From IMG/VR virus record IMGVR_UViG_3300027327_000001: a stretch of DNA of 64,000 nucleotides; one strand, 5' to 3'. Within the stretch, counting starts at the first letter, position 1, and each line of letters starts with the position of its first letter. This DNA comes from a virus. This document shows positions 1 to 64,000 of the stretch, piece after piece. A program made the position numbers and the translations under genes. Below the pieces are notes generated by a model. That model worked only from the letters and a program-made list of their open reading frames with translations, was not told the DNA's origin and ran no database searches.

Positions 1-148
1 AATTATACATCACGCCGCGCCCGCGGACCTTCCGCTTGGCGCAGAGCGCGAGCCTATTTCTGACTGTCTGCTGGGTTACTCCGAAGGCTTGAGCCAGCCA
101 CGGGCCGCTAACGCCTTCGGTGAAATCGAAGCCTTCAACATCCGGCAT
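1..148 (-). CDS. HTH-type DNA-binding protein, N-terminal part only (gene runs off the window start)
   Basis: The ATG at 146-148 overlaps the TAA of the upstream ORF (TAATG). Hand translation gives MPDVEGFDFTEGVSGPWLAQAFGVTQQTVRNRLALCAKRKVRGRGVMYN, with the helix-turn-helix-like stretch LAQAFGVTQQTVRNRL. Confidence 0.45.
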   Translation of the reverse strand, partial: MPDVEGFDFTEGVSGPWLAQAFGVTQQTVRNRLALCAKRKVRGRGVMYN

Positions 149-696
149 TAGACATCAAACTGCGACTCGCTGACGATGGTCTCAAGAATCATCGTCGCAG
201 CAGGGATTCCGCCATCAACGAATCCAGCTGCCAGACGCCTCAGGCACCGGAGGACGTGAAGCCTGCTCGTGCCTGTTTCCAAATCGCTAAACTTTTCCAC
301 GCCCGCGGTTGAGAGCGTATCGGTTAGCAAGCTAATCAAGAATTGCAATTCTTCATCGTTCTTGAACAAATTGCAAAATTCGCCATACGCCACCGCCAAT
401 TCGTCCGCTGTAGGATGCCTCGGCGGGCCGGCCTTGGCAACGTGGTCGAACAGAGTTGACGGCTTCGAAGCCGATGCCGAACCCTCGCCCGTCGATTGAG
501 TGCCGACAATTTCCCTGCCGACTTCGATTTTTTTGCTTGGGCCTGCAACGGATTCCAAGGTGTCGGCTATCCGCTCTAACGCACTGGCGATGCGATCCAC
601 GGAATCAAATGGAACCTTGAGCGGCTTGCAGTCGCGGGATGCTTCAGTGCGTGACGCTTCGGTGTTGATGTGGTCTGGGCGTATGACGTTTTCCAT
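148..696 (-). CDS. hypothetical protein
   Basis: The ORF-track frame is 148..852. I prefer the internal ATG at 694-696 (MENVIRPDH...) because the 5' 150 nt encode low-complexity FGFGF and run into the 843-893 hairpin. The stop is coupled to the downstream gene. Confidence 0.45.
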   Translation of the reverse strand: MENVIRPDHINTEASRTEASRDCKPLKVPFDSVDRIASALERIADTLESVAGPSKKIEVGREIVGTQSTGEGSASASKPSTLFDHVAKAGPPRHPTADELAVAYGEFCNLFKNDEELQFLISLLTDTLSTAGVEKFSDLETGTSRLHVLRCLRRLAAGFVDGGIPAATMILETIVSESQFDV

Positions 697-842
697 GCGG
701 CCAATTAAAGCGTTTTCCCGAAAGTTGTCAAATATTATTTTGCCGGAGCGAGATTCATGTCTCGACCGGAATGAGAACTGAAATCCAAACCCGAAACCCA
801 AGCCCAAATCGAAATCGAAAAAATTCTGACGATTAGCCCAAT

Positions 843-893
843 ATGCACACACCCTACGCCCCCCTTTAAGGGGGGGCTAGGGGGTGTGTGCAT
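843..893. repeat. imperfect GC-rich palindrome or hairpin with C8/G7 homopolymer arms
   Basis: The sequence is tgcacacaccctacgcccccc-tttaa-gggggggctagggggtgtgtgca. It sits at the boundary between the left operon and the control region. Confidence 0.7.
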
Positions 894-1203
894 GGGCTGC
901 CGTTCGGAAGAAAATTTGAAAGAAAAAAATGATGAAAAAATGATGAATTTGAAAACCGGAAATTCATTGCTGGATCCGAGTGATTCGGAAGATGGGGGAT
1001 TTAGGGTGGAACTTGAGCATCGGCATTAATTTCCGCTAATTTTTTCGTCTCAGAGCCAATACCCGTCGAGAATTCCGAATATTGATGGGTAGAATCATGT
1101 CGCATGTCGGCAAATCAGGTCGTTTTCGTGCAAAAAACTGCCAAGATCGGCGGCTCCGCGCTCCCCGCCCGGTGGGCCGGCGGGCCAGAAGGACCCGCTA
1201 TGG

Positions 1204-1266
1204 TATACCGTATGCGAAATACCAGATACCAGATCCCAAAATACCACATACCAAATGCCAAGAACC
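1204..1266 (+). repeat. cluster of ATACCA-like short direct repeats
   Basis: The sequence is ataccgtatgcgaaATACCAgATACCAgatcccaaaATACCAcATACCAaatgccaagaacca. Confidence 0.6.
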
Positions 1267-1346
1267 ACGCTGCACCGCGGCATGTAAATGCTGCAGCGCA
1301 GAAAAATCATGCTGCATTGCAGCATCGGGCGACCGGGCGCGCCTTG

Positions 1347-1559
1347 GCACTCGACGATTGGGAGTGCTAACGGCGGCGATGATGCGCCCGGTCAAGGGCG
1401 TTAGCACTCGTCGATAGCGAGTGCTAGCAGCATCCGACCGCGACCGGCGGCGTGTGTGAAGTTTACCTAGCTAAACTAATTTACTAAACCACTGCGGCCG
1501 CCTGGCAGTGGCGGCCCGATGACCGGCGACGCCTGGCACTCGACGCTTGAGAGTGCCAG
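1347..1559. repeat. three related palindromes sharing a GCACTCG..CGAGTGC core
   Basis: The three sites are 1347-1367 gcactcgacgattgggagtgc, 1402-1426 tagcactcg-tcgatag-cgagtgcta (perfect 9-bp arms) and 1533-1559 ctggcactc-gacgcttga-gagtgccag (perfect 9-bp arms). Confidence 0.7.
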
Positions 1560-1593
1560 AATCGCGTTGACCGGCGACGGCGGCGGCGATTAT

Positions 1594-1881
1594 TTTGTTC
1601 CGCATATCGGCACTTTGTTCTGCCTTTAGTTTGTTCTCTTTTTCGGCTGAATGTTCCGGATTCGCAGGTGTATCAGACTACCGGAAAATTCAGAGGCTAC
1701 CCAGTGGCGCGTAAAATCGCTCTGGGAGCTATGGCGCGTCGAGAACAGGGTTCCGATTTTGTTCCAAATAGGGCGAATTGGGCGGCCCGGCTGCATGGGC
1801 ACAAGATATTGCGCCTAAGCTTGAGAGCCGCCACTATATGGAGTATGACACACAATATGTAGTGCGCGTTCACTTTTGTTC
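1594..1881 (+). repeat. five TTTGTTC direct repeats
   Basis: TTTGTTC occurs at 1594, 1614, 1630, 1758 and 1875, all in the same orientation. Confidence 0.55.
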
Positions 1882-2696
1882 TGAATTTAGGGCCGGTGTT
1901 CCGTAGTTACCTATTTGTATCTAGCCCGTAGCGGCCTGTAACTCGACGCTGGGGCATGCCTGAACTTTTTGATACCAAACTACCTAAGTAGGCTTGTATG
2001 CCCTGGGAGCGATTCTAAGCGGCGCTGCATGCCCTCACCGATTTTCGGCACTTGTGGCTAAAAGCGAGAATCGCGCTTGGATTCGACGCTGACTCGACCA
2101 CTCGACTCGACGAACCGGCGGCCACGCGACGGCGATTGAGCGATGCCTTGCCAGCTGGTCGAGTGCTCTTGCCCTGGCAGTGCTTGGCAGTGCCTTGAAC
2201 GAGTGCAGGGCGGCCCGTCAAGCAGTGCTTGCCAGCCGTCGAGGGCTTGCCTGCATGGACTTGGCAGGCGCGCCTGGCGCTGCTCGCAATCGACCTGCGA
2301 TGCACTGGCTACCGGCGATCGCGCGCCTTGCCTAGCAGCGCCTGAAGCGGCCGCCGGCGGCCGCTACTCGACGGCGATTCGACGGCGAATCCGTCCACCG
2401 GCGGCCACTCGAATCGACTGCGAATCGACCTGATTCGGCCCGTCGAATAGGCGCGCTGATTCGGAGCGCGCGGCAGCTGTCGAGTGCGATTGCCAGTGCC
2501 GCGGCTAGCTACCGGCGGCGCCGGAATAGTCCCCAGCGGCCATAGGGCGGCCATAGAGCATCATTGCGCATGATTCCGGTGTATCCCACTGCATAGCGAC
2601 TAGGCGCGCTCTAGGGTAGCTCTGTAGGCTTGTCCGGCGAAAAGAAAAAAACTTTGTCGGAATCAAAAATATGTGCCGATTTTGTGCAATTAGTGC

Positions 2697-2725
2697 TTGC
2701 AGGGTAACCGCATATCCGATATACG
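2697..2725 (+). promoter_or_regulatory. candidate sigma70-like promoter of the early operon
   Basis: TTGCAG (2697-2702), 17 nt, then TATACG (2720-2725), about 35 nt upstream of the first early gene. Confidence 0.3.
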
Positions 2726-2758
2726 GGAGTCCACATTGACATATCGGAGACAAGCTAA

Positions 2759-3031
2759 ATGACCAAAACAGACAACCTGGACGCGAAATTGCAACTTGCT
2801 TTTCAGCGCCTGCAAGCCGCGCAAGACAACCTTGAAAACCTGCATGATGAGCTTGCCAAGTGCGGTCACGCGATAGACTCTTGGGCGATGCATGTAGGCG
2901 ATCAATCGAGTGTGCAAGCGGGCCGCGAAATATGGGCTAGCCTGACTCCTATGCAAGATGCCCTGCAAAAGCTTGCTATCGTCAACCGCAAATTTTCAAG
3001 CGCACTCGACACTTTCCAAGATCGCTCTTGA
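2759..3031 (+). CDS. hypothetical helical protein
   Basis: The ORF track gives 90 aa. A GGAGA SD lies 8 nt upstream of the ATG. This is the first gene of the early operon. Confidence 0.65.
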   Translation: MTKTDNLDAKLQLAFQRLQAAQDNLENLHDELAKCGHAIDSWAMHVGDQSSVQAGREIWASLTPMQDALQKLAIVNRKFSSALDTFQDRS

Positions 3032-3108
3032 GTCCCGCTTCACCGGCCGCCGTGCGCGGCCGGATTACCGGCACTCAACCGGACAACCAGATCAAGGAGA
3101 CAGAAAAA
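3032..3108 (+). promoter_or_regulatory. early intergenic cassette copy A (GC hairpin + ACCGG..ACCGG box + SD)
   Basis: cgcttcaCCGGCCGCcgtgcGCGGCCGGattACCGGcactcaACCGGAcaaccagatcAAGGAGA. Confidence 0.8.
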
Positions 3109-3468
3109 ATGACCAAATTACAGATTGAATTTTCAATGCTCAAATTCGCGGTGTGGGGACTGCCGCGCGTATCAATGGCGTCGATTGAAGGCGTCGATTG
3201 CGGCTATCTGTTTAACGAGCCGGGCGGCGATTGCGTATTGCCGTGCGAGAGCTTGAAGCGCATTGCAGGCGATCACAAATACCCGCCTGATTACTACAGC
3301 GCCAAGTGTTCGGCCCGTGCCGCCTGGAATACGTTGAGCGCTCGCGAGCAGTGCTATCGGCTGATGCGATCGGGAAGTTCGGCACTGGCAGACATTGCCC
3401 TGCAGTGGCTGGTCGATAACGGCCGCGATGATATTTTCGACGATATTTCACGCGAATTTGGCAACTAG
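3109..3468 (+). CDS. hypothetical protein
   Basis: ATG at 3109 (MTKLQIEF...) follows the cassette SD. The ORF-track frame 3028.. merely reads through the cassette. Confidence 0.65.
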   Translation: MTKLQIEFSMLKFAVWGLPRVSMASIEGVDCGYLFNEPGGDCVLPCESLKRIAGDHKYPPDYYSAKCSARAAWNTLSAREQCYRLMRSGSSALADIALQWLVDNGRDDIFDDISREFGN

Positions 3469-3548
3469 TGTTTCGCTTCACCGGCCGCCGCGCGCGGCCG
3501 GATTACCGGCACACTGAACCGGAAAACCAGTCAAGGAGACTAAACGAG
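3469..3548 (+). promoter_or_regulatory. early intergenic cassette copy B
   Basis: cgcttcaCCGGCCGCcgcgcGCGGCCGGattACCGGcacactgaACCGGAaaaccagtcAAGGAGA. Confidence 0.8.
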
Positions 3549-3980
3549 ATGACCAGAATAGCATATTGGACATATAACAGTGATACGCATTGCGGCCATT
3601 GCGCGCACAAGATTTTCAGCGCGCAATCTCTCTTTGAAGGAACAGCCGTAGACTCCGAAGATAATCCGGTTGTGCCCATGTTCGAACATGAAGATCATCA
3701 TCCCGACGGAGTCCATTGCGGGACCTGTTCAGAGGAATTGATGCCGTCGAGATTCCCCGGATTCATCGCTTTGAATGATCCCTACATGCAGGAGCTTATC
3801 AACGGATCCGATTGCCGCGAGTCCGCATACGCGGCCGCGCAAAAAGCAGTCAAAAAATTTCAGTATCTCGACGAGAAACTTGAAGAGCATCGGAATTACG
3901 ACTGGGACGAGAATCACGACGATTTAACCGCGACTCTCGACTGGATCGACGCATACGAGCACGCGGCGCAATCGCTCTAG
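3549..3980 (+). CDS. hypothetical Cys/His-rich (zinc-binding-like) acidic protein
   Basis: MTRIAYWTYNSDTHCGHCAHK...HCGTCSEE contains CxxC pairs. The ATG follows the cassette SD. Confidence 0.65.
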   Translation: MTRIAYWTYNSDTHCGHCAHKIFSAQSLFEGTAVDSEDNPVVPMFEHEDHHPDGVHCGTCSEELMPSRFPGFIALNDPYMQELINGSDCRESAYAAAQKAVKKFQYLDEKLEEHRNYDWDENHDDLTATLDWIDAYEHAAQSL

Positions 3981-4054
3981 TGTCCCGCTTTTCGCGCCTC
4001 AAGCGAGGCGCGATTACCGGCACATTCGACCGGACAACTGATAGGAGCTTGAAC
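3981..4054 (+). promoter_or_regulatory. early intergenic cassette copy C
   Basis: cgcttttCGCGCCTCaagcGAGGCGCGattACCGGcacattcgACCGGAcaactgatAGGAG. Confidence 0.8.
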
Positions 4055-4426
4055 ATGATAACCGCAATAAATGAAGCCAGTTTTGACTATCCGCAATCCT
4101 TGAGCCTGACTTTTTCATCGCCTCAGAAAATCGGCCGCGCTACCGTTATCCGCGTGTGTATCGACGTTGAAGGCGATCATTGCATAGTGGGCAATATCTA
4201 CCGCTTGCGCGATACTGGCGCGTTGCGCCTGACTCCCAGCGTCTCGGATATGGTTGGCAACGCGGCATATGGTCACACGGATTTTGCCCGCGCGCGCCGC
4301 GCGATAATCGAAAAGTGGGACGTGATGACGCTGGTTGAGCGCGCCGCGACACTCCTTGAGTGCGACGACTCCCGCGTCAAAAGAGCCGCTATGGACGTAT
4401 GCAGGGACTGCATGACCGACTCCTAA
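4055..4426 (+). CDS. hypothetical protein, paralog family 1
   Basis: MITAINEAS... The C-terminal region FARARRAIIEKWDVMTLVERAATLLEC resembles the products of 4518..4838 and 6212..6610. Confidence 0.65.
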   Translation: MITAINEASFDYPQSLSLTFSSPQKIGRATVIRVCIDVEGDHCIVGNIYRLRDTGALRLTPSVSDMVGNAAYGHTDFARARRAIIEKWDVMTLVERAATLLECDDSRVKRAAMDVCRDCMTDS

Positions 4427-4517
4427 AGGCGAAACCCGGCGCCGCCTGGCGCCGGTTCTAGCGCGCCTGGCGCCGCGCTACTGATGAGCCTAGCCAAGAG
4501 ATAAAGGAGACTCGACA

Positions 4518-4838
4518 ATGACCACATTCAGCCTGCACTTCACGCCTGTATTTTGCGATAGGCGCGACGGATCAAAAAGTTGCGACTTGATGATCGCGGG
4601 CCACAGCGTCGGCGCTCTAGTGCAGGAGCGCGGCGGCCATATCGACGCGACAATTGGAGTCGATGATCTGTTTGTAATGGATCGCTATGATAGCTTCACA
4701 GCGGCCCGCATGGCTATTCGTGAGCAGTGGCACGCGATGAGCATAGCCAATCGCGCGCGTGTGCTTCTCGACTGCAAGGTTTCCGCATTGCGAGAATTGG
4801 CAATCGACTACCACAGCGGCAATCTTTGCAGCTGCTAG
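4518..4838 (+). CDS. hypothetical protein, paralog family 1
   Basis: An AAGGAGA SD is present. FTAARMAIREQWHAMSIANRARVLLDC aligns with the 4055 and 6212 products. Confidence 0.65.
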   Translation: MTTFSLHFTPVFCDRRDGSKSCDLMIAGHSVGALVQERGGHIDATIGVDDLFVMDRYDSFTAARMAIREQWHAMSIANRARVLLDCKVSALRELAIDYHSGNLCSC

Positions 4839-4914
4839 AGCATCGCTTATCGGGCCGCCGCGTGCGGCCCGAAGACCGGCGCTTTAACCGGAAAACCAGA
4901 TAGGAGATAGGCAC
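4839..4914 (+). promoter_or_regulatory. early intergenic cassette copy D
   Basis: cgcttatCGGGCCGCcgcgtGCGGCCCGaagACCGGcgctttaACCGGAaaaccagatAGGAGA. Confidence 0.8.
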
Positions 4915-5262
4915 ATGAAAATCGAACCTGTAACCACTAAATCCGTAATGTCGCCTGGGGGTAGCATGACGCATGAGTCGGAATACCTATTCCCGGCTGA
5001 TGATTATGGACGGGCCGCGCTCAAAACTTTCGTCAATAGCGCCGCGCGAAAGCGAGCGCACTTTTACGCGCTGTCCGGTGTTCAGCCGCGCGTAATCGGT
5101 AGCGATGATCAAGTCTATCCCGCATTTGAAACTATCAACTTGGGCCGCCGTCAATGGACGGAATTAGCGACTAAGATTCTCACTTCGAAGTTTCGCCGGC
5201 CGCACGCGTTGCGCGTGCGCATGGTCGAGACTCAACTTTCTGTGCATGTATTCATGAACTAG
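4915..5262 (+). CDS. hypothetical protein
   Basis: ORF track, 115 aa, following the cassette SD. Confidence 0.6.
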   Translation: MKIEPVTTKSVMSPGGSMTHESEYLFPADDYGRAALKTFVNSAARKRAHFYALSGVQPRVIGSDDQVYPAFETINLGRRQWTELATKILTSKFRRPHALRVRMVETQLSVHVFMN

Positions 5263-5340
5263 TGCGTCGCTTATCGGGCCGCCGCGTGCGGCCCGAATAC
5301 CGGCACATTCGACCCGGAAAACCAGATAGGAGATTACCGA
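5263..5340 (+). promoter_or_regulatory. early intergenic cassette copy E
   Basis: cgcttatCGGGCCGCcgcgtGCGGCCCGaatACCGGcacattcgACCCGGAaaaccagatAGGAGA. The hairpin is identical to that of copy D. Confidence 0.8.
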
Positions 5341-5625
5341 ATGACCACACTGCAGCAAAAATTCGATAGGGTTTTTAGCCCTGGAGTGCCCACAAAATCG
5401 CGCGTCGAGGCGATGAACGATACCGCGATCGCGGCACTAGTGAATGAGCATGAAGGCGATGACGCGGCGCAACTGGCAGCTGCTGAAAGCGCGTGGGATA
5501 CGCTGGAGTCGAGACTTGACGATATGGACGAGTCGACTTTCGATTACGAGTTTGTCCTTGAAGACTATTACGAAGTTGAGGCGCTGATCAACGCTTTGGA
5601 TAGCCGCATTGCGCTTGACGGCTAG
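5341..5625 (+). CDS. hypothetical strongly acidic protein
   Basis: 94 aa and rich in D/E (…ESRLDDMDESTFDYEFVLEDYYEVE…). Confidence 0.6.
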   Translation: MTTLQQKFDRVFSPGVPTKSRVEAMNDTAIAALVNEHEGDDAAQLAAAESAWDTLESRLDDMDESTFDYEFVLEDYYEVEALINALDSRIALDG

Positions 5626-5700
5626 AGCATCGATCTTGGGGCGGCTGCGGCCGCCCATTGACCGGCGCTTTGACCGGATAACTCGATAGGAGAATCAAAA
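5626..5700 (+). promoter_or_regulatory. early intergenic cassette copy F
   Basis: GGGGCGGCtgcGGCCGCCCattgACCGGcgctttgACCGGAtaactcgatAGGAGA. Confidence 0.75.
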
Positions 5701-6117
5701 ATGAAACTGAAATTGTGCCCTGAAAATGGGAAGAAAATTGCGGCTGCGCTCGCAACTGTCAATGGCGGTTCGCACACGCACACATTCACTATGGGATCGC
5801 AAATTTCGCAGGAAATAGCTGAAGAGGCGGAGTCACGCCTCAGAAAATTCGGACTGTGTAACTCTAAGCGCCGCGGCGCGATAGTGATCGGCCAAAGCGG
5901 TTCGATACTGCCAAGCAGTTACGGATATCCAGCGCGCACAACAACAGTCACTTTGTATCGCGGCGTGCGCGACTGGTTCATTACGGATATTTCCGAGTCG
6001 TCGCTCTATCCCAAGACTCGACCTGTATTCCGAATCGGATTGCATGAATACCAGATTGAGAGCGCGCAAGAATCGATGCGCGCCGCGCTGGGGATCGCCG
6101 ATATTAGCGCGTCATAG
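5701..6117 (+). CDS. hypothetical protein, paralog family 2
   Basis: 138 aa. It shares its layout with 10095..10514 and 10511..10933: MK(L/I)..., ...RL..FGL..., then ...W(F/Y)(I/L)T(D/R)... Confidence 0.65.
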   Translation: MKLKLCPENGKKIAAALATVNGGSHTHTFTMGSQISQEIAEEAESRLRKFGLCNSKRRGAIVIGQSGSILPSSYGYPARTTTVTLYRGVRDWFITDISESSLYPKTRPVFRIGLHEYQIESAQESMRAALGIADISAS

Positions 6118-6211
6118 AGAGCATCAAGGCGGCGGCCATGCGGCCGCCGTCTTCCAGTCGCGCGGATTAGTGGCCGCGCCTGATGAGCAACGCGAAACTG
6201 GATAGGACAAA
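6118..6211 (+). promoter_or_regulatory. variant intergenic region with two GC hairpins and no ACCGG box
   Basis: GGCGGCGGCCatGCGGCCGCCG followed by GCGCGGattagtggCCGCGC. Confidence 0.6.
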
Positions 6212-6610
6212 ATGACAAGATTCAACCTGCAGTTCGGCGATATTCGCCTACTGGAAAATGGCAACGAGATTATGCCAGTGGCTATCGACTCCGTCGAAAT
6301 TGGCCGCTTGATCAAGTGGCCGAACAGTTGCGTAATTCTCGAAAGTGGTGAATTGGCGCGCGTGCTGGGGCCTGAGGAGCGCAGCAATACCTTGCGCCAC
6401 TGTCTCGACTGGCAAGACGCTAAGGCGCGCTCTAGGCACTCCTGGGAGGCTATGAAAGAGCTTGAAAGAGCCGGTAGACTACTCGACGACGAAAGATATT
6501 ACGTCAAGGAGATCGGCAAGAATTTGCTTGCCGAAAGTATGATGCGCAACGGCGGCTGCACGTCGCAAGCGGCCGGCCGCGCGCTGTTGGATATCGTGTT
6601 GACGGATTAG
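6212..6610 (+). CDS. hypothetical protein, paralog family 1
   Basis: 132 aa. AKARSRHSWEAMKELERAGRLLDDE aligns with the 4055 and 4518 products. Confidence 0.6.
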   Translation: MTRFNLQFGDIRLLENGNEIMPVAIDSVEIGRLIKWPNSCVILESGELARVLGPEERSNTLRHCLDWQDAKARSRHSWEAMKELERAGRLLDDERYYVKEIGKNLLAESMMRNGGCTSQAAGRALLDIVLTD

Positions 6611-6682
6611 AGTATCGACTTTCCGGCCGCCGTGCGCGGCCGGATTGCCGGCACTTTCGACCGGACTACAGGAGATACGAGA
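6611..6682 (+). promoter_or_regulatory. early intergenic cassette copy H
   Basis: tCCGGCCGCcgtgcGCGGCCGGattgCCGGcactttcgACCGGActacAGGAGA. Confidence 0.8.
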
Positions 6683-7243
6683 ATGACAAGCAAATTTACG
6701 TTCACTTTCGCGGACGTTTACGATTGGATCGTTGCCGGCCGCGAATGGGCCGGCATGACCGGTAGCGAGGCGGCCGGCAATGCGGCAAGCGAATGGGCCG
6801 ATGAAAAGTATTCGGAATTTTGCCGCTACGGGCCGTCGCAAGACTTTGAAGACTGGATGCGCACAACCCATTTGCAAGACATTAACGGCATTGCAGCGTG
6901 GGCCGCCGATGCCGCTTTAGCTCAAGCGGATAGGGACGGCCGCTATTGGCCGTCGCAAGATCTTGTTCGAGAAAAATTTGAACAAGTCTTTGCCGATCGC
7001 GTCAATGTCGTCGACAGTTTTTGCCGTCGAGTCGTCGAATTGGCGCCAGAAATTGACGTGCAATATGCGTTCAAATATGAGCGCGACGCACTTGATAATT
7101 GCGACTCGATGCATGCCGTATATCGCGCTATCGGCAAATCTCTTTTGGTCACTCGCACGCATTGGCACGTTCTTCGAGTGCGCCAAGAACTCGAGGAGCT
7201 GGAAGAATTTGGCGACATACAGGATCGTCCTCAAGTCGCTTGA
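6683..7243 (+). CDS. hypothetical protein
   Basis: ATG at 6683 (MTSKFTFTFADVYDW...) follows the cassette SD. 186 aa. Confidence 0.65.
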   Translation: MTSKFTFTFADVYDWIVAGREWAGMTGSEAAGNAASEWADEKYSEFCRYGPSQDFEDWMRTTHLQDINGIAAWAADAALAQADRDGRYWPSQDLVREKFEQVFADRVNVVDSFCRRVVELAPEIDVQYAFKYERDALDNCDSMHAVYRAIGKSLLVTRTHWHVLRVRQELEELEEFGDIQDRPQVA

Positions 7244-7314
7244 GTCTCGCTTTCTGGACGGCTGCGGCCGTCCAGTTACCGGGACTCACCGGACAACAGA
7301 TAGGAGACTCGACA
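7244..7314 (+). promoter_or_regulatory. early intergenic cassette copy I
   Basis: CTGGACGGCtgcGGCCGTCCAGttACCGGgactcACCGGAcaacagatAGGAGA. Confidence 0.8.
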
Positions 7315-7566
7315 ATGAACAATATCGACCTGCACAACGTCAAGGCGGCCGAACTGATAAACTCTCAATGGATGGATGAGCACAAGAAAATCATAGCGGC
7401 GGCCGTCCTGGACGTTACCGAGAAGCGCCTTGCGCAAATGCCTATTCCGATAGCGACGTTCGACCACCGAGGATTTAGGCCGGCGATCAATGACGGCGGC
7501 CGCTACAGGGATCATTTGGACGATAAAATTATCCTGAACGCCTTCATTCGCGACTTGAATAGCTAG
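7315..7566 (+). CDS. hypothetical protein
   Basis: ATG at 7315 (MNNIDLHNVK...) follows the cassette SD. 83 aa. Confidence 0.6.
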   Translation: MNNIDLHNVKAAELINSQWMDEHKKIIAAAVLDVTEKRLAQMPIPIATFDHRGFRPAINDGGRYRDHLDDKIILNAFIRDLNS

Positions 7567-7646
7567 CGACTCTCGACCGGTAGGCATTGCTAGCCAGTGC
7601 CTACCAGCCGGAAGTTGAGCCGGAAAACCCAATCGGAGAACTGACA
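7567..7646 (+). promoter_or_regulatory. early intergenic cassette copy J (diverged: GCCGG..GCCGG)
   Basis: GGTAGGCAttgctagccagTGCCTACCagCCGGaagttgagCCGGAaaacccaatcGGAGA. Confidence 0.65.
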
Positions 7647-7862
7647 ATGACCAAAGCACAGATGCAGGACGAATTGAAAAAGCGCAATTGGTTCGTCGAC
7701 CGCAATCCGTATCGAAATTGGCGCTGGTGTGTCTATCGAACTGAATTTTCCGCGATAGGCGAAAAGCAAATTATTTTGTGTGAGAGCAACGGCCATAGAA
7801 CGCGATTGGCGGCGGTCGAGAACGCCATAGAACGCGGGTTCGGCGATGGCGTTGCCTGGTAA
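7647..7862 (+). CDS. hypothetical protein
   Basis: ATG at 7647 (MTKAQMQDELKKRNWF...). 71 aa. Confidence 0.6.
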   Translation: MTKAQMQDELKKRNWFVDRNPYRNWRWCVYRTEFSAIGEKQIILCESNGHRTRLAAVENAIERGFGDGVAW

Positions 7863-7941
7863 TCGACTCCCGCTCTTAGGGCCGCTTATGCGGCCCGTAG
7901 ACCGGTAGTTGAACCGGAAAAACCAAATAGGAGAATGAGCA
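7863..7941 (+). promoter_or_regulatory. early intergenic cassette copy K
   Basis: GGGCCGCttatGCGGCCCgtagACCGGtagttgaACCGGAaaaaccaaatAGGAGA. Confidence 0.8.
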
Positions 7942-8382
7942 ATGACATTGCAACTAACAGAAAACTTGAGCGCAATTTTTGAGCGCGCAAAAACGGGAAT
8001 CGCGGCCGATTTTGCCGGTAAAGTTACCGGCGATGATACGGGAAATTTTGACTGGAAATGTGCCGACGCATGGGCGAATTTTGCGCCCGGTGAAGCGCCT
8101 CCGACGTTGGAATACGCCAACGGAATCGAAAGATTCGAGTTTGCCGACGGAAGCGCGATCGTCGCTGATTGCTTGACTTGGGAATACGGATTCAATGGCG
8201 ATGATTGCAGCGACAAGGAATTGATCGCGGCCGTTGTGGATGCGGAAAAAAGTTTCGCAGCGTTCATCGGCGAAACATATCCGGCGAAACGCGATCCGAA
8301 CGAATATTGGCCGGATAGCGAATTTACGGAAGGCGATCCCGCGTTCACCTTCCCGACGTTTTTGTGGCCCGCGTTCGGCTAG
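7942..8382 (+). CDS. hypothetical protein with an RFxFxDGS-type domain
   Basis: 146 aa. IERFEFADGSAIVADCLTWEYGFNG resembles the repeated domain in the 35449..37047 proteins. Confidence 0.65.
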   Translation: MTLQLTENLSAIFERAKTGIAADFAGKVTGDDTGNFDWKCADAWANFAPGEAPPTLEYANGIERFEFADGSAIVADCLTWEYGFNGDDCSDKELIAAVVDAEKSFAAFIGETYPAKRDPNEYWPDSEFTEGDPAFTFPTFLWPAFG

Positions 8383-8396
8383 TGGATGGATGACGC

Positions 8397-8426
8397 TTGC
8401 GCGTAACCGCAAAAGCATGGTAGAAT
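8397..8426 (+). promoter_or_regulatory. candidate internal sigma70-like promoter with extended -10
   Basis: TTGCGC (8397-8402), 18 nt, then tgg-TAGAAT (8421-8426). This junction lacks the hairpin/ACCGG cassette. Confidence 0.4.
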
Positions 8427-8451
8427 GAACCGAATCATAGGAGACTCAAAC

Positions 8452-8790
8452 ATGACCACAGAAATTCCGGCACTCAAACTCAACGATAAGACGATGCAGG
8501 ATGAAGTTAACGCGGCGCCAACGCTGTATGAGAAAATCGACGCGGCGGCCGGCAAGCTTTGGCAAGTGGATGCTAAAGCGCATGAATGCACGGGCGCGCT
8601 GGAGTCAGCGCTTAGCGAAGATTTTGCGAGTATCGAAGCGTATCTAGTCGAACTGGAAAATATGCAGGAACCGCGGTTTTTGGATGCGGTTATCCAGTCC
8701 GTAACGGACAACTTCGGCGAATATGTCACGTCCGAATGTATGCCAGAAATAAGAATATTCGTCGCCAAAGTTACCGAACACGAGCTTTAG
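8452..8790 (+). CDS. hypothetical acidic protein
   Basis: ATG at 8452 (MTTEIPALKLND...) follows an AGGAGA SD. 112 aa. Confidence 0.6.
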   Translation: MTTEIPALKLNDKTMQDEVNAAPTLYEKIDAAAGKLWQVDAKAHECTGALESALSEDFASIEAYLVELENMQEPRFLDAVIQSVTDNFGEYVTSECMPEIRIFVAKVTEHEL

Positions 8791-8863
8791 AATCTCGCTT
8801 TTCGGGCCGTTGCGGCGGCCCGATTACCGGGACTCTACCGGATGAAGGAAAAGGAAACAGAAA
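8791..8863 (+). promoter_or_regulatory. early intergenic cassette copy L
   Basis: cgcttttCGGGCCGttgcggCGGCCCGattACCGGgactctACCGGAtgaAGGAAAAGGAAA. Confidence 0.8.
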
Positions 8864-9331
8864 ATGGAATTGATTAAAATATCGCTGAATGACGAAATCG
8901 CTACCCGATTGATAAACGAAAAGGATGATCTCGACGAGCGCATTGAAAAGGTGAAGGAAATTCAAGACTCCATGCTAAGAGAAATTGAAGATATGGAGTG
9001 CGACGAAGATCCGCGCTTTGACGCGCTGGATCAAGATTTGTCATGGATTGGTGATTACCTGATCGAACTGCGAGCCGTCGAGTCCTATTGGAAGGCGCTT
9101 CAAGCCAATAGCGACTTCCGGCCATGCCATTTTCCGGGCCCGCTTGCGCGCGTGCAAGGCGAACAGCGCGACAGCGACGGCGACGCAAACGTTTTCGACG
9201 TGCTAGTTGAAGCGGACAATTACGAGTCGGCGAAAAAGGCGGCCGATGAGTTTCTTCGCTACAGTTCCGATGCGAATATCTGCTACCAGTGCAGCGACTG
9301 CACAGAAATTATTGTGACGCTCTACAACTAG
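8864..9331 (+). CDS. hypothetical acidic protein
   Basis: 155 aa and D/E-rich in the N-terminal half. A C-terminal CxxCxxC is present (CYQCSDC). Confidence 0.6.
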   Translation: MELIKISLNDEIATRLINEKDDLDERIEKVKEIQDSMLREIEDMECDEDPRFDALDQDLSWIGDYLIELRAVESYWKALQANSDFRPCHFPGPLARVQGEQRDSDGDANVFDVLVEADNYESAKKAADEFLRYSSDANICYQCSDCTEIIVTLYN

Positions 9332-9402
9332 AATCTCGCTTTCCTTGCCGCGCGCGGCAAGGTTACCGGGATTTTCCGGACAACAACTAGGAGACTGAAA
9401 AA
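9332..9402 (+). promoter_or_regulatory. early intergenic cassette copy M
   Basis: cgctttCCTTGCCGCgcGCGGCAAGGttACCGGgattttCCGGAcaacaactAGGAGA. Confidence 0.8.
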
Positions 9403-10038
9403 ATGACCAAATTTCGCAAGCAATTGAAAGTCGATAAATCGCTTTTTCGCGCTGTCCGCAATGGACTTGACGGCAAGCACACGCGCCCGGCATTCAACGG
9501 GATCCATGTAGCTTCAGACGCTTCCCGACTGACATTGACAACCACAAATGGCGCAATGTGCATGATAGGAACACAAATTTGGACTGGGGAAGACGACTCG
9601 GACAACTGGGGCGATCTTCCCGCGAAAGGAGTCATACTTCCGAACAGAACTTGCCGCCGCGTCAAAAAGGGAAAGCCTGGTGACATTATCGAGATCGAAA
9701 TTAACAGCCTGGAAAATGGGGCCGGCAATTTCGAAATCTTGGATGGTCGATACACTTCCTACAGCGACGTTTTGACGGATTACCCGTTCCCGCCTGTTCA
9801 ACAGGTTATGCCGCGCTCGTTCGCGCCACAGGATGAATTTGGCTTGGGCGGCGAAGTGCTTGCCAGATTGAGCGCGGCCGGCAAGGAATTCGCGCGCGCC
9901 TATACGCGCTTGCGCTTCGAAGCGCCAGACGAGTCGGAAGACGGAATCCCGAAAAACAAAATCATGGTGGACTACTACCGAATTTCGGAAGGCAGATTCG
10001 AGCTGGAATTGCAGGCATTCGCGATGCCAGTTCGCTAA
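9403..10038 (+). CDS. putative DNA polymerase III beta (sliding clamp)-like protein
   Basis: TRPAFNGIHVASDASRLTLTTTNGAMCMI resembles the DnaN N-terminal motif (R..L.GV.....L...ATDG.R). GRYTSYSDVLTDYPFPPVQQVMP resembles the DnaN FPDY..V.P inter-domain motif. At 211 aa it is shorter than a full clamp. Confidence 0.4.
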   Translation: MTKFRKQLKVDKSLFRAVRNGLDGKHTRPAFNGIHVASDASRLTLTTTNGAMCMIGTQIWTGEDDSDNWGDLPAKGVILPNRTCRRVKKGKPGDIIEIEINSLENGAGNFEILDGRYTSYSDVLTDYPFPPVQQVMPRSFAPQDEFGLGGEVLARLSAAGKEFARAYTRLRFEAPDESEDGIPKNKIMVDYYRISEGRFELELQAFAMPVR

Positions 10039-10094
10039 TGAATTAGCAACGCGGGCGGCGGTTCCGTCGCCCGCGCCAACCTAAGGAAAAGAAA

Positions 10095-10514
10095 ATGAAA
10101 ATCGAAGTTTTGGACAAAAACAAGGATGAAATTTACGAGGCTTTAGCCCCGGTTCGTCGGGCCGCTAGTGGCGATGATTTAGGCTATTTTGAAAAGGTTC
10201 GTAGCGAGATTAGATACGCGGACGAACGCCTTGAGCAATTTGGCCTGATCGGATCGGTAATTAGCTGCGATTGCCGCCTTCACCTGGAAACCGGCAATAT
10301 ACATTTTCGCGCGCCAAGAAAGGCAATGACGGTCGAGATAACGCGCGATTATGGCCGCTGGTATTTAACGGACGTTTTCGAGTCCGTCCAACAACCGGAC
10401 ACATGGCCGAAGCGCGACATTCTGATCACAAAAAAGCAATACGATTTTTCGATTGAGCAATTGACGCATGACCTAGGAATCGTCGTGGTCGATGAAAAGG
10501 AGGATTCAAAGTGA
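10095..10514 (+). CDS. hypothetical protein, paralog family 2
   Basis: 139 aa. It aligns with the 5701 and 10511 products (…ERLEQFGLIG…DCRLH…RWYLTDVFES…). Confidence 0.65.
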   Translation: MKIEVLDKNKDEIYEALAPVRRAASGDDLGYFEKVRSEIRYADERLEQFGLIGSVISCDCRLHLETGNIHFRAPRKAMTVEITRDYGRWYLTDVFESVQQPDTWPKRDILITKKQYDFSIEQLTHDLGIVVVDEKEDSK

Positions 10515-10933
10515 AAATAAATCTAAAAGACAAAGGCGCCATTGGAAGCGCATTGATCAAAAACTGGAACGAGGGAGAATACAACGTTAGAGTCTGGGGC
10601 GTTTATGAACTCCGTGACATGGTAGAAGACGCAGATCAAAAACTGGACGAACTCGGACTTATTGATCTTGATCGGAAGCACGGCCGCGATTGCGATTGCC
10701 GCCTAGTCGCTCAATGCTGCACTGGCGCGCATTTCGGCGGCAATAATAGGATCGTTCAAAAGGTTACGATAAAGCGCGAAAAATATACCTGGTTTCTAAC
10801 GCGGATAGAAGCTTCGGAGCTTCCGAACGGCCAATGGCCGCAATTCAAAATTTTCCTTAGCCAAGCGCAAATCGACAGAGCGCAAAAAATGCTTCTCGAA
10901 CACCTGAAAATATTTGTGGACGGAACCGAATGA
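10511..10933 (+). CDS. hypothetical protein, paralog family 2
   Basis: The GTG start overlaps the upstream TGA (GTGA). 140 aa (…QKLDELGLID…DCRLV…TWFLTRIEAS…). Confidence 0.65.
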   Translation: MKINLKDKGAIGSALIKNWNEGEYNVRVWGVYELRDMVEDADQKLDELGLIDLDRKHGRDCDCRLVAQCCTGAHFGGNNRIVQKVTIKREKYTWFLTRIEASELPNGQWPQFKIFLSQAQIDRAQKMLLEHLKIFVDGTE

Positions 10934-11008
10934 TCGTCGCTTTGGGAACCGGTTCGCCGGTTCCTGAACCGGCGATTATGCCGGACAACTGATTACAGGA
11001 GACTAAAA
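10934..11008 (+). promoter_or_regulatory. early intergenic cassette copy N
   Basis: cgctttGGGAACCGGttcgCCGGTTCCtgaACCGGcgattatgCCGGAcaactgattacAGGAGA. Confidence 0.75.
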
Positions 11009-11200
11009 ATGCAAATGACCAAAGCCTTGAACTTGAACGCGATCGCGGTTCCCTATCAACCGCTTATGGCGGATCGCCTTGCCGAACTCGAATTGCTGCA
11101 TGAATTTGGCTTTGCCAGTCGTCGAGACGTGAAGGAGCTCAAGCATCTTCAGGGGCTTACTCGGACGATTGAGAGAGAGCAGGAAGAATCCTACCACTAA
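11009..11200 (+). CDS. hypothetical small protein
   Basis: 63 aa, following the cassette SD. Confidence 0.55.
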   Translation: MQMTKALNLNAIAVPYQPLMADRLAELELLHEFGFASRRDVKELKHLQGLTRTIEREQEESYH

Positions 11201-11279
11201 TAGCAAGTGCCGCTTTCCGGGCCGCTTAGGCGGCCCGTCGACCGGCGCTTTGACCGGAAAACCCATAGGAGAACTGAAA
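11201..11279 (+). promoter_or_regulatory. early intergenic cassette copy O
   Basis: cgctttCCGGGCCGCttagGCGGCCCGtcgACCGGcgctttgACCGGAaaacccatAGGAGA. Confidence 0.8.
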
Positions 11280-11654
11280 ATGACGCAAGAAATTATGCTT
11301 GGTGACTATCTGCTTATCGGACAAGACATTGAGGATCTCATTGAACGCCTGGAAGACGTTCGCGACGATCCGGAAAGCCGCGACTTGGACGAGGACGAAC
11401 AAAACCAGTTGGACATATGGACGAAATTCAAAAACGAGTGCGAAGGCTGTGATGATATCGGGCACATTATTTTTCGCCGTGAAGATACGTTCGCGGACTA
11501 TTGCAAAGAACTTGCAATAGATATGGGAGCAATTACCGGTGACGAAAAATGGCCGCTTAATTGCATAGACTGGGAAAAGGCGGCTAGAGAAGAAAGGCAT
11601 AGCTACTTTGAAATAGAAGTTAACGGACACGAATACCTTTACTTTGCCGAATAA
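11280..11654 (+). CDS. putative ArdA-like antirestriction protein (single domain)
   Basis: The N-terminus is acidic. HIIFRREDTFADYCKELAIDMGAITGDEKWPLNCIDWEKAAREERHSYFEIEVNGHEYLY aligns by eye with the ArdA C-terminal domain (IIIHSD..YDVARYYIEETGALGE....YIDY..YGRDL......G.F). Confidence 0.45.
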   Translation: MTQEIMLGDYLLIGQDIEDLIERLEDVRDDPESRDLDEDEQNQLDIWTKFKNECEGCDDIGHIIFRREDTFADYCKELAIDMGAITGDEKWPLNCIDWEKAAREERHSYFEIEVNGHEYLYFAE

Positions 11655-11717
11655 TCGGCGATGGAACCCGGCGGCTGCTCAAGCGGCCGCCGTTGCAACT
11701 CAAACGGAGACTCAAAA

Positions 11718-12344
11718 ATGACCAAGCCAACAATCGAAGTCGAGATACCTTTTGCCGGATTCTATTATTCAGTGCATGACTCGGCGATGGATACGCATTT
11801 AGAGGTATTTTGCGACGATGACGAAGACGAAATTGAAAGCGCTTTTCGGTCGATAGACTGGCACAAGGCGAATGAGCTTTACGCCAAATTTTATTTCGAC
11901 CAATTCCTACAGGATTTTTTGCCGCGGCTTATCGACGCGGACTCGTCGCCGGCGATTGAATACGGCCACAGATGGCAGCCGGCCGAATACAATTTCGCGA
12001 CGGATCGAATATTCGGAGTCGTCAATGCGGACGTGTTCGAACGCATGTTTGAGCAGTGCGATCGCGCCGCGCTTGACGCGGAAGCAAAGCGACTGTTTAC
12101 CAGCGGGCCGGGCTTTATGAGCTTCTATAGCCCGCGCATGGCTGATTGGCCGGCCGATAGGTCTGCTTGGGACGTTAACCAAAATTCCGCCGTCCTCTAT
12201 GGATGGCTTCGAACCTTCGGCGGTTCGGATTGGCTGCAAGAGTTTCAAGCATGGGAGATGGATTTTTTCTATCTCGATTGCATATCCGACAATCTGGATG
12301 AGATTTTCGGATCCGCCGGCCTGAACTTCGAACGCGCCAACTAG
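11718..12344 (+). CDS. hypothetical protein (resembles plasmid leading-region or anti-restriction-neighbourhood proteins)
   Basis: ATG at 11718 (MTKPTIEVEIPFAGFYYSVHDSAMD...). A QPAEYNFATDRIFG motif is present. 208 aa. Confidence 0.6.
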   Translation: MTKPTIEVEIPFAGFYYSVHDSAMDTHLEVFCDDDEDEIESAFRSIDWHKANELYAKFYFDQFLQDFLPRLIDADSSPAIEYGHRWQPAEYNFATDRIFGVVNADVFERMFEQCDRAALDAEAKRLFTSGPGFMSFYSPRMADWPADRSAWDVNQNSAVLYGWLRTFGGSDWLQEFQAWEMDFFYLDCISDNLDEIFGSAGLNFERAN

Positions 12345-12425
12345 CCGCTGAAGAGGGCGGCGCCGGCAAGCGCCGCCCGAAACTCCGATACGGAGTCCGG
12401 CAATCTTGCCAAAAAGGAACTGAGA

Positions 12426-13103
12426 ATGAGAACGATAGAAACGAAAGTTTACGCCTATTCCGAGTTGTCGGAAAAGGCGCAAAAGGTAGCGAAGAATTGG
12501 CTTTGCGAAGATGTCTTAGGGAATGATGATGATTGTTGGAACGATCCCGCGATTGACACCTTCAAGCAGGTTTCCGCGGCGCTTGGAATTGAGCTATTCG
12601 ACGACGAAAAGACCGGACGCGAATCCGTTCACTACAGACTAAATTTCATGTCGGACGATGGCGCTTTTTTCACCGGCGATTACTCCTACAAGGCAGGTAG
12701 TGTTGGAGCGATCCAGAAATTCAATGACGGCGAACTTACGCGAATTGCCAAGGATCTATATTCCCTTCAGTGCCAGTTCGGAAGAGAATTGACAGCGGAA
12801 ATTAGGGTTGTCGACGTCGGCACAATTATCACGATGGGCGATGACGAATACGAAAATTTGATTATGAAGGTCAAGGGACAAAGCACGTTTGGAAAGTCCG
12901 TCACAGTGCATTCCGGGCGCTCGTATGGCAACGTCGAAAGCGCGTTAAAGGTGTTGATGGGCGATCTTGCCAATTGGCTTTTCGAGCAGATTAGAGAAGC
13001 AAATCATTACTATTACAGCGAGGAAAACACTGTGATTCTTATGGAATTGAACGGCTACGAATTCCTTGCCGATGGCCGAGTCTTTTGGGAAGGTAGCCAG
13101 TAG
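12426..13103 (+). CDS. hypothetical protein
   Basis: 225 aa: MRTIETKVYAYSELSEKAQKVAKNWL ... MELNGYEFLADGRVF. The SD is AAGGAA. Confidence 0.6.
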   Translation: MRTIETKVYAYSELSEKAQKVAKNWLCEDVLGNDDDCWNDPAIDTFKQVSAALGIELFDDEKTGRESVHYRLNFMSDDGAFFTGDYSYKAGSVGAIQKFNDGELTRIAKDLYSLQCQFGRELTAEIRVVDVGTIITMGDDEYENLIMKVKGQSTFGKSVTVHSGRSYGNVESALKVLMGDLANWLFEQIREANHYYYSEENTVILMELNGYEFLADGRVFWEGSQ

Positions 13104-13318
13104 TGGCGCCGCTGGATCGCGCATTAACACGCTTTTTCGCAGCGCTCGGAGCCGCTGGTGTGCTGGCATGGGAAGGATTCACCGACGACAGTTCGGCGGC
13201 GTTCGTATTCGCCGCCGCCCTGCTTCTCTACGCGCTTCCTGGGCTTGTTGTCGCGCTCTTGAGCCTAGCGAGCCATACCAGCGACGATGAGACTAGGAAG
13301 CCAAAGCGGAAGCGCTGA
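13103..13318 (+). CDS. small membrane protein (two predicted TM segments)
   Basis: The GTG start overlaps the upstream TAG. Hydrophobic stretches are FFAALGAAGVLAW and AAFVFAAALLLYALPGLVVALLSLA, followed by a basic tail. Confidence 0.5.
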   Translation: MAPLDRALTRFFAALGAAGVLAWEGFTDDSSAAFVFAAALLLYALPGLVVALLSLASHTSDDETRKPKRKR

Positions 13319-13337
13319 AGGCTATCGCAGACAACGG

Positions 13338-13366
13338 AAAAGGCGGCCATGTGCCGCCTTTTTTCA
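13338..13366. terminator. intrinsic terminator between convergent operons
   Basis: aaAGGCGGCcatgtGCCGCCTtttttc. It has a T-run on plus and an A-run upstream, so it is usable on both strands. Confidence 0.75.
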
Positions 13367-13534
13367 TATCAAGCCTTCTTCGTAGGCAAAATCTTCTCTT
13401 ACGAATAGGATCAAATGATCGCGATGGGCTATCTCGCTATGCGGCACAAAAAGGATCTCCTGGTCGATCCGGACAAGCAGGCCTTTCGGCGTTTCCCGCT
13501 GCACTTCGTCAATGTTGATCTCGACTTCATTCAC
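13364..13534 (-). CDS. hypothetical small protein (56 aa, below the ORF-track cutoff)
   Basis: The GTG at 13534 overlaps the TGA of the upstream gene (GTGA). Hand translation: (M)NEVEINIDEVQRETPKGLLVRIDQEILFVPHSEIAHRDHLILFVREDFAYEEGLI. Confidence 0.4.
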   Translation of the reverse strand: MNEVEINIDEVQRETPKGLLVRIDQEILFVPHSEIAHRDHLILFVREDFAYEEGLI

Positions 13535-13962
13535 CGCTTGATTCCTTTCTTTGGGTAGGCGATCGCCTTGGCCGCTGGATCGTAGCGGCCGTTGAAAATA
13601 AATTCAATGCACTGCAAGGCGGTTCCGTCTCGAACCATGCGAGACGATACCCGGAGCACTTTAAATCCTAGCAAGATAGCTTCCGCGGCGCGCCTGCAAT
13701 CGTAGTCGATGCCGTCGACGCGCTGGTGACTGCCTGGCTTGCCGTATTTCGCGCCGTCAATCTCGACCAGCAACTTGGGGCCGGCCCGGAGCTTGGCATG
13801 AAGCGTTTCGCGATCCAAATTTTTGCCCAGCACGCTTTCGTAATCTCGAACCAAAAAATCGGCCCGAAAATTCTTCCGCGGATGAAATTGGTATTGCCGT
13901 TCGTAGTAGAATTTGGTCGCGTGCTTCAATTGGAATTCAAGCTCGTCTTCGTTTTTGCTCAT
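13531..13962 (-). CDS. DUF559/Vsr-like endonuclease-fold protein
   Basis: FRADFLV...LLVEIDGAKYGKPGSHQRVDGIDYDCRRAAEAILLGFKVLRV matches the ADF..VE.DG..H....D..R...L..G..VLR pattern of Vsr/DUF559 PD-(D/E)xK proteins. It lies in the same operon as a C5 MTase. Confidence 0.55.
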   Translation of the reverse strand: MSKNEDELEFQLKHATKFYYERQYQFHPRKNFRADFLVRDYESVLGKNLDRETLHAKLRAGPKLLVEIDGAKYGKPGSHQRVDGIDYDCRRAAEAILLGFKVLRVSSRMVRDGTALQCIEFIFNGRYDPAAKAIAYPKKGIKR

Positions 13963-13976
13963 GTCGGCCTCTCTAT

Positions 13977-14124
13977 GGATGGCGCCAGCCGTTCTAAAAT
14001 TTTCAAGTAGGATGGCGCCAGCCGTTCTAAAAATTAGGATGGGCGCAGCCAGTCTAAAAATTTTTTAAGGATGGCGCCAGCCGTTCTAAAAATTCTGATA
14101 GGGATGGCGCCAGCCGTTCTAAAA
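13977..14124. repeat. array of five 23-bp direct repeats GGATGGCGCCAGCCGTTCTAAAA (iteron-like)
   Basis: Copies start at 13977, 14010, 14037 (degenerate), 14069 and 14102. The period is 27-33 bp, with AT-rich spacers of 4-10 bp. Each copy contains the palindrome TGGCGCCA. Confidence 0.9.
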
Positions 14125-14143
14125 TTTCGGGAACGCTGGTTTT

Positions 14144-14218
14144 TGGCTCCGGCGGCAGGTCTCGAACCTGCGACCGATTGATTAACAGTCAATTGCTCTA
14201 CCGCTGAGCTACGCCGGA
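14144..14218 (-). tRNA. tRNA-Asn (anticodon GUU), CCA encoded
   Basis: Hand fold: acceptor UCCGGCG/CGCCGGA, D arm GCUC-AGCGGUA-GAGC, anticodon arm AUUGA-CUGUUAA-UCAAU, variable CGGUC, T arm GCAGG-UUCGAGA-CCUGC, discriminator G, CCA. Confidence 0.9.
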
Positions 14219-14260
14219 ACGAAAGCGAGTCTAGCTTGGGATTTGTCTTGTGTAAATTAT

Positions 14261-14283
14261 GGATGGCGCCAGCCGTTCTAAAA
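14261..14283. repeat. sixth copy of the 23-bp repeat, on the other side of the tRNA
   Basis: A perfect GGATGGCGCCAGCCGTTCTAAAA that overlaps the TAG stop of the C5 MTase gene. Confidence 0.9.
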
Positions 14284-15690
14284 TTTTTGGGCCGGCGGCG
14301 CATCCTCATCTTTTTTTTGCGCAATAGGAATTCCATGCTTGCTCCAAACTTCATCCATGAGCTTGATTCGATGGCCGAGCCAGTTCATGCAATTTACGGC
14401 CATCGAGTTGCCGAGAATCGCGTAGCGCCTGGTCTTGGGCATTGGCTTGCCGCGGTGCTCGACAAGCGTGTAGTTGTCGGGGAATCCGAAAAGCCGCTCG
14501 ACTTCAAGAGGCGTGAGCTTGCGGACAACGTAACCGTCCGTGATGGCGATATAGCCTTGGCCGGGAGCTCCGCCGGGCTTGTTGATTGACGGCGTTATCT
14601 CGCCGTCGCCACCGGCAAGCCGCACGTGTCCCTGCTGGTTCTGCGCGAACGCCACGGCCTGCGGCGGATTGCCCGTGTCGATGGTTCCACTAACGCCCTC
14701 CCACGCGCCGAAGCTCGATTGCCTTGCCTGGAATGCGACTGCCTGAGGATGCCCGGTTTGACACGTGTAAGCGGCTTCGTCTTCGCGCCAGCCATTGCCG
14801 TTCGGAGAGGATTTGGGATTGGTTCTATCCGCCTTTTCATGGATGGCGACGACCTTCTGCACGATTAGGTGACCTTCCCGCCCTCTCTTGTCCGCCTTCA
14901 TATGTCCCACAATTGCGGGGGAAACGGGTTGGCATGCAGTTTCTTGGCACTCGTCTTCTGCCGGACCGCCGCCGCCTTTCGCCGACTGCGCCGTGACCGC
15001 TTCGCAGACTCCAGGCTCTGCGACTCCGTCGCCCGCTTCAAGCCCGCTATTTTCCTCAGAACCGTATCCAAGAAACCCGGCAGTTTCCTGCCTTCTTTTT
15101 CTGCGCGGTGGATGATGCCTCTGCATGCTCTCCCGCTCAAATAATACTCCCGCAGGTGCTCGCCAGTCACTTCCAAGACATCCAACAACGAAGACACGCC
15201 GTCGCTGCTGGGGGACGGCACGAGGGTGTGATTGAACTCGGATATATTGAGAGTCGAAGATTCTGTAGCTGAGACTATACCCGCATTTAACCATCGCCCC
15301 GAGGATGGTTCCAAACGCCCGTCCTCCGTCCATTGACAGGAGTCCGGGGACATTTTCCCACAAAAACCATCTTGGTTGTAGTCGAGAAAGAATTTCCACA
15401 TAGGTGAGTGATAGGTTGCCACGCGGGTCATCCAGGCCACCGCGTCCTCCTGCGATGGAGTAGGACTGGCAGGGGGTTCCTCCAACAAGAACGTCAATTG
15501 ATTTTCGGTCATCCGACAGCCTTTCTAAAAGAGTAGTCATGTCGCCGTAGTTCGGGACGTCGGGATAGTAGTGATTTAGCAGCGAGCAGCAATGCGGATC
15601 CACTTCGGCAAAGAATTGCGGCTCCCAGCCAAGCGGTTCCCATGCGACGGTAGCTGCCTCTATCCCAGAGCAGACGGAGCCGTATTTCAT
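14278..15690 (-). CDS. dcm: DNA (cytosine-5) methyltransferase
   Basis: Motif I is GSVCSGIEA, motif IV GGTPCQSYS, motif VI WENVPGLLS and motif VIII PQQRRRVFVVG. Motif IX is RKLTPLEVERLFGFPDNYT and motif X RYAILGNSMAVN. Confidence 0.9.
   Translation of the reverse strand: MKYGSVCSGIEAATVAWEPLGWEPQFFAEVDPHCCSLLNHYYPDVPNYGDMTTLLERLSDDRKSIDVLVGGTPCQSYSIAGGRGGLDDPRGNLSLTYVEILSRLQPRWFLWENVPGLLSMDGGRAFGTILGAMVKCGYSLSYRIFDSQYIRVQSHPRAVPQQRRRVFVVGCLGSDWRAPAGVLFERESMQRHHPPRRKRRQETAGFLGYGSEENSGLEAGDGVAEPGVCEAVTAQSAKGGGGPAEDECQETACQPVSPAIVGHMKADKRGREGHLIVQKVVAIHEKADRTNPKSSPNGNGWREDEAAYTCQTGHPQAVAFQARQSSFGAWEGVSGTIDTGNPPQAVAFAQNQQGHVRLAGGDGEITPSINKPGGAPGQGYIAITDGYVVRKLTPLEVERLFGFPDNYTLVEHRGKPMPKTRRYAILGNSMAVNCMNWLGHRIKLMDEVWSKHGIPIAQKKDEDAPPAQKF
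14898..15512 (-). CDS. nested alternative-frame ORF (204 codons) inside the C5 MTase gene; coding status uncertain
   Basis: This same-strand ORF overlaps MTase motifs IV-VIII. Its translation is protein-like (…CQWTEDGRLEPSSGRWLNAG…TLNISEF…SSLLDVLEVTGEHLREYYLSGRACRGIIHRAEKEGRKLP…). See findings. Confidence 0.3.
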   Translation of the reverse strand: MTENQLTFLLEEPPASPTPSQEDAVAWMTRVATYHSPMWKFFLDYNQDGFCGKMSPDSCQWTEDGRLEPSSGRWLNAGIVSATESSTLNISEFNHTLVPSPSSDGVSSLLDVLEVTGEHLREYYLSGRACRGIIHRAEKEGRKLPGFLDTVLRKIAGLKRATESQSLESAKRSRRSRRKAAAVRQKTSAKKLHANPFPPQLWDI

Positions 15691-15962
15691 TTAAATTGCT
15701 TTTCTTTCGCGCTGGCGGCGATGGCACTTCGGATTTTTCTCTTGATTTCGTTCAGAGTCGAGCCATTTTGACGCAATGCATGGGAAATATGATCGTCTTC
15801 GTAGTAAAAGCGATCTGGCCCGCTAATCCATCTTTCGGACCTGTCTTTGGGCTTACTGTTTTTCATGACAATTCCGATATGAACATTCAAGCCCGCATGT
15901 TTAAGATAAATCTGATGAACCGTGGCCGTAAAAAAATGGAATCTTATGCATGATTTTGGCAT
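15687..15962 (-). CDS. small protein, tandem paralog 5 of 5 (most diverged)
   Basis: 91 aa. It shares …H/P.G(I/Y)… and the C-terminal L.EIKRKIRSAI with its neighbours. An ATGA overlap joins it to the MTase start. Confidence 0.6.
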   Translation of the reverse strand: MPKSCIRFHFFTATVHQIYLKHAGLNVHIGIVMKNSKPKDRSERWISGPDRFYYEDDHISHALRQNGSTLNEIKRKIRSAIAASAKEKQFK

Positions 15963-16228
15963 TACTGAGCTCCCTTCTCCTTCATGCTCGCGCCGACCTG
16001 CATTCTGATCTCGAATTTGAGATCATTCAAATTCCAATGCTGGTCGAAGAGGACAGAAGGATCGAAATATGGCGACAAATGTTCCGTTGGACGGCTTTTC
16101 CAACCGGTGAATGTCTTCTCGATTAATCCTATTGGAACGTCCAAGCCGCGCTCGCGCATGTAAATACGCCAATTGCCGGAAGCCGCTTCGCGCTTGAATT
16201 CTATTGTTCTTTTCGGATGAATCGACAT
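15962..16228 (-). CDS. small protein, tandem paralog 4 of 5
   Basis: 88 aa: …VPIGLIEKTFTGWKSRP…LNDLKFEIRMQV…. Confidence 0.65.
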   Translation of the reverse strand: MSIHPKRTIEFKREAASGNWRIYMRERGLDVPIGLIEKTFTGWKSRPTEHLSPYFDPSVLFDQHWNLNDLKFEIRMQVGASMKEKGAQ

Positions 16229-16229
16229 G

Positions 16230-16496
16230 CTACTTTCCCGTCTCCTTCAGGGTTTCTAGGATCGCCGCCTTAACCTTGCGCTTCAATTCCGGCAGGGTTT
16301 TGGCCTCCTGGAAAATAACGTCAGCGTCGAAAAACTCCGATTTCGTTATTATAGAAGTGCTGCTCCATCCGCCTCCCCATTGCTTAATGCAATAGCCGAC
16401 AGGCATGAGCATGCCGCCCTCGTCTACGAGAATAGATTCAACGCCTAATTCGCCCATAGTCTCGAAGGTGACTCTTTTCTTGGGATTCTTGGACAT
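16230..16496 (-). CDS. small protein, tandem paralog 3 of 5
   Basis: 88 aa: …MPVGYCIKQWGGGWSS…LPELKRKVKAAILE…. Confidence 0.65.
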   Translation of the reverse strand: MSKNPKKRVTFETMGELGVESILVDEGGMLMPVGYCIKQWGGGWSSTSIITKSEFFDADVIFQEAKTLPELKRKVKAAILETLKETGK

Positions 16497-16497
16497 G

Positions 16498-16758
16498 CTA
16501 GTTTCCTTTCTGTTTCATGCTGTCCGCGATCGTGGCTCTGACTTTGCGCTTGAGTCCGTTCAGTGTGCGGTCGTAAAGGAAAAGATCTCGATAGTCGTAA
16601 AGCTCTGACGTTTCTGTCGGCCTGCTGCTCCATCCGCCTCCCCAATCTCGACTGCAGAAGCCGACCGGAATCATCATGTCGCCATCACGCAGTAAAATAT
16701 CGTGAACACTTAACTGTTGGAATTCGAATACGACTTTCAATTTGCGGCGCACGGCCAT
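16498..16758 (-). CDS. small protein, tandem paralog 2 of 5
   Basis: 86 aa: …IPVGFCSRDWGGGWSS…LNGLKRKVRATIAD…. Confidence 0.65.
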   Translation of the reverse strand: MAVRRKLKVVFEFQQLSVHDILLRDGDMMIPVGFCSRDWGGGWSSRPTETSELYDYRDLFLYDRTLNGLKRKVRATIADSMKQKGN

Positions 16759-16759
16759 G

Positions 16760-17026
16760 CTAAGCTCCTCTGTTCGTCATCAAGCCTTGCGCGATCGCTT
16801 CTCGGACCTTGCGCTTGAGTCCGTTCAGAGTCCGGTCATGACAGTAAAGCACCTTATAGTTTTGAAACTTTACATTTTTTATCGGCTCGCTTCGCCATCC
16901 TCTCCAATCACGACAGCAATAACCTACCGGCCAACTCATTTCACCGTCGTCGATGAAAATTTCGTAAGTGCGGGACACTACTGCGTCCCGCTTGAATACA
17001 ACTTTCGTTTTGCGGCTTGCGGCCAT
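16760..17026 (-). CDS. small protein, tandem paralog 1 of 5
   Basis: 88 aa: …WPVGYCCRDWRGWRSE…LNGLKRKVREAIAQ…. Confidence 0.65.
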   Translation of the reverse strand: MAASRKTKVVFKRDAVVSRTYEIFIDDGEMSWPVGYCCRDWRGWRSEPIKNVKFQNYKVLYCHDRTLNGLKRKVREAIAQGLMTNRGA

Positions 17027-17944
17027 CTACTTTCCTTTCGGGAATTGACGGACATTAAGAAAGTCCGGAATCGGTTCTAGTCGCGCCATCTGCTTCATGA
17101 AGAATGCCACGCGGTTTCTAGCGCATTCCTGCATCAACTTGAGTGCCCATGCATTATCCATGTGCCTGGCCTTCGGTCCGGACTCGCCGCCGACAATCAC
17201 TTGATCCAGACGATTCAGCATTCCTCTAGTTCCGGATCCAATCCACCCGGTGAGAGCGTTTATTGGAGGGCCGCGCCTCGGATCAATATCTTCAAGAGAC
17301 ATTGCCCCAATGAGCGGTTCGGCGCTCAGGAAGCGTTTTGCCGCTTTCGCTCCGAGCAAGTGCGGAATTCGAATATTCGCGGTCTTCTGATCCTCGGCTG
17401 AAACGCCTAGCCAGACGTTTTTAAGCGGCCAATGGCGCGCGTAGTCGATGATGCCGCGCTTCTCGGCAATGTCGGACATCGCTTGGAAAACAGCGTTCTC
17501 GAACCACAATGCCGTTGTTCCCTGCGCGGTTGCTCCGAACAACTTCTCAAGTCGCATATGGCGCTTGGTGAGCACTTTGAAAGTGTGCTGCGGCGCCAAT
17601 CCCATGACGGCGAATATCTGATGCAACCAGCTTTGAGGAACGTTTTCGAGAAATATATCAGTCATCGAGCAAACAAACACGCCCCGCGGCGCCGTCCAAT
17701 GCAAAGGATAGTTGAGCACGCGTTGATCGAGGTAAAGCTCGACCTTGCTCGAGTCCTGATTGGCGAAACGGACGGGATTTTGAAACCTTGTCTGTAGGCG
17801 TTCGGCATAGCAATTCTTGCAACCGTCGCTGACATGCACGCAGAAGTGGCCGCGCCCTCCGGTTTCGAGATTGTAAGCTCGTATCGGATTCCATGATTCG
17901 GCGCGGCCGCCTGGGTTTGAAACCCATTCAATTTTTGTTGGCAT
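17027..17944 (-). CDS. DUF5131 (phage Gp37/Gp68) family protein
   Basis: MPTKIEWVSNPGGRAESWNPIRAYN....GHFCVHVSDGCKNCYAERL is the characteristic N-terminus with the Cys cluster of this family. 305 aa. Confidence 0.75.
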   Translation of the reverse strand: MPTKIEWVSNPGGRAESWNPIRAYNLETGGRGHFCVHVSDGCKNCYAERLQTRFQNPVRFANQDSSKVELYLDQRVLNYPLHWTAPRGVFVCSMTDIFLENVPQSWLHQIFAVMGLAPQHTFKVLTKRHMRLEKLFGATAQGTTALWFENAVFQAMSDIAEKRGIIDYARHWPLKNVWLGVSAEDQKTANIRIPHLLGAKAAKRFLSAEPLIGAMSLEDIDPRRGPPINALTGWIGSGTRGMLNRLDQVIVGGESGPKARHMDNAWALKLMQECARNRVAFFMKQMARLEPIPDFLNVRQFPKGK

Positions 17945-17953
17945 TGGTCTTCC

Positions 17954-18370
17954 TTAGAAAGGTATCGTGTCGCCGGTGTCTTCCTGACCAGGTTCGCCTT
18001 CAAGCTCCGAGGCGGTTTTGCCGCTGCATGGCGGTATCTCCAACTCGACGCTTTCCGGAGTTTCCGTCTCATACGGCAGCCCCATCGCATTCAAACTCGT
18101 GCGATGCTCGTGATAGTAGAGGATCGGCTCGTTGTTTGCAGCCGCGTAGGCGCGGGCGACCTTCTCCTCAATCGGAGTCAGGCAGTAAACCGAGGACGGC
18201 GGAACGAAGTGCGTAGCGGCAACCGCCTGCTCGTCGCCTACGTAAACGTCCACGCGAAGGAATTTCGCGCCGCCGAGCTCGTATTCGCTCACGAGTCCGC
18301 AAATCCTTCTGTGCCCCATCATTTCGAGCAGGGCGAATGTGAAAAACTGGCTTGTGAATTCGGTGGTCAT
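17954..18370 (-). CDS. hypothetical protein
   Basis: ORF track, 138 aa. The stop and start are coupled to the neighbouring genes. Confidence 0.55.
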   Translation of the reverse strand: MTTEFTSQFFTFALLEMMGHRRICGLVSEYELGGAKFLRVDVYVGDEQAVAATHFVPPSSVYCLTPIEEKVARAYAAANNEPILYYHEHRTSLNAMGLPYETETPESVELEIPPCSGKTASELEGEPGQEDTGDTIPF

Positions 18371-18801
18371 TTGAGTCTCCTCATGAAGTCAATTAGTTCG
18401 CTGGTGCTGAAAATATTCCAGCCGACGCTACCATATTGCTCCCAGTATCCGTCTGAAATATTGACGAAAACCGGAATATCGCAAGCTACGGCGGTTGCGA
18501 CTTCCGCCCTGCATCCCTTGGAATCATTCCACGGCTTTTGAAGCACGAGCAGGCAATTGACGCCGCGGCAAATCAGGGGCAGTTCGACATAAAAATAGTG
18601 GCGCGGGCTAAGAGGTAACCGGCATGTCGGGTCGATTCTGCGCGACATTTCCTCTATCTCGGCCGTTACTTTGATGGGATTGATCACTTGAAAGCCGTGG
18701 CCTGTGAACAGTTCGTCGAATTCCGTGAACAGCGGTTCGTTGTAGTCAGGAACGCCGCGCATCGGCGCGGAAATGTATATCATTTTTCTGTTGCCGGTCA
18801 T
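18367..18801 (-). CDS. DUF4406 / nucleoside 2-deoxyribosyltransferase-like protein, paralog 3
   Basis: MIYISAPMRGVPDYNEPLFTEFDELFTGHGFQVINP matches the DUF4406 N-terminus (IYI.GPM.G..DYN...F......L...G..V.NP). The ATG at 18801 overlaps the upstream TGA (ATGA). Confidence 0.6.
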   Translation of the reverse strand: MTGNRKMIYISAPMRGVPDYNEPLFTEFDELFTGHGFQVINPIKVTAEIEEMSRRIDPTCRLPLSPRHYFYVELPLICRGVNCLLVLQKPWNDSKGCRAEVATAVACDIPVFVNISDGYWEQYGSVGWNIFSTSELIDFMRRLK

Positions 18802-19283
18802 TTTGATAGGTTCCATACGTAGAGGCAAGCCATGTCTCTTGACATGAATTGACTGTTTTTTGTGTCTGGCTCATACATGAGCCAAGTGACATAATTTTTT
18901 TTGCTAAGACCGGTCATTCTGACCCATTCTTGTCTCGGAATATGGTGATTAATGAAGACCGGTATACCGCACGACAATGCCAGATCGACGACCCATCGTC
19001 CTTCAGGATCCTCGTGCCAATCGGGACTCTCTACGAATAGCGCGTTCGCGTGGAGAGCGATTGCTGAAGCTTCCTCAGCCAGATAACACCTTGTCGGCAA
19101 CGGAATTTTGGTTTCCGGGTCTTCATCAAGAGCCAAAGCGTTTACTCGATCTCTCACTTGGAAAGGATCGTCGACGGTTACTCCGTTATCTTCAAGGAAT
19201 CTTTTCCTGTATAATTCCATCACTTCTTGAAGCATGGCGTAATGGAAACTAAGCGGCGTCCAGTAATATATTTTTATTGTCAT
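18798..19283 (-). CDS. DUF4406-like paralog 2
   Basis: MTIKIYYWTP…DPETKIPLPTRCYLAEE…WHEDPEGRWVVDLALSCGIPVFINH aligns with both neighbours. Confidence 0.6.
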   Translation of the reverse strand: MTIKIYYWTPLSFHYAMLQEVMELYRKRFLEDNGVTVDDPFQVRDRVNALALDEDPETKIPLPTRCYLAEEASAIALHANALFVESPDWHEDPEGRWVVDLALSCGIPVFINHHIPRQEWVRMTGLSKKNYVTWLMYEPDTKNSQFMSRDMACLYVWNLSK

Positions 19284-19362
19284 TTTCTTAGATCCCATAC
19301 CATGCGGCAAGCTTCCGTGGTTGTCATGAATTGACGTGGAAGATACTCCTTTCTGTTGCTGG

Positions 19363-19848
19363 TCATTGCGCTATGTCCGATAAGTAGAAGCACGCATTCT
19401 TTGTTGACATGAATTCAATCTTATTAGTGCCAGGTTCGTGCAATTCCCACGTCAGATAATTCTCGCTGTAAATACCCGTCATGGATGCAATAACTTTTCT
19501 TGAGCGACAGTGATTAACAAAGACAGGTTTGCCGCAACATAGGGCTAGATCGACGAGGCATCGTCCTTCGGGATACTCGATCCATTCGGGTTCCTCTACG
19601 AATAGTGCGATCGCATGGAGAGCGACTGCCGAAGTTTCCTCGGCCAAATAATATTTTGCAGGCAACGGAATTTCGGTTTCGGGATCCGCCTCAAGAGCCA
19701 ACTCATTTACTTTGTCTCTAACTTGGAACCGATCATTGATTGTAACGCCGTATTCTATGCGAAAGCTTTTCCGCGCTAATTTTAGCATGTCTTCAATAAT
19801 GACACGATTAAGGCGAGGCGGGAACCAGTAGTAGATTGGAATGGTCAT
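19363..19848 (-). CDS. DUF4406-like paralog 1
   Basis: MTIPIYYWFP…DPETEIPLPAKYYLAEE…WIEYPEGRCLVDLALCCGKPVFVNH. Confidence 0.6.
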   Translation of the reverse strand: MTIPIYYWFPPRLNRVIIEDMLKLARKSFRIEYGVTINDRFQVRDKVNELALEADPETEIPLPAKYYLAEETSAVALHAIALFVEEPEWIEYPEGRCLVDLALCCGKPVFVNHCRSRKVIASMTGIYSENYLTWELHEPGTNKIEFMSTKNACFYLSDIAQ

Positions 19849-19898
19849 TTAAGTCTCCTTGTCATGCAACATAATCATTTGTAGTTACGATGCAAGCC

Positions 19899-20993
19899 CT
19901 ATCTCTGCTCATTTTCAGTTTCGGCGGCTTCGAACGGAGAAGCTTCCCACGTAATGCCGCGATCCTGTATCCTGCGCCGTAGCCATATCTTCTCGCGCCG
20001 GCCGTAATTCTGCTTCTGGACGTATAGCCCCAGCTTCGCTTCAGGATCGTCCTTGCCTTTCTTCTGCTGCTCGCCGTGAAGCTGATGATAGCCCAGGCTG
20101 AGAAGCGTCCGGACGCTGTTGCGCCACTCCGTATGCCCGCTCCAGTATTTATTCGACTGCGACGGATGGGCGACGAACATCACCGCGCAATTCGCTCGCT
20201 CGGCCCAATGATTCCACTCGTCCAGGAAGGCTCTGACGAAGCCTCGAACGTTCTCATCCGAACCGAACGCGGCGCCAATAGGATCAACAATCAAAAGATC
20301 CGCTTTAAAATCTTCGCACACCTTGCGGAGCTTGTGTCCGGTCGCCAGCGTCTCCGATACTGTCTGAACGTGTTTTCCGAGGACTGGACCGAATAGGAAT
20401 CCCTCGCCTTGAAGCGTCACGAACTTGATATTGCCGCGCCACTTTCCGCGCTGTATCGCCGGCAAAGTGTTGTTGCGGAAATTGCGCGAGAATGCGTCGC
20501 GCTTGTCCTCATACGATGCAAAGACGATCTTGCGCTCGCGTTCCGGAGCCAGGAAATTGTGGGGAGTGAAGCTCGCCCACTCCGGTTCACCGGATGCCAG
20601 GGCCGCCGCTATCTGGCACATGAGGTTGGTCTTGCCAAGATTGGCGGTTCCCGACAGATAGCAGACGGACGCTTCCAGAATGAGTCCGGGTATGAGCCAC
20701 TTCGGATCGCCAGGATTGGGATCAAGCTCATCGTAGGTCGTGAGCGGCTTACGATTCTTAGCGATTGACAGTATTGAATCGCCGATTGCAGCAGGGTCCT
20801 TGCTGTTGTCCAAGTCCTTGACGAGCTGGGCGGCCTTGGGGCCGGCCCGCAGCTTGTCGACGGCTTCCCGTAGCTTGGCAATCGTCTCATCGTCAACGTA
20901 GCCCTGCCGGTCGAGAGCAGCTGCGACATAGCGCAGCAGGTCTTTCGGATCGTCGAATGACTCCTCGCGAAACGGTTCATCCGTGGATTGCAT
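19899..20993 (-). CDS. RepA/DnaB-like RecA-fold NTPase (AAA_25-type), probable replicative helicase
   Basis: The Walker A-like motif is SGTANLGKTNLMCQIA and Walker B is LLIVDPIGAAFG. …VMFVAHPSQS… is also present. It overlaps the primase gene. Confidence 0.65.
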   Translation of the reverse strand: MQSTDEPFREESFDDPKDLLRYVAAALDRQGYVDDETIAKLREAVDKLRAGPKAAQLVKDLDNSKDPAAIGDSILSIAKNRKPLTTYDELDPNPGDPKWLIPGLILEASVCYLSGTANLGKTNLMCQIAAALASGEPEWASFTPHNFLAPERERKIVFASYEDKRDAFSRNFRNNTLPAIQRGKWRGNIKFVTLQGEGFLFGPVLGKHVQTVSETLATGHKLRKVCEDFKADLLIVDPIGAAFGSDENVRGFVRAFLDEWNHWAERANCAVMFVAHPSQSNKYWSGHTEWRNSVRTLLSLGYHQLHGEQQKKGKDDPEAKLGLYVQKQNYGRREKIWLRRRIQDRGITWEASPFEAAETENEQR

Positions 20994-22065
20994 GCTGGCG
21001 CTCGAGGTCGTATCGCCACTGCCAATGTGCTTCCTCGGAAATGATTGAAAGACGCTCCTCGTCTACATCCGCGAATTCTATTCGCCCCAGCCGTTCTGCA
21101 GGATCCCCGCCCGACTCCGGAACAAATACGGTCGCACGGATTCCCATTGCGTTGATCTTCGAGCCGAGAATTCGAGACACTTCCTTGCCCGTCTCGTCGT
21201 CGTCTCGGTAAATCCCCACGGATTGCAGCGCCTGCAGTTCGGCTACCTGATTGACAAGCTCATCGGACTTGAACGAAGCCGTTCCTATCATCGCCGCAAC
21301 CGGAACCGGATACGTCGACGCGAGCGCCAGCGCGTCGGCAATGCCCTCGCAGAAAGCCATCTTGCGGCAGCCGTTGATCAGCCCGATCACGTGGCAGCAG
21401 TCCAGATTGGATCCCATCGTGCGCTTTTTCAGCCCGCCTTTCGCCTCGTCGCGATCGCGGCAGGGATAGCCGTCTACGGTGAGCGCGATCATGTGGACGC
21501 TTCTAGGCGCGATCCTCGTTGGATTTTCGTGGCGCCACTGGGTGAACGGCATCACGGCGGCAATAAGGCTGCCGGCGCCTTCGTGATCGGGATTGCCGAG
21601 CGCCGGCACCCATCGCTGCATCACCGGCCAACTCACCTTCGGATGCCAAATCCCGCGCCTTGCAGCCCACTTTCGCACCGGATGCGAAGCGTCGAGAGGA
21701 ATTTCCTTCGAGTATTTCCAGAACTGCCCGGCAAGATCCTCGCGCTGCTTGCGCCTTTCCCGATGCTCCTTGCTCTCCCGTTTTTTCTTCTCGGACCTTT
21801 CCTTGGGCGGTTCCCGCGTGTCTCCCTTGACCATTCTCAGTGCCTCCTTCTGACTCATTCTCCGCTTGTCTTCCAAATACGTAACAGCGTCGCCCTTCGC
21901 GCCGCAGCCAAAGCAAAAGTAAAGCCCTCGCTCGCAATCGACGTGGCAACTGGGATTCCTGTCGTCGTGAAACGGGCAAAGGACATGTATGGAACCGTAG
22001 GTTTTCCGGAATCGTATTCCGTCCTGCTGCATGAGTGACACGAGATCGGTTTTGTCATCGCTCAT
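20977..22065 (-). CDS. DNA primase (CHC2 zinc finger + Toprim)
   Basis: CPFHDDRNPSCHVDCERGLYFCFGCGAKGD is a CHC2 zinc finger. The Toprim-like acidic motifs are FCEGIADALA and IYRDDDETGKE. Confidence 0.8.
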   Translation of the reverse strand: MSDDKTDLVSLMQQDGIRFRKTYGSIHVLCPFHDDRNPSCHVDCERGLYFCFGCGAKGDAVTYLEDKRRMSQKEALRMVKGDTREPPKERSEKKKRESKEHRERRKQREDLAGQFWKYSKEIPLDASHPVRKWAARRGIWHPKVSWPVMQRWVPALGNPDHEGAGSLIAAVMPFTQWRHENPTRIAPRSVHMIALTVDGYPCRDRDEAKGGLKKRTMGSNLDCCHVIGLINGCRKMAFCEGIADALALASTYPVPVAAMIGTASFKSDELVNQVAELQALQSVGIYRDDDETGKEVSRILGSKINAMGIRATVFVPESGGDPAERLGRIEFADVDEERLSIISEEAHWQWRYDLERQHAIHG

Positions 22066-23401
22066 CGCGCTTCCCCTTCGCGATTCTGTATTTCATGAAC
22101 GCCCAGGATTTCGCGTATCCGAGATCTCGACCCAGGGCCTTGTAGTCCGAAAGCGTCTCGCAAAGCCGGACGGCGTGGGCGACGTTCCTTTTGTCCCATC
22201 CGTATGCCGTGCGGTTGATCTGAATCGCAGCGTCATTGACGGTGATGAATTTGCACTCGACTTCTTCCGGAAGATCGCGCGGATTGCCGGCGCCGTTCTC
22301 GGACCTGTCCTGCCGGCGCTCAGGTCGCTTCTTCACGCCGTCGAGACTCCACAGGTATGCGCTGAGCGGCCCGCCCAGACGCTGGCAGTTGCCTACGGTA
22401 TCGACGACGACGGACTCTCCGGAAGGATGCTCGTGCGGCCTTAGAGCGCGCCCTATGCCCTGCAAATGACGGACGACGGAAGCCGTTGGCCGCATGAGCA
22501 AAGCGCAGGTCGCGCCCGGTATATCGATGCCTTCTCCGAGAACGTCCACGCTGAACAAAATTTGAGTCCGTTGAGATCGGAAGTCGTCTATCGCAGCGTC
22601 GCGCTCGTTGGGATGCATTTCGCCGTCGACATACCCGGCGGCAAATCCGCCTGCCTCGAATTTAGATCGGGCTTCGATGCCGTGTTGCCGCGTGATGCAG
22701 AAAGCGATTGTCTGGTGGGTGCCGGCTTCATGCCGCCATGCCGTCAAAGCGTTGGCGATCTTGCCTCTGACTCGTTCTTCGGTTTGCTTGCGAGCGTATT
22801 CCCCGCCTCGCTTGCGGATTCCCTTGATGTCCACGATGTCGACGGACCGAATCCGATACCTCGATAGCGCGCCCAGTTCTATTAGTTCTGCTACCGGCGG
22901 TCCGTAGACCATTTTTCCATAGATGCCGCGGAAGCCCCTGCCGTCGAGACGCGCCGGCGTTGCCGACAGTCCGAGCATGGCTTCCGGATTGAGAAGCTCA
23001 ATGGCTTGGACGTAGGTATTCGCCGCGCTGTGGTGAGCCTCGTCGATGACAAGCAGATCGCAATCGAGCGACCAGTATTTCGTCTCCTTGCGCGCTATCA
23101 ACGTCTGCACTTGAATGACTTGGCATCGAGCATAGGGATTGGGCGCGACGTTGGCTGCGATAACGCCAGGTTCGATGCCGACCGCTCTCAAGTCGTCCAC
23201 CCATTGCTTGCGCAACTCCCGCGTGTGAACGATTACGGCGGCGGTATTGCCCCATTGGTGAACGGCTTTCGAGATCAGATCGCAAGCCAGCTTGGTTTTT
23301 CCGCCGCCTGTCGCCATTTGCGCCATGACGCGCGGATCAACTCGCCAGGCATCTATTATTTCCCGTCCCAACTGGGCTTGATATGGACGCAGAATCACCA
23401 C
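22055..23401 (-). CDS. SF2 DEAD/DEAH-box DNA helicase
   Basis: LRPYQ…MATGGGKTK (motif I), LLVIDEAHHSAA (motif II), GLSATP (motif III), then the helicase C-terminal motifs (…VLGEGIDIP…QGIGRALR). Confidence 0.85.
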   Translation of the reverse strand: MVILRPYQAQLGREIIDAWRVDPRVMAQMATGGGKTKLACDLISKAVHQWGNTAAVIVHTRELRKQWVDDLRAVGIEPGVIAANVAPNPYARCQVIQVQTLIARKETKYWSLDCDLLVIDEAHHSAANTYVQAIELLNPEAMLGLSATPARLDGRGFRGIYGKMVYGPPVAELIELGALSRYRIRSVDIVDIKGIRKRGGEYARKQTEERVRGKIANALTAWRHEAGTHQTIAFCITRQHGIEARSKFEAGGFAAGYVDGEMHPNERDAAIDDFRSQRTQILFSVDVLGEGIDIPGATCALLMRPTASVVRHLQGIGRALRPHEHPSGESVVVDTVGNCQRLGGPLSAYLWSLDGVKKRPERRQDRSENGAGNPRDLPEEVECKFITVNDAAIQINRTAYGWDKRNVAHAVRLCETLSDYKALGRDLGYAKSWAFMKYRIAKGKRDER

Positions 23402-24171
23402 TATTTCAAGTCTTCCCCAATTGATTCTTCGAGCTTCTCAATGTTCTTAAGAATCTTGCTCGCCCTCGTTTTTATTTGCGGAATGTCGCCTCTCATCGCC
23501 TCTCTAAGCTGAATGGCAGATCCTATCCTGCGAGCCTCGGTGCGGGGATCGCTCCAAAACGTGACCATGTGCTCGGCTTCCTCTTTAAACTCTGCAAACC
23601 ACTTCAAATCACGGTCGTATTTCTCCTGCATCCTTTGCAATGCTTCGTCGTGCGACCTTTGCTTATATTTGAGCTGGTATTCCAATTGCTTCCGGACTTC
23701 CCGACTGACTCGCTGGCGAATATCCTCTTCGCTCAGGTTCAGCGTGTTCTTCAGCATCGACGCAACGAATGCGCGGTCTATTTCGGAGCCGCGAGCCTCG
23801 TTCCTAGGCGCGTCCTTGACTATCCTCAAAGCGCCGTTCGCGCTGCATCGGATATACCCCCAGGTTTCGGGAATCTCGGACGGCTCGGCAACGTTGGTCG
23901 TCGCGAGAAGCCACCAAAAGTCACATTTCTCGCGGATAACTTCGGACTTGCGCGGCTTTTTCAACTCGTTCATCCAGTCAGCGCGTGTCCTTTTTATTTC
24001 AAAGCCGTGGATTACGAAGCCGTGCGACGGCCATAAGCTCATCGCGATGGCATCCGCGCTCGTCTGCTCTTTCGGAAAGCCGGGCGAATTACGGACTTCG
24101 AAACCTAGGAACCAGGCGTTAGCGGGGTAGCGCTTTCTCAGCGCTACCCCGATGTCGTGTATGGCGATCAT
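23401..24171 (-). CDS. MmcB-like PD-(D/E)xK nuclease-fold protein with a C-terminal helical region
   Basis: …SADAIAMSLWPSHGFVIHGFEIKRTRADWMNE… resembles the D…(E)xK core of the MmcB family. Confidence 0.45.
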   Translation of the reverse strand: MIAIHDIGVALRKRYPANAWFLGFEVRNSPGFPKEQTSADAIAMSLWPSHGFVIHGFEIKRTRADWMNELKKPRKSEVIREKCDFWWLLATTNVAEPSEIPETWGYIRCSANGALRIVKDAPRNEARGSEIDRAFVASMLKNTLNLSEEDIRQRVSREVRKQLEYQLKYKQRSHDEALQRMQEKYDRDLKWFAEFKEEAEHMVTFWSDPRTEARRIGSAIQLREAMRGDIPQIKTRASKILKNIEKLEESIGEDLK

Positions 24172-26198
24172 ACGTAAATGCTCTCGCCGGCGACCGTTTC
24201 AGTAACCAGGACGGCGATGCCTTGTTCTCTGGCCATTTCCTGAATGGTCTCAATCGCGCTGTAGCGATGCGTGGACGACAGTATGTCGATGCCGTCGACA
24301 ACCACTGCCGGCGCGTGTCTCATGCATCCTACGGTCAATCTGAGCGCGGTCTTAGCCATCCACTGCTCGCTAGCGCAAGCGTCGGCCAGCAGGCTGCCTT
24401 TGACTGTCAGTGACGGCGAGTTGTTGATGCCGACCCCAGACCACGGCGCGATTTGGACAAGCCAGTTATTGACCTCGACGATTTTGTCCTTGAGCTTTTT
24501 CGCTCTCACGCCGTGCGCCGTCGTCGAGACGAGTCGACTCATAGCATCCCACATCACGACTCGCTCGTGAGCAGCCCACGCATTCTGCTTCGCTTTGACA
24601 ATCGTGTGCTGGCGCGTCGCCGAAGTTACGTCGTCGGATGCGCGATCGCGGACGACCTTCGCAGCCTCCAGATCGGCATCGTTCGGCAAGTCCGGCTCCT
24701 CGAATTCGATGCGCTCCAACTCCTCGATTTGGCCGTTGACGCGGGCGACCTTGCTTTCGTGCGCGCTTCTGCCCTCGGCCGCTTCGACCTGCTGGCGCTT
24801 CAATTTCCCCACCCTCACGCTCGCATCATGAACATCCGACTCAAGCTTGCGGTTTTCGGCGCGATGATCAAAATAAGCCTGATCAGCTATCTCGACTACG
24901 CCGCGCTGATTTGAAATCTCCTGAAGGATGCCGCCGAGATCGGGAAAATCAGGTGGCGAGTCGTCGGTTGCCCGCACTATCTCAAGACATTTTTTCTTGT
25001 GAATCTCCTGTAGATTCGCCAACAGCTGCTGTGTCGACCGGACCGCGGCTTGCCACAGACGATCACATGTCGGACAGCAATAATTGTCGTCGAGAGTGGG
25101 GTCGCAAATCAGCTTGTCTATTTGTTCCGAAATCTTGTCTTTTTCGCGCTCCAGCGCCTTGATCTTTCTTTCGTGCTCATCGACGAGCTTCTGGTGGTCT
25201 CTCTTGATCCTGACTTCAGAGTCGAGAATGTCCTGAAGCTTGGCCTTTTCGCGACTTTGAGTTGCTCGTTTCTCGGCGTAAAAATCCGAGTGCGCATTGC
25301 ATTGGCCGGTAATGGATTCGAGGTGTTCATTCGCCTGCTCCAATTCGTCATCGCCTGGAGCATCGGGGAATTGGACTCTGTTCAGAGCCGACTGCTGGTT
25401 CCGGAGATCGGTCATTCGGCGGTCGTGCGCCTGCTTGCGCTGGACATATTCGCTGTGCTCGTCAGCCATATTTCGCAGTGCGGCGAGCGCCGAGCTTGCA
25501 GACTCGAAATCCCGTTTCGCATCCGCAACGCGGCGTTCGCAAGTCGCGGGAGTGAGCGATTCATACTCGGCCATCCATCCCCGCGGCGCCCACGCGGTCG
25601 CCACGCTGGGCCCGTAGGTGGCGTGCTCACCTGTGGACGCGACCGCATTCTGCCAGTCGCGCTTTGCCTCGGCGCGCTTCTCCTGGACCTTGCCTTCGTA
25701 TACCTGCCATGAATGCGGTTCATCCTGAAGAATCTCGGTCGCCGCCTCTTCCGCCGCTTCGCGATTGGCCTTGCCCATGACCTTCACGATCTCGTCGGTC
25801 AAATACTCATGAGTAATCGGATCGGCGACAATGGCTTCGAGCCAGTCCTCTTTGCCGCGCTCGCTCGGATCAAGGACGGCCAGCAGCGGCGCCTTGGGGG
25901 GATTGTCGCCGCGGGTCGTGAATCCGCGAATTGGCTCCCATGTGATCTCCCAATCGCCGTCATCATCCTCGAGGCGGGCGAATGACTGCGCAGAGTCGGC
26001 GCCGCGTCGGACGTAGGCTCCGAGACGGTTGCCGCCGCGCTTCTGAGGATCTCGCGTTCTCGACAGGCACGCGGCGAGACAGGACGCGATCGTGCTTTTG
26101 CCGGCCTGATTGTCAGCCGCTACGACGGTAACGTATCCGGGACGGAATGTTTCCTCGTAATGCTCAATCGGGCCGATATTCGATATAGTTAGTTTCAT
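24168..26198 (-). CDS. SbcC/Rad50-like SMC-type ATPase
   Basis: The N-terminal Walker A is AADNQAGKST. A long coiled coil contains the CxxC hook-like CCPTCD. The C-terminal D-loop/Walker B-like motif is VVVDGIDIL. Confidence 0.7.
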   Translation of the reverse strand: MKLTISNIGPIEHYEETFRPGYVTVVAADNQAGKSTIASCLAACLSRTRDPQKRGGNRLGAYVRRGADSAQSFARLEDDDGDWEITWEPIRGFTTRGDNPPKAPLLAVLDPSERGKEDWLEAIVADPITHEYLTDEIVKVMGKANREAAEEAATEILQDEPHSWQVYEGKVQEKRAEAKRDWQNAVASTGEHATYGPSVATAWAPRGWMAEYESLTPATCERRVADAKRDFESASSALAALRNMADEHSEYVQRKQAHDRRMTDLRNQQSALNRVQFPDAPGDDELEQANEHLESITGQCNAHSDFYAEKRATQSREKAKLQDILDSEVRIKRDHQKLVDEHERKIKALEREKDKISEQIDKLICDPTLDDNYCCPTCDRLWQAAVRSTQQLLANLQEIHKKKCLEIVRATDDSPPDFPDLGGILQEISNQRGVVEIADQAYFDHRAENRKLESDVHDASVRVGKLKRQQVEAAEGRSAHESKVARVNGQIEELERIEFEEPDLPNDADLEAAKVVRDRASDDVTSATRQHTIVKAKQNAWAAHERVVMWDAMSRLVSTTAHGVRAKKLKDKIVEVNNWLVQIAPWSGVGINNSPSLTVKGSLLADACASEQWMAKTALRLTVGCMRHAPAVVVDGIDILSSTHRYSAIETIQEMAREQGIAVLVTETVAGESIYV

Positions 26199-27058
26199 TG
26201 GTTGCTCCTATTCAGTTTCTTCCAGGGCGAGCTTTCCTGCTGCGCGTCCGCCGGCGCGTCCTGGATTGGGTTGTTGTCCTCTGCCGGCTTCGGCGGGGAG
26301 TTTGTGAGCGGCGGCTTAGGTTCAGGCTCAACGGGCGCGGTTTCGATTGGCGCTTCCTGCTCCTGCACGATCTCCGCGTCTTCGACTTCAACGTCGGCGG
26401 CCTTCGCGCTCTCTGCCGGATGCACCTGCGTTTGCGTCTGAGCGTGCTGCTCGTATTCTTCAGCAGTCATTTCGCCGTCAATGGCCACGCCTTCGATAAC
26501 GTCTCCGAAAAGGCGCTTGCCGAGACGGCCTGTCGCTCTCGCGATCAACATGTCCTCGGTGTAGAGCATCCAAACCGAATCGTTGCCCTTGCTTGTTTGC
26601 TTGATCAGATGCTGGAATTCCTTTCGCGTTGCTTGAACAGTTCGCTCAAGTCCGTTGTCGGCGCGCTTGCCGTGGCCTTTGGCGGCGATAACGGTTCCAT
26701 TGTTGTCATGGACCGGGTAGACATCGAACAATGCGCATACCGGACTCGACAGGCAAAGCGCGCGAACGCCGGCAGCATTCAGTTTGATCAAGTAGCCGCC
26801 GCCCTTCGCCTGAATCACGTCCATGCATCGATAAGCCGCCATCGGCTTCATGCCCAGCTCCATGCCCGCTTGCATGATGCCGGCAACTTTCGCCACGTCC
26901 TTTTCGCTCGACGGATTCAAACCGACCATCGCGCAAGCGAATCTCGCCAGTCTCGATAGCTCGTCTAAAGACCGTGGCATGATCGGCTGAACGGCGCCGG
27001 CGCTCGCGAATACGGCAATGTCCGACGCTCGCTTTTGGGTTTTGTCTTCAGTCATCAT
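26195..27058 (-). CDS. recT: RecT-family single-strand annealing protein
   Basis: …GMELGMKPMAAYRCMDVIQAKGG…LNAAGVRAL… and …WMLYTEDMLIARATGRLGKRLFGDVIEG… fit the RecT pattern. It is adjacent to an exonuclease. Confidence 0.6.
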   Translation of the reverse strand: MMTEDKTQKRASDIAVFASAGAVQPIMPRSLDELSRLARFACAMVGLNPSSEKDVAKVAGIMQAGMELGMKPMAAYRCMDVIQAKGGGYLIKLNAAGVRALCLSSPVCALFDVYPVHDNNGTVIAAKGHGKRADNGLERTVQATRKEFQHLIKQTSKGNDSVWMLYTEDMLIARATGRLGKRLFGDVIEGVAIDGEMTAEEYEQHAQTQTQVHPAESAKAADVEVEDAEIVQEQEAPIETAPVEPEPKPPLTNSPPKPAEDNNPIQDAPADAQQESSPWKKLNRSNQ

Positions 27059-27791
27059 CGTTTCCTTTCTTGACGATTAGCGGGCAATCCTCGGTAGCGT
27101 ATATGCGGCAGCTGTCGCCGCAGAAGCGCGAGAAAGGATTGGCTCTGACGTTTTTGATCTCGCGGTCGTGCTTCAGATAGAATTCCCAGAATTCTATCGC
27201 TCGATAGGCGAGCAGCTTGCACGCCTGCAAACCGAATTCTACTGGCTCGCCGACGAAGATTTTGTCGGGATCCTTGCGCCGGCGAATTGGAATGATCCAC
27301 GGATTCTCGGTCGCTTCGGTGAGAATGGAATAGGCTCCGAGCGCGACCGCGTAGGAGATCTCGTTTGTCGTCCCGGTTTTCACGTCGATGACACGGCCGT
27401 CGCTCAGGCAATCGACGCGGCCCACGACGTTCACGCTTCGTATTTTCGACTCGACCGGAAGCTCGTAGGCTATTTCGCCTCCGAGCGACGATAGGAATTC
27501 GTGTCCCAGATCCGCTATCCTTGCGGCTTGCGCGATCGCGGGAATTGCTGAAGGCGTTGTCCTGTCGTATCGAACCAGTTGACTCGCTATTTCCTCGCTC
27601 ATCCACGAAAGATTCTTGGATGAACGGCCGCGCGACAGATTTTCGATTTGATCATGCGCCAAGGTTCCGACCAGCGCCGCGGCGCTTACCGGCGAAGACT
27701 CTCCCGGATTGTAGTAAGCGTCGAGAGTCTGGCGTTCGCAGTCGAGAATACGACCGAATGAACTGCAATGTTGGGATTGGCCCTGCTTCAT
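27048..27791 (-). CDS. Cas4/RecB-family PD-(D/E)xK exonuclease with a four-Cys cluster
   Basis: The pattern is an N-terminal Cys (LDCERQ), GTLAHD, VGRVDCL…VIDVKTG, …YAVALGAY…, then the C-terminal CGDSCRIYATEDC. Confidence 0.7.
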   Translation of the reverse strand: MKQGQSQHCSSFGRILDCERQTLDAYYNPGESSPVSAAALVGTLAHDQIENLSRGRSSKNLSWMSEEIASQLVRYDRTTPSAIPAIAQAARIADLGHEFLSSLGGEIAYELPVESKIRSVNVVGRVDCLSDGRVIDVKTGTTNEISYAVALGAYSILTEATENPWIIPIRRRKDPDKIFVGEPVEFGLQACKLLAYRAIEFWEFYLKHDREIKNVRANPFSRFCGDSCRIYATEDCPLIVKKGNDDD

Positions 27792-27814
27792 AATTGCTCC
27801 AACTGGTCGCTCTT

Positions 27815-27842
27815 AAGATAGTCCGCCGATTGCCAATGTCAA
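27815..27842 (-). promoter_or_regulatory. candidate sigma70-like promoter of the recombination/replication operon
   Basis: On the minus strand: TTGACA (27842-27837), 16 nt, then TATCTT (27820-27815), about 25 nt upstream of the ATG at 27791. Confidence 0.45.
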
Positions 27843-27960
27843 GCAACGCACCGCAATTCTTTATTTCGGACTGCCGGCGCAATATGTCGAAGCCGAGCGC
27901 GAAAATGCGCACAATATAGATCTTTTTTTCTCTATACGGGCTAAATTCCGCTAAAAGCAC

Positions 27961-28073
27961 TTGCAACAAGCGAAAAATTTATTATTTTTTAGTTACCTTC
28001 GATTGCTGACTGGTCATTGGCGCGAAGTCTCCCCTGGCCGGCGTAGCCACCTACGCCGGCCAGATTATTTTTG
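27961..28073 (+). ncRNA. candidate small RNA (promoter-like element plus strong intrinsic terminator, no ORF)
   Basis: TTGCAA (27961-27966), 16 nt, then TATTTT (27983-27988). A perfect 13-bp hairpin follows: ctggccggcgtag-ccac-ctacgccggccag at 28034-28063, followed by attattttt. Confidence 0.3.
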
Positions 28074-28081
28074 CGCGCAGG

Positions 28082-28110
28082 TTGACTCTCCGATACAGTA
28101 ACACCATATT
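28082..28110 (+). promoter_or_regulatory. candidate sigma70-like promoter of the plus-strand modification operon
   Basis: TTGACT (28082-28087), 17 nt, then CATATT (28105-28110). AGGAGA and the ATG at 28132 follow. Confidence 0.45.
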
Positions 28111-28131
28111 GTGTTCGACCAGGAGACGCTA

Positions 28132-28344
28132 ATGACCAAGGCCAAGACCGCCAAGCGGCAATTTCGCAACCAGATTCGAATACTCTACAGCCTGGATTTT
28201 TACGATCTAGACGGTGTGGGCCTCGAATTCTGGAGAGCTTTTCGCGACAATCCCGCAAAGACTCTTCTCACTTGCAGCGACAAGAACGCCGACATCGTTT
28301 GGCGCGCCGTAGAAAAAAGGATGAACTATGTCCCGAAAGACTGA
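28132..28344 (+). CDS. hypothetical small protein
   Basis: ATG at 28132 (MTKAKTAKRQ...) follows an AGGAGA SD. 70 aa. Confidence 0.55.
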   Translation: MTKAKTAKRQFRNQIRILYSLDFYDLDGVGLEFWRAFRDNPAKTLLTCSDKNADIVWRAVEKRMNYVPKD

Positions 28345-28981
28345 CTCAACAGCAGTGATGCAGAGGAGAGTTGAACCGAAGGACTCGCTCGACGACTTCC
28401 CGTCGCCGCCGTGGGCGACGCGGGCATTGATGGAACACGTTATTTTCAAGGACGAATTTCTGTCCAAGATACCGCGGAGAAGCGTTCTCGAACCGACCTG
28501 CGGCCGCGGCCACATGGCAAGCACGCTAGAAGAATATTTCGGTGAAGTTGTCGCTTCGGACGTTCACGACTACGGCTATTCGAAAATGAACTTTTGCACT
28601 GATTTCCGAAAGCTCAGGTGGCCAGGCGCTGACTGGATTGTAATGAATCCGCCTTTCCGACTGGCCGAGGAATTCGTTCATCACGCGCTTTTCCACGCGA
28701 TGGAGGGAGTGGCCGTCTTCGAGCGGTTGTCTTTCCTCGAGGGACAGGGGCGATACAATCATATATTTCGAGAGATTCCGCCGACGACGGTAGCCGTATT
28801 TTCGCAGCGCGTCGCGCTCGTGTCGGGAAGAATTGACAAGAAAGCTCAATCGGCCACGAGCTACGCGTGGTTTGTTTGGGGGGAGCAAAGCGGTATCGTT
28901 CGCCCACAGACAAATGTGGTTTGGATACCACCCTGTCGAAAAGAACTTGAAAAAGACGGCGATTACGCCGTAAAGTTTTAA
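28328..28981 (+). CDS. SAM-dependent DNA methyltransferase (N6-adenine type, NPPF motif)
   Basis: DDFPSPPWATRAL, motif I-like LEPTCGRGHM and motif IV IVMNPPF are present. Confidence 0.7.
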   Translation: MSRKTDSTAVMQRRVEPKDSLDDFPSPPWATRALMEHVIFKDEFLSKIPRRSVLEPTCGRGHMASTLEEYFGEVVASDVHDYGYSKMNFCTDFRKLRWPGADWIVMNPPFRLAEEFVHHALFHAMEGVAVFERLSFLEGQGRYNHIFREIPPTTVAVFSQRVALVSGRIDKKAQSATSYAWFVWGEQSGIVRPQTNVVWIPPCRKELEKDGDYAVKF

Positions 28982-29142
28982 CGCGGTAGCTAGTATTCCT
29001 ATGAAGTCCTCGCGAGTGGCGGCTCAGGCCGCGCATCACTAACGCCGAATCCGCAGCTTTTCATTATTCGGCGCGCTGTGCAAACCCGACTAGCGTAATG
29101 ACAAGCGGGAAATGCGCGGAAACTCGCAACAAAGGAAGGCAA

Positions 29143-29379
29143 ATGGACAAGGCGACAAAGAGAAGGACGCGGATACGCCAGCAGACCGCGGCTCGAATGC
29201 GACGGATGAGGGCGCAGCGAATAGCCCAGGGCCTGTGCCGAGTCTGCGGCGGCCCGATGGAGAAATTGGAGAAGACCGGCAAGAAAGGCAGGCCGGCGGC
29301 AAGCACATGCAAGTCCTGCCGCGACGAGCGAGTCCAGAAGATCAAAGCCAAGAAAGAGACCGCGAATGACGAAAGTTAG
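29143..29379 (+). CDS. small basic zinc-ribbon-like protein
   Basis: ATG at 29143 follows AAGGAAGG. MDKATKRRTRIRQQ…CRVCGGP…CKSCRDE contains two CxxC pairs. Confidence 0.5.
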   Translation: MDKATKRRTRIRQQTAARMRRMRAQRIAQGLCRVCGGPMEKLEKTGKKGRPAASTCKSCRDERVQKIKAKKETANDES

Positions 29380-29626
29380 CATTGAGGAAAAACTTGCGAG
29401 GTTGATGATCACGAAAGAATCTTTCGACAAATTCGTAAAGCAAAAGCTTCTCGAATGGGAAAAGAAAACCCAATACGCACCGGTTCCTTACAAGCCCTGG
29501 CTAGCTGCGATGAGGAAAGCCGAAGGAAAAATTAAGAGACACCATGACCAAGCGAGAAAGACTCCGACTGAAAGAAAGCATGCAAGAAATTTGCAGGCAA
29601 CTAGACGTTATGAGAGTCGAAGCTAA
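29366..29626 (+). CDS. hypothetical protein (3' end uncertain)
   Basis: ORF track, 86 aa. The last ~28 codons overlap the alternative small ORF 29544..29717. Confidence 0.4.
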   Translation: MTKVSIEEKLARLMITKESFDKFVKQKLLEWEKKTQYAPVPYKPWLAAMRKAEGKIKRHHDQARKTPTERKHARNLQATRRYESRS

Positions 29627-29717
29627 GACAACCGAATTGCGTTTTAGAGACCTAAACGCGACAGTCGTTCAGCTTGGCCACAAAATTGACGACGTTACAT
29701 CGGATGACGACGAATGA
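29544..29717 (+). CDS. hypothetical small coiled-coil protein (57 aa, below the ORF-track cutoff)
   Basis: Hand translation: MTKRERLRLKESMQEICRQLDVMRVEAKTTELRFRDLNATVVQLGHKIDDVTSDDDE. Its TGA overlaps the ATG of the MTase (ATGA). Confidence 0.35.
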   Translation: MTKRERLRLKESMQEICRQLDVMRVEAKTTELRFRDLNATVVQLGHKIDDVTSDDDE

Positions 29718-32209
29718 CGACGCGAATACTCGTCGGAGACTGCCGAGACGCTCTGAAGATTCTTCCGGATCAGTCCGTCCACTGCGTCGTAACCAGCCCG
29801 CCGTATTGGGGCCTGCGCTCCTACGGAAAGGACCGCGGCATGATCGGACTGGAAGAAAGTTTTTCCGATCACCTAGCCAATTTGATTGAAGCCTTCAGAG
29901 AAGTCCGCCGCGTTCTTCGAGACGATGGGACGCTCTGGCTCAACTATGGCGACGCTTACGCCGGCAGCGGCAAAGGTGGTGGCGGTTGGTCTCCGAAGCA
30001 AGCGAGCAATCAAGGCTCTTTCGACGACGCGATCAAGAACAACCAGGGCTATCGCAAGGACGGATTCGGCCCACAGCAGCTTATGATGATGCCGGCGAGA
30101 ATAGCGCTCGCCATGCAGGAAGACGGTTGGCAGCTTAGGTCCGAGATCATTTGGTGCCTTTCCGGTGGAACGTGGCTATACGCCAGAACGCAGAAAGGCG
30201 ACGGCATACACATGCTGCGTGATTTGGCACGTCTGGATCCGTCAACTGTCAAGCTTTGGAACGGCCAGAAGTGGACGCAAGTCCTAGGATGGTCGCAATC
30301 CGAGACGCGAGACGACCCGCTTGAATTGGTTTTAAGATCGGGCGAACGCATAGGATGCACGAAGACGCACAAGTGGCCGACGCAGAGAGGTCTTTTGGAA
30401 GCATCGGAACTGCGTGTCGGAGACTGTCTACAGTCGGCCACGCTACCAGAGAAGCGAGGGGCGGCTAGACCGGAATGGATAACGGATTTGGCGCTTTGGT
30501 TCGCCGGATTGTATCTCGCCGAAGGCAACATTTACGAAAAAACGATTTCGATTGCCGGCCACGTCAACAATGTAAGCCGATGGAATAGAATCAAGGTTCT
30601 GTGCGATCACTACGGCGCGTTGCCAAAACTCTACATCGACGGCAACCGTCAATCTATTGTCATCAAAGGCGCGGCTGCTCTGCTGGCGGTTCTAAGCGTG
30701 ACAATCTCCGGCTCCGTAGCCAATGACAAGCATCTTCATTACGGTATCTGGAACTGGGACAACGCTTCGATACAGAAGATTATGCGCGGATACCTTGAAG
30801 GTGACGGGCATTGGGACGGAGGGAGATACCGTCTTGGATTCACAAGGAACTACGAACTTGAAAGAGATTTTCGCTGCGCAGCGGCAAGACTCAATGCGAC
30901 TCTGACGCTGAAGCCTAGCGTAGCTAACATCGGAGAAAAGGAATATCCTTCTTTCAGAGGTGAGTGGCGATGGACAAGAACAGGACACCGGAACGAAAAA
31001 GATAGGAATGAAATTGTTGAGATAAGAAAATCTCGCGCGAGGAAATTCTACGATGTGGGCGTAGAGGACTCTCCGAACCTGTTCTGCCTAGCGAGCGGCG
31101 TTCTCACTCATAATTCCAAGGTCGCTCCAATGCCTGAAAGCGTAACGAACAGGCCGACATCGGCGCACGAGAAAGTATTCCTGTTCTCGAAAAGCAACTC
31201 GACAAAATTCTGGACGCACCCGAAATTGGGGGGAACCAGGCAGCGACCGGAGCATGATCATTATTGGGTTAACAAGCTCACCGATGAAATATCGCACGTG
31301 GAACCGGAAGGCTGGAAGGATATTAGAGACGACCGCGGGCACAAAATTTGGTCGCGGCGCAACGGATGGGTTGGACACAACTATTTCTACGATCACATCG
31401 CCGTCCGGACGGAAATGAAAGAATCATCGCGGCAAAGGATGGATCAGGCCACTTTCGACGAGCAGACCGGGGGGCCGAAGGATCCAAAGTCCGGCAACAG
31501 GTCGCATCGACTTGTTCTGGAAAACCTGAAAAAGAGAACGCCGAAGGACATTGACGGGCGTTCTGCGAGGATGGGTCGTGAAGTAGGATGGCGGAAAAAT
31601 GACAAGCAACGCGGGCACTCGCGCCGGCACGACGGCTTTAATGATCGATGGGATTCAATGACAAAAAGCGAGCAGCAGTCGAACGGCGCCAACATGCGTA
31701 ACGTAATGTCGGTCACGCCGGCCGGCTTCTCCGGAGCGCACTTCGCCACCTTCCCGCCAGCGCTCGTCATACCGTTCGTATCGGCAGGCACCAGCGAAGC
31801 CGGTTGCTGCTCGGAGTGCGGCGCGCCTCTTGCTCGAGTCGCTGAAAGCGCTCTCGTTCCCACGGCCAAGGCTGCCCGAACCAACGTCGTAGACGGCAGG
31901 GACGACGCAGCGGACGACAATTGCGGAGCATCCAATCGCCAGAAGGACGGTTGGATTCCAGGATGGTCCAAGCAATTCAGGACCAAAGGCTGGGCGCCGA
32001 CCTGCGACTGCGAAGATGCGCGCGTGGTTCCGTGCGTCGTGATGGATCCTTTCGGCGGCGCGGGAACGCTCGGACTGGTGGCCGACAAGCTGCAGCGCGA
32101 TGCGATTCTCATAGAAATAAATGAAGGCTACGCGGCAATGGCTCGCGACCGCATCCTCGGCGACGCGCCGCTCATGGCCGACGTCGATTTGATAGACGCA
32201 AAGGAGTAG
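29714..32209 (+). CDS. N4/N6 DNA methyltransferase (PF01555-like, SPPY first) interrupted by an intein
   Basis: Motif IV is VVTSPPYWGLRSY. The conserved EIIW|…|SKVAPMPESV…HEKVFLFSK box is split by the intein. HFATFPPAL follows, and motif I is VMDPFGGAGTLG. Confidence 0.85.
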   Translation: MTTRILVGDCRDALKILPDQSVHCVVTSPPYWGLRSYGKDRGMIGLEESFSDHLANLIEAFREVRRVLRDDGTLWLNYGDAYAGSGKGGGGWSPKQASNQGSFDDAIKNNQGYRKDGFGPQQLMMMPARIALAMQEDGWQLRSEIIWCLSGGTWLYARTQKGDGIHMLRDLARLDPSTVKLWNGQKWTQVLGWSQSETRDDPLELVLRSGERIGCTKTHKWPTQRGLLEASELRVGDCLQSATLPEKRGAARPEWITDLALWFAGLYLAEGNIYEKTISIAGHVNNVSRWNRIKVLCDHYGALPKLYIDGNRQSIVIKGAAALLAVLSVTISGSVANDKHLHYGIWNWDNASIQKIMRGYLEGDGHWDGGRYRLGFTRNYELERDFRCAAARLNATLTLKPSVANIGEKEYPSFRGEWRWTRTGHRNEKDRNEIVEIRKSRARKFYDVGVEDSPNLFCLASGVLTHNSKVAPMPESVTNRPTSAHEKVFLFSKSNSTKFWTHPKLGGTRQRPEHDHYWVNKLTDEISHVEPEGWKDIRDDRGHKIWSRRNGWVGHNYFYDHIAVRTEMKESSRQRMDQATFDEQTGGPKDPKSGNRSHRLVLENLKKRTPKDIDGRSARMGREVGWRKNDKQRGHSRRHDGFNDRWDSMTKSEQQSNGANMRNVMSVTPAGFSGAHFATFPPALVIPFVSAGTSEAGCCSECGAPLARVAESALVPTAKAARTNVVDGRDDAADDNCGASNRQKDGWIPGWSKQFRTKGWAPTCDCEDARVVPCVVMDPFGGAGTLGLVADKLQRDAILIEINEGYAAMARDRILGDAPLMADVDLIDAKE
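30155..31114 (+). mobile_element. intein (320 aa) with a LAGLIDADG homing-endonuclease domain
   Basis: It begins with Cys (CLSGGTWLY, block A). Block B is GCTKTHKW. The LAGLIDADG motifs are FAGLYLAEGN and MRGYLEGDGHW. It ends with FYDVGVEDSPNLFCLASGVLTHN followed by the +1 Ser. Confidence 0.85.
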
Positions 32210-32212
32210 GCA

Positions 32213-32395
32213 ATGAAAAACTACATTGAGACTCACATGTATGAACTAGCGATTACCCTGTGCGCCGGGGGAGTGCTAAGCTTCATTGTCTTGGGTTACC
32301 TCAATGGAGGTATCCTTGGCGCGCTGTTGATGTTTGGAATGTTCAGCTTGTTCTTCGGCCTGGTAGCGGCCATTAACTCTGGGAAAGGAGACTGA
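32213..32395 (+). CDS. small membrane protein (two TM)
   Basis: 60 aa. Hydrophobic stretches are LAITLCAGGVLSFIVLGYL and ILGALLMFGMFSLFFGLVAAI. Confidence 0.55.
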   Translation: MKNYIETHMYELAITLCAGGVLSFIVLGYLNGGILGALLMFGMFSLFFGLVAAINSGKGD

Positions 32396-32396
32396 C

Positions 32397-32828
32397 ATGG
32401 GCGATTTGAATCAGATGGTTTGGTATGTGTTGACTTGGGTCATCGGCATATGGTTGTTTTTGGTCTGGTGTGTCATTCCCGCTAGTAAAACGAAAATGGC
32501 ATTGGTTTTCGCTATTTTATTCTGGGTCTTGGCCGGCTCGTTCATTTGGGGCCAGGCCCACGCCAGCACGCTTGATTGCACGGAGAATCTTGGGCATCTG
32601 ACTTACGCCTACAGCAAGGTTCTAGACTGGTATGAGAGCATCGTGGCCACGCACCGAAGCATAATCGAGATTCTCGTCGACAATCACGAAACGCTCACGC
32701 CTGAGAATCTCGACAAATTCCGAGTCTATCTCGCCATCGACAGCACCGCCGAACGTGAAGTCGAAGCGTTGCAGTTCCTGCAAATGCAGTTGTTCATCGA
32801 GTGCGGACTCACCGTAGAAGGCTGGTAA
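32397..32828 (+). CDS. membrane protein (two N-terminal TM segments)
   Basis: 143 aa, with WYVLTWVIGIWLFLVWCVI and MALVFAILFWVLAGSFIW. Confidence 0.55.
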   Translation: MGDLNQMVWYVLTWVIGIWLFLVWCVIPASKTKMALVFAILFWVLAGSFIWGQAHASTLDCTENLGHLTYAYSKVLDWYESIVATHRSIIEILVDNHETLTPENLDKFRVYLAIDSTAEREVEALQFLQMQLFIECGLTVEGW

Positions 32829-32856
32829 TGACACTTCACATGATCGTGATCGTGTG

Positions 32857-33327
32857 ATGAAAATCCGTCCCTGCACGATACGTGCGGCCAGAATATACAT
32901 CGCCGAAAATCACCGGCACAACGCAGCGCCCAACGGGGCGCTGTTTGCTGTCGGACTCGAGCGCGACAACGGGGAACTGGCCGGCGTGGGGCTTTGCGCC
33001 CGACCGGTCGCCAGGATGCTCGCAGACGGCTTCACGTGCGAGATAACGCGCCTTTGCACGGACGGAACGCCTAACGCCTGCTCAATGATTTACGGCGCGC
33101 TGTGCCGCGCTGCAAAAGCCCTGGGATACAAGCGGGTTGTCACCTACACGTTGCAGAGCGAGCCTGGCTCGTCGCTGAGAGCGGCCAACTTCAAGATAGC
33201 GGCCGAAGTCCGCTACAAGAGTTGGAACACGCCTAGCCGCCCGCGAGAGATAGTGGAGGTTGACTTGCTCGGCGAGCGCCGTAAGTATTCGACAGAACCG
33301 AAAATCAGATGGGAAAGGAATTTCTAA
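32857..33327 (+). CDS. GNAT-fold-like protein (XF1762-like family), putative acyltransferase
   Basis: …AENHRHNAAPNGALFAVGLE…LAGVGLCARPVARMLADGFTCEITRLCTDGTPNACSMIYGALCRAAKALGYKRVVTYTL..EPGSSLRAANF. This pattern is recalled from prophage proteins next to MTases. Confidence 0.45.
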   Translation: MKIRPCTIRAARIYIAENHRHNAAPNGALFAVGLERDNGELAGVGLCARPVARMLADGFTCEITRLCTDGTPNACSMIYGALCRAAKALGYKRVVTYTLQSEPGSSLRAANFKIAAEVRYKSWNTPSRPREIVEVDLLGERRKYSTEPKIRWERNF

Positions 33328-33542
33328 TGACGGCGCAATTGAAAAAGATGAAGATGCATCATCTTCCGAACGGCGAGCTTTACTACACGAATGACGACGT
33401 GAATGCGGCCGTCGATGCCAGATACCAGGATGTTGTTCACCTGGACCCGGATTTCGAGCCGCCAAGCCCTGTCATCGAGCGCCTCAACCTTCCCGTCAAA
33501 TCTCGGAGTGAGATCATCTTGATGATGAACCCTGGTAAATAA
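33327..33542 (+). CDS. hypothetical small protein
   Basis: The ATG at 33327 overlaps the upstream TAA (TAATG). MTAQLKKMKMHHLPNGELYY… 71 aa. Confidence 0.5.
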   Translation: MTAQLKKMKMHHLPNGELYYTNDDVNAAVDARYQDVVHLDPDFEPPSPVIERLNLPVKSRSEIILMMNPGK

Positions 33543-33546
33543 AAGA

Positions 33547-33571
33547 AACGGGAGCGCATTGCGCTCCCGTT
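33547..33571. terminator. intrinsic terminator between convergent operons
   Basis: A perfect 11-bp stem, aacgggagcgc-att-gcgctcccgtt. On the minus strand it is followed by tcttttattt. Confidence 0.7.
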
Positions 33572-33604
33572 CAGGCTAGTCCCTGCAAGATGACTGCAGA
33601 TTAT

Positions 33605-33650
33605 CAGACAAACCACGAACTGTAAAACGATACTGCCGCCGTGCAACACC
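33605..33650 (-). pseudogene. orphan duplicate of the 3' end of gene 33713..34171 (remnant of a fourth paralog)
   Basis: 45 of 46 nt are identical to 33717-33762. In frame it reads …SLWCCTAAVSFYSSWFV* but has no start and an upstream in-frame stop. Confidence 0.65.
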
Positions 33651-33712
33651 ATAAAGAAATGGGCGCCGACTTGCGGCGCCCACATCAGAATCGGTGGCAT
33701 CATCGGTAGAGA

Positions 33713-34171
33713 CTACCAGACAAACCACGAACTGTAAAACGATACTGCCGCCGTGCAGCACCATGATGCGACAGACCACATTCGCCAATGCGTAGCAGAT
33801 TTTTGCGCGTAATGAACCTGGTTCTCCGCTATCTCGACTTTGGTTTTAAGTAATTCGTCTCTTTGCTCGACACTGTGATCCAGACGATTGTATTTCTTTT
33901 GCAGCTCGTCGAAGGCTTTTTTCAGCTTGGCGTTTTCGGCACACGCTGCACTTAGCTTTGCTGACAATTCGGTGGAAAACTCCTCTTCCACACGATTTAG
34001 CAGCGCCTCCGCATCGGTGACGCGTTCGTAACCCTTGATGCTGGTAAAGATGATCGACTCCGCATCTTCTAAAACATCTACGATGCGGGCGCGCCACAAC
34101 TCGTTCTTGTCTTCGAACACTTCCGTTCGAATCTCACACGTTTCATGGATGATGTGGGTTTCTTTGAACAT
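33713..34171 (-). CDS. tail-anchored coiled-coil protein, paralog C
   Basis: 152 aa. The N-terminal domain is …EIRTEVFEDKNELWRARIVDVLEDAESIIFTSIKGY…, followed by a coiled coil and the C-terminal TM segment WSVASWCCTAAVSFYSSWFVW. Confidence 0.65.
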   Translation of the reverse strand: MFKETHIIHETCEIRTEVFEDKNELWRARIVDVLEDAESIIFTSIKGYERVTDAEALLNRVEEEFSTELSAKLSAACAENAKLKKAFDELQKKYNRLDHSVEQRDELLKTKVEIAENQVHYAQKSATHWRMWSVASWCCTAAVSFYSSWFVW

Positions 34172-34226
34172 GATTCTTTCCTTTGTTCAGTCTTTAATTC
34201 AAGCGGTCGCCGCGGCTATGGCAGGT

Positions 34227-34730
34227 TCAGATAAACAAGCAAAAGCCGAGTAAGATCGCCGCTACGCACCATCCGGTGATCGCCCAACCTTGGCAGTTGG
34301 CCGCATAGTCAAGGTTGGCTTGGCGCTTTCGCTCAAGGTATACAACCCGCGACTCATATTCTCTGATAGTGGCTTCAAGAATGCGGACAGTTTTTGCCGA
34401 GACATCGTATCTAGTCCCGACTTCTTTTAAGGCAGTCTGTGATTTGCGGTAATCGCGTTTAACGATGTCGTATTCCCGCGTCAGTTTGAGCAATTTGTCA
34501 TTCGTTTTCACGAGACAGGATTCGATGTCGTGAGTCATTTCGTCCTGCACTCGATGAATATCCCCAATCGCACTGTCCTTAAAATCGTAGTCCTTGCTGC
34601 CAGTAAAGATAATTGATTCTTCGCCTTCGCAAATCGACAGGATTCGGCCCCGAAATAAATCATTTTCGTCTTTGAAAATTTCCATTCGAAGACCGTCCCT
34701 TTCGGTGATCGTCTCGGTTTTCTCGCTCAT
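34227..34730 (-). CDS. tail-anchored coiled-coil protein, paralog B
   Basis: ATG at 34730 (MSEKTETITERDGLRMEIFKDENDLFRGRILSICEGEESIIFTGSKDY…) follows AAGGAA. The C-terminal TM segment is WAITGWCVAAILLGFCLFI. Confidence 0.65.
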   Translation of the reverse strand: MSEKTETITERDGLRMEIFKDENDLFRGRILSICEGEESIIFTGSKDYDFKDSAIGDIHRVQDEMTHDIESCLVKTNDKLLKLTREYDIVKRDYRKSQTALKEVGTRYDVSAKTVRILEATIREYESRVVYLERKRQANLDYAANCQGWAITGWCVAAILLGFCLFI

Positions 34731-34800
34731 GATAATTTCCTTATTTGAACTGGATGCTGACTCGGTCGACCGAGTCAGCAATTGAGGCGCTGCCGGCGTT

Positions 34801-35337
34801 CTAGTATACGTAGGGGATTGCCGCGACGGCCGAGACGACGATGCAGTAGGCGATGAAGATGCAGCCGATGATGCGATGCTTTTTCTCGGCTGCTTCCGTC
34901 CGCTTCTTCTCTCGGTCGTAGCGCTTTCGGCTGCCGACAATGATCGCGTCCTTCTCCTCGCACTCGAGCGTCAGGAATCTCGCATCTTTTTCCAGCCCGC
35001 CGATTTCGTTGTTCAGCAATTCGATTTTTGCATCCCGTTTTCCGATTTCTTTCAGCTGATCCACAATCACATTCTTTTGACCGAAAATCGTCATTTCCGC
35101 GTCTCGGCGCGCTTCTTTTTGGACAAAGAGAGCCTCGTCTATCGCGCCGTTGGGAAGCGGGTGCCCCTTTGTGCCGGTGAAGATAATCTTTTCGCAAGGA
35201 ACAATCGTATCGTCGACCACTTTGCTTCCGGACATTTCGACAAAGCGGCTTCGGAAATTCCCCGCCTTGTCTTCGAACCATTCCGCGCAAAGTAAGTCCG
35301 TTCCGAATATGCGTCGGTGCTGATGATCATTGGTCAT
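34801..35337 (-). CDS. tail-anchored coiled-coil protein, paralog A
   Basis: ATG at 35337 (MTNDHQHRRIFGTDLLCAEWFEDKAGNFRSRFVEM…EKIIFTGTKGH…) follows AAGGAGA. The C-terminal TM segment is IIGCIFIAYCIVVSAVAAIPYVY. Confidence 0.65.
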   Translation of the reverse strand: MTNDHQHRRIFGTDLLCAEWFEDKAGNFRSRFVEMSGSKVVDDTIVPCEKIIFTGTKGHPLPNGAIDEALFVQKEARRDAEMTIFGQKNVIVDQLKEIGKRDAKIELLNNEIGGLEKDARFLTLECEEKDAIIVGSRKRYDREKKRTEAAEKKHRIIGCIFIAYCIVVSAVAAIPYVY

Positions 35338-35448
35338 GTTGCTGTCTCCTTGAATCGGCATTAGGCTTGTCCCTTTCGTTCGGTATCTCGTCAGATGCGG
35401 CTACCAACGCCGCATGAGGGCGGGAAGGCGTTCGCCTTCCCGTTAAGA

Positions 35449-36192
35449 TCATTTCTTGGCTTCTGTTCGTAGCCGCCAGTATTCAATATCGAGCGTGTTT
35501 ATGCGAACGAACTTCGGGTCGTCGGTATGGTTCAAGTGTTCGAACGCCTTCACAAGCTCAATGATACCGGGGTCATCCAAAAATTCACGGTGGATACCGT
35601 AGAACGTTTCTTTTCTCGCTTCATCGATAACAAGTGCCGTGCCGTCACTCCACTCGTAGCGGAGCATCGACGCAATTTCAATTGACGTATTTTGTCTTGC
35701 GATTGCTTGTATTAACGATACCGAGTATGTCAGAGACATATTTTTGTCGTATGCCTGGCAAAATCCATAAGCCATTCCCTTCTCGGAATCCGCAAGCAAC
35801 TGATCAATATCGGATTCCTTCTCTAAATGAGCAACACTCGGCAGGAAGTCCGTCGCCCACAGAAACTCCGGGTTTTGGCTGGTGAAGCGCCTGATCGCTT
35901 TCTGAAACTCTGGATTCTCCAAGTCCTTTGCGTGGAAGCTCCAACCCCATTTAAACATCTTTCCTGACGCTACCACCGCGGAACCGTCGGGCCATTGGAA
36001 GCGCACCCGTTCGCTGCCGATCTCATACTTCTTAATGGAACAGTCTGCGTGTCGTATCCATTCGAAGTCATGCTCGCTGAGTGATTTGGATCCGCAATAT
36101 CTCGGACCCTGCCCATTTCCCGCATTCGTAATCGCGTCCATGACCGTCTCGTATCGCTTGCCGATTGTTCGTCTCATAATTTCCATATTCAT
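35449..36192 (-). CDS. hypothetical protein with two RFxWxDGS-type repeats
   Basis: 247 aa, with VRFQWPDGSAVVASGKMFKWGWSFHAKDLENPEFQKAIRRF and LRYEWSDGTALVIDEARKETFYGIHREFLDDPGIIELVKAF. Confidence 0.6.
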   Translation of the reverse strand: MNMEIMRRTIGKRYETVMDAITNAGNGQGPRYCGSKSLSEHDFEWIRHADCSIKKYEIGSERVRFQWPDGSAVVASGKMFKWGWSFHAKDLENPEFQKAIRRFTSQNPEFLWATDFLPSVAHLEKESDIDQLLADSEKGMAYGFCQAYDKNMSLTYSVSLIQAIARQNTSIEIASMLRYEWSDGTALVIDEARKETFYGIHREFLDDPGIIELVKAFEHLNHTDDPKFVRINTLDIEYWRLRTEAKK

Positions 36193-36395
36193 AATTTTTC
36201 CATTTCCTTGATGTAGTCAACGAGCAGACGAATGTCGCACCGAATGCCCGCTATATCCCTCGCGAACCATCCAAGCTCGACATACGTCCTCTTGCGATAA
36301 AGAACTGTGCGAGCGACGGAGATCCTCATATCCCTGTCAGAGATATTGTTGATTCTCGCCGACGCTCGCCAGTCTCTGAGGGCAATATCCCTCAC
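36189..36395 (-). CDS. hypothetical small protein
   Basis: ORF track, 68 aa, tightly packed between its neighbours. Confidence 0.5.
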   Translation of the reverse strand: MRDIALRDWRASARINNISDRDMRISVARTVLYRKRTYVELGWFARDIAGIRCDIRLLVDYIKEMEKL

Positions 36396-36396
36396 G

Positions 36397-37047
36397 CTAT
36401 CTGCCGACTTCGAGAGCCATAGGATCCTGTCTGCGGAAGGCGTTTGCGACGACGCTTGGGAACACGTGCGCCGGGTCGAATCCCCTGACTCCCTGCGTGC
36501 TGTCGATGGCGCGAAGAACGCCGCGGTTGTTGAAGTCCTGTCTCTGAAACCCGAACTCGAATCGATGCTCGGAAAAGAGCAGTCCGGAACCGTCCGGCCA
36601 ATCGTAGCGATGCGACCTGAAGGTCGACGACACGATGATGTTGAGCGACCCGAACATACTGTCGTATTCGTCGCCGGCGTAGAGCCATCGCCACCCTTTC
36701 ACGTCCCTCTTGTTCTGATTGTAGTAATTATAGGCCATGCCGGTCGTGGACTTCTTGACCGCTTTCTGCAGCAGTTGCTGGCATCGGTCGATCTCGTCGC
36801 GGCTCATCAAGCGCTCTTTGATGCCGATCATGAAGTTGTCCAGGGAACGCAAGTCAGCCTCCATTAAATCAAGCTCGTGACGAACCGCCTTATCGTTCAC
36901 AAGGTTACGGTTTTGAGCCGTCTCCTTCATGTGCGTCACCTTGTCGTAAAGGACGCTGTTGGCGAGAGAAAGCTTGGCGTAGTCGTCGGAAATAGCGTTG
37001 ATGAATTGCGCGATCACGGGATCGTTAAGCTGTAGATGATCGGTCAT
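36397..37047 (-). CDS. hypothetical protein with one RFxWxDGS-type domain
   Basis: ATG at 37047 (MTDHLQLND…) follows a GGAGA SD. …HRYDWPDGSGLLFSEHRFEFGFQRQDFNNRGVLRAI…. Confidence 0.6.
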   Translation of the reverse strand: MTDHLQLNDPVIAQFINAISDDYAKLSLANSVLYDKVTHMKETAQNRNLVNDKAVRHELDLMEADLRSLDNFMIGIKERLMSRDEIDRCQQLLQKAVKKSTTGMAYNYYNQNKRDVKGWRWLYAGDEYDSMFGSLNIIVSSTFRSHRYDWPDGSGLLFSEHRFEFGFQRQDFNNRGVLRAIDSTQGVRGFDPAHVFPSVVANAFRRQDPMALEVGR

Positions 37048-37119
37048 TGTAGTCTCCGGTAATGGGTCGCGGGGCTGCGCAGCCGTCAACTTTACGCAGC
37101 CCCGCCCTAAGGTTTCCAG

Positions 37120-37149
37120 AGTCTACCACATAAGGAATTGGGATTACAA
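37120..37149 (-). promoter_or_regulatory. candidate sigma70-like promoter
   Basis: On the minus strand: TTGTAA (37149-37144), 18 nt, then TAGACT (37125-37120). A 9-bp-stem hairpin (ggggctgcg…cgcagcccc) follows in the leader. Confidence 0.35.
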
Positions 37150-37184
37150 GCGTTAATTTCGCCTAATTGAAATTAATTATCACG

Positions 37185-37481
37185 CTAGTCGATAACGTGT
37201 GTGTCGACGTGCTTTACGCCGTGATCAGGATTCTTCGAGCATTCAGGGCAGAACAGAAAACGGTATCCCAGATCTCCAAACGCCGCAATGTAAACCAATT
37301 GCTCCGTCCAACCGTGCTTTTTGAGATATTCGCCGTGGTCATCGTCGGTTAACTTGTATGCTTTACACCCCTGGCACTTCATCACGAACCGTTCTCGGCT
37401 CTTTTCTTTAGCTGTTTTGCCCCCGACGATTACGCGTTGGAATCTATTGTGCGTGATGAAGCGAACCGGAGAATCGCTCAT
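37185..37481 (-). CDS. zinc-ribbon-like small protein
   Basis: 98 aa, with CQGC…CPEC. Confidence 0.55.
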   Translation of the reverse strand: MSDSPVRFITHNRFQRVIVGGKTAKEKSRERFVMKCQGCKAYKLTDDDHGEYLKKHGWTEQLVYIAAFGDLGYRFLFCPECSKNPDHGVKHVDTHVID

Positions 37482-37774
37482 TGACTGCCTTTAGGAGGCT
37501 CGGCATCCCAAGTCCGATCCCAGATACCGAGTTTGTCATGGGCGCAATGCGCGTAGGCTTTCACTCGCTTGTAAGCGATTTGCAAACGGGTAACTTCGGA
37601 TGGCTCGCCTTCATCGACGAACTTGCATTCAAGCGCCGGCTTCTGCGCCGGCCACTTCTGCGTAGTTGGAGCGACGGGCGCCGACAGTTCGGGAACCTTG
37701 GGAGCGCCGCACGATGAGATCCCCGCAATGATGAGCAGGCAGAGAATAACCAAAAATGTATATTTCATTTCCAT
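37478..37774 (-). CDS. o-spanin (outer-membrane lipoprotein spanin subunit)
   Basis: The signal peptide plus lipobox is LLIIAGISSC. The mature part is Pro-rich. It lies immediately downstream of the i-spanin and endolysin. Confidence 0.7.
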   Translation of the reverse strand: MEMKYTFLVILCLLIIAGISSCGAPKVPELSAPVAPTTQKWPAQKPALECKFVDEGEPSEVTRLQIAYKRVKAYAHCAHDKLGIWDRTWDAEPPKGSQ

Positions 37775-38058
37775 TGCACCTTACATCCTGGCACGCACAG
37801 CGTTTCGGAAGCTCCGGGTTCGGCCTTCGGTATGGCCTCAATCTCGGCTTCCAGTTGCACGATGCGTTCCTTGTCGCGATCGCGGGCGAGCCGGCTTTCT
37901 TCTATCACCTGCTCGGAGCTCGCCTTCTGCGCCGCGTGCGCGATGACAAGCCGCCCTGCTTCGATGCGCGAAACCGCGCCCTTGTCTATGTAGTAGACAA
38001 AGAATCCGAGAAACAGCGGCACGACGACGAACGCCAGCGGTAGCATGAAGCGGGTCAT
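37765..38058 (-). CDS. i-spanin (inner-membrane spanin subunit)
   Basis: The N-terminal TM segment is LPLAFVVVPLFLGFFVYYI, followed by a charged coiled coil. It overlaps the o-spanin start by 10 nt. Confidence 0.7.
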   Translation of the reverse strand: MTRFMLPLAFVVVPLFLGFFVYYIDKGAVSRIEAGRLVIAHAAQKASSEQVIEESRLARDRDKERIVQLEAEIEAIPKAEPGASETLCVPGCKVQWK

Positions 38059-38678
38059 ATCCCTAAAATCACTTCGTTGTAGTGGCGGGTTTCTTCCGGA
38101 ATTACCGGCTTCGCGCCCTTGTAGAGAATCCAGCCGTGAAGCTCTTGGTTGTCGAGCGCGTTCTTCGGGCCGAAGTTGTAGCAGATGTATCCGAGCGCGG
38201 CTATGTCGTCTTCCGTCCGCCCGCCGAGATCAGGTGTCCAGAAGTCCCGACACCACTTCACGTATCGGACCTGTCCGAAAATGGCTTCACGGCAGTCCCA
38301 GGGATCAATGTTCAAGTCGCCCGCGGTTCCCGGAAGAAACTGCGCCACTCCGATTGCTCCCGAAGACTTGTTGTAAGCGTCGCAGCGCCAGGACGATTCC
38401 TGCCGGCCCTGCTTGGCGTTCTCGCACTCGGTTCCGCCGCCCGGATGCCGGCGAACGGCGGCGGCGTAATGCTCGGCAAGATGGCGAGGGGGCTGCGCTT
38501 CGCAGTCCGGGTCGAAGAAAGTTGGCTTGTCCGTCTTGGCGGTCGCCAGGACGGGCGCGGAAAGGCTTGGAGCGCTCACGCTAGGCTTGTCGAACGCCGT
38601 TCCGATTTTAGCTTGCGGAAGCTCAACCAGTTCGGCGCAGAACAGCCCGAACCAGGCGCAAGCGACCTTCAGAAACAT
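38055..38678 (-). CDS. endolysin, lytic transglycosylase (SLT domain) with an N-terminal signal or SAR-like segment
   Basis: …ECENAKQGRQESSWRCDAYNKSSGAIGVAQFLPGTA… matches E..ES…A.S..GA.G..Q…TA. The N-terminus MFLKVACAWFGLFCA is hydrophobic. Confidence 0.75.
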   Translation of the reverse strand: MFLKVACAWFGLFCAELVELPQAKIGTAFDKPSVSAPSLSAPVLATAKTDKPTFFDPDCEAQPPRHLAEHYAAAVRRHPGGGTECENAKQGRQESSWRCDAYNKSSGAIGVAQFLPGTAGDLNIDPWDCREAIFGQVRYVKWCRDFWTPDLGGRTEDDIAALGYICYNFGPKNALDNQELHGWILYKGAKPVIPEETRHYNEVILGI

Positions 38679-38679
38679 C

Positions 38680-39078
38680 TTAGCCGCTATACATGCTGAA
38701 GAAAGCGTAGATGATCACGGCGTAGTAGATCGTCGAGCTTCCGTATTGCGTTCCGATAGACGTGTTGTCGCCGGGCTTCTCGCCATCGGTTCCATGCCGT
38801 TCACGGATTACCGACATTTCCGAGCCTGCCGAGTAGACATCGAGCTTCTTGATGCCGCGCAGGAAGTGCATCAGCAATCCGGCGAGGAAAGCCATGATGA
38901 TGACCATCGCAAGCTGCGCTGAGAACGTGATCGACTCCTGGAAGAATTTGAAAATCTTCGTCTCGTCGCCGTAGTAGTAAAGCGCAGTCAAGTAGCCGCC
39001 GACCAAGACCAGGAAAATTAGGAACGTTAGGCGATCACCTACCTTAATTGACGGAATCGTAATTTGAGTCATGCTCAA
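38680..39078 (-). CDS. membrane protein, holin candidate (about three TM)
   Basis: 132 aa, with LTFLIFLVLVGGYLTALYYY, LAMVIIMAFLAGLLMHF and the C-terminal IYYAVIIYAFFSMY. It lies directly upstream of the endolysin. Confidence 0.5.
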   Translation of the reverse strand: MSMTQITIPSIKVGDRLTFLIFLVLVGGYLTALYYYGDETKIFKFFQESITFSAQLAMVIIMAFLAGLLMHFLRGIKKLDVYSAGSEMSVIRERHGTDGEKPGDNTSIGTQYGSSTIYYAVIIYAFFSMYSG

Positions 39079-39419
39079 TCCTTCCTTCTGACAGCGGCCT
39101 TTATTTCCTGTAGATCTGATGCAATACTATTAATATTGAGAGCTTTCAAGTCAGATTTTATTTCGTCGACCTCTTTCTGAATGTGCTCAGACCGCTCGTC
39201 GAACACGGCAAATTTCTCGCTGCCGGCACTGAACAGCGCCATGTTCTGCTTGTCTCGCTCCACGCACTCCTTCTCGTGGCGGCCAATGCGCCTGAAGATT
39301 ATTAGAACGAGAGCGAAGCCGGCAAATTGCATCAGGAGAATGATCATCTCCATAAATGCGAGGCCTTCCATCGTTCCGGTGGACCAATCTAGAAGGCGGT
39401 TGAAAACTGGCTCGACCAT
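39075..39419 (-). CDS. single-TM coiled-coil membrane protein (holin or antiholin candidate)
   Basis: 114 aa, with the TM segment MEMIILLMQFAGFALVLIIF followed by a charged helix. Confidence 0.45.
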   Translation of the reverse strand: MVEPVFNRLLDWSTGTMEGLAFMEMIILLMQFAGFALVLIIFRRIGRHEKECVERDKQNMALFSAGSEKFAVFDERSEHIQKEVDEIKSDLKALNINSIASDLQEIKAAVRRKD

Positions 39420-39440
39420 GAGCTTACTCCAATCTCTCCG

Positions 39441-39734
39441 TTACGCTGCGAGTATCATTGCGATGGATTTTACGACGATGAAGATGAGCGCGAAAATCCC
39501 GAAGCCCACCATAAAATCCATCACATCGAGGCCTGCCGAGTCCTTCTTGCGGATCACGCTAAGCCCTTGATAGGCTATGTAGAGGACCGCCCAGAGAACG
39601 CCGGCGACAATGTATTCCGTTCCTAGCCCGCCTAGGATCGCGTAGCCCGCGGCGAAGCCCTGCCAGTGATGGCCGAGCGCTTCCATCGGATAGAGGCGCC
39701 AGCCGTCGATGTAAGTCTTTCGCTGTTCTTTCAT
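39441..39734 (-). CDS. membrane protein (about three TM), holin candidate
   Basis: 97 aa, with GFAAGYAILGGLG, IVAGVLWAVLYIAYQGL and MVGFGIFALIFIVVKSIAMILAA. Confidence 0.45.
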   Translation of the reverse strand: MKEQRKTYIDGWRLYPMEALGHHWQGFAAGYAILGGLGTEYIVAGVLWAVLYIAYQGLSVIRKKDSAGLDVMDFMVGFGIFALIFIVVKSIAMILAA

Positions 39735-39952
39735 GATTTATCCGGCATCATTTGCCCGCAGTGCGGGCATTGCTCGACGGGAGTTTCGTCTTCTTCAGAC
39801 GGGAAAATCCCGTGCTCCTTGAAGTAGCCAAGCGCGCTGATAGCCTCCTGTTTGGTAGGCCACTTCGCGCCTTCCCGCCGCTCTCCGGACTCGAGCGTCA
39901 CGACTGGTTGGAACCAGCCGCGACACCGATTTGTTTTGACCGAGAATCTCAC
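39731..39952 (-). CDS. small protein with an AP2-like segment and a C-terminal CxxC
   Basis: The preferred GTG start at 39952 overlaps the upstream TGA (GTGA). …GAKWPTKQEAISALGYFKEHG…CPHCG. Confidence 0.45.
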   Translation of the reverse strand: MRFSVKTNRCRGWFQPVVTLESGERREGAKWPTKQEAISALGYFKEHGIFPSEEDETPVEQCPHCGQMMPDKS

Positions 39953-40299
39953 TGTCTGTGAGCGCGATCGTTCACGCCTTCGACCCAAAGCTCAATTTCT
40001 TTGGAGTCGTGGTCGCCGTCGAGAACCTTGCACGTGAGGGCGAAAAAGCCGTCGAAAGCGTAGATGCTGGCGACTTGAATATGTTCTTCGCCCAACTTGA
40101 ACACGGCTGGGAACCAGCGACGATGAGAAGTCGCGGGCTTCGTCTTGTCCGTGCAGTCGCGCCCGACGATTGAAGCGTCGAGAGTCTTTTTCATTTCCGT
40201 TACGACCGGCAGGCCGTCAATCGCATCCTTGGGTATGTTTCTAACCGTGAGGAAAAAGAACTTGTCTCCGTCCTCCCCCTCGTATTTCAATCTGCTCAT
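39949..40299 (-). CDS. hypothetical protein
   Basis: ORF track, 116 aa. An AAGGAGA SD lies upstream. Confidence 0.55.
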   Translation of the reverse strand: MSRLKYEGEDGDKFFFLTVRNIPKDAIDGLPVVTEMKKTLDASIVGRDCTDKTKPATSHRRWFPAVFKLGEEHIQVASIYAFDGFFALTCKVLDGDHDSKEIELWVEGVNDRAHRQ

Positions 40300-40421
40300 T
40301 CAGTTCTCCTTTCTTTAATGCGGCACACGCGCCGCCCTGAATTCACGCCGGCATCGGAATGAAGTATGCCGGCTCCTGCTCCCACTCTACTTTGTAGTAG
40401 TTGGAGTCACAGTCATATTCC

Positions 40422-43400
40422 TTATCGCGCCCATATGCCGACAATAGCGTATTGACCCAAGCGATCACTGTCCAAATCGTTACCCGCTTTGGTCATGGTT
40501 AGTTCAGTGCCGGCAGCATTAATACTCGCGGTCACGCCGATCCACGCTTTAAACTGGGCAGCATCCGGATTGGCTTCTGCGAATGGGAAGTTTCTAGCAG
40601 CCTGCGTCAAAACAACTTTTTCAAGTGTTTCTTTGAAATAAGAAACATTGACTCCGTTCGTCTGAGTCATGGCAACAAGAAATTCAATATCGTCAGCGCG
40701 CACCGTGTAGGGACTAGCGCCGGCAACCGGTCGCCACGCATTCGATTTGCGCACTCCTACCCATGTCGAATCAACCACGCCGCCGTGCGTAATCTGCACT
40801 TCCACATGGCCCTCTATCGTATTCGAGGTCCGGTCGATGGTTCCTGCGTTTGCATCGTTGATGGGAATCGAAAGCACCGTTCCGTTGGTATCGGCGGCGG
40901 CCAGGCCTTCGGATGTGGTCACTCCCGCTATGTTTGCGCCGGCGACGCTGACAGCGATAGCCGCGTTGTTCGCTACCGCACCGACAGGTTTCCACTCAAA
41001 GAGCAGCGTTTGCGCGCCGTGTCCGCTAATCCATTGATTTATCGGGCGCAGGCGCTGAGTGCGGGCCAGAGCGACCGTGGTCTTGTCGTCGACTCCGGTC
41101 AAGCCTGTCGTCAGCCGGTTGTCAATCTGGTTGATCTGAGCCAGCGCCCGGCCGGAAAGCTCGCCGTGATAGGCCGTGTGGAATCGCTCGACGCGCTTCT
41201 GGATGGCGCTCGCGCCGCCCGATACAACGCCGCCGCCGTAATACTCCCAATTCTCATCGGACGCTAAGTCGTCGGAAGCGTAGATTTGCGCCGACGACGC
41301 GCCGTGCCGCATTTGATACTGGATAGGGGCCAGGCCCAAATCTATCCGGATGAGAATTTCGCTATCGTCCGGAACGGGATTCAATACCGTGTGCCACTGC
41401 GTCGTGTTTGGAATATCGGCGGCGGGATCAATCGGAGTCGGGTCTACGCGGCTCAATTTCTGCCCAAGCGCCGAGCCTGCCGCGATGGCGGCGAACTGAG
41501 CTTCCGCCGCGGGCGCGTTCTGCCACGTTACGCCGTCGACAATGCGGTCCACGTCCGAGACCAAAGGTTCGACAACATCAAGCCGGCCGCTGTTGGTCTG
41601 CGCTGCTTCAAGCGCTTCCGTAGCGCCGTCGCGGGCAGTCTGATCGGTGCCGTCGCCGCCGCCCGCCGCCGCTTGTCCACTAGCTGTCAGGAAGCCGATG
41701 CGTAGCGGAATAGCGTCCCTATCTGCTAAGTTTGTAGTGAAAAGGATGTTTGTGCCGTTATGCCCTAGAAACCCACTTTGGTTGCTAATGGAAATGCTGA
41801 TGTCAATTCTTTCGGTCGTGCTTGAGCTTGCGGATCCCGCAGTGCCCGCAACCAAAGCCTTCAATTGGGCAATTTCTATTATCTGCCACGGACCAAATGC
41901 AGAGCTGTTTACCGATCTCGCGCCTACCGACAAGACGAAATCGCGATCAGGCAGCGCTAGCCCCGTATCTAACCACTCAAGAGCTGTCGTCACATCAAGC
42001 GCGCCGGCGCTTAGGATTCCGCTTATCGTCACCGGAACTTCTGTATCGCCGCCGCCGCCGCTTGCCGCCGCGCCGGCCGTATCCGTGATCACGCCCCACG
42101 TGCTTGCGCCGAGATACTGAACCGCAACGCAATTGCCGGCAGCGATTTTAAGCGTCTGCCCGGCGCCTTCAATCCGGTTTGTGACTCCAACGTCGAACGT
42201 CAGTGCGGCGGTCGAGTTGTTGAGCAGTCGCGCCCACCAGCCCGTTGGCACGACTTCGCCGAGCGAGATTGTCAGTTCCGCGGCGCCCGTCGCCCTGATC
42301 GTGTCGCCGCGATCGGAGACCTGCAGTGCGTAATTCGCGCTCTTGCCGCTAACGCCGGCGAATTGCCGGTATGAGGCGATGGCGGCATTGATCTGCGCGG
42401 CTACGTCGGCGGCATCGAGATCGTCAGCCTCGGCCGCATTTATGAGCGCCTGAACCTGCGCTTGAGACAGGCCGGCGTTGCGCAGAGCGGCGGGAACGCT
42501 GGCCGAGTATGTCGTGGTCGTGCCGTCAGCTTCAGCAACGCGCGCCGTCAGCGTCAGGCCGTCGGGGGAAAATTCTATTCCGGAAAGAGAGCCGTCCGCG
42601 CCGCCGCCGCCGCCTGTGCCGCCCGTCGTGTCTCCTAGAGCCAGCGTTACCGTCGAGCCGTCCTTGCGATCAATGACGACGCTGCGCGCCGCGCCGGCTC
42701 CCGTAACGCGGGCATCGAGAAAGAGCTTGTTCAATTCGGCTTGCGTCAGGCCGATGATTCCGAGCAGGAATGATTGCGTCAACTCGGACTCGAGCACGAA
42801 GCCGGGAACGGCATCCGTCCCTGCGATAAGCGGGCCGCCGTCGATGGCGTAATCCTTCACCAAGCCCCTGACGACGCGCTCAACGTCGTCGCTCGACGGC
42901 CGCGGGATGGATCCTACCGAGAATATATCGACGAACGGTCGAGACAGCGGCGGGTCCACGAGACCGAGCGCCGGATCGGACCCTCCAATGAGAGAGGCGT
43001 AGAGCGTCGTATCGACATCAAGCTCAAACCCGTTCAGCGCGTCGACAACATCCTGCTGAGTGTGCGAGATCAGGTGCTCGATTGAAACCGTCTTGGCCGC
43101 AGCGTCGTATTCGGCGCCCAGTTCGGAACCGTCGATGCCGCCTGCGAAGACGAATTGATCCAAGGCCGCCCCGTTCACTCGCGGGAAGGAGTTGGCGCCG
43201 CCTGCGGAAACGGCCGTGACTCCGGCGATGCCGTTGAGCGCGTCGCGCACTTCTATCAGCGTAGCGCCGGCAGCCGGAATCTCGACATTAATAATGCGTA
43301 TCGGCAGGCCGCTAGGCTGCGCGCCTTCTTGCTGCGCCGTAACTACGGCGCCCGCCGCATCGCCGACTCTGATGGCCCATCCGTTGCCCAAGTCGCCGGA

Positions 43401-44213
43401 CGTGTCGAATCCCGCCGCCTGCGCGCCCAGGGTAACCGTGAGCGTGCCGCCGCCCTGGCCCGCTATCTGCAGCGATGCCTGCACAGGCTCATTGCCGGCG
43501 ACGGTTCGAAGGCGCCACTGATCCCCCGCGTCTTCGCGGGACAGGGCTATCTTTACGCCGCGCCAGTTGTGATCGGCTATATCCGCTTCCAGAAGGCCTT
43601 TTTCCGGAAGGAAGACGGCGGGCAGGCCGCCATCGGCCAGCCCGAAGCCGGCCACCCATTCCAATGTCTCCGGCTCGACGCTGTAGAAGCCTTGCTTGAT
43701 CGGCGCCTCGTCGTCGTCTCGAACGCGGATGAATTCTCCGTTCGGAGCGAGCGCCCTGCCGTCCGCGGTAATGATCCTGAAAGAGACCGGCGTGCCTACG
43801 ACCCAAGCATTCACCACCTGATCTTGCGTTTCGATGTAGAATTCGCGATCGCCTGACCTAGTGCTGGAGGTTTCATACGCCACGCCGTCCAGGACAATGC
43901 TTAAATCGCCTGCCGACTCCGCTTCAATCGCAAGCTCGTCGGTAAACTCGATGTAGATGTAGCGGTTCGAGTCATACGCAAGAACAGCGTTCAGATCCGA
44001 TCTCTCGTCCTGCAGTTCGGCGATGAAGTTGCCGATCCCGCGGTCAAGCCGCACCGGGTCTATCGTGAAGGTGGTGTCCTCTTCCGTCAGAGCTTCGTCG
44101 AGGTAGTAGTCCCTCTCGAGGTAGACGAGGGACCCCTTTTTCGGATACGGAAGAACCTCGACATTGCGGATGCCGCCGCCGCCCGCTCCTATTCCTCGTC
44201 TAAGCAGAGTCAT
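40422..44213 (-). CDS. tail fibre / host-recognition protein
   Basis: 1263 aa and rich in Gly/Ala/Thr with beta-rich repeats. It is the last large gene of the tail module. Confidence 0.65.
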   Translation of the reverse strand: MTLLRRGIGAGGGGIRNVEVLPYPKKGSLVYLERDYYLDEALTEEDTTFTIDPVRLDRGIGNFIAELQDERSDLNAVLAYDSNRYIYIEFTDELAIEAESAGDLSIVLDGVAYETSSTRSGDREFYIETQDQVVNAWVVGTPVSFRIITADGRALAPNGEFIRVRDDDEAPIKQGFYSVEPETLEWVAGFGLADGGLPAVFLPEKGLLEADIADHNWRGVKIALSREDAGDQWRLRTVAGNEPVQASLQIAGQGGGTLTVTLGAQAAGFDTSGDLGNGWAIRVGDAAGAVVTAQQEGAQPSGLPIRIINVEIPAAGATLIEVRDALNGIAGVTAVSAGGANSFPRVNGAALDQFVFAGGIDGSELGAEYDAAAKTVSIEHLISHTQQDVVDALNGFELDVDTTLYASLIGGSDPALGLVDPPLSRPFVDIFSVGSIPRPSSDDVERVVRGLVKDYAIDGGPLIAGTDAVPGFVLESELTQSFLLGIIGLTQAELNKLFLDARVTGAGAARSVVIDRKDGSTVTLALGDTTGGTGGGGGADGSLSGIEFSPDGLTLTARVAEADGTTTTYSASVPAALRNAGLSQAQVQALINAAEADDLDAADVAAQINAAIASYRQFAGVSGKSANYALQVSDRGDTIRATGAAELTISLGEVVPTGWWARLLNNSTAALTFDVGVTNRIEGAGQTLKIAAGNCVAVQYLGASTWGVITDTAGAAASGGGGDTEVPVTISGILSAGALDVTTALEWLDTGLALPDRDFVLSVGARSVNSSAFGPWQIIEIAQLKALVAGTAGSASSSTTERIDISISISNQSGFLGHNGTNILFTTNLADRDAIPLRIGFLTASGQAAAGGGDGTDQTARDGATEALEAAQTNSGRLDVVEPLVSDVDRIVDGVTWQNAPAAEAQFAAIAAGSALGQKLSRVDPTPIDPAADIPNTTQWHTVLNPVPDDSEILIRIDLGLAPIQYQMRHGASSAQIYASDDLASDENWEYYGGGVVSGGASAIQKRVERFHTAYHGELSGRALAQINQIDNRLTTGLTGVDDKTTVALARTQRLRPINQWISGHGAQTLLFEWKPVGAVANNAAIAVSVAGANIAGVTTSEGLAAADTNGTVLSIPINDANAGTIDRTSNTIEGHVEVQITHGGVVDSTWVGVRKSNAWRPVAGASPYTVRADDIEFLVAMTQTNGVNVSYFKETLEKVVLTQAARNFPFAEANPDAAQFKAWIGVTASINAAGTELTMTKAGNDLDSDRLGQYAIVGIWAR

Positions 44214-44572
44214 TAGAATATCTGCGAGACGGCGAGCAGCGCGCTATCTATTTGAACGAGTCCGCCCTCGACTCTCATCCAGAGAATCGAGTCCGCGGTC
44301 TGCTCGAACACCTGCGAATCGCCGATGTCTTCCCACGGATGGCCTACAGCGGTAGGCGGGTCGTCGGTGTCGGTGTATGCGTGCCTGACAATCGCGCCTC
44401 GCGATTTTACGGCTATATCGAAAAGGTAACTCGCATCCTCTTCAAGACTCAGCAGCTTCGTCACATTCGTCCACGCGCCGCTGAGCTTCAGGTTCATTGT
44501 TAAGTCAGCCATTGAGTAACCCTGTTCCAACGCCATTAGCATAGGCGCGCGGGAAAAGCTTTGCAATAGCAA
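44213..44572 (-). CDS. hypothetical tail-module protein (start uncertain)
   Basis: ORF track, 119 aa. The first codon is TTG, with several downstream ATGs. Confidence 0.45.
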   Translation of the reverse strand: MLLQSFSRAPMLMALEQGYSMADLTMNLKLSGAWTNVTKLLSLEEDASYLFDIAVKSRGAIVRHAYTDTDDPPTAVGHPWEDIGDSQVFEQTADSILWMRVEGGLVQIDSALLAVSQIF

Positions 44573-44575
44573 AAA

Positions 44576-45322
44576 TCAAGGCTTCGCCCAGATTGAATCA
44601 TCTGCCGGATCGTAGGCCTGGAGCATGGGAACCGTCATTTCTCCAACCTTGATCTGCTCGGCGAGGCAGACCGCCCGCAACCGCTCGCGCTCGTCGTCCT
44701 GCTCTTTAGTCGTCGCGCCTCGAAGCCGGCGCAGAATCTCATGCTCAATGCTGGTGGCTTCGTATTGCTCCGTTATTCTGCGCTTGCACTCGCGCCGCAC
44801 GTGATCCCACTTCGCCGTATACGTCTCCATCCATATCATCGATTCCTGCGCGTTCAGAATCTCGTCCCACGTCGGTTTCGGCGACGCGTCTGGATCCGGC
44901 TTCGCGAATCCCTGCTCCTCGGTAACGTAGACGACGCGCCTGCCGATTCCGTAGCAGGGGAACCGCGGCGGCGCTTTCTTCCACCCGGCGGGAACCTTGC
45001 CCGGCTCGGACCAGATTCGGTTGATCTCGTGAACAGGCTTGGTGGCGCGGTAGGCGTATTCGTTCAGTTCGTAGTTGTAGGGCTGCGGCTTTGCGCGCGC
45101 CTCGTCCGCGATCGTGAAAAAGCCGCGCCAGCCTCCGGCATCGACGACATGGCCGGGAACGAGATACTCAGGGGGATTCCAGCCGTAGGCCTCGTATTCG
45201 CCCTGCAAGCGGATTGGCCTCAGCCCACCGGCAATCGAGCCGGCCATGACTGAATAGGGAAGCTTCAGGCCCTGGTTCTCGACCATCCACGATAGAATCT
45301 CGTCGAGTCTGCGAACTAGCAT
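44576..45322 (-). CDS. hypothetical tail-module protein
   Basis: ORF track, 248 aa. The start abuts the upstream stop. Confidence 0.55.
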   Translation of the reverse strand: MLVRRLDEILSWMVENQGLKLPYSVMAGSIAGGLRPIRLQGEYEAYGWNPPEYLVPGHVVDAGGWRGFFTIADEARAKPQPYNYELNEYAYRATKPVHEINRIWSEPGKVPAGWKKAPPRFPCYGIGRRVVYVTEEQGFAKPDPDASPKPTWDEILNAQESMIWMETYTAKWDHVRRECKRRITEQYEATSIEHEILRRLRGATTKEQDDERERLRAVCLAEQIKVGEMTVPMLQAYDPADDSIWAKP

Positions 45323-46390
45323 TTAACTATTCTCCAGCCACATGACGGCGCTGTCACGATAGCCCGCTTCGATATTGTGAACGCGATGCTTTACCCACGC
45401 GGGGAAGACTATGGCCTGCCCCGGCTTCATCGGTATCTTGCCGAAGCCGTCTATCTCGAACTCGCCGCCCTCGTCGGCGTTGCGGATTAAAGCCGAGATT
45501 GAAAGCGACCGGCGGTCGTCGGTTCCCTCGGCGCGGTCATTGTGCATGTTGAAGAATGATCCCGGCCCGTATGTCGTGTATTGCACGCCGTTGATTCCGG
45601 ATGCGTCTATTCCCCAATCGTTCGCTTCGCGGGCCGTCATTGCTAGCCTGTCGGATAGCCAGCGCCATTCGGGAAGGTGGCCGACGAATGCGATCTCGCT
45701 CTTTCTTACGCTCGTATCCAGTCCTTCGCGCGTCATCGTCCCTGCTTCGAGCGTGAGGGCCATTGAGTCTTTAAGGCACTTCTCCAACTCGAAGTCGCTA
45801 AGGCAGTCCACGACCTTGTAGGATTGCGCTACGGGCGCTTTCGGAGGCTTGGGAAAGAAAGGCTTGTAGTCCAGCTTGAATTCCGGGTCGCCTTCGAATC
45901 CAGGCTGCTCCGAGTAGTGCAGGAATAGCTGGTAGGCTTCCCTGCCTTTGAACGGCTGCCTGCGATGCCACTGCTTGCGGCCGTTCATCAGAACCGCCCT
46001 ATCCCCTAGATCCTCGAAGGAATGCCAGTTCCCGTCATCGTCGTGAACTTCGATGGTCCATGAATGATCCCGCCAGATATTTATCGATAGCGTCCAGTCG
46101 AGTCCGGGGCGGTCGTAGTGCATCCTCAATTCGCCGCCCTTGTAGACGAGCCTGGCGAACGAATTTACCGGCCACAATTTCTTGCCAACGGCTTCCGACA
46201 CGTGCGGCAGGAATCTATGAAGCAGCTGCTCGCCGACCTTCGGCTTGTATACGCCAAGCGTATTCGGCGCGAATTGCTCATCGACGACGTGATGGCAACC
46301 CATTCTGCTAGGCCACTTCAGGCACATCTTGATCGACGATCTGTCGGCGCCTACGATGTGCTTCTCGCGCGTTAGTTCGATGTATTGCAT
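45323..46390 (-). CDS. protein with two 2OG-Fe(II) oxygenase-like (double-stranded beta-helix) domains
   Basis: The N-terminal domain has LRMHYDRPG…WHRRQP…FLHY. The C-terminal domain has FFNMHNDRAEG…VKHRVHNIE…RDSAVMW. Each carries HxD…H. The preferred ATG at 46390 follows AGGAAG. Confidence 0.65.
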   Translation of the reverse strand: MQYIELTREKHIVGADRSSIKMCLKWPSRMGCHHVVDEQFAPNTLGVYKPKVGEQLLHRFLPHVSEAVGKKLWPVNSFARLVYKGGELRMHYDRPGLDWTLSINIWRDHSWTIEVHDDDGNWHSFEDLGDRAVLMNGRKQWHRRQPFKGREAYQLFLHYSEQPGFEGDPEFKLDYKPFFPKPPKAPVAQSYKVVDCLSDFELEKCLKDSMALTLEAGTMTREGLDTSVRKSEIAFVGHLPEWRWLSDRLAMTAREANDWGIDASGINGVQYTTYGPGSFFNMHNDRAEGTDDRRSLSISALIRNADEGGEFEIDGFGKIPMKPGQAIVFPAWVKHRVHNIEAGYRDSAVMWLENS

Positions 46391-46398
46391 TTCGCTTC

Positions 46399-49300
46399 CT
46401 AACTCCATGTAAGGCTAGCCGAAGTCCACGGGCCAACTCGCAATCCGTTTGAAGATTCGAGTCTCGCTCGACCGTAGAATACAGTTCCAGCGCTCGCAGA
46501 TACAGCATAAGTAAATGTTTGCCAATTTCTGCCTCCACTAGGGCTATTTGGATTTGTATCCGTTTCTCTGTAGATTATGTTACTAAAATTGCTTGTTCGA
46601 CTAAATTGAAAGCTGCATGCATACCCACTAACAAATCCAGACGGCGACTGCGCCCAAGCGAATAGATTGTCTCTAAATTGCTCGAAGGCAAACGATGCAA
46701 GACCGGGCAAGTTAACCGTAGGCGCAGGGCTAACGGACGGGCTTGGGCTAACGGACGGAGTCGGCGTTGGAGTCGGAGTGGGAGTAGGTGTGGGTGTTGG
46801 AGTCGGCGAAGGAGTAGGCTGAGTAAAGTCACCGCGCGGAGGATTGACACCCCAAATACTCCGAAGATAGATAACATGATCATCGCGGTAGATAGCCAGC
46901 ATATCCTTCGTGTCCCCAACTTTATGAACAATCAAATCATAGTTGCTCAGGAGCGTTGAGGTTGCTACAGCCGGATTAAGTGGTATGGATTCTGTGGGTA
47001 TGGATAATGTATCCCAACCGTTACCGAGATAACTAACCAAAAAAACAAGGAATTCGTGCGATGCCCAGTCCGGCACGGAAAACGCTACTGCGCGCGATCC
47101 CAGGGCGATGCCACGACCAGTTCCGTAATCACCTATCTTCCTCCAGTTTCTTACATCCGAATCGATATGATCCGCAGTCAGCGTTCCGCGGATAACAGCC
47201 GCGTCGAACTCTGCAAAGCCGTCCTGCTGAATAACCCAGCCATCGGAGTCTTTAACATAGTTGTCCGAACTGATTCTGTTTTCAATCGCAAGATCAAAAA
47301 TGTTCCCCTGGTCTATTCTCGCGAATTGCAACTCTCCGTGAACCGCACTCAGGTTTTCAAGAAACGCATTCTCTGCCTTAATCGCGCCAATAGAAGCGTC
47401 GGCAATGGCGGCTTTATTGATATAGACAGTTCCGTCCTGAACAATGAACGGAACCACTGAGTTTTCGTCGGTCGTCTCAGCCGATGACGGAAGAATTGCA
47501 AATCTGTCCGCATCGATCAAAAGACGAGTGAAATTGCCGTCATTGAAAAGCCCGATGCCGGCCGTCCGATCTGCGACTTTCGTCTTGATTAGCCACTGCG
47601 CCAATTGAGCGACGGTCGTGCTGCCGTCGACGTTCTCGATAAGCTCGACTCTAGCCTCTAGAAGCTCCTGAGCCTGCGCAAGACCGTCCGTAGCCTGATC
47701 CTCAATGACACTCCATTCGCCGGCAGCGTCGACGTCCGTCCCAACATCTTCCATAACCGGAAACGGAGAAGGTGCATCGGCGCCGTCAACTTGAACATCT
47801 AGCGTTCCGCTATCGGGCCAGTTGCTTTCATCCGCGGACAAGCCAATAGCAAATTTGTTTCCCGCTCTCGATACAGTTATAATCACGTAATCTACCAATT
47901 CACCGGGAGCACCGGCCATGATCGACATGCCCGGTTCCACCTTCTCAATGAAAAGCGGAAGATCCGAGTCGCCAACTTGAATAGTCAATACGTCAATAGG
48001 ATCGCCGAGCGCGGCGCGAAGCTGCGTAATCGAAGCGGCTACCGCCATTACGCCTTGCGTCGTCCTGTCAAGCCTCTCGGAAAGCGCTGTCCTCGCCGCT
48101 ACGTTGTCATTCCTGTCAGCGTCCATCAACAGGCCAGCGACGTTGAAATAGCCTTCCACAAGCTCCCTAGCTGCCGACTGAGACGACCCGGCAATCCGTT
48201 CGAAGTCGTCAACATTGATTGGCGACAGCAGTTCGCGCGTAAGCGGATCGTTGAATATCTCGTCGGACAACCTGCGTATGGCCTGCGCCGGATGCTCCGC
48301 TACTTCGACTTCGACCGACTCCGACAAATCGCCGATAACCGACGACTGAGATTGCCACGCGATCCAGTAATACCATACTCCCGGATCAACCGGCTTGTCG
48401 GTGAACGAGATCGTATTGCTGGCGCCGACTTGAGTTGCCGACGACGGATCATTGTCTCTTGCCCTATATACAAGCGTGGTAGCGTGGTTCTGGTAAGCGG
48501 CCAAAGGATTATCCCAGAACAGAAGGACAACGCCAAGACCGCCGCGACCGCTCAGACCCTTGGGCTGAGGCGGATGCTCGTAGGCGTAGGACAGCAGGTC
48601 TCGAATGTGAACGTGGACTATTCCCGTTGGAATCCCGTCGCCTATTGCGTTGACCGCCCGCATTCTGACTTGATACTGTCGGTTGACAACAAGGTTGGCG
48701 ATCCTATGCGCAAATCTGTCCGCTTCAGGAACCACGGCCCAGGCTCCGTCCAGTTCGTATTCGTAGCGGATGATCGTTGAGTGCCCATCCGTAGCAGGCT
48801 CAGCCCAGCGTATTTCCAGTTCTTCCCCGATAGACAGGGCGACGAAATTAGTAGGCGGGCTTGGAACCGTCTTGACGACCGGATCCGGACCGACCCGCAA
48901 TGAGATTGAAGGCGTGCCAGGCGCGAGCTTGTTGAAGGCGCGGACCCTGAATGTATAGGTGTTGCCGTTGACGAGACCCGTTACGACGAATTCACGCGCG
49001 TCCGGACCGCCTGCCGACCGCCATTGCCCGCCGTCCTGCTGATACTGATAGCCGAGTATCGGCGAACCGCCGCTTGAGATCGGCGGCTCCCACCTAAGCG
49101 TTACCTGGCCGTCGCCTATCTCGATATTGAAACGCCTCGGATTCGACGGCCCAAGGCCGGCGCCCGGCACTTCGAAGTTGGGAGTGGTCCGAGCGAACAC
49201 GTCCTCGACGCAGTTGACTTTGATGCTCGGACTTCCGGGCGTTCCGTAATCGACGGACACGACTCTCAATACCGCGCTGTTCAAATCCCTAGCCACGTCG

Positions 49301-50664
49301 GTAATGCGAATCACGTCGCCCGGAACCACGCCGTATGCCGAGCGGCCGAGCTCGACTTCGACCGCTAGGAATTCTTCGGAGCTTGACGCAAGCTCGCGTC
49401 GGGCAACCTTCCACGCCGTGTCGATATTTCGAATGCCGCGGAAGTTTCTCGTAATTGACAGGACGGCGCCCGCTTTCGCGATCGCGCCAATATTCTGCAG
49501 CGAAACCTGGTTGCCCATGTCCGCCTCGGGATCTGTCCATTGAACCACGATCTCGTTGACTATTTCGCCCGCCGACTTCCGAGCGACGCTAGCTACGCGG
49601 CTGCTGGCTTCGTCGTATTCCGGAAGATTGTCGAAGTCGTAGCCGGCTCTCAGCAGTCGTATCGTGAGAAGACCCGTTATCGGCGAAGCGTAGAACACGG
49701 CTTCGACGTGATCCATTAATTCCTGAACAATATCCTGAATTGATTCCTGCGATTCGTATTGAATCGAAATCCCGAATTCCTCGTCGAACAGCGTCCTAGC
49801 CGCGTTTCTGAAAGATACGTCGTCGAGAAACGAAAGCGGAATCTCCCCTCCCCATACGGCATCCGTCAGGCACTCTCTTATGACATGAATAGGATTCACG
49901 TCCGGCCCGATGGTCCAGCTTTTACTATCGACTTCCTGGAACGGCGCGTCCGCATCCGTCGATTGATAGTCCGTTATTCGCTTCGTGATGTTTTCCGAAG
50001 GCGCTATCGTCCTGGCGGAATCGAACCATCCGGGCTGCACGTCGCCGACTCTCGTTACGAGAAAGTCCGCTGGCGGAATGTTCGGCGAACGTCCCCAGTA
50101 GAAGCCGCCGGCCCCTTCCCCGGAGCCTTGGTGGAAGAATGCGATTGTCGCGATTCCGCGGTAGCCCGGCATGGTTCCGGGGGTTTCTCCGTATAGCGAC
50201 GTGATGGAAGGCGGCATAGTCTGCGCCAGCGAACCGTCCGTCCACACGACGCGGCCATTGATTCCGCCTTCGCGCTGCGAGCCTCCGCCGAAATTCGGAT
50301 CGTCAATCAGGAAGTCGAGGGGAAGATCGGTTGCGACCGTCTTCTCCCGAAGCCTAAGACGGCGTATCGAGTCGATGCTGCCGATGCAGATTCCGTAGTG
50401 AACGGTTAGGTAGTAGTCCGCACGCGAGTCCCGCTCGACCGGAACCTGCCGCTTGTGAACCGAGAAAAGGACGTTGGGACTTTTGATATTCACCGTCCCG
50501 AATACGACGGGAATCGACCTGCCGACTTCAGACGTTGGCGCCTGCAGTTCCTGTGGCTGCCCGCCGCCAGCTTGCGTCCGACGAGGCGGCTTCGGAGCAA
50601 GGACGTAGCTAATCGCGCTAAGGACGATCGCCACGAATAACTGAACGAAGAAATTCCAGGCCAT
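46399..50664 (-). CDS. host-specificity (lambda J / GTA g15-like) central tail protein with FN3 repeats and a PT-linker-attached C-terminal domain
   Basis: The ATG at 50664 overlaps the upstream TAA. The N-terminal TM-like segment is FFVQLFVAIVLSAISYVL. FN3-like repeats are present (…GQVTLRWEPPISSGGSPILGYQYQ…, …LEIRWAEPATDGHSTIIRYEYE…). A (PT)n/(PS)n linker lies near nt 46730-46830. Confidence 0.7.
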   Translation of the reverse strand: MAWNFFVQLFVAIVLSAISYVLAPKPPRRTQAGGGQPQELQAPTSEVGRSIPVVFGTVNIKSPNVLFSVHKRQVPVERDSRADYYLTVHYGICIGSIDSIRRLRLREKTVATDLPLDFLIDDPNFGGGSQREGGINGRVVWTDGSLAQTMPPSITSLYGETPGTMPGYRGIATIAFFHQGSGEGAGGFYWGRSPNIPPADFLVTRVGDVQPGWFDSARTIAPSENITKRITDYQSTDADAPFQEVDSKSWTIGPDVNPIHVIRECLTDAVWGGEIPLSFLDDVSFRNAARTLFDEEFGISIQYESQESIQDIVQELMDHVEAVFYASPITGLLTIRLLRAGYDFDNLPEYDEASSRVASVARKSAGEIVNEIVVQWTDPEADMGNQVSLQNIGAIAKAGAVLSITRNFRGIRNIDTAWKVARRELASSSEEFLAVEVELGRSAYGVVPGDVIRITDVARDLNSAVLRVVSVDYGTPGSPSIKVNCVEDVFARTTPNFEVPGAGLGPSNPRRFNIEIGDGQVTLRWEPPISSGGSPILGYQYQQDGGQWRSAGGPDAREFVVTGLVNGNTYTFRVRAFNKLAPGTPSISLRVGPDPVVKTVPSPPTNFVALSIGEELEIRWAEPATDGHSTIIRYEYELDGAWAVVPEADRFAHRIANLVVNRQYQVRMRAVNAIGDGIPTGIVHVHIRDLLSYAYEHPPQPKGLSGRGGLGVVLLFWDNPLAAYQNHATTLVYRARDNDPSSATQVGASNTISFTDKPVDPGVWYYWIAWQSQSSVIGDLSESVEVEVAEHPAQAIRRLSDEIFNDPLTRELLSPINVDDFERIAGSSQSAARELVEGYFNVAGLLMDADRNDNVAARTALSERLDRTTQGVMAVAASITQLRAALGDPIDVLTIQVGDSDLPLFIEKVEPGMSIMAGAPGELVDYVIITVSRAGNKFAIGLSADESNWPDSGTLDVQVDGADAPSPFPVMEDVGTDVDAAGEWSVIEDQATDGLAQAQELLEARVELIENVDGSTTVAQLAQWLIKTKVADRTAGIGLFNDGNFTRLLIDADRFAILPSSAETTDENSVVPFIVQDGTVYINKAAIADASIGAIKAENAFLENLSAVHGELQFARIDQGNIFDLAIENRISSDNYVKDSDGWVIQQDGFAEFDAAVIRGTLTADHIDSDVRNWRKIGDYGTGRGIALGSRAVAFSVPDWASHEFLVFLVSYLGNGWDTLSIPTESIPLNPAVATSTLLSNYDLIVHKVGDTKDMLAIYRDDHVIYLRSIWGVNPPRGDFTQPTPSPTPTPTPTPTPTPTPTPSVSPSPSVSPAPTVNLPGLASFAFEQFRDNLFAWAQSPSGFVSGYACSFQFSRTSNFSNIIYRETDTNPNSPSGGRNWQTFTYAVSASAGTVFYGRARLESSNGLRVGPWTSASLTWS

Positions 50665-51515
50665 TAATAGAACCTGTTGACATACCCAACCGGATTCTGC
50701 GTTGGAATCCACGGCTGGCCGCCGAAATTGACGATGTTGTTGTGAAGCTCCCTGCAGTCGTCGGTTTGGTGATTGCAGCCTAGAAAAATATTGATAGGCG
50801 TGCCGCCGCCTAGTCCGTGCGTGTCTCCGCTGAGCAGCAGCACGTCGCTCGACGCGCCCTCATGCACGTCCAGAATCGTTCTGACGTGCGTTCCCGCGTC
50901 GAGCGCGCTGCGCCACGATATGTAGCCGCCCTTGTATTTGTCCTTCGGAAAGCGGCCGTTCCACGCGTGTCCGAGACGAATTGCGTTCGTTCCCACCTGC
51001 GACGGAGTCGGCGTTCCCTGTATCGTTCGCGCCGCCTTGCAGCCTCGGCCGTATAGCGTCCACGTGCAGCTTCGCTGATATTGCCGCTTAACCCCGACGC
51101 GCTCCAGCGCTCGCGTAATGAGCCTGCTGGTTATCTGCGCCGATGCTCCGTCCGGCCGCGTTACGCCTTCCACGAAGCCCATCCAGACGACGAGGAACTG
51201 CCTATCGGGATCGTCGGCGTGTCCCTGCCGTATCTGCAATGTGGGCTGCTGATACGGAATGCGCAGCGATAGAAAATCGACCACGCCGGCGTTCGGCGTT
51301 ATGTCTACGCGGAGCTCGCCGCTGTCTATCTCGGCGCTTGATTCGATGCTCGTCCTGCCGATAGGCTCAGGCTCGTAGTTACGTCCCTGAAACACGATCC
51401 TCGATGTGTGATCGGTATACCCGAAATATTCATCCGCGCCCTGCCCGGTCGTGAAAAGATACAGCGATACGGGAGTCGCCGCGTCTTCCGAGCTTTCGAA
51501 ATTCGAGAAAGCCAT
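50664..51515 (-). CDS. BR0599/DUF2163-like minor tail protein
   Basis: …PVSLYLFTTG…YFGYTDHTSRIVFQGRNYEP.PI.R… and the C-terminal FLGCNHQTDDCRELHNNIVNFGGQPWIP match the phage BR0599 family (GC..T...C...F.N..NFGG.P.IP). Confidence 0.65.
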   Translation of the reverse strand: MAFSNFESSEDAATPVSLYLFTTGQGADEYFGYTDHTSRIVFQGRNYEPEPIGRTSIESSAEIDSGELRVDITPNAGVVDFLSLRIPYQQPTLQIRQGHADDPDRQFLVVWMGFVEGVTRPDGASAQITSRLITRALERVGVKRQYQRSCTWTLYGRGCKAARTIQGTPTPSQVGTNAIRLGHAWNGRFPKDKYKGGYISWRSALDAGTHVRTILDVHEGASSDVLLLSGDTHGLGGGTPINIFLGCNHQTDDCRELHNNIVNFGGQPWIPTQNPVGYVNRFY

Positions 51516-53674
51516 TAGCTTATCGTCTCTGCCGGCAGCGTGCGAAGCGTCATGACCGTCTCGCCAACTGCTGTAGAGCGCCAGTCAACCGACAGCGAGT
51601 CCGTCTCGAAGCGGCAAAGGTGTATCCACGAGATCATTTTAATGTCGTCTTCCGGAAGAACTTCGGGCAGCGGATTCGAGAAATTGATTGTGCTGACATT
51701 TTCGCCGGCCTCCACGCTGTCAACGCCGATAACGAAGCTTCCCCTCCGATGCACGAAGCGCAGATACTTGAACACGTTCGAGCCGTTGTAGGCGTTCGAC
51801 AAGGCCAGGCCCGGCACATTCATGGATCGTCCGGACGTGATGCCGGGCGGTATCGCCACTTCATGCACGAATGACGGCATCCAGAAACCTTTCTGCCGTC
51901 CTCGGCACCGATGGAACAGGCCGAGTATCCTTTCCTCGGTATCCGATTTGAGGACGTATCGCAAGCGAATGGACCGCGAAGCGAACGGCCGCGGGAATAT
52001 CCGGTCGACCGCGCCGGTTCGAAAGTCGATGTCTTCCCAGCCCTGCACGGTTCCGATCTGAGGCGCGCCGGCGAAATTGGGAGCTATGTCGAAATACTCC
52101 CTGCCGCCGAGCGAGGCCGGCGGAATCGACGAAAACCCGCGCATCCAGTTGAAGACGGGATCCGCCGCCGCGTTGACTCGCATGGTTCCCGCCCGCGAGC
52201 TTCTGGCGGCCACGAGATTGCCGCTGACAGGCCTGACGAGAACGCCGAAATAAATATAGGTTCCTGTCGGAAGATCGCTATCGGTTCCGAAAACCATGCG
52301 CACATTTACCGGGCCGCCCGTTATTGGCAAGGCGCTGGCAACGGACTCCACTATTCCGGGAATCACATGAACGCCGACCTTGCAGAAGACATTGGCTCCC
52401 GGCCGGATCCAGGCCGGCCTGTCGTCTAGCCTTACCGAGCCTTCGCCTCGACTAAGAAAGGACGGAAGCTGAAACCTGTAGCGCGGATGCGGGATGTATG
52501 TGTCGCGCCCCTGGAATGATGAATTCCTCGCCATGAACGTTCTGAATTCAAGAGGATCTAGAAACGCTTCGAATTCGTATTGCAGCCGCGGTTCGCTTCG
52601 ATAGGCTATGCGCTGCTCGGTTCCAGCCCTATGCGACACCACGCCGGTAAAGAACGTATAGACCTCACGGACGGAATTCGCCCATTGGATTCGGTAGTCT
52701 CCGTAAGTCCCTTCGACGATGTTCAGCAGGTTCGTTTCTTCCCGATTCCTGTATTGCAGATTAACCGACAATGTTCCTGCGCCGCTTCCCGCCATGTTCG
52801 GAACTTCGAGATCAATAGCTTCCGCGACTTCGATATGATTGAAGTCGAACGCCATGCCGCCCGCTCCCGATCCTCTGAATGCCGGCGCCAAGTCGATGGT
52901 CTCAGGCACTTCATTGTGAATGAGCGAGAATGACATGCTGCCGACCGCCGAGCCTTCCATGCGCGATGTCAATGCCTGGGCCGGCCTGTGCTGAAAGGAA
53001 AAATCGAGAGCGCCGGAACCGGTTCCGCTCATGGACTCGAGCAGGCTTTGAACAGCGCGCTTGAATTCGAGAAGGAATTCCATGCTTCCGGTTCCGGATC
53101 CTTCCATCGTCTCCGGCACCAATTGGATGACTTCCGGCACTTCGTGATGCACGAGATTCACGACGAGCGATCCGGCGCCGGTTCCCGCCATCGCCGTCAG
53201 CCCAAGATTTATTGTCCTGACTACGATCTCGTCTGCGAGAATTAGTTCGGTGGCCGCTCTGTCGGCTTGCGAAAGACGACGATACGCAGTTATGAAGTCG
53301 CCGAAGTTTCTGCCGATATTGTATCGGTAAGGCTCGGAAGCGTCGCCGGCAAGGTTTCCTCGCGCTCTCGAACCCGGCAATTCAAGCGTAAGCGTTCCCG
53401 CCCGTATCACGATTGCCGGATTGAACAATTCCCAAGCGTCGGACAGATCCGGGCCGGCGCCCGCGCTCGACTGAGTGTCGGACTCGGTATTGATTTGAAC
53501 AAGTCCGAAATCGACAATTCTCAGGTAGCGCAGTTTGGCGGTCGATGTGGCATCGCGCGTCAGGGCCGACGGAATGTCTATAGACAAACGGCTACTGGAA
53601 AGCGTAGATCCCCATTGAAGATCGCTGGTGCCCCCAGTTCTCCCGTCGCCTATCGTCGCGGTGACGCTAGCCAT
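51515..53674 (-). CDS. minor tail protein (distal-tail position) with an internal six-fold ~25-30-aa repeat
   Basis: 719 aa. The call rests on its position between the TMP-proximal gene and the BR0599-like gene. Repeats M.GSG.GS..F.L.H.EVPE.I.L occupy aa 159-315. Confidence 0.55.
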   Translation of the reverse strand: MASVTATIGDGRTGGTSDLQWGSTLSSSRLSIDIPSALTRDATSTAKLRYLRIVDFGLVQINTESDTQSSAGAGPDLSDAWELFNPAIVIRAGTLTLELPGSRARGNLAGDASEPYRYNIGRNFGDFITAYRRLSQADRAATELILADEIVVRTINLGLTAMAGTGAGSLVVNLVHHEVPEVIQLVPETMEGSGTGSMEFLLEFKRAVQSLLESMSGTGSGALDFSFQHRPAQALTSRMEGSAVGSMSFSLIHNEVPETIDLAPAFRGSGAGGMAFDFNHIEVAEAIDLEVPNMAGSGAGTLSVNLQYRNREETNLLNIVEGTYGDYRIQWANSVREVYTFFTGVVSHRAGTEQRIAYRSEPRLQYEFEAFLDPLEFRTFMARNSSFQGRDTYIPHPRYRFQLPSFLSRGEGSVRLDDRPAWIRPGANVFCKVGVHVIPGIVESVASALPITGGPVNVRMVFGTDSDLPTGTYIYFGVLVRPVSGNLVAARSSRAGTMRVNAAADPVFNWMRGFSSIPPASLGGREYFDIAPNFAGAPQIGTVQGWEDIDFRTGAVDRIFPRPFASRSIRLRYVLKSDTEERILGLFHRCRGRQKGFWMPSFVHEVAIPPGITSGRSMNVPGLALSNAYNGSNVFKYLRFVHRRGSFVIGVDSVEAGENVSTINFSNPLPEVLPEDDIKMISWIHLCRFETDSLSVDWRSTAVGETVMTLRTLPAETIS

Positions 53675-53681
53675 GACTGGA

Positions 53682-54092
53682 TTACACGGTTACGACTTCG
53701 TAGGCGGCGCTCTGCCTCGCGTAGCTCGTATTCCGAGCAGCGGTCAATTCATTCGCATCGTGGTTCGCTCCTGGGTCCGCGCTGTGCAATCTAAACTGCA
53801 GGCCCAGCGTTCCCGCCGCGCGATTCATCATCGCCGCAAGAGCAGCGTCCGCATCGCCGAGCGCTCCGTTGTCCGGCGTGAACGCCCAGTCGTAGGCGAA
53901 GCCGGACGGAATGCGATACGAGTCGCCGTTCTCCAGAATCTCCAGGGCTGCCGCCAGCGCGTCGGACTCTCCGAGAAACGAATAATTCCCGCCGCTGGTT
54001 TCCATCCACGCCGTCACGCGCGTCGGCTTGTCATTCCAATCGGCAGCCGCCGTCCAAACCGCGTTCGCCGTTGTGCGTATTCTCACAGCCAT
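53682..54092 (-). CDS. hypothetical tail protein
   Basis: ORF track, 136 aa, immediately downstream of the TMP. Confidence 0.55.
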   Translation of the reverse strand: MAVRIRTTANAVWTAAADWNDKPTRVTAWMETSGGNYSFLGESDALAAALEILENGDSYRIPSGFAYDWAFTPDNGALGDADAALAAMMNRAAGTLGLQFRLHSADPGANHDANELTAARNTSYARQSAAYEVVTV

Positions 54093-54094
54093 GC

Positions 54095-57000
54095 CTAGAC
54101 TCCCAATATCGTCTTCGTTGCGGACTTGTTGTTCTGGATCGCGTTAAGAACCATACGCTGGCCGCGTCGAGTTGACAACGCTTCTTCAGCGAATGACAGC
54201 GCGTCGATGGCATTGATCACGGTTACATCGCCCGAACCGCCCGGCGCTGCTCGATTTGCCAAATTTCGCTGGTCTTGCTCAGTCAGAACCGTTTCGCCGC
54301 TCTGCAGGACGCTAAGATATTCGTCGCCCGCAAGAAAGTTTCTGCGGAAAGGCGCGCCGTCGCCCGGAACGTTTCCGCCGCTGTGGAAGGAAAGCAGGTC
54401 TCCCGAAGACACTCCGAATCCTCGCAGTATCGAAGCAGCCGCGTTGAACGCCAGTTGCTCGATAATCATGTCGGCGATGCGCTGCAGGAAGTTGGCGGCG
54501 AAAGTGCGGAAGCCGTCAGCGAGCGCCTGCACCGCGTTCTGTCCCTCGACCACGCCTTTGACGAACAGGCTCAGGCCATCGTTGATGCTGCCGGCAAGCG
54601 TCTCGGTGATCTCGTCCGCGGTCGTCCGGAATATCGTATTCATATCGCGGATGACGGGACTCGTTTCTTCAAGCCTCAGCTTCAAGGCCTGAACAGCGGG
54701 ATCCGTCTGATCCAACGCAGCGACCAACTCAAGCGCTCTGGCTACGAGCTTTTGAATCTGCTGATCCACTGCATCAAGCTCGCTCTGCCCGCCGAGCAAT
54801 TCTCCGGGCAGCCTTTGCGCCGATCCTATCAGCCCTCGCAGATCCTGCAGGTCGCCGATGCGCTCCTGCAATCCCGCTAGCTCGCCTTCGACTCCGACCG
54901 TCTGCAATTCCATTCTGAGTTGAGCGACTTCCAATTGCAGCCTTCTAACTTCCGGCGTGACGTTCGTCAGGCTATTCGCGTAGTCGTCAATCTTCCTAGC
55001 CGCTTCGTCGGCTTCGGCGGACACCCGCTCGTATTCGGCCCGAAGCTCGGCAACCGCCGCGGTGTCGCCCCGTCTCGACGCTTCCTGCAACGCGCCGCCC
55101 ACAGTCTTTGCAAGCTGCTCGAGGTTCCGGAATTCTTCGGAAAGAATGTCTATTTGGGAACGCCCCGCTCTGGCGGCGGGAGGTGGCCTGAACGCCTCTA
55201 TCAACGCAAGCTGGATCGCTATGGCGACTTGAAGCGCGGCGCCTTCGAGCTCGCCCATGCCCGCGATTGTCTCATTGATGCTAGGCTTCAAATCGGCGAG
55301 CGCCTGGTCGACGTTCGCGAGCAAGGCTCCCGCCTGCGTCGCTCCCTGCTCGTTTCCTACGCGATTGAATTCCTTGATCAGCGTCTGCAATTCTCGCCTC
55401 TGGCGAGACAGGGATCGGACCTGCGCTTCAAGAACGCCGAGAATGGCAGCGTCCGACTGGTCCGTGAGGTTCGCCTCCAAGTCTTCCAGTTGCAGCAGGT
55501 AGGCGCGCAGTTCCGGAGTCAGCGTTCCTATGGCGCGTATGGTGTCCTGGATTTTCCGCAATTCCTCTCGGATTTGCTCGTCCTGATCCGCTATCGCTTC
55601 CGCAACGGCCGACGCGCTCTGATCCGTGGGCAGCGCGCCTTGCTCGATTTGCGCTTCGTATTGGGCGAGCAGGGCATCCCTTTCCTGATGAAGCGCAGCC
55701 GTTCGACGCTCCGACTCCTGCGTGGCGCGCCTAAGAGCTTCGGGAACCGCCTGCCCGACCTGAGCTATCAATTGGTCATTTGCCGCCACCTGCAGCTTCT
55801 CGGCGACCGTCTGCTGCGTGATTACTCCGGTATAGCTGCGACTAGTAGTTATCAGACCTTTCAACTCGTCTTCCAACGCGCCGATTTGCTGTATGAACGC
55901 CTGCGCGGCGGCTGGGTCGTCAGCCAGGACAGCCGCTGTCAAGCCTTGCTCAGCGCTTCTTACGAGTGCCGATAATTGGTCAATCCTGCCCTGAATGCCT
56001 TCACCGACCGCGGCGTTGAAAAGGTCTGCGTCCGTCGACGAAAGCGCGTCGGCAACCTTGTCTCGGAAGGCGAGCAACTCCGGCCCGGCATTCGCGCCAA
56101 GCTCATTTACGAGACGATTCAGATCAGTAAGCAGGCCCTGCATCGCCTCGCGAGCGTTCGAGAATTCTTCGGCAAGCGCGTCGAGATCGATGTTCGCTCC
56201 ACCAGCCAATCCTTCTCGAACGCCTTCCAGTATCGCGCCGGTCGCAGTCTGAAAGCCCTCTATCCGAGACTGCACGCCTCCTAATTCCGCTGTCGCTCCA
56301 AGCGTCTCCAGTTCTTTGCGGAGCGCTATGACTTCAAGTTGCATTATTCTGAGCGCGGGAGTCGCATCCTGAATGCCGCTGATATAGTCTTCAAGACTGC
56401 CGCCAACTTGATCAAGCGCTCCTTTAACGAGATCCAATTCCGTTCTCAGCCGTTCAATTTCATCATAGTCGCCGGCTTCGGAAGCCCTCTCTAGCGCTTC
56501 CCCCAATTGCTCGGCGAGCGGTTTCAACTGCTGCGTTGCGCGATCAAAAGCGTTGGGAATCGCCTGCCCCACCTGAGCTATCAACTCATCGTTGGCGGCT
56601 CTCTGCAGGCTCTCGGCGACCGTGTGCCGCGTTATTGAGCTCGTGTATCTTCGCCTAGTCTCTATTAGGCTTTTCAACTCTGCATCCAATGCGCCAATCT
56701 GATCAGTCAACGCCTGCGCCGCGGCATCGTCGTCCGAGACAAGAGCCTCGGTCAAGCGCTTCTCGGCGTTTTCCACAAGCGACGCCAGCCTGTCGATTCT
56801 CACTTGAATGCCGTCGCCGACCGCGGCGTTGAAAAGGTCTGCGTCCGTCGACGAAAGCGCGTCGGCAACCTTGTCTCGGAAGGCGAGCAACTCCGGTGCG
56901 GCGTTCGCGCCAAGATCATCCACGAGACGATTTAGATCAGTAAGCAGACCCTGCATCGCCTCGCGAGCATTCGAGAATTCTTCGGACAGCGCGTCGAGAT

Positions 57001-60000
57001 TAAGGTTCGCTCCGCTAGCCAACCCCGCCCGAACACCTTCCAGTATCGCGCCGGTCGCAGTCTGAAAGCCTTCTATTTGCGACTGCACGCCTTCGAATTC
57101 GCTTACCGCTCCGAGCGACTCCATTTCTTTGCGGAGATCGGCGACTTGGAGTTGCATTGTCCTTAGAGCGGGAGTCGCGTCCTGAATCCCGTTGACATAA
57201 TCGTCCAGCTTGCCGCCAACTTCGTCAAGAGCCGCGGTCACTTGATCTAATTCCGCTCCCAAACGCGCCACTTCCAAATCGTCGCCAACGGCGTTTGTGA
57301 GCGCCTTTCCCAACTCCCTGGCTAGCTGTTCCAGTTCTTTCAATTCTTCCGACAAAATCTCAACTTGAGATTTTTCCTGCGGCGGCTTGAAAGCGTCGAT
57401 AAGCGCCACTCGAATGCCGATTGCCGCCTGTTTCGCTTCCGGCCCAAGGCGGCCTAGCAGTCCTATCGTTTGCTCTATGCTCGGCTGCAGGAAGGCAAGG
57501 CGGTTGTCTAGAATGGTAATTTCAGCCTGAGTATCGCGTAATCCCGTCGTATTATTTTGGGCCCTGAATTCGTCGGCGATTGTCCGCAGCCCGTCCCTTT
57601 GTGCAACTGCGTCATCGACCAGCGCCTGCAGTTCAGCGATTATCGCGGCCTGCGACTCGTCCCTGACAGTCAATCGCAATACTCTCAACTCATCGATGAA
57701 TTTTATTATTTCCGGAGTTAGAGTCCCTAGCTGCCCAATAGACGTGCGAATTCCCTGGATCTGGAGGTCTATTTGGCTATCATTGAACTGGATGGTATTA
57801 AGCACTGACAAAGGCTCGGTAGCGGTTGGCAGATCGCCCTGCCTAATAATTGCTCCGTATAAATCAATAAGAGCGTCCGTCTCTGCTTCAAGCGCCTTGG
57901 TTCGCTCCTGCGCTGCGCGAATGGCGTTGGAATAGTCAGCCTGAAAAACCTTGTTCTGGTTCAGCAGCGCATCGTTCGCTAGACTCTCAATCCTCTGGGC
58001 AGCAGTTTGCCTTGTGATCGCATTCTCATATGTCTTTCGAAGACTCGTTAGACGCACCAATTCATCGCCTTGGGACCTCAATTCTTCCGTAAGCTCGTTC
58101 GCGCGAACATCTTCATTCCTGGCGAATGCCGCGTCTCTGGCTGCCTTCGTTTGCTCCTGCAGCCTTTGAACGTCCTGTATTCTGGAATCGAGTCCGGTGC
58201 GCACAGCGGCATTGAATTGCTCGCCGGCAGGAAGCCTCAGCGTCTCCCTAAGCGTATCACGGAACGCGAGCATTTCCGGCGTGGCATCCGTTCCCAGGAA
58301 TCTGATAAGCTCATCCATGCTACTAAGCAGTTCCCGCACGCCCTGGCGCGCATCGCCGAATTCGCCGAAAATGTCATCAAGGTTGAGCGCGTCGCCTCTG
58401 CCTAGTCCGGTTCGCACGCGATCAAGGATGCCTCCGATTGATGTTTCGAACTGCCTGAAACGCTGCTGCAATCCTCCGAAATCGCTCTGCGCTCCAAGCA
58501 ATTCCAATTCCTCGCGCAGCTTCGACACTTCAATCTGAAGAGTCCGGACTTCCGGAGTTATGGTTTGCAGCTGGCCGGTGTATTCGAGAAATTTCCCCGC
58601 CGCCTCGTCGGCCTGCTCCGTGACTCCTCGAAGCTCAGTTCGCAGACGCGCCGCCTCCGCATTGTCGCCTCGGCTTACTGCATCTTCCAGAGCGCCGGCG
58701 AGCGCCTTTGCCACCCGCTGCAGCTCGTTGAAGTCGTCGAGCAGGATTTGAGTTTGGGACTCGCCAGGCTGCGGCTTGGTGGCAGAGATTAAAGCCAGAC
58801 GCAACGCGATCGCGGCCCTGGACGCCTCCGGCCCAAGGTCTCCCCATGAATCTATCAATAAGGCTACGTCGGCATCCAATTCCTCGATTTGCTTCTCGGT
58901 TGCGGCCAGGTTCGACTCGACTTCCGGCAATTGCGCGGTATTGCCGGAGTCGGCGAGATCCTGCGCCGCCCGCTGCAATCCGCGCCTTTGGCTAGATAGC
59001 GAATTGACCAGCGTTTCCAATTGCCCAAGTATCGCTACCTGCGACTCTTCCCTGAGATTGGCATCAACGGATTCCAATTCCTTCAAATAGGATTGAAGCT
59101 CAGGAGTGAGCGCGCCTATGTCTTCAACTGTCTTCCGTATTTCTTCAGTCTGCGCCCGGATTCTCTGATTGGCTTCTTCTATCTCGGCTTCAATGGCCTC
59201 CGCTTGAGGATCCTGCGGCGTTACGCCTTGGTCGAGAAGCGCGCCATACCTTGCGATAATAGCGTCTCTTTCTTCGAAAAGCGCGGTGATTCTCTGAGTC
59301 GAAGCCTGTATAGCCGCCCTCGTCGCACCTGGTATCCTGTCGCCGATCTGCGTAACAAGCTGTTCGTTAACTACGAGTTGCAATCTCTGGGCGGCAGTCA
59401 ATTCGCCGGTAATTTCGGCATACCCCGCTTGCAATGCGATAAGCCGCTTGATCTCCTCGCCGAGCCTGCGCGACTCCTCGGCACCCTCTGCGAATCCAAC
59501 CGTGTCTCCAGACAGGAAGGCATCGCCGAGGCCGGCGTTTATCTGCTGCTGCAGTGCATTAAGCTCGTCAATTCGGTCCTGTATGCCTTCGAACGCGGCG
59601 CCCCTGAATTGATCTCCGCTGCCGGTCGAAAGCAATTCCGCAATGCTGTCGCGGAATGCAAGCATTTCTGGAGTGGCGCGGTTTCCAAGCTCGGCAATTA
59701 GCCTGTTAATATCCTCTAGAAGCGTCTCCAAGCCCGTGCGCGCGCCGGCAATCTCGTTTTGCAGCCCGACCAGGCCGAAAGTATCACCGCCAGCGAAGGC
59801 GGCCCTCACCGAATTCAATGCTTCCGTCAAAGCGTTCTGGAAACCGACCGCGGACGTTTGAGCGGCCGAGAAGTCGAACAGGGCGTTGCCCTCGCCCTGC
59901 GCTTCCACGATCCGGTTTATCTCCGCTATTCTCGCAGCGGTATCGGCGCCTTGAACCTCCAACTGCTCAAGAATTTTCAACTCGGAACGCAGCGAGTTTA

Positions 60001-63000
60001 TGTAATCCTGAGTAGCCTGATCCCTATCGCGTATTATATCGCCGTCCAGTGCGTCGAGCGCGCCGCTGCTAAGCTGCCTTGTCAGATCTCTATTGAGGCC
60101 GTCCACTATTCTCCGATAGGTGCGCGCCTGGCGCTGGTAGAAGTTGGCGAGCGATTGCCGCCCGTCGTCTTCTAGATTGGCGATAAGGTTGTTTACCGCC
60201 GCTATGTCCGCCGACAGGCTTGCCGCCAGTATCTCCTGAAATTCATTGTCGCCAAGCTCGCCGAGGACCTTTTCGAGAGCTTCCCTGGCCGTATTCAACT
60301 GCTTTACGGATGCTTCCGTTAAAACCCTTATGGCTTCGTCGGTCGCATCAATATCGGCATCCGGAGTCGTCTGATCTTCCAATTGACGCTGCCGCGTTTC
60401 TTCTAGCGCTTTAAGCTCCCTCGTCAGCGCTCTCGCAGCTTCGACCTGGCCTTGCGCCCGCCTGATGCTCGACCGAGCCTGGACCTCTGCCTCCGTCTGC
60501 TGGCTATTTAGTCTCTCAATAGCGGCGGCGGCTTCATCGGCATTGGTTCCGAAAAGAGCCATCACGTCGCTCGTGTCGGCGAAGGCGAGGCTAAGCGCGT
60601 CAACGCCCTCGGCCGCTTCCACCAAGTCAGGTATTGCCGCCCGTAAATCGGTGTTAAACCCGGTAACGGCGTCGCTATCGGCAGTCTGCGCTATTTCTTC
60701 AAGACGGCGACGGAATTCCTCTAGCGTTATTTCGCCGTTGGCGAGGGTTTCGATAAGATCATCGATATTGTTGAATGCGTTCTCTAGAACTATATCTTGA
60801 ACGCCGATGCTGGCCTGCCGCAAGCCCGCCCTGAGCACGCTGACTATCCCCTGAGCATCGCTCGTCGCATCACTCAAGGCTTCAGTGGTTTCAGTCAGAG
60901 ACTGCTGTATTTCGTCGCCGGCGAGGTTGTCTCTAATATATTCCTGGACTTCGACAACGGACGTTCCGTATCTGTCGAGCGCGTCTCTGGCGACATCAAG
61001 AATGCTGCGGTTGCCCTCAAGCGCCCTCGTCGCATCGTCTGCTCGCGTGATCATGAATCCGAGTGCGGCGCCGATTCCCCCGAATGCCAGCGCGATAGGA
61101 GCAGACGAAAGCGCTAGCAGCGCCGTGTGAAGCCGGGTGAAGTTGACAGAGAGCGCGGCGGACAAAGCCCCCATCGTTCCCATCTGAGCCTGCAGGGCGC
61201 GGAATTGCGCGTTCGCTGCGCCCACCGCTGCCGGCAGAACGGCCAAGTGCCGGACAATCGCCACGAAGAAAGGCGCGATGGCGATTCCTATGAGTCCAGT
61301 TATCGTTGCCGTGAGCCGGTCGAAGTTGTTGACGAGCGCGCGGGCGATATTTGAAAGACCGGCCATAGCGGCGCCGATGTTGTCAAGCAAAACGCCGAAG
61401 TCTTCAGAGATCAACGTATCTGCGAAATCTTCGAACAGCGCCTGCAAAGAATCGATCAGGCCGCCGGAGCCAAGCCTTTGAAACGCTTGAAAGCCGGAAT
61501 CGCCAACCCGACCTATGGCGGCGGCGACCGAATTCAGCGACCGTTCAAGCTCGGATCCGAACCGCGCCTCCAAAGCGTCTCCGAACAGCGTCAGGTTTTC
61601 CGCGCCGATCTGCCCCTGCTCGACGAGCTTGAACAATTCCTCGGTCGAAATTCCGAGTGCGGTTGCGAATATGTTCACCGCGCCTGGAAGCCGGTCGCCC
61701 AACTGCTGACGCAGTTCCTCCATCGACACGGTGCCCTTGGAGATAATCTGGGACAGCGCGACGAATATTCCGTTGACTTGATCCAGTGACAGATTCTGGA
61801 CTCTGGCCGCTTCCGTTACCTGCCGGAATAGCCGGCTGAGAGCCTCGCCCTGGAGAACGGTTCCCTGCGCCGCGATCTGCAATGCCGAATACTGCTGAGC
61901 CAGCGAACCGAATTCGAGACCGAGGCGACCCGCGGTTCTGCGAAGGCGGTCCAACTCCTGCTCGACTCTGGAATCTATTCCGTCGAATGCGGCAAGCAGC
62001 CTGTTCGTCGCCTGCTCGACCGTGGAGAAGACCTCGACAACTCTCTGGAACGTGCGAACGATTCCGAAAAAGCCGATGTAGGTTGCGACGAGAAGCGCGA
62101 GCCTGTCCCTGACTCTGCCGAGCAGATTGAGAACCGCGCCGAAACGCTGCTGCAACTGCCGGTAGGCATCGGCGAGAAACCGCGTCGAATTGACTGCCCG
62201 GCTAGTCTGCGCCGCCGTCGTCTGAAACGCTGCCGCCTGCCGCCTCGTCGATGCCGCGGTCTTCGCCTGGGCGGCCGCAAGCCGCTGCGCCGCGTCAGCA
62301 GCCCGCCTCAAGTCCTCACGATACTTCGCCAGCGACGATTGCCCCCTGGCGGCGGCGGACGTGAATCTCGCCTGGGCATTCGCGAGACTGTCCAGATCGC
62401 TACCGGAACTCCGCAGCACGCCGCGCATCTGCTGAAGAGTCTGAACCTGCCCCGTCAGTTCCTCTCTGGCGCGCCGAGCTTGCGTCCTGAGCTTCTCGAA
62501 CTGCAGAACCTGCTGCTGCGTATTCGGGCCTACGCTGGCGATCGCCCTGCCCATTTGCGTAGCTTGCTGCGACAGGCTCCGGTAGCTGGCGCGGACGCGC
62601 TCGACGACCTGATTCTGATCCTGGAACGCCCGCAGGAATTCCCGCCTTATCGTTTGGCCGGCTTGCTGGTAGGCGTTGGCCGCATCCTTCGCTACGCGCT
62701 CGACCTTGCCAAGCTCCGTTGCGCTGGATCTAATCCGCGTATTCGCCTCTCCGAGCGAAGACGCCGCGCGCTTGGCGGCAAGCCCAAGGCGATCCTGCTC
62801 CGCTTCGGCAAGCTTTATTGCCTGAATGGACTCTCGGACTCGAGCGCTTAAATTTCTGGTTTCCTGAGCGACGTTTCGCTTGCTTCTGCCAAGCTGCTGC
62901 AGTCGCGCTCGCTCGGCGGCGTATTGCGCGATCAGCTCGCTCGACGCCTGGCGCAGCCTGCCGACTTCAGCCGCCTGCCTTTTCGATGCATTGGCTAGCC

Positions 63001-63292
63001 TGCCGACTTCCGGAAGCAGTTGCCTTTGCGCGGCGACGAAGCCATTCAGAGCCGTTTCCGCCTTGTTGACCTCTCGCGCTACCGCGGCGCCGAAACTCGC
63101 GGCGCCTACCTGCGCCTGAAGCTGCTTTACAGCCGCTCCGAGACGGCCGAAGGACGCGCCGGCATCCTGCGTGGATGCCCGTATCGACTTCGTTTCTCTT
63201 TGGAATTTGGCTAGGGCCTCGTTGGCCTGCCTGACGCTTCGACTTACTTCATCCCGCGCTTTCAGGATAATGTTGACGGTTCTGTCTACCAT
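54095..63292 (-). CDS. tail tape measure protein (3065 aa)
   Basis: A giant Ala/Leu/Glu/Gln-rich helical ORF directly downstream of the G/GT chaperone pair. It has a central hydrophobic segment (…LIGIAIAPFFVAIVRHLAVLPAAVG…) and internal long repeats. TAGGAG-N6-ATG precedes the start. Confidence 0.85.
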   Translation of the reverse strand: MVDRTVNIILKARDEVSRSVRQANEALAKFQRETKSIRASTQDAGASFGRLGAAVKQLQAQVGAASFGAAVAREVNKAETALNGFVAAQRQLLPEVGRLANASKRQAAEVGRLRQASSELIAQYAAERARLQQLGRSKRNVAQETRNLSARVRESIQAIKLAEAEQDRLGLAAKRAASSLGEANTRIRSSATELGKVERVAKDAANAYQQAGQTIRREFLRAFQDQNQVVERVRASYRSLSQQATQMGRAIASVGPNTQQQVLQFEKLRTQARRAREELTGQVQTLQQMRGVLRSSGSDLDSLANAQARFTSAAARGQSSLAKYREDLRRAADAAQRLAAAQAKTAASTRRQAAAFQTTAAQTSRAVNSTRFLADAYRQLQQRFGAVLNLLGRVRDRLALLVATYIGFFGIVRTFQRVVEVFSTVEQATNRLLAAFDGIDSRVEQELDRLRRTAGRLGLEFGSLAQQYSALQIAAQGTVLQGEALSRLFRQVTEAARVQNLSLDQVNGIFVALSQIISKGTVSMEELRQQLGDRLPGAVNIFATALGISTEELFKLVEQGQIGAENLTLFGDALEARFGSELERSLNSVAAAIGRVGDSGFQAFQRLGSGGLIDSLQALFEDFADTLISEDFGVLLDNIGAAMAGLSNIARALVNNFDRLTATITGLIGIAIAPFFVAIVRHLAVLPAAVGAANAQFRALQAQMGTMGALSAALSVNFTRLHTALLALSSAPIALAFGGIGAALGFMITRADDATRALEGNRSILDVARDALDRYGTSVVEVQEYIRDNLAGDEIQQSLTETTEALSDATSDAQGIVSVLRAGLRQASIGVQDIVLENAFNNIDDLIETLANGEITLEEFRRRLEEIAQTADSDAVTGFNTDLRAAIPDLVEAAEGVDALSLAFADTSDVMALFGTNADEAAAAIERLNSQQTEAEVQARSSIRRAQGQVEAARALTRELKALEETRQRQLEDQTTPDADIDATDEAIRVLTEASVKQLNTAREALEKVLGELGDNEFQEILAASLSADIAAVNNLIANLEDDGRQSLANFYQRQARTYRRIVDGLNRDLTRQLSSGALDALDGDIIRDRDQATQDYINSLRSELKILEQLEVQGADTAARIAEINRIVEAQGEGNALFDFSAAQTSAVGFQNALTEALNSVRAAFAGGDTFGLVGLQNEIAGARTGLETLLEDINRLIAELGNRATPEMLAFRDSIAELLSTGSGDQFRGAAFEGIQDRIDELNALQQQINAGLGDAFLSGDTVGFAEGAEESRRLGEEIKRLIALQAGYAEITGELTAAQRLQLVVNEQLVTQIGDRIPGATRAAIQASTQRITALFEERDAIIARYGALLDQGVTPQDPQAEAIEAEIEEANQRIRAQTEEIRKTVEDIGALTPELQSYLKELESVDANLREESQVAILGQLETLVNSLSSQRRGLQRAAQDLADSGNTAQLPEVESNLAATEKQIEELDADVALLIDSWGDLGPEASRAAIALRLALISATKPQPGESQTQILLDDFNELQRVAKALAGALEDAVSRGDNAEAARLRTELRGVTEQADEAAGKFLEYTGQLQTITPEVRTLQIEVSKLREELELLGAQSDFGGLQQRFRQFETSIGGILDRVRTGLGRGDALNLDDIFGEFGDARQGVRELLSSMDELIRFLGTDATPEMLAFRDTLRETLRLPAGEQFNAAVRTGLDSRIQDVQRLQEQTKAARDAAFARNEDVRANELTEELRSQGDELVRLTSLRKTYENAITRQTAAQRIESLANDALLNQNKVFQADYSNAIRAAQERTKALEAETDALIDLYGAIIRQGDLPTATEPLSVLNTIQFNDSQIDLQIQGIRTSIGQLGTLTPEIIKFIDELRVLRLTVRDESQAAIIAELQALVDDAVAQRDGLRTIADEFRAQNNTTGLRDTQAEITILDNRLAFLQPSIEQTIGLLGRLGPEAKQAAIGIRVALIDAFKPPQEKSQVEILSEELKELEQLARELGKALTNAVGDDLEVARLGAELDQVTAALDEVGGKLDDYVNGIQDATPALRTMQLQVADLRKEMESLGAVSEFEGVQSQIEGFQTATGAILEGVRAGLASGANLNLDALSEEFSNAREAMQGLLTDLNRLVDDLGANAAPELLAFRDKVADALSSTDADLFNAAVGDGIQVRIDRLASLVENAEKRLTEALVSDDDAAAQALTDQIGALDAELKSLIETRRRYTSSITRHTVAESLQRAANDELIAQVGQAIPNAFDRATQQLKPLAEQLGEALERASEAGDYDEIERLRTELDLVKGALDQVGGSLEDYISGIQDATPALRIMQLEVIALRKELETLGATAELGGVQSRIEGFQTATGAILEGVREGLAGGANIDLDALAEEFSNAREAMQGLLTDLNRLVNELGANAGPELLAFRDKVADALSSTDADLFNAAVGEGIQGRIDQLSALVRSAEQGLTAAVLADDPAAAQAFIQQIGALEDELKGLITTSRSYTGVITQQTVAEKLQVAANDQLIAQVGQAVPEALRRATQESERRTAALHQERDALLAQYEAQIEQGALPTDQSASAVAEAIADQDEQIREELRKIQDTIRAIGTLTPELRAYLLQLEDLEANLTDQSDAAILGVLEAQVRSLSRQRRELQTLIKEFNRVGNEQGATQAGALLANVDQALADLKPSINETIAGMGELEGAALQVAIAIQLALIEAFRPPPAARAGRSQIDILSEEFRNLEQLAKTVGGALQEASRRGDTAAVAELRAEYERVSAEADEAARKIDDYANSLTNVTPEVRRLQLEVAQLRMELQTVGVEGELAGLQERIGDLQDLRGLIGSAQRLPGELLGGQSELDAVDQQIQKLVARALELVAALDQTDPAVQALKLRLEETSPVIRDMNTIFRTTADEITETLAGSINDGLSLFVKGVVEGQNAVQALADGFRTFAANFLQRIADMIIEQLAFNAAASILRGFGVSSGDLLSFHSGGNVPGDGAPFRRNFLAGDEYLSVLQSGETVLTEQDQRNLANRAAPGGSGDVTVINAIDALSFAEEALSTRRGQRMVLNAIQNNKSATKTILGV

Positions 63293-63301
63293 GCGCGGCT
63301 C

Positions 63302-63517
63302 CTAGCGATTGCGCAGAATCTCCGCTATCGTGTCTCCGAACCTCTTTGCCGACTTCTCGCTAAGGCAGCCTTCAACCGCCTGCTTGAGCAAGGTCATGGT
63401 TTCCGCCAGATCCACATCCTTGCGCTGCTTGATCAAGACACTCTCGTCTAGCAGCCTGCCGAAAGGATACTCCGCGGCCCACGGATGACCCTCGGAGTAG
63501 CACAGACTTACTTTTTC
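63302..63517 (-). CDS. T-extension of the tail assembly chaperone, reached by a -1 frameshift from the G frame (GT fusion)
   Basis: The frame is open from 63685 to 63302 and lies -1 relative to the G frame. It ends 10 nt before the TMP start. Confidence 0.55.
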   Translation of the reverse strand, partial: EKVSLCYSEGHPWAAEYPFGRLLDESVLIKQRKDVDLAETMTLLKQAVEGCLSEKSAKRFGDTIAEILRNR

Positions 63518-64000
63518 GCGGACCGCGCTTTGGAAGGCCCACCAACTGTCGGGGAGGGTTCGTCGTCCGGAACCGCTTCCGTCATCACCGTCTGCACGCT
63601 CGCCATCGCTTCGAAGGCCATCGCGACTATTTTTTTTAAAGACTCGATGGATACTACGGAAAGCTCTATGATCTTGCCAAGGCATTCCGCTTGCACGACG
63701 GTTGGCAGGGAGCCGGCGACGCGCTCCGACTTTTTGACTTCTTCCGGATCTTCGTCGTAGGAGTCATTGGCGAGGCAGATGATAGTCGGAATACACTCCG
63801 GACACTCCGCGACCATGACTTTCACGATCCTGGACAAGTCCGACGACGCATCGGTGCCGGCAAATTTCTCGTTGTAGATCTTCGCCAGCTTGGGGCCGAA
63901 TCGGGAAGCGAGAATTTCCAGATCTCGCGACCCGAGGCCGCGAAGATCAATATCCTGCCCGGCATACTCGACGGACTCCGTTTGGATTACTACCTGACTG
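63508..64000 (-). CDS. tail assembly chaperone G-like protein (5' end beyond the window)
   Basis: The frame is open from the window end to the TAA at 63508-63510 by hand translation (…VVIQTESVEYAGQDIDLRGLGSRDLEILASRFGPKLAKIYNEKF…SAKK*). Its position upstream of the TMP supports the call. Confidence 0.6.
   Translation of the reverse strand, partial: SQVVIQTESVEYAGQDIDLRGLGSRDLEILASRFGPKLAKIYNEKFAGTDASSDLSRIVKVMVAECPECIPTIICLANDSYDEDPEEVKKSERVAGSLPTVVQAECLGKIIELSVVSIESLKKIVAMAFEAMASVQTVMTEAVPDDEPSPTVGGPSKARSAKK
63511..63517 (-). promoter_or_regulatory. candidate -1 programmed frameshift heptamer G-AAA-AAG
   Basis: The minus strand reads gcG AAA AAG TAA. These are the last two sense codons of the G frame, and the -1 frame continues as REKVSLCYSEGHPW…. 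Confidence 0.5.

What the first reader, a model, noticed from the sequence alone, without database searches (positions are those of the whole stretch)
14898..15512. A 204-codon same-strand ORF is nested in another frame inside the C5 methyltransferase gene, and both frames look protein-like
**What the two frames encode**
- I translated both frames by hand.
- Frame A carries the unmistakable MTase motifs IV, VI and VIII: GGTPCQSYS, WENVPGLLS and PQQRRRVFVVG.
- The overlapping frame begins with an ATG at 15512. It reads MTENQLTFLLEEPPASPTPSQEDAVAWMTRVA…GFCGKMSPDSCQWTEDGRLEPSSGRWLNAGIVSATESSTLNISEFNHTL…DGVSSLLDVLEVTGEHLREYYLSGRACRGIIHRAEKEGRKLPGFL….

**Why it stands out**
- The second translation is not low-complexity.
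- It closely resembles a pattern I recall from proteins annotated in prophage or ICE methylase neighbourhoods. That pattern reads …TSP.SC…EDG.L.PSSG.W.NSG…TLN.SEW…CSLSDILE.G.VP.RY(F/Y)LS..AC.GILRRAEKRGK.LP. I cannot verify the recollection here.
- A same-strand alternative-frame ORF this long is unexpected. It suggests either a genuine overprinted gene or a recurrent shadow frame of this MTase family that may have been mis-annotated elsewhere.
Basis: partly seen in the sequence, partly recalled or inferred. Interest (0 to 1): 0.65.

Follow-up and report, generated by a model that had tools for sequence, protein, structure and literature searches.

The report
Conserved hidden gene inside phage methyltransferase
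The second reading frame inside this phage DNA cytosine methyltransferase gene is a real, evolutionarily conserved protein-coding gene that recurs in thousands of related phage and prophage methyltransferase genes, including dmt of phage P1, yet is not annotated as nested in any of the nine annotated phage and plasmid records I inspected, and its function is unknown.

Summary
ORF-B (14898-15512, minus strand, 204 aa) lies in the +1 frame inside a complete C5 DNA methyltransferase gene (ORF-A, 14278-15690).

It is not a chance shadow frame:
- **Stops.** Across 24 divergent MTase homologs chosen by frame A only (GC 39-67%), the +1 frame has 0 stops where synonymous-codon shuffling predicts 79.6. 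The +2 frame has 140 against 125.5 expected.
- **Third positions.** Identity at frame-A third codon positions rises from about 0.35-0.40 outside the overlap to 0.55-0.72 inside.
- **B versus A.** Over A codons 180-232, frame B is more conserved than frame A (0.48 vs 0.33).
- **Replacements.** Frame-B amino-acid replacements are conservative.
- **Composition.** The GC3 signal of frame A is lost inside the overlap.

An exhaustive profile search finds 5365 cluster representatives of B. All 77 examined genome copies are nested in MTase genes. Cultured phages carry it too (P1, Omega, DMCA, CRP-821).

The conserved core is a roughly 70-aa C-terminal module (15042-15254). Its last part is confidently predicted as a two-helix hairpin with no known structural or family match.

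Function is unknown. My best guess, which is inferred, is a separately translated small protein acting with the MTase. M.EcoHK31I is a partial precedent.

The parts
14278..15690 (-). ORF-A: complete C5 cytosine DNA methyltransferase, 470 aa, the host gene of the overlap.
   Evidence: Pfam PF00145 matches at 2.8e-45, phrog_116 at 1e-77 and TIGR00675 at 1.6e-45. Motifs I, IV, VI, VIII, IX and X were located.
14898..15512 (-). ORF-B: 204-codon ORF in the +1 frame of ORF-A, stop codon included. Predicted protein 22.9 kDa, pI 8.8.
   Evidence: ORF and translation. Homologs were found.
15510..15512 (-). ATG start codon of ORF-B. It is formed by A codons GAT-GAC (Asp-Asp).
   Evidence: An ATG lies 45-63 codons upstream of the ENV motif in most divergent homologs, just before the QLTF..EEPPAS motif. 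A T-to-C change at 15511 (minus strand) removes it and is synonymous in A.
15520..15525 (-). Weak Shine-Dalgarno-like GAAAGG, 7 nt upstream of the B start.
   Evidence: Read from the sequence. Similar purine-rich elements occur upstream in some homologs (L001, L007, L013, L021, L056, L058) but not in all, so this is only suggestive.
15255..15512 (-). N-terminal half of B (residues 1-86, acidic, pI 4.3). Its sequence is largely dictated by MTase motifs IV and VI, so it is only weakly constrained in its own right.
   Evidence: LLEEPPAS is the +1 reading of LVGGTPCQS, and GKMSPDSC is the +1 reading of WENVPGLL (sequence). Identity at A third positions is only 0.40-0.50 here, and the replacement test gives z=6.9.
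15042..15254 (-). Conserved C-terminal module of B (residues 87-157): TLNISEF...VSSLLDVLE...EYYLSGRACRGIIHRAEKEGRKLPGFLDTVLRKIAG. It overlaps MTase motif VIII and the variable linker that follows it.
   Evidence: Frame B is more conserved than frame A here, 0.48 vs 0.33. Identity at A third positions is 0.55-0.72 and the least conserved position is A position 1, which is B position 3. The conservative-replacement test gives z=19.7. AlphaFold2 pLDDT is 87-97 for residues 121-160. This is the only part retained in the P1, Vibrio and Morganella phage MTases.
14898..15041 (-). Lineage-specific Arg/Lys-rich tail of B (residues 158-204, pI 11.9) plus the stop codon.
   Evidence: It is shared only with L153/P0002, which has the same FPPQLWDI* ending. 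All codon positions diverge at about 0.31-0.36. Other B proteins end near residue 160.
15181..15213 (-). MTase motif VIII (PQQRRRVFVVG) in frame A. The same bases read SSDGVSSLLD in frame B.
   Evidence: In relatives, the B sequence VCSLSD requires the A wobble bases cgT gtG ttC gtT gtC ggA even in phages with 66% GC (derived from the sequence).
15076..15147 (-). Frame-A linker after motif VIII (VLFERESMQRHHPPRRKRRQETAG). It is poorly conserved in A and overlaps B's confidently predicted helices.
   Evidence: A identity is 0.22-0.24 over A codons 196-225, against 0.53-0.55 for B.

Best explanation
ORF-B is a genuine protein-coding gene overprinted in the +1 frame of a phage orphan C5 DNA methyltransferase gene.

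**What is shown**
- The +1 frame is kept open across the MTase clade.
- It has a conserved start position in most lineages.
- It evolves under purifying selection at the amino-acid level. That selection is strongest on a roughly 70-residue C-terminal module whose last part forms a basic two-helix hairpin.
- Over that module, B's constraint overrides frame A's freedom at third codon positions.

**What is inferred about how it works**
- B is translated from its own internal ATG (15512) on the MTase mRNA, giving a small protein of about 160 aa in most relatives and 204 aa here.
- I rate at about 0.4 the idea that it acts together with the MTase it is nested in, as an accessory or regulatory partner on the enzyme or its DNA substrate. 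Co-encoding would then guarantee co-inheritance and co-expression.

The confidence given below refers to B being a real, selected coding gene, not to its function.
For: **1. Openness.**
- 58 viral loci were retrieved with the frame-A protein only. Nearly all have the +1 frame stop-free from about -51..-60 to about +100..+126 codons around the ENV motif.
- This includes loci at 39% GC, where the +2 frame is open for only 13 codons.
- Synonymous-codon shuffling on 24 divergent loci expects 79.6 +1 stops; 0 are observed (Fisher P=4.6e-19). The +2 frame expects 125.5 and has 140.

**2. Frame-B identity.** Amino-acid identity in the +1 frame is 0.405 against a null of 0.227 in the overlap (z=59). 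Outside the overlap the z values are 6 and 2.4. Over A codons 180-232, B is at 0.483 and A at 0.325.

**3. Codon-position pattern.**
- Identity at A third positions is 0.35-0.40 outside the overlap and 0.55-0.72 at A codons 136-225.
- In that stretch A position 1, which is B position 3, is the least conserved. That is the periodicity expected of frame B.

**4. Replacements.** Non-identical +1 replacements are more conservative than the null: BLOSUM62 z=19.7, against 1.9 or less in the control regions.

**5. Closest relative, L153.** Divergence at A third positions is 0.37-0.38 outside the overlap, 0.197 at A codons 60-135 and 0.114 at A codons 136-225.

**6. Composition.** GC at A third positions is 0.78-0.93 outside the overlap and 0.53-0.68 inside in most of the high-GC phages examined. 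In a low-GC phage it is 0.15-0.22 outside and 0.28-0.39 inside.

**7. Independent replicate.** In six phages of the P1, Vibrio, Morganella, Pectobacterium and Enterobacter group, the +1 ORF is open in 6 of 6. Identity at A third positions is 0.57-0.76 only over the module.

**8. Breadth.**
- The exhaustive profile search gives 5365 cluster representatives at 50% identity.
- The genome scan gives at least 475 loci in many bacterial phyla.

**9. Insertions.** Some B proteins carry an insertion with a conserved B-frame sequence (V.RR..W.WD...W.LKT). In L015, an MTase with an insert at the equivalent position, frame A reads a Gly/Ser/Glu-rich loop.

**10. Start codon.** An ATG lies at -45..-63 in most diverse loci. 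A conserved GTG lies at -23 in one subclade, and in L016 and L017 the ORF begins exactly there.

**For the link with the MTase.**
- All 77 module-bearing copies examined in genomes are nested in an MTase frame. No stand-alone B was seen.
- M.EcoHK31I is a precedent for a second chain encoded in another frame inside a C5 MTase gene (PMC2836561).
Against: - There is no expression evidence of any kind.
- Shine-Dalgarno-like sequences upstream of the B start are inconsistent among homologs.
- B alone is not predicted as a compact fold (mean pLDDT 64.6, pTM 0.34). Only the last roughly 40 residues of the conserved part are confident.
- B has no match in Pfam, NCBIfam, PADLOC, PDB sequences or PDB folds.
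- Against the partner idea: frame A already carries all ten-motif landmarks of a complete single-chain C5 MTase, so nothing is obviously missing for B to supply.
- Obligate nesting is also what one expects of any overprinted gene that has never been duplicated out, so it does not by itself show a shared function.
Confidence: 0.85

Rival explanations
1. B is a real protein, but its function is independent of methylation. It could be an anti-defence factor, for instance against modification-dependent (type IV) restriction that C5 methylation would provoke, or a small DNA- or RNA-binding regulator of the phage early region. On this reading it is nested in the MTase gene only because it arose there.
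For: - The module is basic and helical, and the window's copy has an extra Arg/Lys-rich tail of pI 11.9.
- Frame A is a complete MTase on its own.
- Phage orphan MTases are anti-restriction tools, and some are toxic when expressed artificially (review PMC12707154), so a companion function in the same conflict is plausible.
- In Hannaconda the module is retained even though a large insert interrupts the MTase reading frame after motif VIII.
Against: - B has no hit in PADLOC and no fold match.
- No stand-alone copy was found among 77 genome loci, which is odd for a freely portable function.
- This rival is a reading of function only. It does not dispute that B is a gene.
Confidence: 0.35
2. The B frame is not read from its own start. 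Ribosomes or polymerases coming from frame A reach it by frameshifting or slippage, giving an MTase N-terminal half fused to the B C-terminal module, or B fused to the MTase C-terminal half.
For: - Natural chimeras of both kinds exist. P0002 and P0013 are A N-terminus plus B. P0022, P0098, P0214 and others are B plus motifs IX-X.
- In a gut-phage subclade, a poly-C tract lying between the B sequences LSDILE and SAYSLS varies among C6, C7, C8 and C9 across several metagenomes. That variation produces exactly these fusions.
- That subclade lacks an ATG for B.
Against: - Most lineages, the window included, have a conserved ATG and no homopolymer or slippery site at the junction.
- In the usual arrangement B is +1 relative to both halves of A, so a full-length product would need two shifts.
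- L070's fusion arises from an out-of-frame deletion in the target-recognition region (TRD) and looks degenerate.
- The L153 chimera is a single 1-nt deletion.
Confidence: 0.08
3. The constraint on frame A's third positions comes from a non-coding element, such as an RNA structure, an internal promoter or a protein-binding DNA site, and not from a second protein.
For: Overlap-region conservation of third positions would in principle also follow from a nucleic-acid element. The +2 frame also exceeds its null in the overlap.
Against: - The pattern has three-base periodicity in frame B.
- Stop codons are depleted in the +1 frame specifically, not in +2.
- Amino-acid replacements in +1 are conservative, with z=19.7 against 7.8 for +2.
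- The conservation holds from 39% to 67% GC.
- There is no Rfam match.
- Promoter and terminator scans are at chance level.
Confidence: 0.03
4. ORF-B is a chance shadow ORF, kept open only because the MTase protein sequence is conserved and gives few opportunities for +1 stops.
For: - In the window alone the shuffle test gives only P=0.041.
- Parts of B are direct +1 readings of MTase motifs IV, VI and VIII.
- Every homolog is itself nested in an MTase gene.
Against: - The shuffle null keeps the A protein and its codon usage, and still predicts 79.6 stops where none is seen.
- B is more conserved than A over A codons 180-232.
- The window has 17 A-synonymous single-base changes that would stop B, and none is seen in the window.
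- The GC3 signal of A is erased in the overlap.
Confidence: 0.02

Closest known systems
M.EcoHK31I alpha/beta C5 methyltransferase
   Same: [quoted passage not shown]
   Different: - The EcoHK31I beta chain supplies motif IX, which the alpha chain lacks. Here frame A has motifs IX and X itself.
- B has no detectable MTase similarity.
- From my own knowledge, beta lies in alpha's variable region. B overlaps the catalytic motifs IV-VIII.
- B is a large family (5365 cluster representatives), not a single-enzyme curiosity.
Phage lambda Rz/Rz1 (own knowledge: Rz1 is embedded in the +1 frame of Rz, and the two products form one spanin complex)
   Same: A gene is wholly embedded in the +1 frame of another phage gene on the same strand. 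It is the textbook case in which the nested product acts with the host-gene product.
   Different: The proteins and function (lysis) are unrelated. Partnership between B and the MTase is only inferred here.
E. coli dcm-vsr overlap (own knowledge)
   Same: A C5 MTase gene overlaps a functionally linked second gene in another frame.
   Different: From my own knowledge, that overlap is only a few codons at the 3' end of dcm. B has no Pfam family match at all, so nothing links it to Vsr.
phrog_16143, labelled 'DNA methyltransferase'
   Same: 77 of 83 B-family proteins match it, with a best E-value of 7e-11. The family has therefore already been clustered from phage annotations.
   Different: - The window's own B matches only weakly (E=0.0048).
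- The label appears to come from neighbourhood or mis-annotation. B has no MTase motifs and no PF00145 match.
Phase-variable methyltransferases with homopolymer tracts (phasevarions; own knowledge)
   Same: One gut-phage subclade carries a poly-C tract of 6 to 9 bases inside the overlap. Its length variants switch frames.
   Different: The tract is absent from the window. It has not been shown to vary within a population, and here it would toggle between two overlapping genes rather than simply switching one gene on and off.

Membership tests
C5 cytosine DNA methyltransferase (PF00145) - frame A | Significant match to the family profile | tested here: met
   PF00145 at 2.8e-45, above the gathering score; TIGR00675 at 1.6e-45.
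C5 cytosine DNA methyltransferase (PF00145) - frame A | Catalytic motifs IV (PCQ), VI (ENV) and VIII (QxRxR), plus motifs IX and X, all in one frame | tested here: met
   GGTPCQSYS, WENVPGLLS, PQQRRRVFVVG, RKLTPLEVERLFGFPDNYT and GNSMAVNCMNWLG were located.
Functional overlapping (overprinted) protein-coding gene - frame B | The ORF is kept open in divergent relatives beyond what the host protein and its codon usage allow | tested here: met
   0 stops against 79.6 expected in 24 loci. The +2 control has 140 against 125.5.
Functional overlapping (overprinted) protein-coding gene - frame B | Suppressed synonymous variation of the host frame, confined to the overlap | tested here: met
   Identity at A third positions is 0.55-0.72 inside against 0.35-0.40 outside. 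Pairwise divergence is 0.11-0.20 inside against 0.37-0.38 outside. The P1 group replicates this.
Functional overlapping (overprinted) protein-coding gene - frame B | Selection at the amino-acid level in the second frame: periodicity and conservative replacements | tested here: met
   B position 3 is the least conserved position over A codons 180-232. The BLOSUM62 test gives z=19.7. B identity exceeds A identity.
Functional overlapping (overprinted) protein-coding gene - frame B | Conserved start codon and ribosome-binding site | tested here: inconclusive
   An ATG is conserved at -45..-63 in most diverse loci and a GTG at -23 in one subclade. Shine-Dalgarno-like motifs are inconsistent.
Functional overlapping (overprinted) protein-coding gene - frame B | Direct evidence of translation (ribosome profiling or peptides) | not testable with these tools
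   No expression data are available here. The literature searches found no report.
M.EcoHK31I-type two-chain C5 MTase | Second chain encoded in another frame inside the MTase gene | tested here: met
   B is nested in the +1 frame. The EcoHK31I architecture is described in PMC2836561.
M.EcoHK31I-type two-chain C5 MTase | The nested chain supplies a conserved MTase motif (IX) that the large chain lacks | tested here: not met
   Frame A has motifs IX and X. B has no PF00145 match and no PDB MTase match.
M.EcoHK31I-type two-chain C5 MTase | Both chains are required for methylation | not testable with these tools
   This needs an enzymatic assay of recoded A with and without B.
Ribbon-helix-helix or C-protein-like small DNA-binding regulator | Fold match to ribbon-helix-helix or helix-turn-helix regulators | tested here: not met
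The module-only model shows only helices. Foldseek against PDB gives nothing below E=2.
Known anti-phage defence or anti-defence families (PADLOC) | Profile match | tested here: not met
   0 of 11 B proteins match.

The most novel reading that the evidence does not exclude
A very large clade of phage and prophage 'orphan' C5 methyltransferase genes, including dmt of the model phage P1, are two genes in one. On this reading the nested +1 protein is an obligatory partner of the enzyme, setting its activity, timing or target range. In some gut phages a poly-C tract would then switch between three coding states: MTase plus B, MTase N-terminal half fused to the B module, and B fused to the MTase C-terminal half. 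That would make B one of the most widespread and ancient long same-strand overlapping genes known in dsDNA phages.
Probability: 0.3. Interest if true: 0.88.

Novelty: new variant of a known kind. Interest (0 to 1): 0.8.

Why it matters
- **Overlapping genes.** Long same-strand overlapping genes in dsDNA phages and bacteria are usually young, narrowly distributed and disputed. This one overlaps the catalytic core of a well-known enzyme. It is conserved from 39% to 67% GC, in phages of Proteobacteria, Actinobacteria, Cyanobacteria and gut bacteria, and in prophages of many phyla.
- **Annotation.** It changes how these loci should be annotated. Gene callers sometimes report B plus MTase fragments in place of the intact MTase. 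PHROGs labels the family 'DNA methyltransferase'.
- **Enzymology.** It raises the possibility that published work on cloned phage MTases unknowingly co-expressed a second protein.
- **Tractability.** The ORF is present in P1 dmt and in cultured phages such as Omega, DMCA and CRP-821. A-synonymous knock-outs and ribosome profiling can therefore test it directly.

Tried and rejected
- **Family and structure searches on B.** Pfam gave only a chance-level hit, and NCBIfam and PADLOC gave nothing. The PDB sequence-profile search gave nothing up to E=10.
- **AlphaFold2 plus Foldseek.** The whole-B model is poor (pLDDT 64.6). Foldseek found nothing for it or for the module-only model.
- **Non-coding explanations.** Rfam found no match, and the promoter and terminator scan was at chance level.
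- **Fusions as evidence of partnership.** I considered the natural B::MTase-C-terminus fusions as 'Rosetta stone' evidence and downgraded them. L070's fusion comes from an out-of-frame deletion. L071 and L072 have their junction near a G8 run. Any indel in an overlap creates such chimeras.
- **Homology to the element after motif VIII.** From memory, canonical C5 MTases have an L.D.L...KYxLS element after motif VIII, and B's C-terminal module resembles it. No tool result supports homology, so it remains only a lead.
- **The W.N(S/A)G resemblance.** I looked at whether B's W.N(S/A)G motif is the same DNA as the in-frame GGWQNAG insert of L013 and L014, read in another frame. Nucleotide identity is only about 61% and is uninformative. 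B's motif is simply the +1 reading of A's L.ELGYGFA. The resemblance is unexplained.
- **Literature.** Searches for an already described nested gene in phage MTases or in P1 dmt found none.
- **Plasmids.** The plasmid search gave only two hits, both nested.
Full report
**1. The observation**

It lies inside ORF-A at 14278..15690, which is 470 aa. B begins 178 nt after A's start, so it is in the +1 frame.

Frame A is a complete C5 DNA methyltransferase. PF00145 matches at 2.8e-45, phrog_116 at 1e-77 and TIGR00675 at 1.6e-45. Motifs I, IV, VI, VIII, IX and X are all present in that frame.

The neighbours on the same strand are phage replication genes: helicase, primase and a DNA repair protein. 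The window is therefore phage or prophage DNA, and the MTase closes an early or replication operon.

**2. Frame B has homologs, and they are all nested too**

- A protein search with B found 12 relatives.
- Two of them were traced to their contigs (L001, L002). Each lies in the +1 frame of an intact full-length MTase ORF. The metagenome gene caller had reported B plus a C-terminal MTase fragment in place of the MTase.
- A profile of the family finds at least 976 proteins in the indexed search.
- The exhaustive search gives 5365 cluster representatives at 50% identity with E <= 0.001, of which 3640 are at 1e-10 or better.
- A scan of one genome per bacterial species with the B profile found at least 475 loci. 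They fall in Acidobacteriota, Alpha-, Beta- and Gammaproteobacteria, Nitrospirota, Chloroflexota, Actinomycetota, Planctomycetota and others.
- In all 77 loci where I could locate the module, the frame one base upstream carries MTase motifs IV, VI and/or VIII. 61 of them have all of IV, VI, VIII, IX and X. I found no stand-alone B gene.

tblastn shows the same +1 ORF under annotated MTase CDSs of cultured phages:
- Roseobacter phage CRP-821
- Caulobacter phage DMCA
- Mycobacterium phage Omega and its relatives
- Pseudanabaena phage Pan4 (hit under its MTase CDS; frame not checked)
- Morganella phage Mecenats66
- Vibrio phage PS10B.1
- coliphage P1, in dmt at NC_005856 66728-67195

None of the nine annotated phage and plasmid records I opened annotates B as a separate nested gene. 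That includes P1, which has 535 annotated features.

PHROGs does hold the family, as phrog_16143. 77 of 83 B proteins match it, but its label is 'DNA methyltransferase'.

**3. Is it a real gene or a shadow?**

The B homologs were found because they are open, so they cannot test openness. I therefore retrieved 58 viral loci with the frame-A protein alone.

*Openness.*
- In nearly all of them the +1 frame is stop-free from about 51-60 codons before the ENV motif to about 100-126 codons after it.
- The +2 frame is short and irregular. At 39% GC (L008) the +1 frame is open for 162 codons and the +2 frame for 13.
- I shuffled synonymous codons within each gene. This keeps the MTase protein and its codon usage.
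- Over 24 divergent loci the shuffles predict 79.6 +1 stops, and none is observed. Fisher's combined P is 4.6e-19, limited by the number of shuffles.
- The +2 frame has 140 stops against 125.5 expected.
- 42 of the 58 loci keep an intact B module. The other 16 are loci whose MTase frame is itself broken, contig ends, or the most distant homolog, L062.

*Frame-B conservation.*
- On a codon alignment of 22 divergent genes, +1-frame amino-acid identity in the overlap is 0.405 against a shuffle null of 0.227 (z=59).
- Before the overlap z is 6, and in the motif IX-X region it is 2.4.
- Over A codons 180-232, B (0.483) is more conserved than A (0.325).

*Codon-position pattern.*
- Nucleotide identity at A's third codon position is 0.35-0.40 outside the overlap. 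It reaches 0.55-0.72 at A codons 136-225 and falls back to about 0.29 right after B's usual end.
- Over codons 180-232 the least conserved position is A position 1, which is B's third position.

*Replacements and composition.*
- Non-identical +1 residues are replaced conservatively: BLOSUM62 z=19.7 at A codons 136-225 and 6.9 at 60-135. Control regions give 1.9 or less, and the +2 frame gives 7.8 and 1.3.
- GC at A's third position is 0.78-0.93 outside the overlap and 0.53-0.68 inside in most of the high-GC phages examined. In a low-GC phage it is 0.15-0.22 outside and 0.28-0.39 inside.
- A's wobble position therefore behaves like a constrained second codon position. This also explains why gene callers prefer B.

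*The window's closest relative.* Against L153, divergence at A third positions is 0.373 before the overlap and 0.379 after it. It is 0.197 at A codons 60-135 and 0.114 at 136-225.

*Independent replicate.* Six phages of the P1, Vibrio, Morganella, Pectobacterium and Enterobacter group show the same picture. The +1 ORF is open in 6 of 6, and identity at A third positions is 0.57-0.76 only over P1 dmt codons 181-260.

*Other checks.*
- In the window itself, 17 single-base changes that are synonymous in A would stop B.
- No Rfam family matches the region, and the promoter and terminator scan is at chance level.

Together these results exclude a chance shadow ORF. They also make a non-coding constraint very unlikely.

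**4. Anatomy of B**

- **N-terminal half** (residues 1-86, 15255-15512). This part is acidic and largely dictated by the MTase. LLEEPPAS is the +1 reading of motif IV (LVGGTPCQS), and GKMSPDSC is the +1 reading of motif VI (WENVPGLL). Its own constraint is weak but detectable.
- **Start codon.** Most diverse homologs have an ATG 45-63 codons before ENV, just ahead of the QLTF..EEPPAS motif. One gut-phage subclade has no ATG but a conserved GTG at -23, and in L016 and L017 the open frame begins exactly there. Shine-Dalgarno-like sequences are inconsistent.
- **Conserved core** (residues 87-157, 15042-15254): TLN.SE...(C/S)SLSDILE.G.VP.RYYLS.KAC.GILRRAEKRGK.LP..L..AL. It overlaps motif VIII and the poorly conserved linker that follows it in A.
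- **Minimal form.** The core is all that is recognisably retained in the P1-like, Vibrio and Morganella genes. In most of those, a Met codon precedes it, in an ORF that stays open further upstream.
- **Predicted structure.** AlphaFold2 gives pLDDT 87-97 only for the last roughly 40 residues of the core, which form two helices. The whole protein scores 64.6 with pTM 0.34. Foldseek against PDB and a PDB sequence-profile search find nothing.
- **Insertions.** Some B proteins carry an insertion with a conserved B-frame sequence. In L015, an MTase with an insert at the equivalent position, frame A reads a Gly/Ser/Glu-rich loop.
- **Tail.** The window's B has an extra 47-residue Arg/Lys-rich tail (14901-15041, pI 11.9). 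Only L153 shares it, and it is evolving freely.

**5. How it most likely works**

Shown: B is a selected coding frame with a conserved start region, nested in a complete MTase gene.

Inferred: it is translated from its own internal start on the MTase mRNA. I give about 0.4 to the idea that it acts with the MTase as an accessory or regulatory partner.

The grounds for the partner idea:
- B is obligately nested (77 of 77).
- M.EcoHK31I is a precedent. Its beta chain is encoded in another frame inside the alpha gene (PMC2836561).
- Natural fusions of B to the MTase C-terminal half exist. This last point is weak, because any indel in an overlap makes such chimeras and at least L070 looks degenerate.

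The main rival on function, at about 0.35, is an independent role in the phage-host conflict or in regulation. A recoding route by frameshift or slippage gets about 0.08. It is prompted by the poly-C tract described in section 7.

**6. Comparison with known systems, and novelty**

- **M.EcoHK31I** is the closest known case. The defining feature, that the nested chain supplies a motif missing from the large chain, is not met here: A has motif IX, and B has no MTase similarity.
- **Rz/Rz1 of lambda and dcm-vsr** are architectural analogies recalled from my own knowledge.
- **Literature.** I found no paper describing a nested gene in phage C5 MTases or in P1 dmt.

I rate it a new variant of a known kind. 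Overprinted genes and two-chain MTases are known. This protein family, its position over the catalytic core, and its breadth are not.

**7. Side observations**

- In a subclade of gut-phage MTases, a poly-C tract lies inside the overlap. C7 keeps both frames intact. C6, C8 and C9 variants occur in contigs from several metagenomes. They create an MTase N-terminal half fused to the B module, or the B N-terminus fused to the MTase C-terminal half. This could be phase variation or assembly error.
- The window also has five tandem paralogous small genes upstream of the MTase.
- It has an array of roughly 24-nt direct repeats at and beyond the MTase 3' end.

**8. Verdict**

Function is unknown. Expression evidence and A-synonymous knock-outs, most easily made in P1, are the decisive missing steps.

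Noticed in passing
L016-L061 (gut-phage MTase loci from viral contigs); tract about 24 nt after the B-frame codons for FLSDILE, e.g. L032, L042, L044: A poly-C tract lies inside the MTase/B overlap. C7 keeps both frames intact. C6 (4 loci), C8 (7 loci) and C9 (1 locus) occur in contigs from several different metagenomes. They swap frames, giving an MTase N-terminal half fused to the B C-terminal module, or the B N-terminus fused to the MTase C-terminal half. This looks like a phase-variable tract, but homopolymer assembly error is not excluded. The tract is absent from the window.
   Followed up: partly
window 15687-17026 (-): Five tandem paralogous small genes of 86-91 aa (24-36% identity, shared M..K..F...I...G..W.S...L..K pattern) sit directly upstream of the MTase. 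The stop of the last one overlaps the MTase ATG (TAAATG). I did not run family searches on them, and their function is unknown.
   Followed up: partly
window 13974-14322: There are at least six copies of a roughly 24-nt direct repeat, GGATGGCGCCAGCCGTTCTAAAA(A)TT, which contains a GGCGCC palindrome. They lie just downstream of the MTase gene, and one copy (14258-14285) overlaps its stop codon. They could be iterons or protein-binding sites.
   Followed up: partly
L013 and L014 (between MTase motifs VI and VIII); L066, L067, L069, L154: Some MTases carry an in-frame insert (GGWQNAGIVTG, or KWT.(A/S)GCV.G) that resembles the B-frame motif G.W.N(S/A)GMGSP. In exactly those loci the B frame lacks that motif. 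DNA comparison was uninformative, at about 61% identity. The resemblance could be coincidence, convergence or an old frame swap, and it is unexplained.
   Followed up: partly
L001 2608-3099; L002 2452-2943; Omega gp127/gp128 (L063): Metagenome gene callers often report B plus a C-terminal MTase fragment although the full MTase ORF is intact. In phage Omega the MTase is annotated as two CDSs in the same frame, separated by a stop, with B nested in the first. These are annotation artefacts, or possibly real splits, and are worth re-examining.
   Followed up: partly
L068 (Mycobacterium phage Hannaconda gene 107): The MTase reading frame carries an insert of roughly 250 aa after motif VIII. Only an 82-codon +1 ORF containing the B C-terminal module remains, and that module closely matches Omega's.
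   Followed up: no
L153 (closest relative of the window), alignment column 295: A single 1-nt deletion fuses the MTase N-terminus to frame B, giving protein P0002. Frame B still runs to the same FPPQLWDI stop. It could be a pseudogene or an assembly error.
   Followed up: partly

Follow-up and report, generated by a model that had tools for sequence, protein, structure and literature searches.

The window analysed here is a stretch of 64,000 nucleotides from an uncultured phage (IMG/VR record IMGVR_UViG_3300027327_000001). Between a DUF5131 gene and the gene of a C5 cytosine DNA methyltransferase (Dcm), it carries an array of five small genes, numbered here from DUF5131 towards Dcm:

17027-17944, minus strand: DUF5131, upstream neighbour, a radical-SAM superfamily subgroup in SFLD
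16760-17026, minus strand: copy 1, 88 aa, pI 9.9, loop motif W-RGW
16498-16758, minus strand: copy 2, 86 aa, pI 9.5, WGGGW loop, nearest to the family consensus
16230-16496, minus strand: copy 3, 88 aa, pI 7.8, WGGGW loop
15962-16228, minus strand: copy 4, 88 aa, pI 9.5, F-TGW loop
15687-15962, minus strand: copy 5, 91 aa, pI 10.1, GC 0.42, insertion of 7-8 residues in the beta3-beta4 loop
14278-15690, minus strand: Dcm, C5 cytosine DNA methyltransferase, downstream neighbour

The array and its neighbours

The initial annotation had described five consecutive minus-strand genes separated by 0-1 nt or overlapping. All five ORFs (86-91 aa) were found in the sequence, and the spacing can be read directly from the junctions. 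The stop codon of DUF5131 abuts the start of copy 1 (TAG-ATG), three junctions inside the array are TAG-c-ATG with 1-nt spacers, copies 4 and 5 meet in TAATG, and the stop of copy 5 overlaps the start of Dcm (ATGA), Dcm being translationally coupled to copy 5. SD-like sequences (GGAG/AGGA) lie within about 25 nt 5' of the starts of copies 1-5; upstream of the Dcm start such a sequence was also looked for, and none is evident. All five are genuine genes that are translated together, and their junctions confirm the tight coupling of the array within one operon. Could the array be read through as one polyprotein, or TAG be recoded? Both were ruled out: at TAG-c-ATG the next ATG is always in the +1 frame, and the sole tRNA is tRNA-Asn(GTT).

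The neighbouring genes were largely as first annotated. Pfam confirms DUF5131 (E 8.5e-64), Dcm is confirmed with E 2.8e-45, and the tRNA in the neighbourhood is the tRNA-Asn at 14144-14218. For the gene called "Vsr-like" the support is a sub-threshold match to DUF559 (E 0.007). The term "DNA-modification operon" was an over-statement, the array being situated in a long replication/nucleotide-metabolism operon. The DUF5131 protein also matches the candidate-defence components PDC-M41B and PDC-M30B of PADLOC, and a literature search on DUF5131 returned nothing functional. Copy 5 has a GC content of 0.42, while the genes for DUF5131, Dcm and the replication proteins range from 0.54 to 0.59.

Two observations concern Dcm itself. 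An apparent "split Dcm" lesion in contig L002 was rejected, since this contig is 100% identical to the window and the split reflects a choice of the gene caller. Separately, the Dcm subfamily contains a conserved embedded ORF in the +1 frame; the subfamily is widespread in phages, including cultured mycobacteriophages, and the embedded ORF may be of wider interest. Its cultured carriers include mycobacteriophages of cluster J such as Omega and Dove, and also Caulobacter phage DMCA.

Origin by tandem duplication

The five genes had been taken as paralogs, and this is upheld at both the protein and the DNA level. Pairwise local alignment scores are 50-190 versus about 23 +/- 4 for shuffled sequences, which corresponds to z = 6.2-38, and for every pair 0 of 1000 shuffles reach the observed score. 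Direct repeats in the DNA are spaced 265 nt across the array, and copies 2 and 3 have an identical stretch of 22 nt in common. The array arose via serial tandem duplication of a unit of about 265-268 nt, comprising one gene and its junction, from a lineage-specific phage gene. The copies are old, with amino acid identities of 20-48% between them. Paralogy, the head-to-tail periodicity of the DNA, a mosaic array in a strain variant and a natural deletion variant (both described below) together show that an accessory gene of the phage has undergone a lineage-specific expansion in tandem. A second set of tandem paralogs (DUF4406-like, 53% identity) is found 1.3 kb upstream in the same operon.

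Conservation and predicted fold

An alignment of eight sequences was made from the five copies in the window and three homologs from outside it. Invariant positions, in copy-2 numbering, are M1, F11, I21, G33, W43, S45 and K70; K6 and L66 are additionally invariant among the five window copies alone. The shared motif PVG(Y/F)C..(D/Q)W of the initial annotation holds for copies 1-3, but the alignment does not extend it to copies 4 and 5. In the same way, WGGGW is indeed absent from copy 5, but copy 4 (F-TGW) is without it too and copy 1 has W-RGW. The Trp-rich W(G)GGW loop is present in copies 1-3 and missing in copies 4 and 5, in the variant sequences v4 and v5 and in the distant homolog P0010, and it is the least conserved feature of the family.

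Structure prediction, which had been proposed at the outset, gave one confident fold for the two copies modelled with AlphaFold (AF2). Copy 2 has a pLDDT of 86.4 and a pTM of 0.75, and copy 5 (pLDDT 81.6) has the same fold despite its insertion. In the predicted fold, an antiparallel beta-meander of four to five strands packs against a C-terminal helix that is long and amphipathic. Conservation is concentrated in the hydrophobic core, in beta4 with its segment GW-S-(R)-P-T, and in the N-terminal half of the helix, which is basic (TLN-LKRK(V/I)R). Variation falls in the hairpin loops and in the loop at 48-60; the beta3-beta4 loop, with the W(G)GGW of copies 1-3, is among the variable parts. The K-R-K-x-R patch on the helix is conserved and probably faces outward, next to the invariant Trp/Ser of beta4. 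Four of the five copies have a pI of 9.4-10.1, with a basic N-terminal tail. Neither Cys nor His is conserved in the alignment, and no enzyme family was matched in Pfam, PHROGs or NCBIfam. Each copy is a small, mostly basic domain without catalytic signature.

Search for relatives

The family had been reported as unrecognised, and so it stays after searches of Pfam, PHROGs, NCBIfam, PADLOC and the sequences and folds of the PDB. Copies 1-4 have no match in Pfam-A, PHROGs v4, NCBIfam 20 or PADLOC-DB 2, and copy 5 gave nothing in the four libraries beyond an insignificant DUF3983 (E 0.66). The best profile match among PDB sequences has E 1.1; the best Foldseek matches among PDB folds have E 0.48 for copy 2 and 1.1 for copy 5, with TM not above 0.43. 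Exhaustive HMMER search of 1.84 billion protein representatives returned only the window phage, its strain variant and P0010. No family match was obtained by tblastn against 50,697 phage records, no relatives by pattern scans of metagenome and genome collections, and no related phage in IMG/VR with the replication protein AAA_25 as query. The family thus has an extremely narrow distribution, restricted in essence to a single lineage of uncultured phages.

P0010, the sole distant homolog, is a single-copy gene of 90 aa on a 5.7-kb contig. It lies among small accessory genes, two genes from a gene for Acb1 (anti-CBASS) and with PTH2 nearby, and neither DUF5131 nor Dcm is in its vicinity. Several other candidates were rejected. 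P0009 (420 aa, seven repeats of about 57 aa) and P0011 (625 aa, plainly TPR) gave repeat-amplified matches to the helix only, with no supporting domain in P0009. L055 had a partial tblastn match, which is not significant with the family HMM (E 0.22). Suggested resemblances to the WGR domain, Sso7d/chromo-like, SH2 and helix-grip folds have no Pfam match and only partial Foldseek matches (TM 0.35-0.43).

Variation between strains and selection

The variant array (L009) keeps the order of copies 2-5; its contig stops short of copy 1. The divergence from the window is uneven. Copy 3 is 94% identical in amino acids and 95% in nucleotides (dN/dS 0.14), copy 4 is 57% and 65% identical (dN/dS 0.25, dS 1.4), and the fifth copy, at 38% (50% in nucleotides), is essentially replaced. 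Compared with flanks of 82-88% nucleotide identity, the variant array is a mosaic. The dN/dS of 0.14-0.25 in copies 3 and 4 indicates purifying selection, with no measurable positive selection. Since dS is saturated in copies 4 and 5, their divergence reflects old alleles or recombination, and no arms race can be measured from it. In another natural variant (L116) an in-frame deletion has removed DUF5131 from about residue 73 to its end together with all five copies. L116 comes from sample ERZ23493692 (SAMN10953144); its deletion junction reads ctacctc|agtgcgg, and Dcm is frameshifted in the assembly. The variant lineage is represented in samples ERZ27241698, ERZ23493586 and ERZ23493692.

Is the array linked to DUF5131 or Dcm?

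The initial annotation had suggested that the five proteins could be adaptor or specificity subunits for a modification enzyme, and had named beforehand the co-occurrence with DUF5131 or Dcm in other phages as the test. The survey found none. Of 43 phage loci that encode a DUF5131 homolog, and of 58 that encode a homolog of the window Dcm, none has the family; the sole distant homolog, P0010, is in a different context. In L064 and L038/39 DUF5131 and Dcm are neighbours as well, and the slot is filled by unrelated genes. At the 43 other DUF5131 loci there are neither tandem small paralogs nor a recurrent small partner downstream. NCBIfam TIGR04474 and TIGR04471, used as a test for a TcmP / radical SAM mobile pair, are matched by no copy. 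Because 0/43 DUF5131 loci and 0/58 Dcm loci carry the family, the adaptor idea is not supported, and we infer that the five proteins are not built-in subunits of either enzyme.

Discussion

The anatomy and the evolutionary history of the array are secure; any assignment of function is of low confidence. What could be the role of five old paralogs kept in one operon? Our tentative reading, to which we give a probability of roughly one in three, is that they make up a panel of binding proteins, non-enzymatic, dispensable and diversifying, which probably serve in counter-defence or in interaction with the host. The proteins would act as stoichiometric binders rather than by catalysis. One scaffold with a common basic surface would present loops that differ from paralog to paralog, and the panel would be an accessory, expressed alongside the genes for replication and DNA modification. 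The L116 deletion, the uneven divergence of the copies and the low GC of copy 5 speak for an array that is dispensable and diversifying. An inhibitor panel, the other role suggested in the initial annotation, is compatible with the dispensability, with copies 4 and 5 being mosaic and hyper-divergent, and with the position of P0010 two genes from an anti-CBASS gene.

Several points weigh against this reading. No similarity to a characterised anti-defence protein was found by sequence or structure: the copies have no Pfam or PHROG match to Acr, Ocr/ArdA, Arn, IPI*, Acb1/2 or Tad1/2, and the 50 top-ranked PDB folds listed for each of the two models include no such chain. The guilt by association hangs on the one short contig of P0010, and positive selection does not show in dN/dS values that stay below 1. 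A nucleic-acid ligand shared by all copies would account equally well for the conserved basic helix and the basic pI, and the perfect translational coupling from DUF5131 to Dcm, with DUF5131 lost along with the array in L116, also fits a functional module. With the DUF4406-like set in the same operon, duplication may be a regional habit.

A more specific form of the panel, which we think improbable, is a shield co-expressed by a self-methylating phage. The loops of each copy would block a different host sensor, with the basic scaffold surface in common; type IV / m5C-dependent restriction enzymes or other defence effectors are the candidates to be blocked. Coupling to Dcm would make modification and protection appear together.

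The foremost rival, though unlikely in our judgement, is that the copies are nucleic-acid-binding accessory or "specificity" proteins for DUF5131, Dcm or the replication proteins, each paralog guiding or modulating their activity at different sites or substrates. The high pI of four copies, the basic tail, the K-R-K-x-R patch and the invariant Trp/Ser of beta4 all suit such a role, as do the stop-start coupling running from DUF5131 through five copies to Dcm and the joint loss of DUF5131 and the array. However, the absence of the family from all the 43 and 58 loci surveyed, the unrelated genes that fill the slot in other phages, and a single-copy P0010 with neither enzyme nearby argue against it, and no known DNA- or RNA-binding domain (Pfam) or fold (Foldseek PDB) was matched.

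The strict coupling, with spacers of 0-1 nt or overlaps, may instead serve a fixed stoichiometry. The five proteins would then build one hetero-oligomer, a ring or stack formed via a free beta-sheet face, and the single-copy relative would be a homo-oligomer. The two-layer fold, as predicted, would leave one face of the sheet uncovered, and the order of copies 2-5 is kept in the variant. Identities to the variant that fall from 94% (copy 3) to 57% (copy 4) and 38% (copy 5) are nevertheless awkward for co-adapted interfaces, and the whole set is dispensable in L116; we regard this explanation as doubtful.

Are the copies simply redundant or decaying duplicates from a duplication-prone region, with no paralog-specific role? 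The DUF4406-like set, the natural deletion and the extremely narrow range would be expected of such genes. Yet no copy is disrupted, each has its start codon and SD sequence, the dN/dS values are 0.14-0.25, and the copies, old as they are (20-48% amino acid identity), keep the same confident fold, copy 5 included; we hold this explanation to be highly doubtful. Least probable of all is that they are substrates or RiPP-like precursors of the radical-SAM-like DUF5131 protein modified at the Trp-rich WGGGW loop, a suggestion that draws on their place directly 3' of a protein in the radical-SAM superfamily (SFLD), the loop in copies 1-3 and the co-deletion, but conflicts with the prediction of compact, folded proteins instead of leader-plus-core peptides (pLDDT 82-86), with conservation spread over beta4 and the C-terminal helix while the loop is what varies most, and with the 43 other DUF5131 loci, none of which is followed by tandem small paralogs or by a small partner that recurs.

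With a distribution this narrow, the array is of limited general importance. If the copies are binders of host defence or takeover targets, they would bring a new fold family into the anti-defence repertoire and would be a rare case in phages of diversification through the expansion of tandem paralogs instead of gene swapping; a literature search on tandem small-paralog anti-defence arrays returned nothing. The shield, if true, would mean a new structural anti-defence family and a new "paralog array" strategy of phages. In any case, an orphan family with a confident, unmatched predicted fold, five diverged scaffold variants and a natural deletion mutant is a handy start for experiments.

Comparison with known systems

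Tandem small paralogs after a radical-SAM gene are the classic layout of precursor peptides. RiPP precursors have a conserved leader and a variable or modified core, are largely unstructured, and adjoin their maturase across taxa. The array resembles RiPP clusters in having tandem small paralogs directly 3' of, and co-transcribed with, a radical-SAM-superfamily gene; it differs in its folded domains, in the unconserved candidate "core" loop and in the lack of such DUF5131 neighbours at the 43 other loci.

In T4-like phages, polymorphic internal-protein (ip) loci encode clusters of small, basic, fast-diverging proteins, which have a short conserved N-terminus and differ between related phages; ip genes are late, and their products are targeted to the capsid through a cleavable N-terminal sequence. 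Our array is likewise a cluster of small, basic, diverging proteins. Unlike ip loci, it lies in a replication operon, its C-terminal helix is more conserved than the N-terminus, and no protease site was identified.

In size and in the beta-meander with C-terminal helix, the copies are like uncharacterised phage proteins of about 85-90 aa in BFVD (Foldseek TM 0.52-0.71, probability about 1.0), for example A0A345MWH8, A0A6J5KQE4, A0A4Y5TV68 of Vibrio phage VAP7 and A0A143FPZ7 of Mycobacterium phage Shipwreck. With E-values of only 0.009-0.1 and sequence identities of 8-16%, this is a likeness in fold and homology is not established.

Small anti-defence proteins of phages, such as anti-CRISPRs, Arn and IPI* of T4 and the Acb and Tad families, are non-enzymatic or binding proteins of 60-140 aa; they are lineage-restricted, lie in accessory or mosaic parts of the genome and are dispensable. 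Their known loci usually have unrelated genes side by side and not five paralogs. The proteins of the array are basic, unlike acidic DNA mimics. They are like the small anti-defence proteins in being short, lineage-restricted and dispensable in L116, and in the proximity of P0010 to Acb1.

Organization of the paralog array

The array lies between the DUF5131 gene (17027-17944, minus strand) and the gene of a C5 cytosine DNA methyltransferase, Dcm (14278-15690). The initial annotation described five consecutive minus-strand genes here, and both the ORF listing and direct reading of the strand bore this out.

Table. Copies of the array
16760-17026, minus strand, copy 1, 88 aa
16498-16758, minus strand, copy 2, 86 aa
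16230-16496, minus strand, copy 3, 88 aa
15962-16228, minus strand, copy 4, 88 aa
15687-15962, minus strand, copy 5, 91 aa

The ATG of copy 1 comes immediately after the TAG stop of DUF5131. Three junctions within the array read TAG-c-ATG, the junction of copies 4 and 5 is TAATG, and that of copy 5 and Dcm is ATGA. Each of the five start codons is preceded, within ~25 nt, by a Shine-Dalgarno-like sequence (GGAG/AGGA). In the full-length alignment the proteins show 24-47% identity to copy 1, and every pairwise local alignment outscores 1000 of 1000 shuffles (z = 6.2-38). The array DNA carries direct repeats with a spacing of 265 nt, and copies 2 and 3 share an identical 22-nt stretch over the WGGGWSS codons, against 62% identity overall. 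The motif that the initial annotation assigned to the family holds in the alignment for copies 1-3 and fails for the remaining copies. When three external homologs are added, the invariant residues are M1, F11, I21, G33, W43, S45 and K70 (copy-2 numbering). All five proteins are hydrophilic and most are basic (pI 7.8-10.1); their alignment has no conserved Cys or His.

The window belongs to a tailed phage encoding a 3065-aa tape-measure protein and tail proteins. The array is part of a long minus-strand block from ~27.8 kb to 13.4 kb, which has a promoter-like site at 27842-27815 and no convincing terminator inside the array. The block encodes, in order, an SbcC-like protein, a helicase, a primase, an AAA_25 protein, three DUF4406-like tandem paralogs, orf138, DUF5131, the five copies, Dcm, tRNA-Asn and a weak DUF559/Vsr-like gene. 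DUF5131 is a radical-SAM subgroup according to SFLD, and no report of its function was found in the literature searched. The protein bears a C-x6-C-x2-C motif and matches the PADLOC candidate defence components PDC-M41B (E 5e-55) and PDC-M30B (E 1e-52); its match to the NCBIfam 'radical SAM mobile pair protein A' is far below the cutoff.

Several other features of the window were noted.

Table. Further features of the window
18367-19848, minus strand, second tandem paralog set in the same operon: two 161-170-aa proteins with 53% mutual identity and low GC (0.45), like copy 5, and a DUF4406 (nucleoside 2-deoxyribosyltransferase-like) member 26% identical to them
13977-14283, plus strand, 23-nt motif GGATGGCGCCAGCCGTTCTAAAA, five perfect copies and one degenerate
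29714-32209, plus strand (opposite to the array), second DNA methyltransferase, 831 aa
45323-46408, minus strand, 361-aa protein inside the tail-gene block, with PHROG matches 'ferrochelatase' and '2OG-Fe(II) oxygenase'

Tandem duplication seems to be a habit of the operon region holding the array. All copies of GGATGGCGCCAGCCGTTCTAAAA fall within the ~300-bp gap that holds tRNA-Asn and separates Dcm from the DUF559-like gene, with none elsewhere in the 64 kb and 0 expected by chance. Possible identities are iterons or operators, a stack of terminator hairpins, or a site of recombination.

Distribution of the family

How widespread is the family? Exact array proteins occur on eight contigs from JGI, ENA and Logan (up to ~75.3 kb), with at most 1 SNP relative to the window. 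The view that the family is not a recognised one was upheld: there was no match in Pfam, PHROGs, NCBIfam or PADLOC, in a profile search of PDB sequences, or by tblastn against 50,697 phage genomes, and a word-indexed search of 5.8 billion proteins returned nothing beyond the five proteins themselves. When 1.84 billion cluster representatives were searched exhaustively with HMMER, four further proteins came up. Two are real relatives, P0008 (83 aa, E 2e-11) and P0010 (90 aa, E 4e-4); P0009 and P0011 are spurious, being repeat proteins that match the helix only. P0008 comes from a strain variant: it is copy five of an array on the short contigs L009 and L010, where the layout is as in the window: copy 2' (partial), 3', 4', 5', then Dcm. 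The first ~55 nt of L009 (1-55) repeat its own copy-3 WGGGW region in reverse complement; this hairpin is an artefact of assembly, which the 22 nt common to copies 2 and 3 seeded.

The gene of P0010 is present in single copy on L011, a phage-like contig of 5.7 kb. Upstream lie PTH2, the anti-CBASS gene Acb1 (Pfam E 3e-11) and a small MORN-like gene, and downstream two further MORN-like genes. The surroundings (L011 2035-5741) look like an accessory or anti-defence island. The flanking proteins are paralogous, of ~94-150 aa, with MORN-like 'HREDGPA' repeats, and another paralog pair upstream shares the ending '...NDEEFKELLKQHMVKEAFEE'. The family is distributed over essentially one uncultured phage lineage and one distant homolog.

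Predicted structure

AlphaFold2 models were built for copy 2 (pLDDT 86.4, pTM 0.75) and for copy 5, the most diverged (pLDDT 81.6, pTM 0.69), with an 8-sequence alignment. Both are confident and share one predicted topology: beta strands at 7-15, 18-25, 28-37 and 43-47, a short helix, a strand at 61-63 and a long helix at 66-85 (copy-2 numbering). In copy 5 the insertion sits precisely within the beta3-beta4 hairpin loop, at the W(G)GGW position of copies 1-3. Foldseek gave no meaningful PDB match for either model (best E 0.48 and 1.1, TM at most 0.43), and the neighbours in BFVD are uncharacterised phage proteins of ~85-90 aa (TM 0.52-0.71, E 0.009-0.1). Conservation peaks in beta4 (GW-S-R-P) and the basic N-terminal half of the helix, and reaches its minimum in the hairpins and the 48-60 loop. 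From this pattern, the hydrophilic, mostly basic composition and the lack of conserved Cys or His, we infer a binding module rather than an enzyme.

Evolution of the array

Table. Identity between the window and the variant lineage
Flank, DUF4406 to DUF5131 N-terminus: 88.2% nt
Flank, Dcm: 81.7% nt
Copy 3: 94.7% nt, 94% aa; dN/dS 0.14, dS 0.18
Copy 4: 65.5% nt, 57% aa; dN/dS 0.25, dS 1.4
Copy 5: about 50% nt, 38% aa; dS saturated

The dN/dS of copies 3 and 4 indicates that the array genes are under purifying selection. The array is also a recombination mosaic, since copy 3 is closer than the genome background while copies 4 and 5 are far more diverged. Copies 4' and 5' of the variant have a near-identical GIIERQ..GWKSRPT stretch in common, which suggests gene conversion between them.

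Can the phage do without the array? L116 (ENA ERZ23493692 scaffold_1204), from a close relative, lacks about 2 kb comprising most of DUF5131 and all five copies, which corresponds to ~17729 to ~15700 of the window. Its 85-aa ORF fuses DUF5131 residues 1-72 in frame to the last 13 residues of variant copy 5 (SAVAEAIEESGAL), and is followed by Dcm through ATGA coupling. The junction ctacctc/agtgcgg has no k-mer in common with the window DUF5131 sequence, which argues for a real deletion rather than an assembly chimera. If so, the array would be dispensable, at least in some settings.

An open reading frame embedded in Dcm

The Dcm gene contains a long ORF in the +1 frame:
14898-15512, minus strand, embedded +1-frame ORF, 204 aa

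In 53 of 60 Dcm loci the corresponding position holds a homologous open frame of ~150-200 codons, with 33-48% identity for the longer alignments (over 100 aa). Outside the window it is found in L038, L064, L114, L115, L118 and most of L056-L113, and in L114 it stays open throughout a shared ~100-codon insertion. At Dcm residues 60-169 the Dcm frame is better conserved. At residues ~170-219, downstream of motif VIII, the +1 frame is better conserved in four of five 10-residue blocks: mean pairwise identities are 0.51, 0.56, 0.69, 0.47 and 0.36, against 0.43, 0.64, 0.30, 0.22 and 0.20 in the Dcm frame, the greatest contrast being 0.69 vs 0.30. In a synonymous-codon permutation test, the open stretch of the +1 frame exceeds expectation (Fisher combined p 3e-12); for the +2 frame, as control, p is 0.83. 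Conservation of the ORF extends over widely differing phages. Among cultured ones it is found in mycobacteriophages (Omega-type), a roseophage (Roseobacter CRP-821), a caulophage (Caulobacter DMCA) and a cyanophage (Pseudanabaena Pan4). It has no annotation in the GenBank records examined, matches no Pfam family, and no description was found in the literature searched. A genuine overlapping gene or a frameshift isoform is the probable explanation. In L116, an apparent 1-nt frameshift in a run of T fuses the N-terminus of Dcm to this ORF (protein P0014).

Possible function of the array

There is a further question, whether the array works with its neighbours. The family HMM was run on two sets of IMG/VR loci, 43 that carry a DUF5131 homolog and 58 that carry a homolog of the window Dcm, and none of either set matched. 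These loci share essentially no synteny with the window. Only three of them have DUF5131 and Dcm as neighbours on one strand, where the slot between the two holds unrelated 82-aa and 133-aa ORFs (L064) or a DnaB-type helicase and a 186-aa ORF (L038 and L039). The genes downstream of DUF5131 in the IMG/VR loci range from 53 to 486 aa and include no same-locus paralogs and no universal partner. With neither the family nor a recurrent partner at these loci, the proposal of adaptor or specificity subunits for a modification enzyme has lost its comparative support.

It is secure that the array arose long ago by serial tandem expansion of a lineage-specific gene, and that the product is a small basic beta-meander-plus-helix domain which is selected, co-translated, diversifying and, judging from L116, apparently dispensable. 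Then what might five copies do? Our leading reading, held tentatively with a probability of roughly 0.35, is a panel of non-enzymatic binders. A scaffold and basic surface would be common to all copies, the loops would differ by paralog, and the panel would act in an accessory counter-defence or host-interaction role. We favour it because the array behaves as an accessory element, the family is not linked to DUF5131 and Dcm elsewhere, and the proteins are small; the neighbourhood of P0010 points the same way.

Alternatively, the copies may bind nucleic acid and assist the neighbouring DNA enzymes. This would fit their basic charge, the coupling and the loss of DUF5131 along with the array, but not the co-occurrence data, and we think it unlikely. 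That the five proteins assemble into one five-subunit hetero-oligomer appears improbable, and that they are simply redundant duplicates is harder still to credit. Least plausible of all is that they serve as RiPP-like radical-SAM substrates of DUF5131, since the genes downstream of DUF5131 elsewhere remove the comparative support for it.

The array family is new to the libraries searched, as is its predicted fold; tandem multiplication of a small accessory phage gene within one lineage is a familiar kind of thing.
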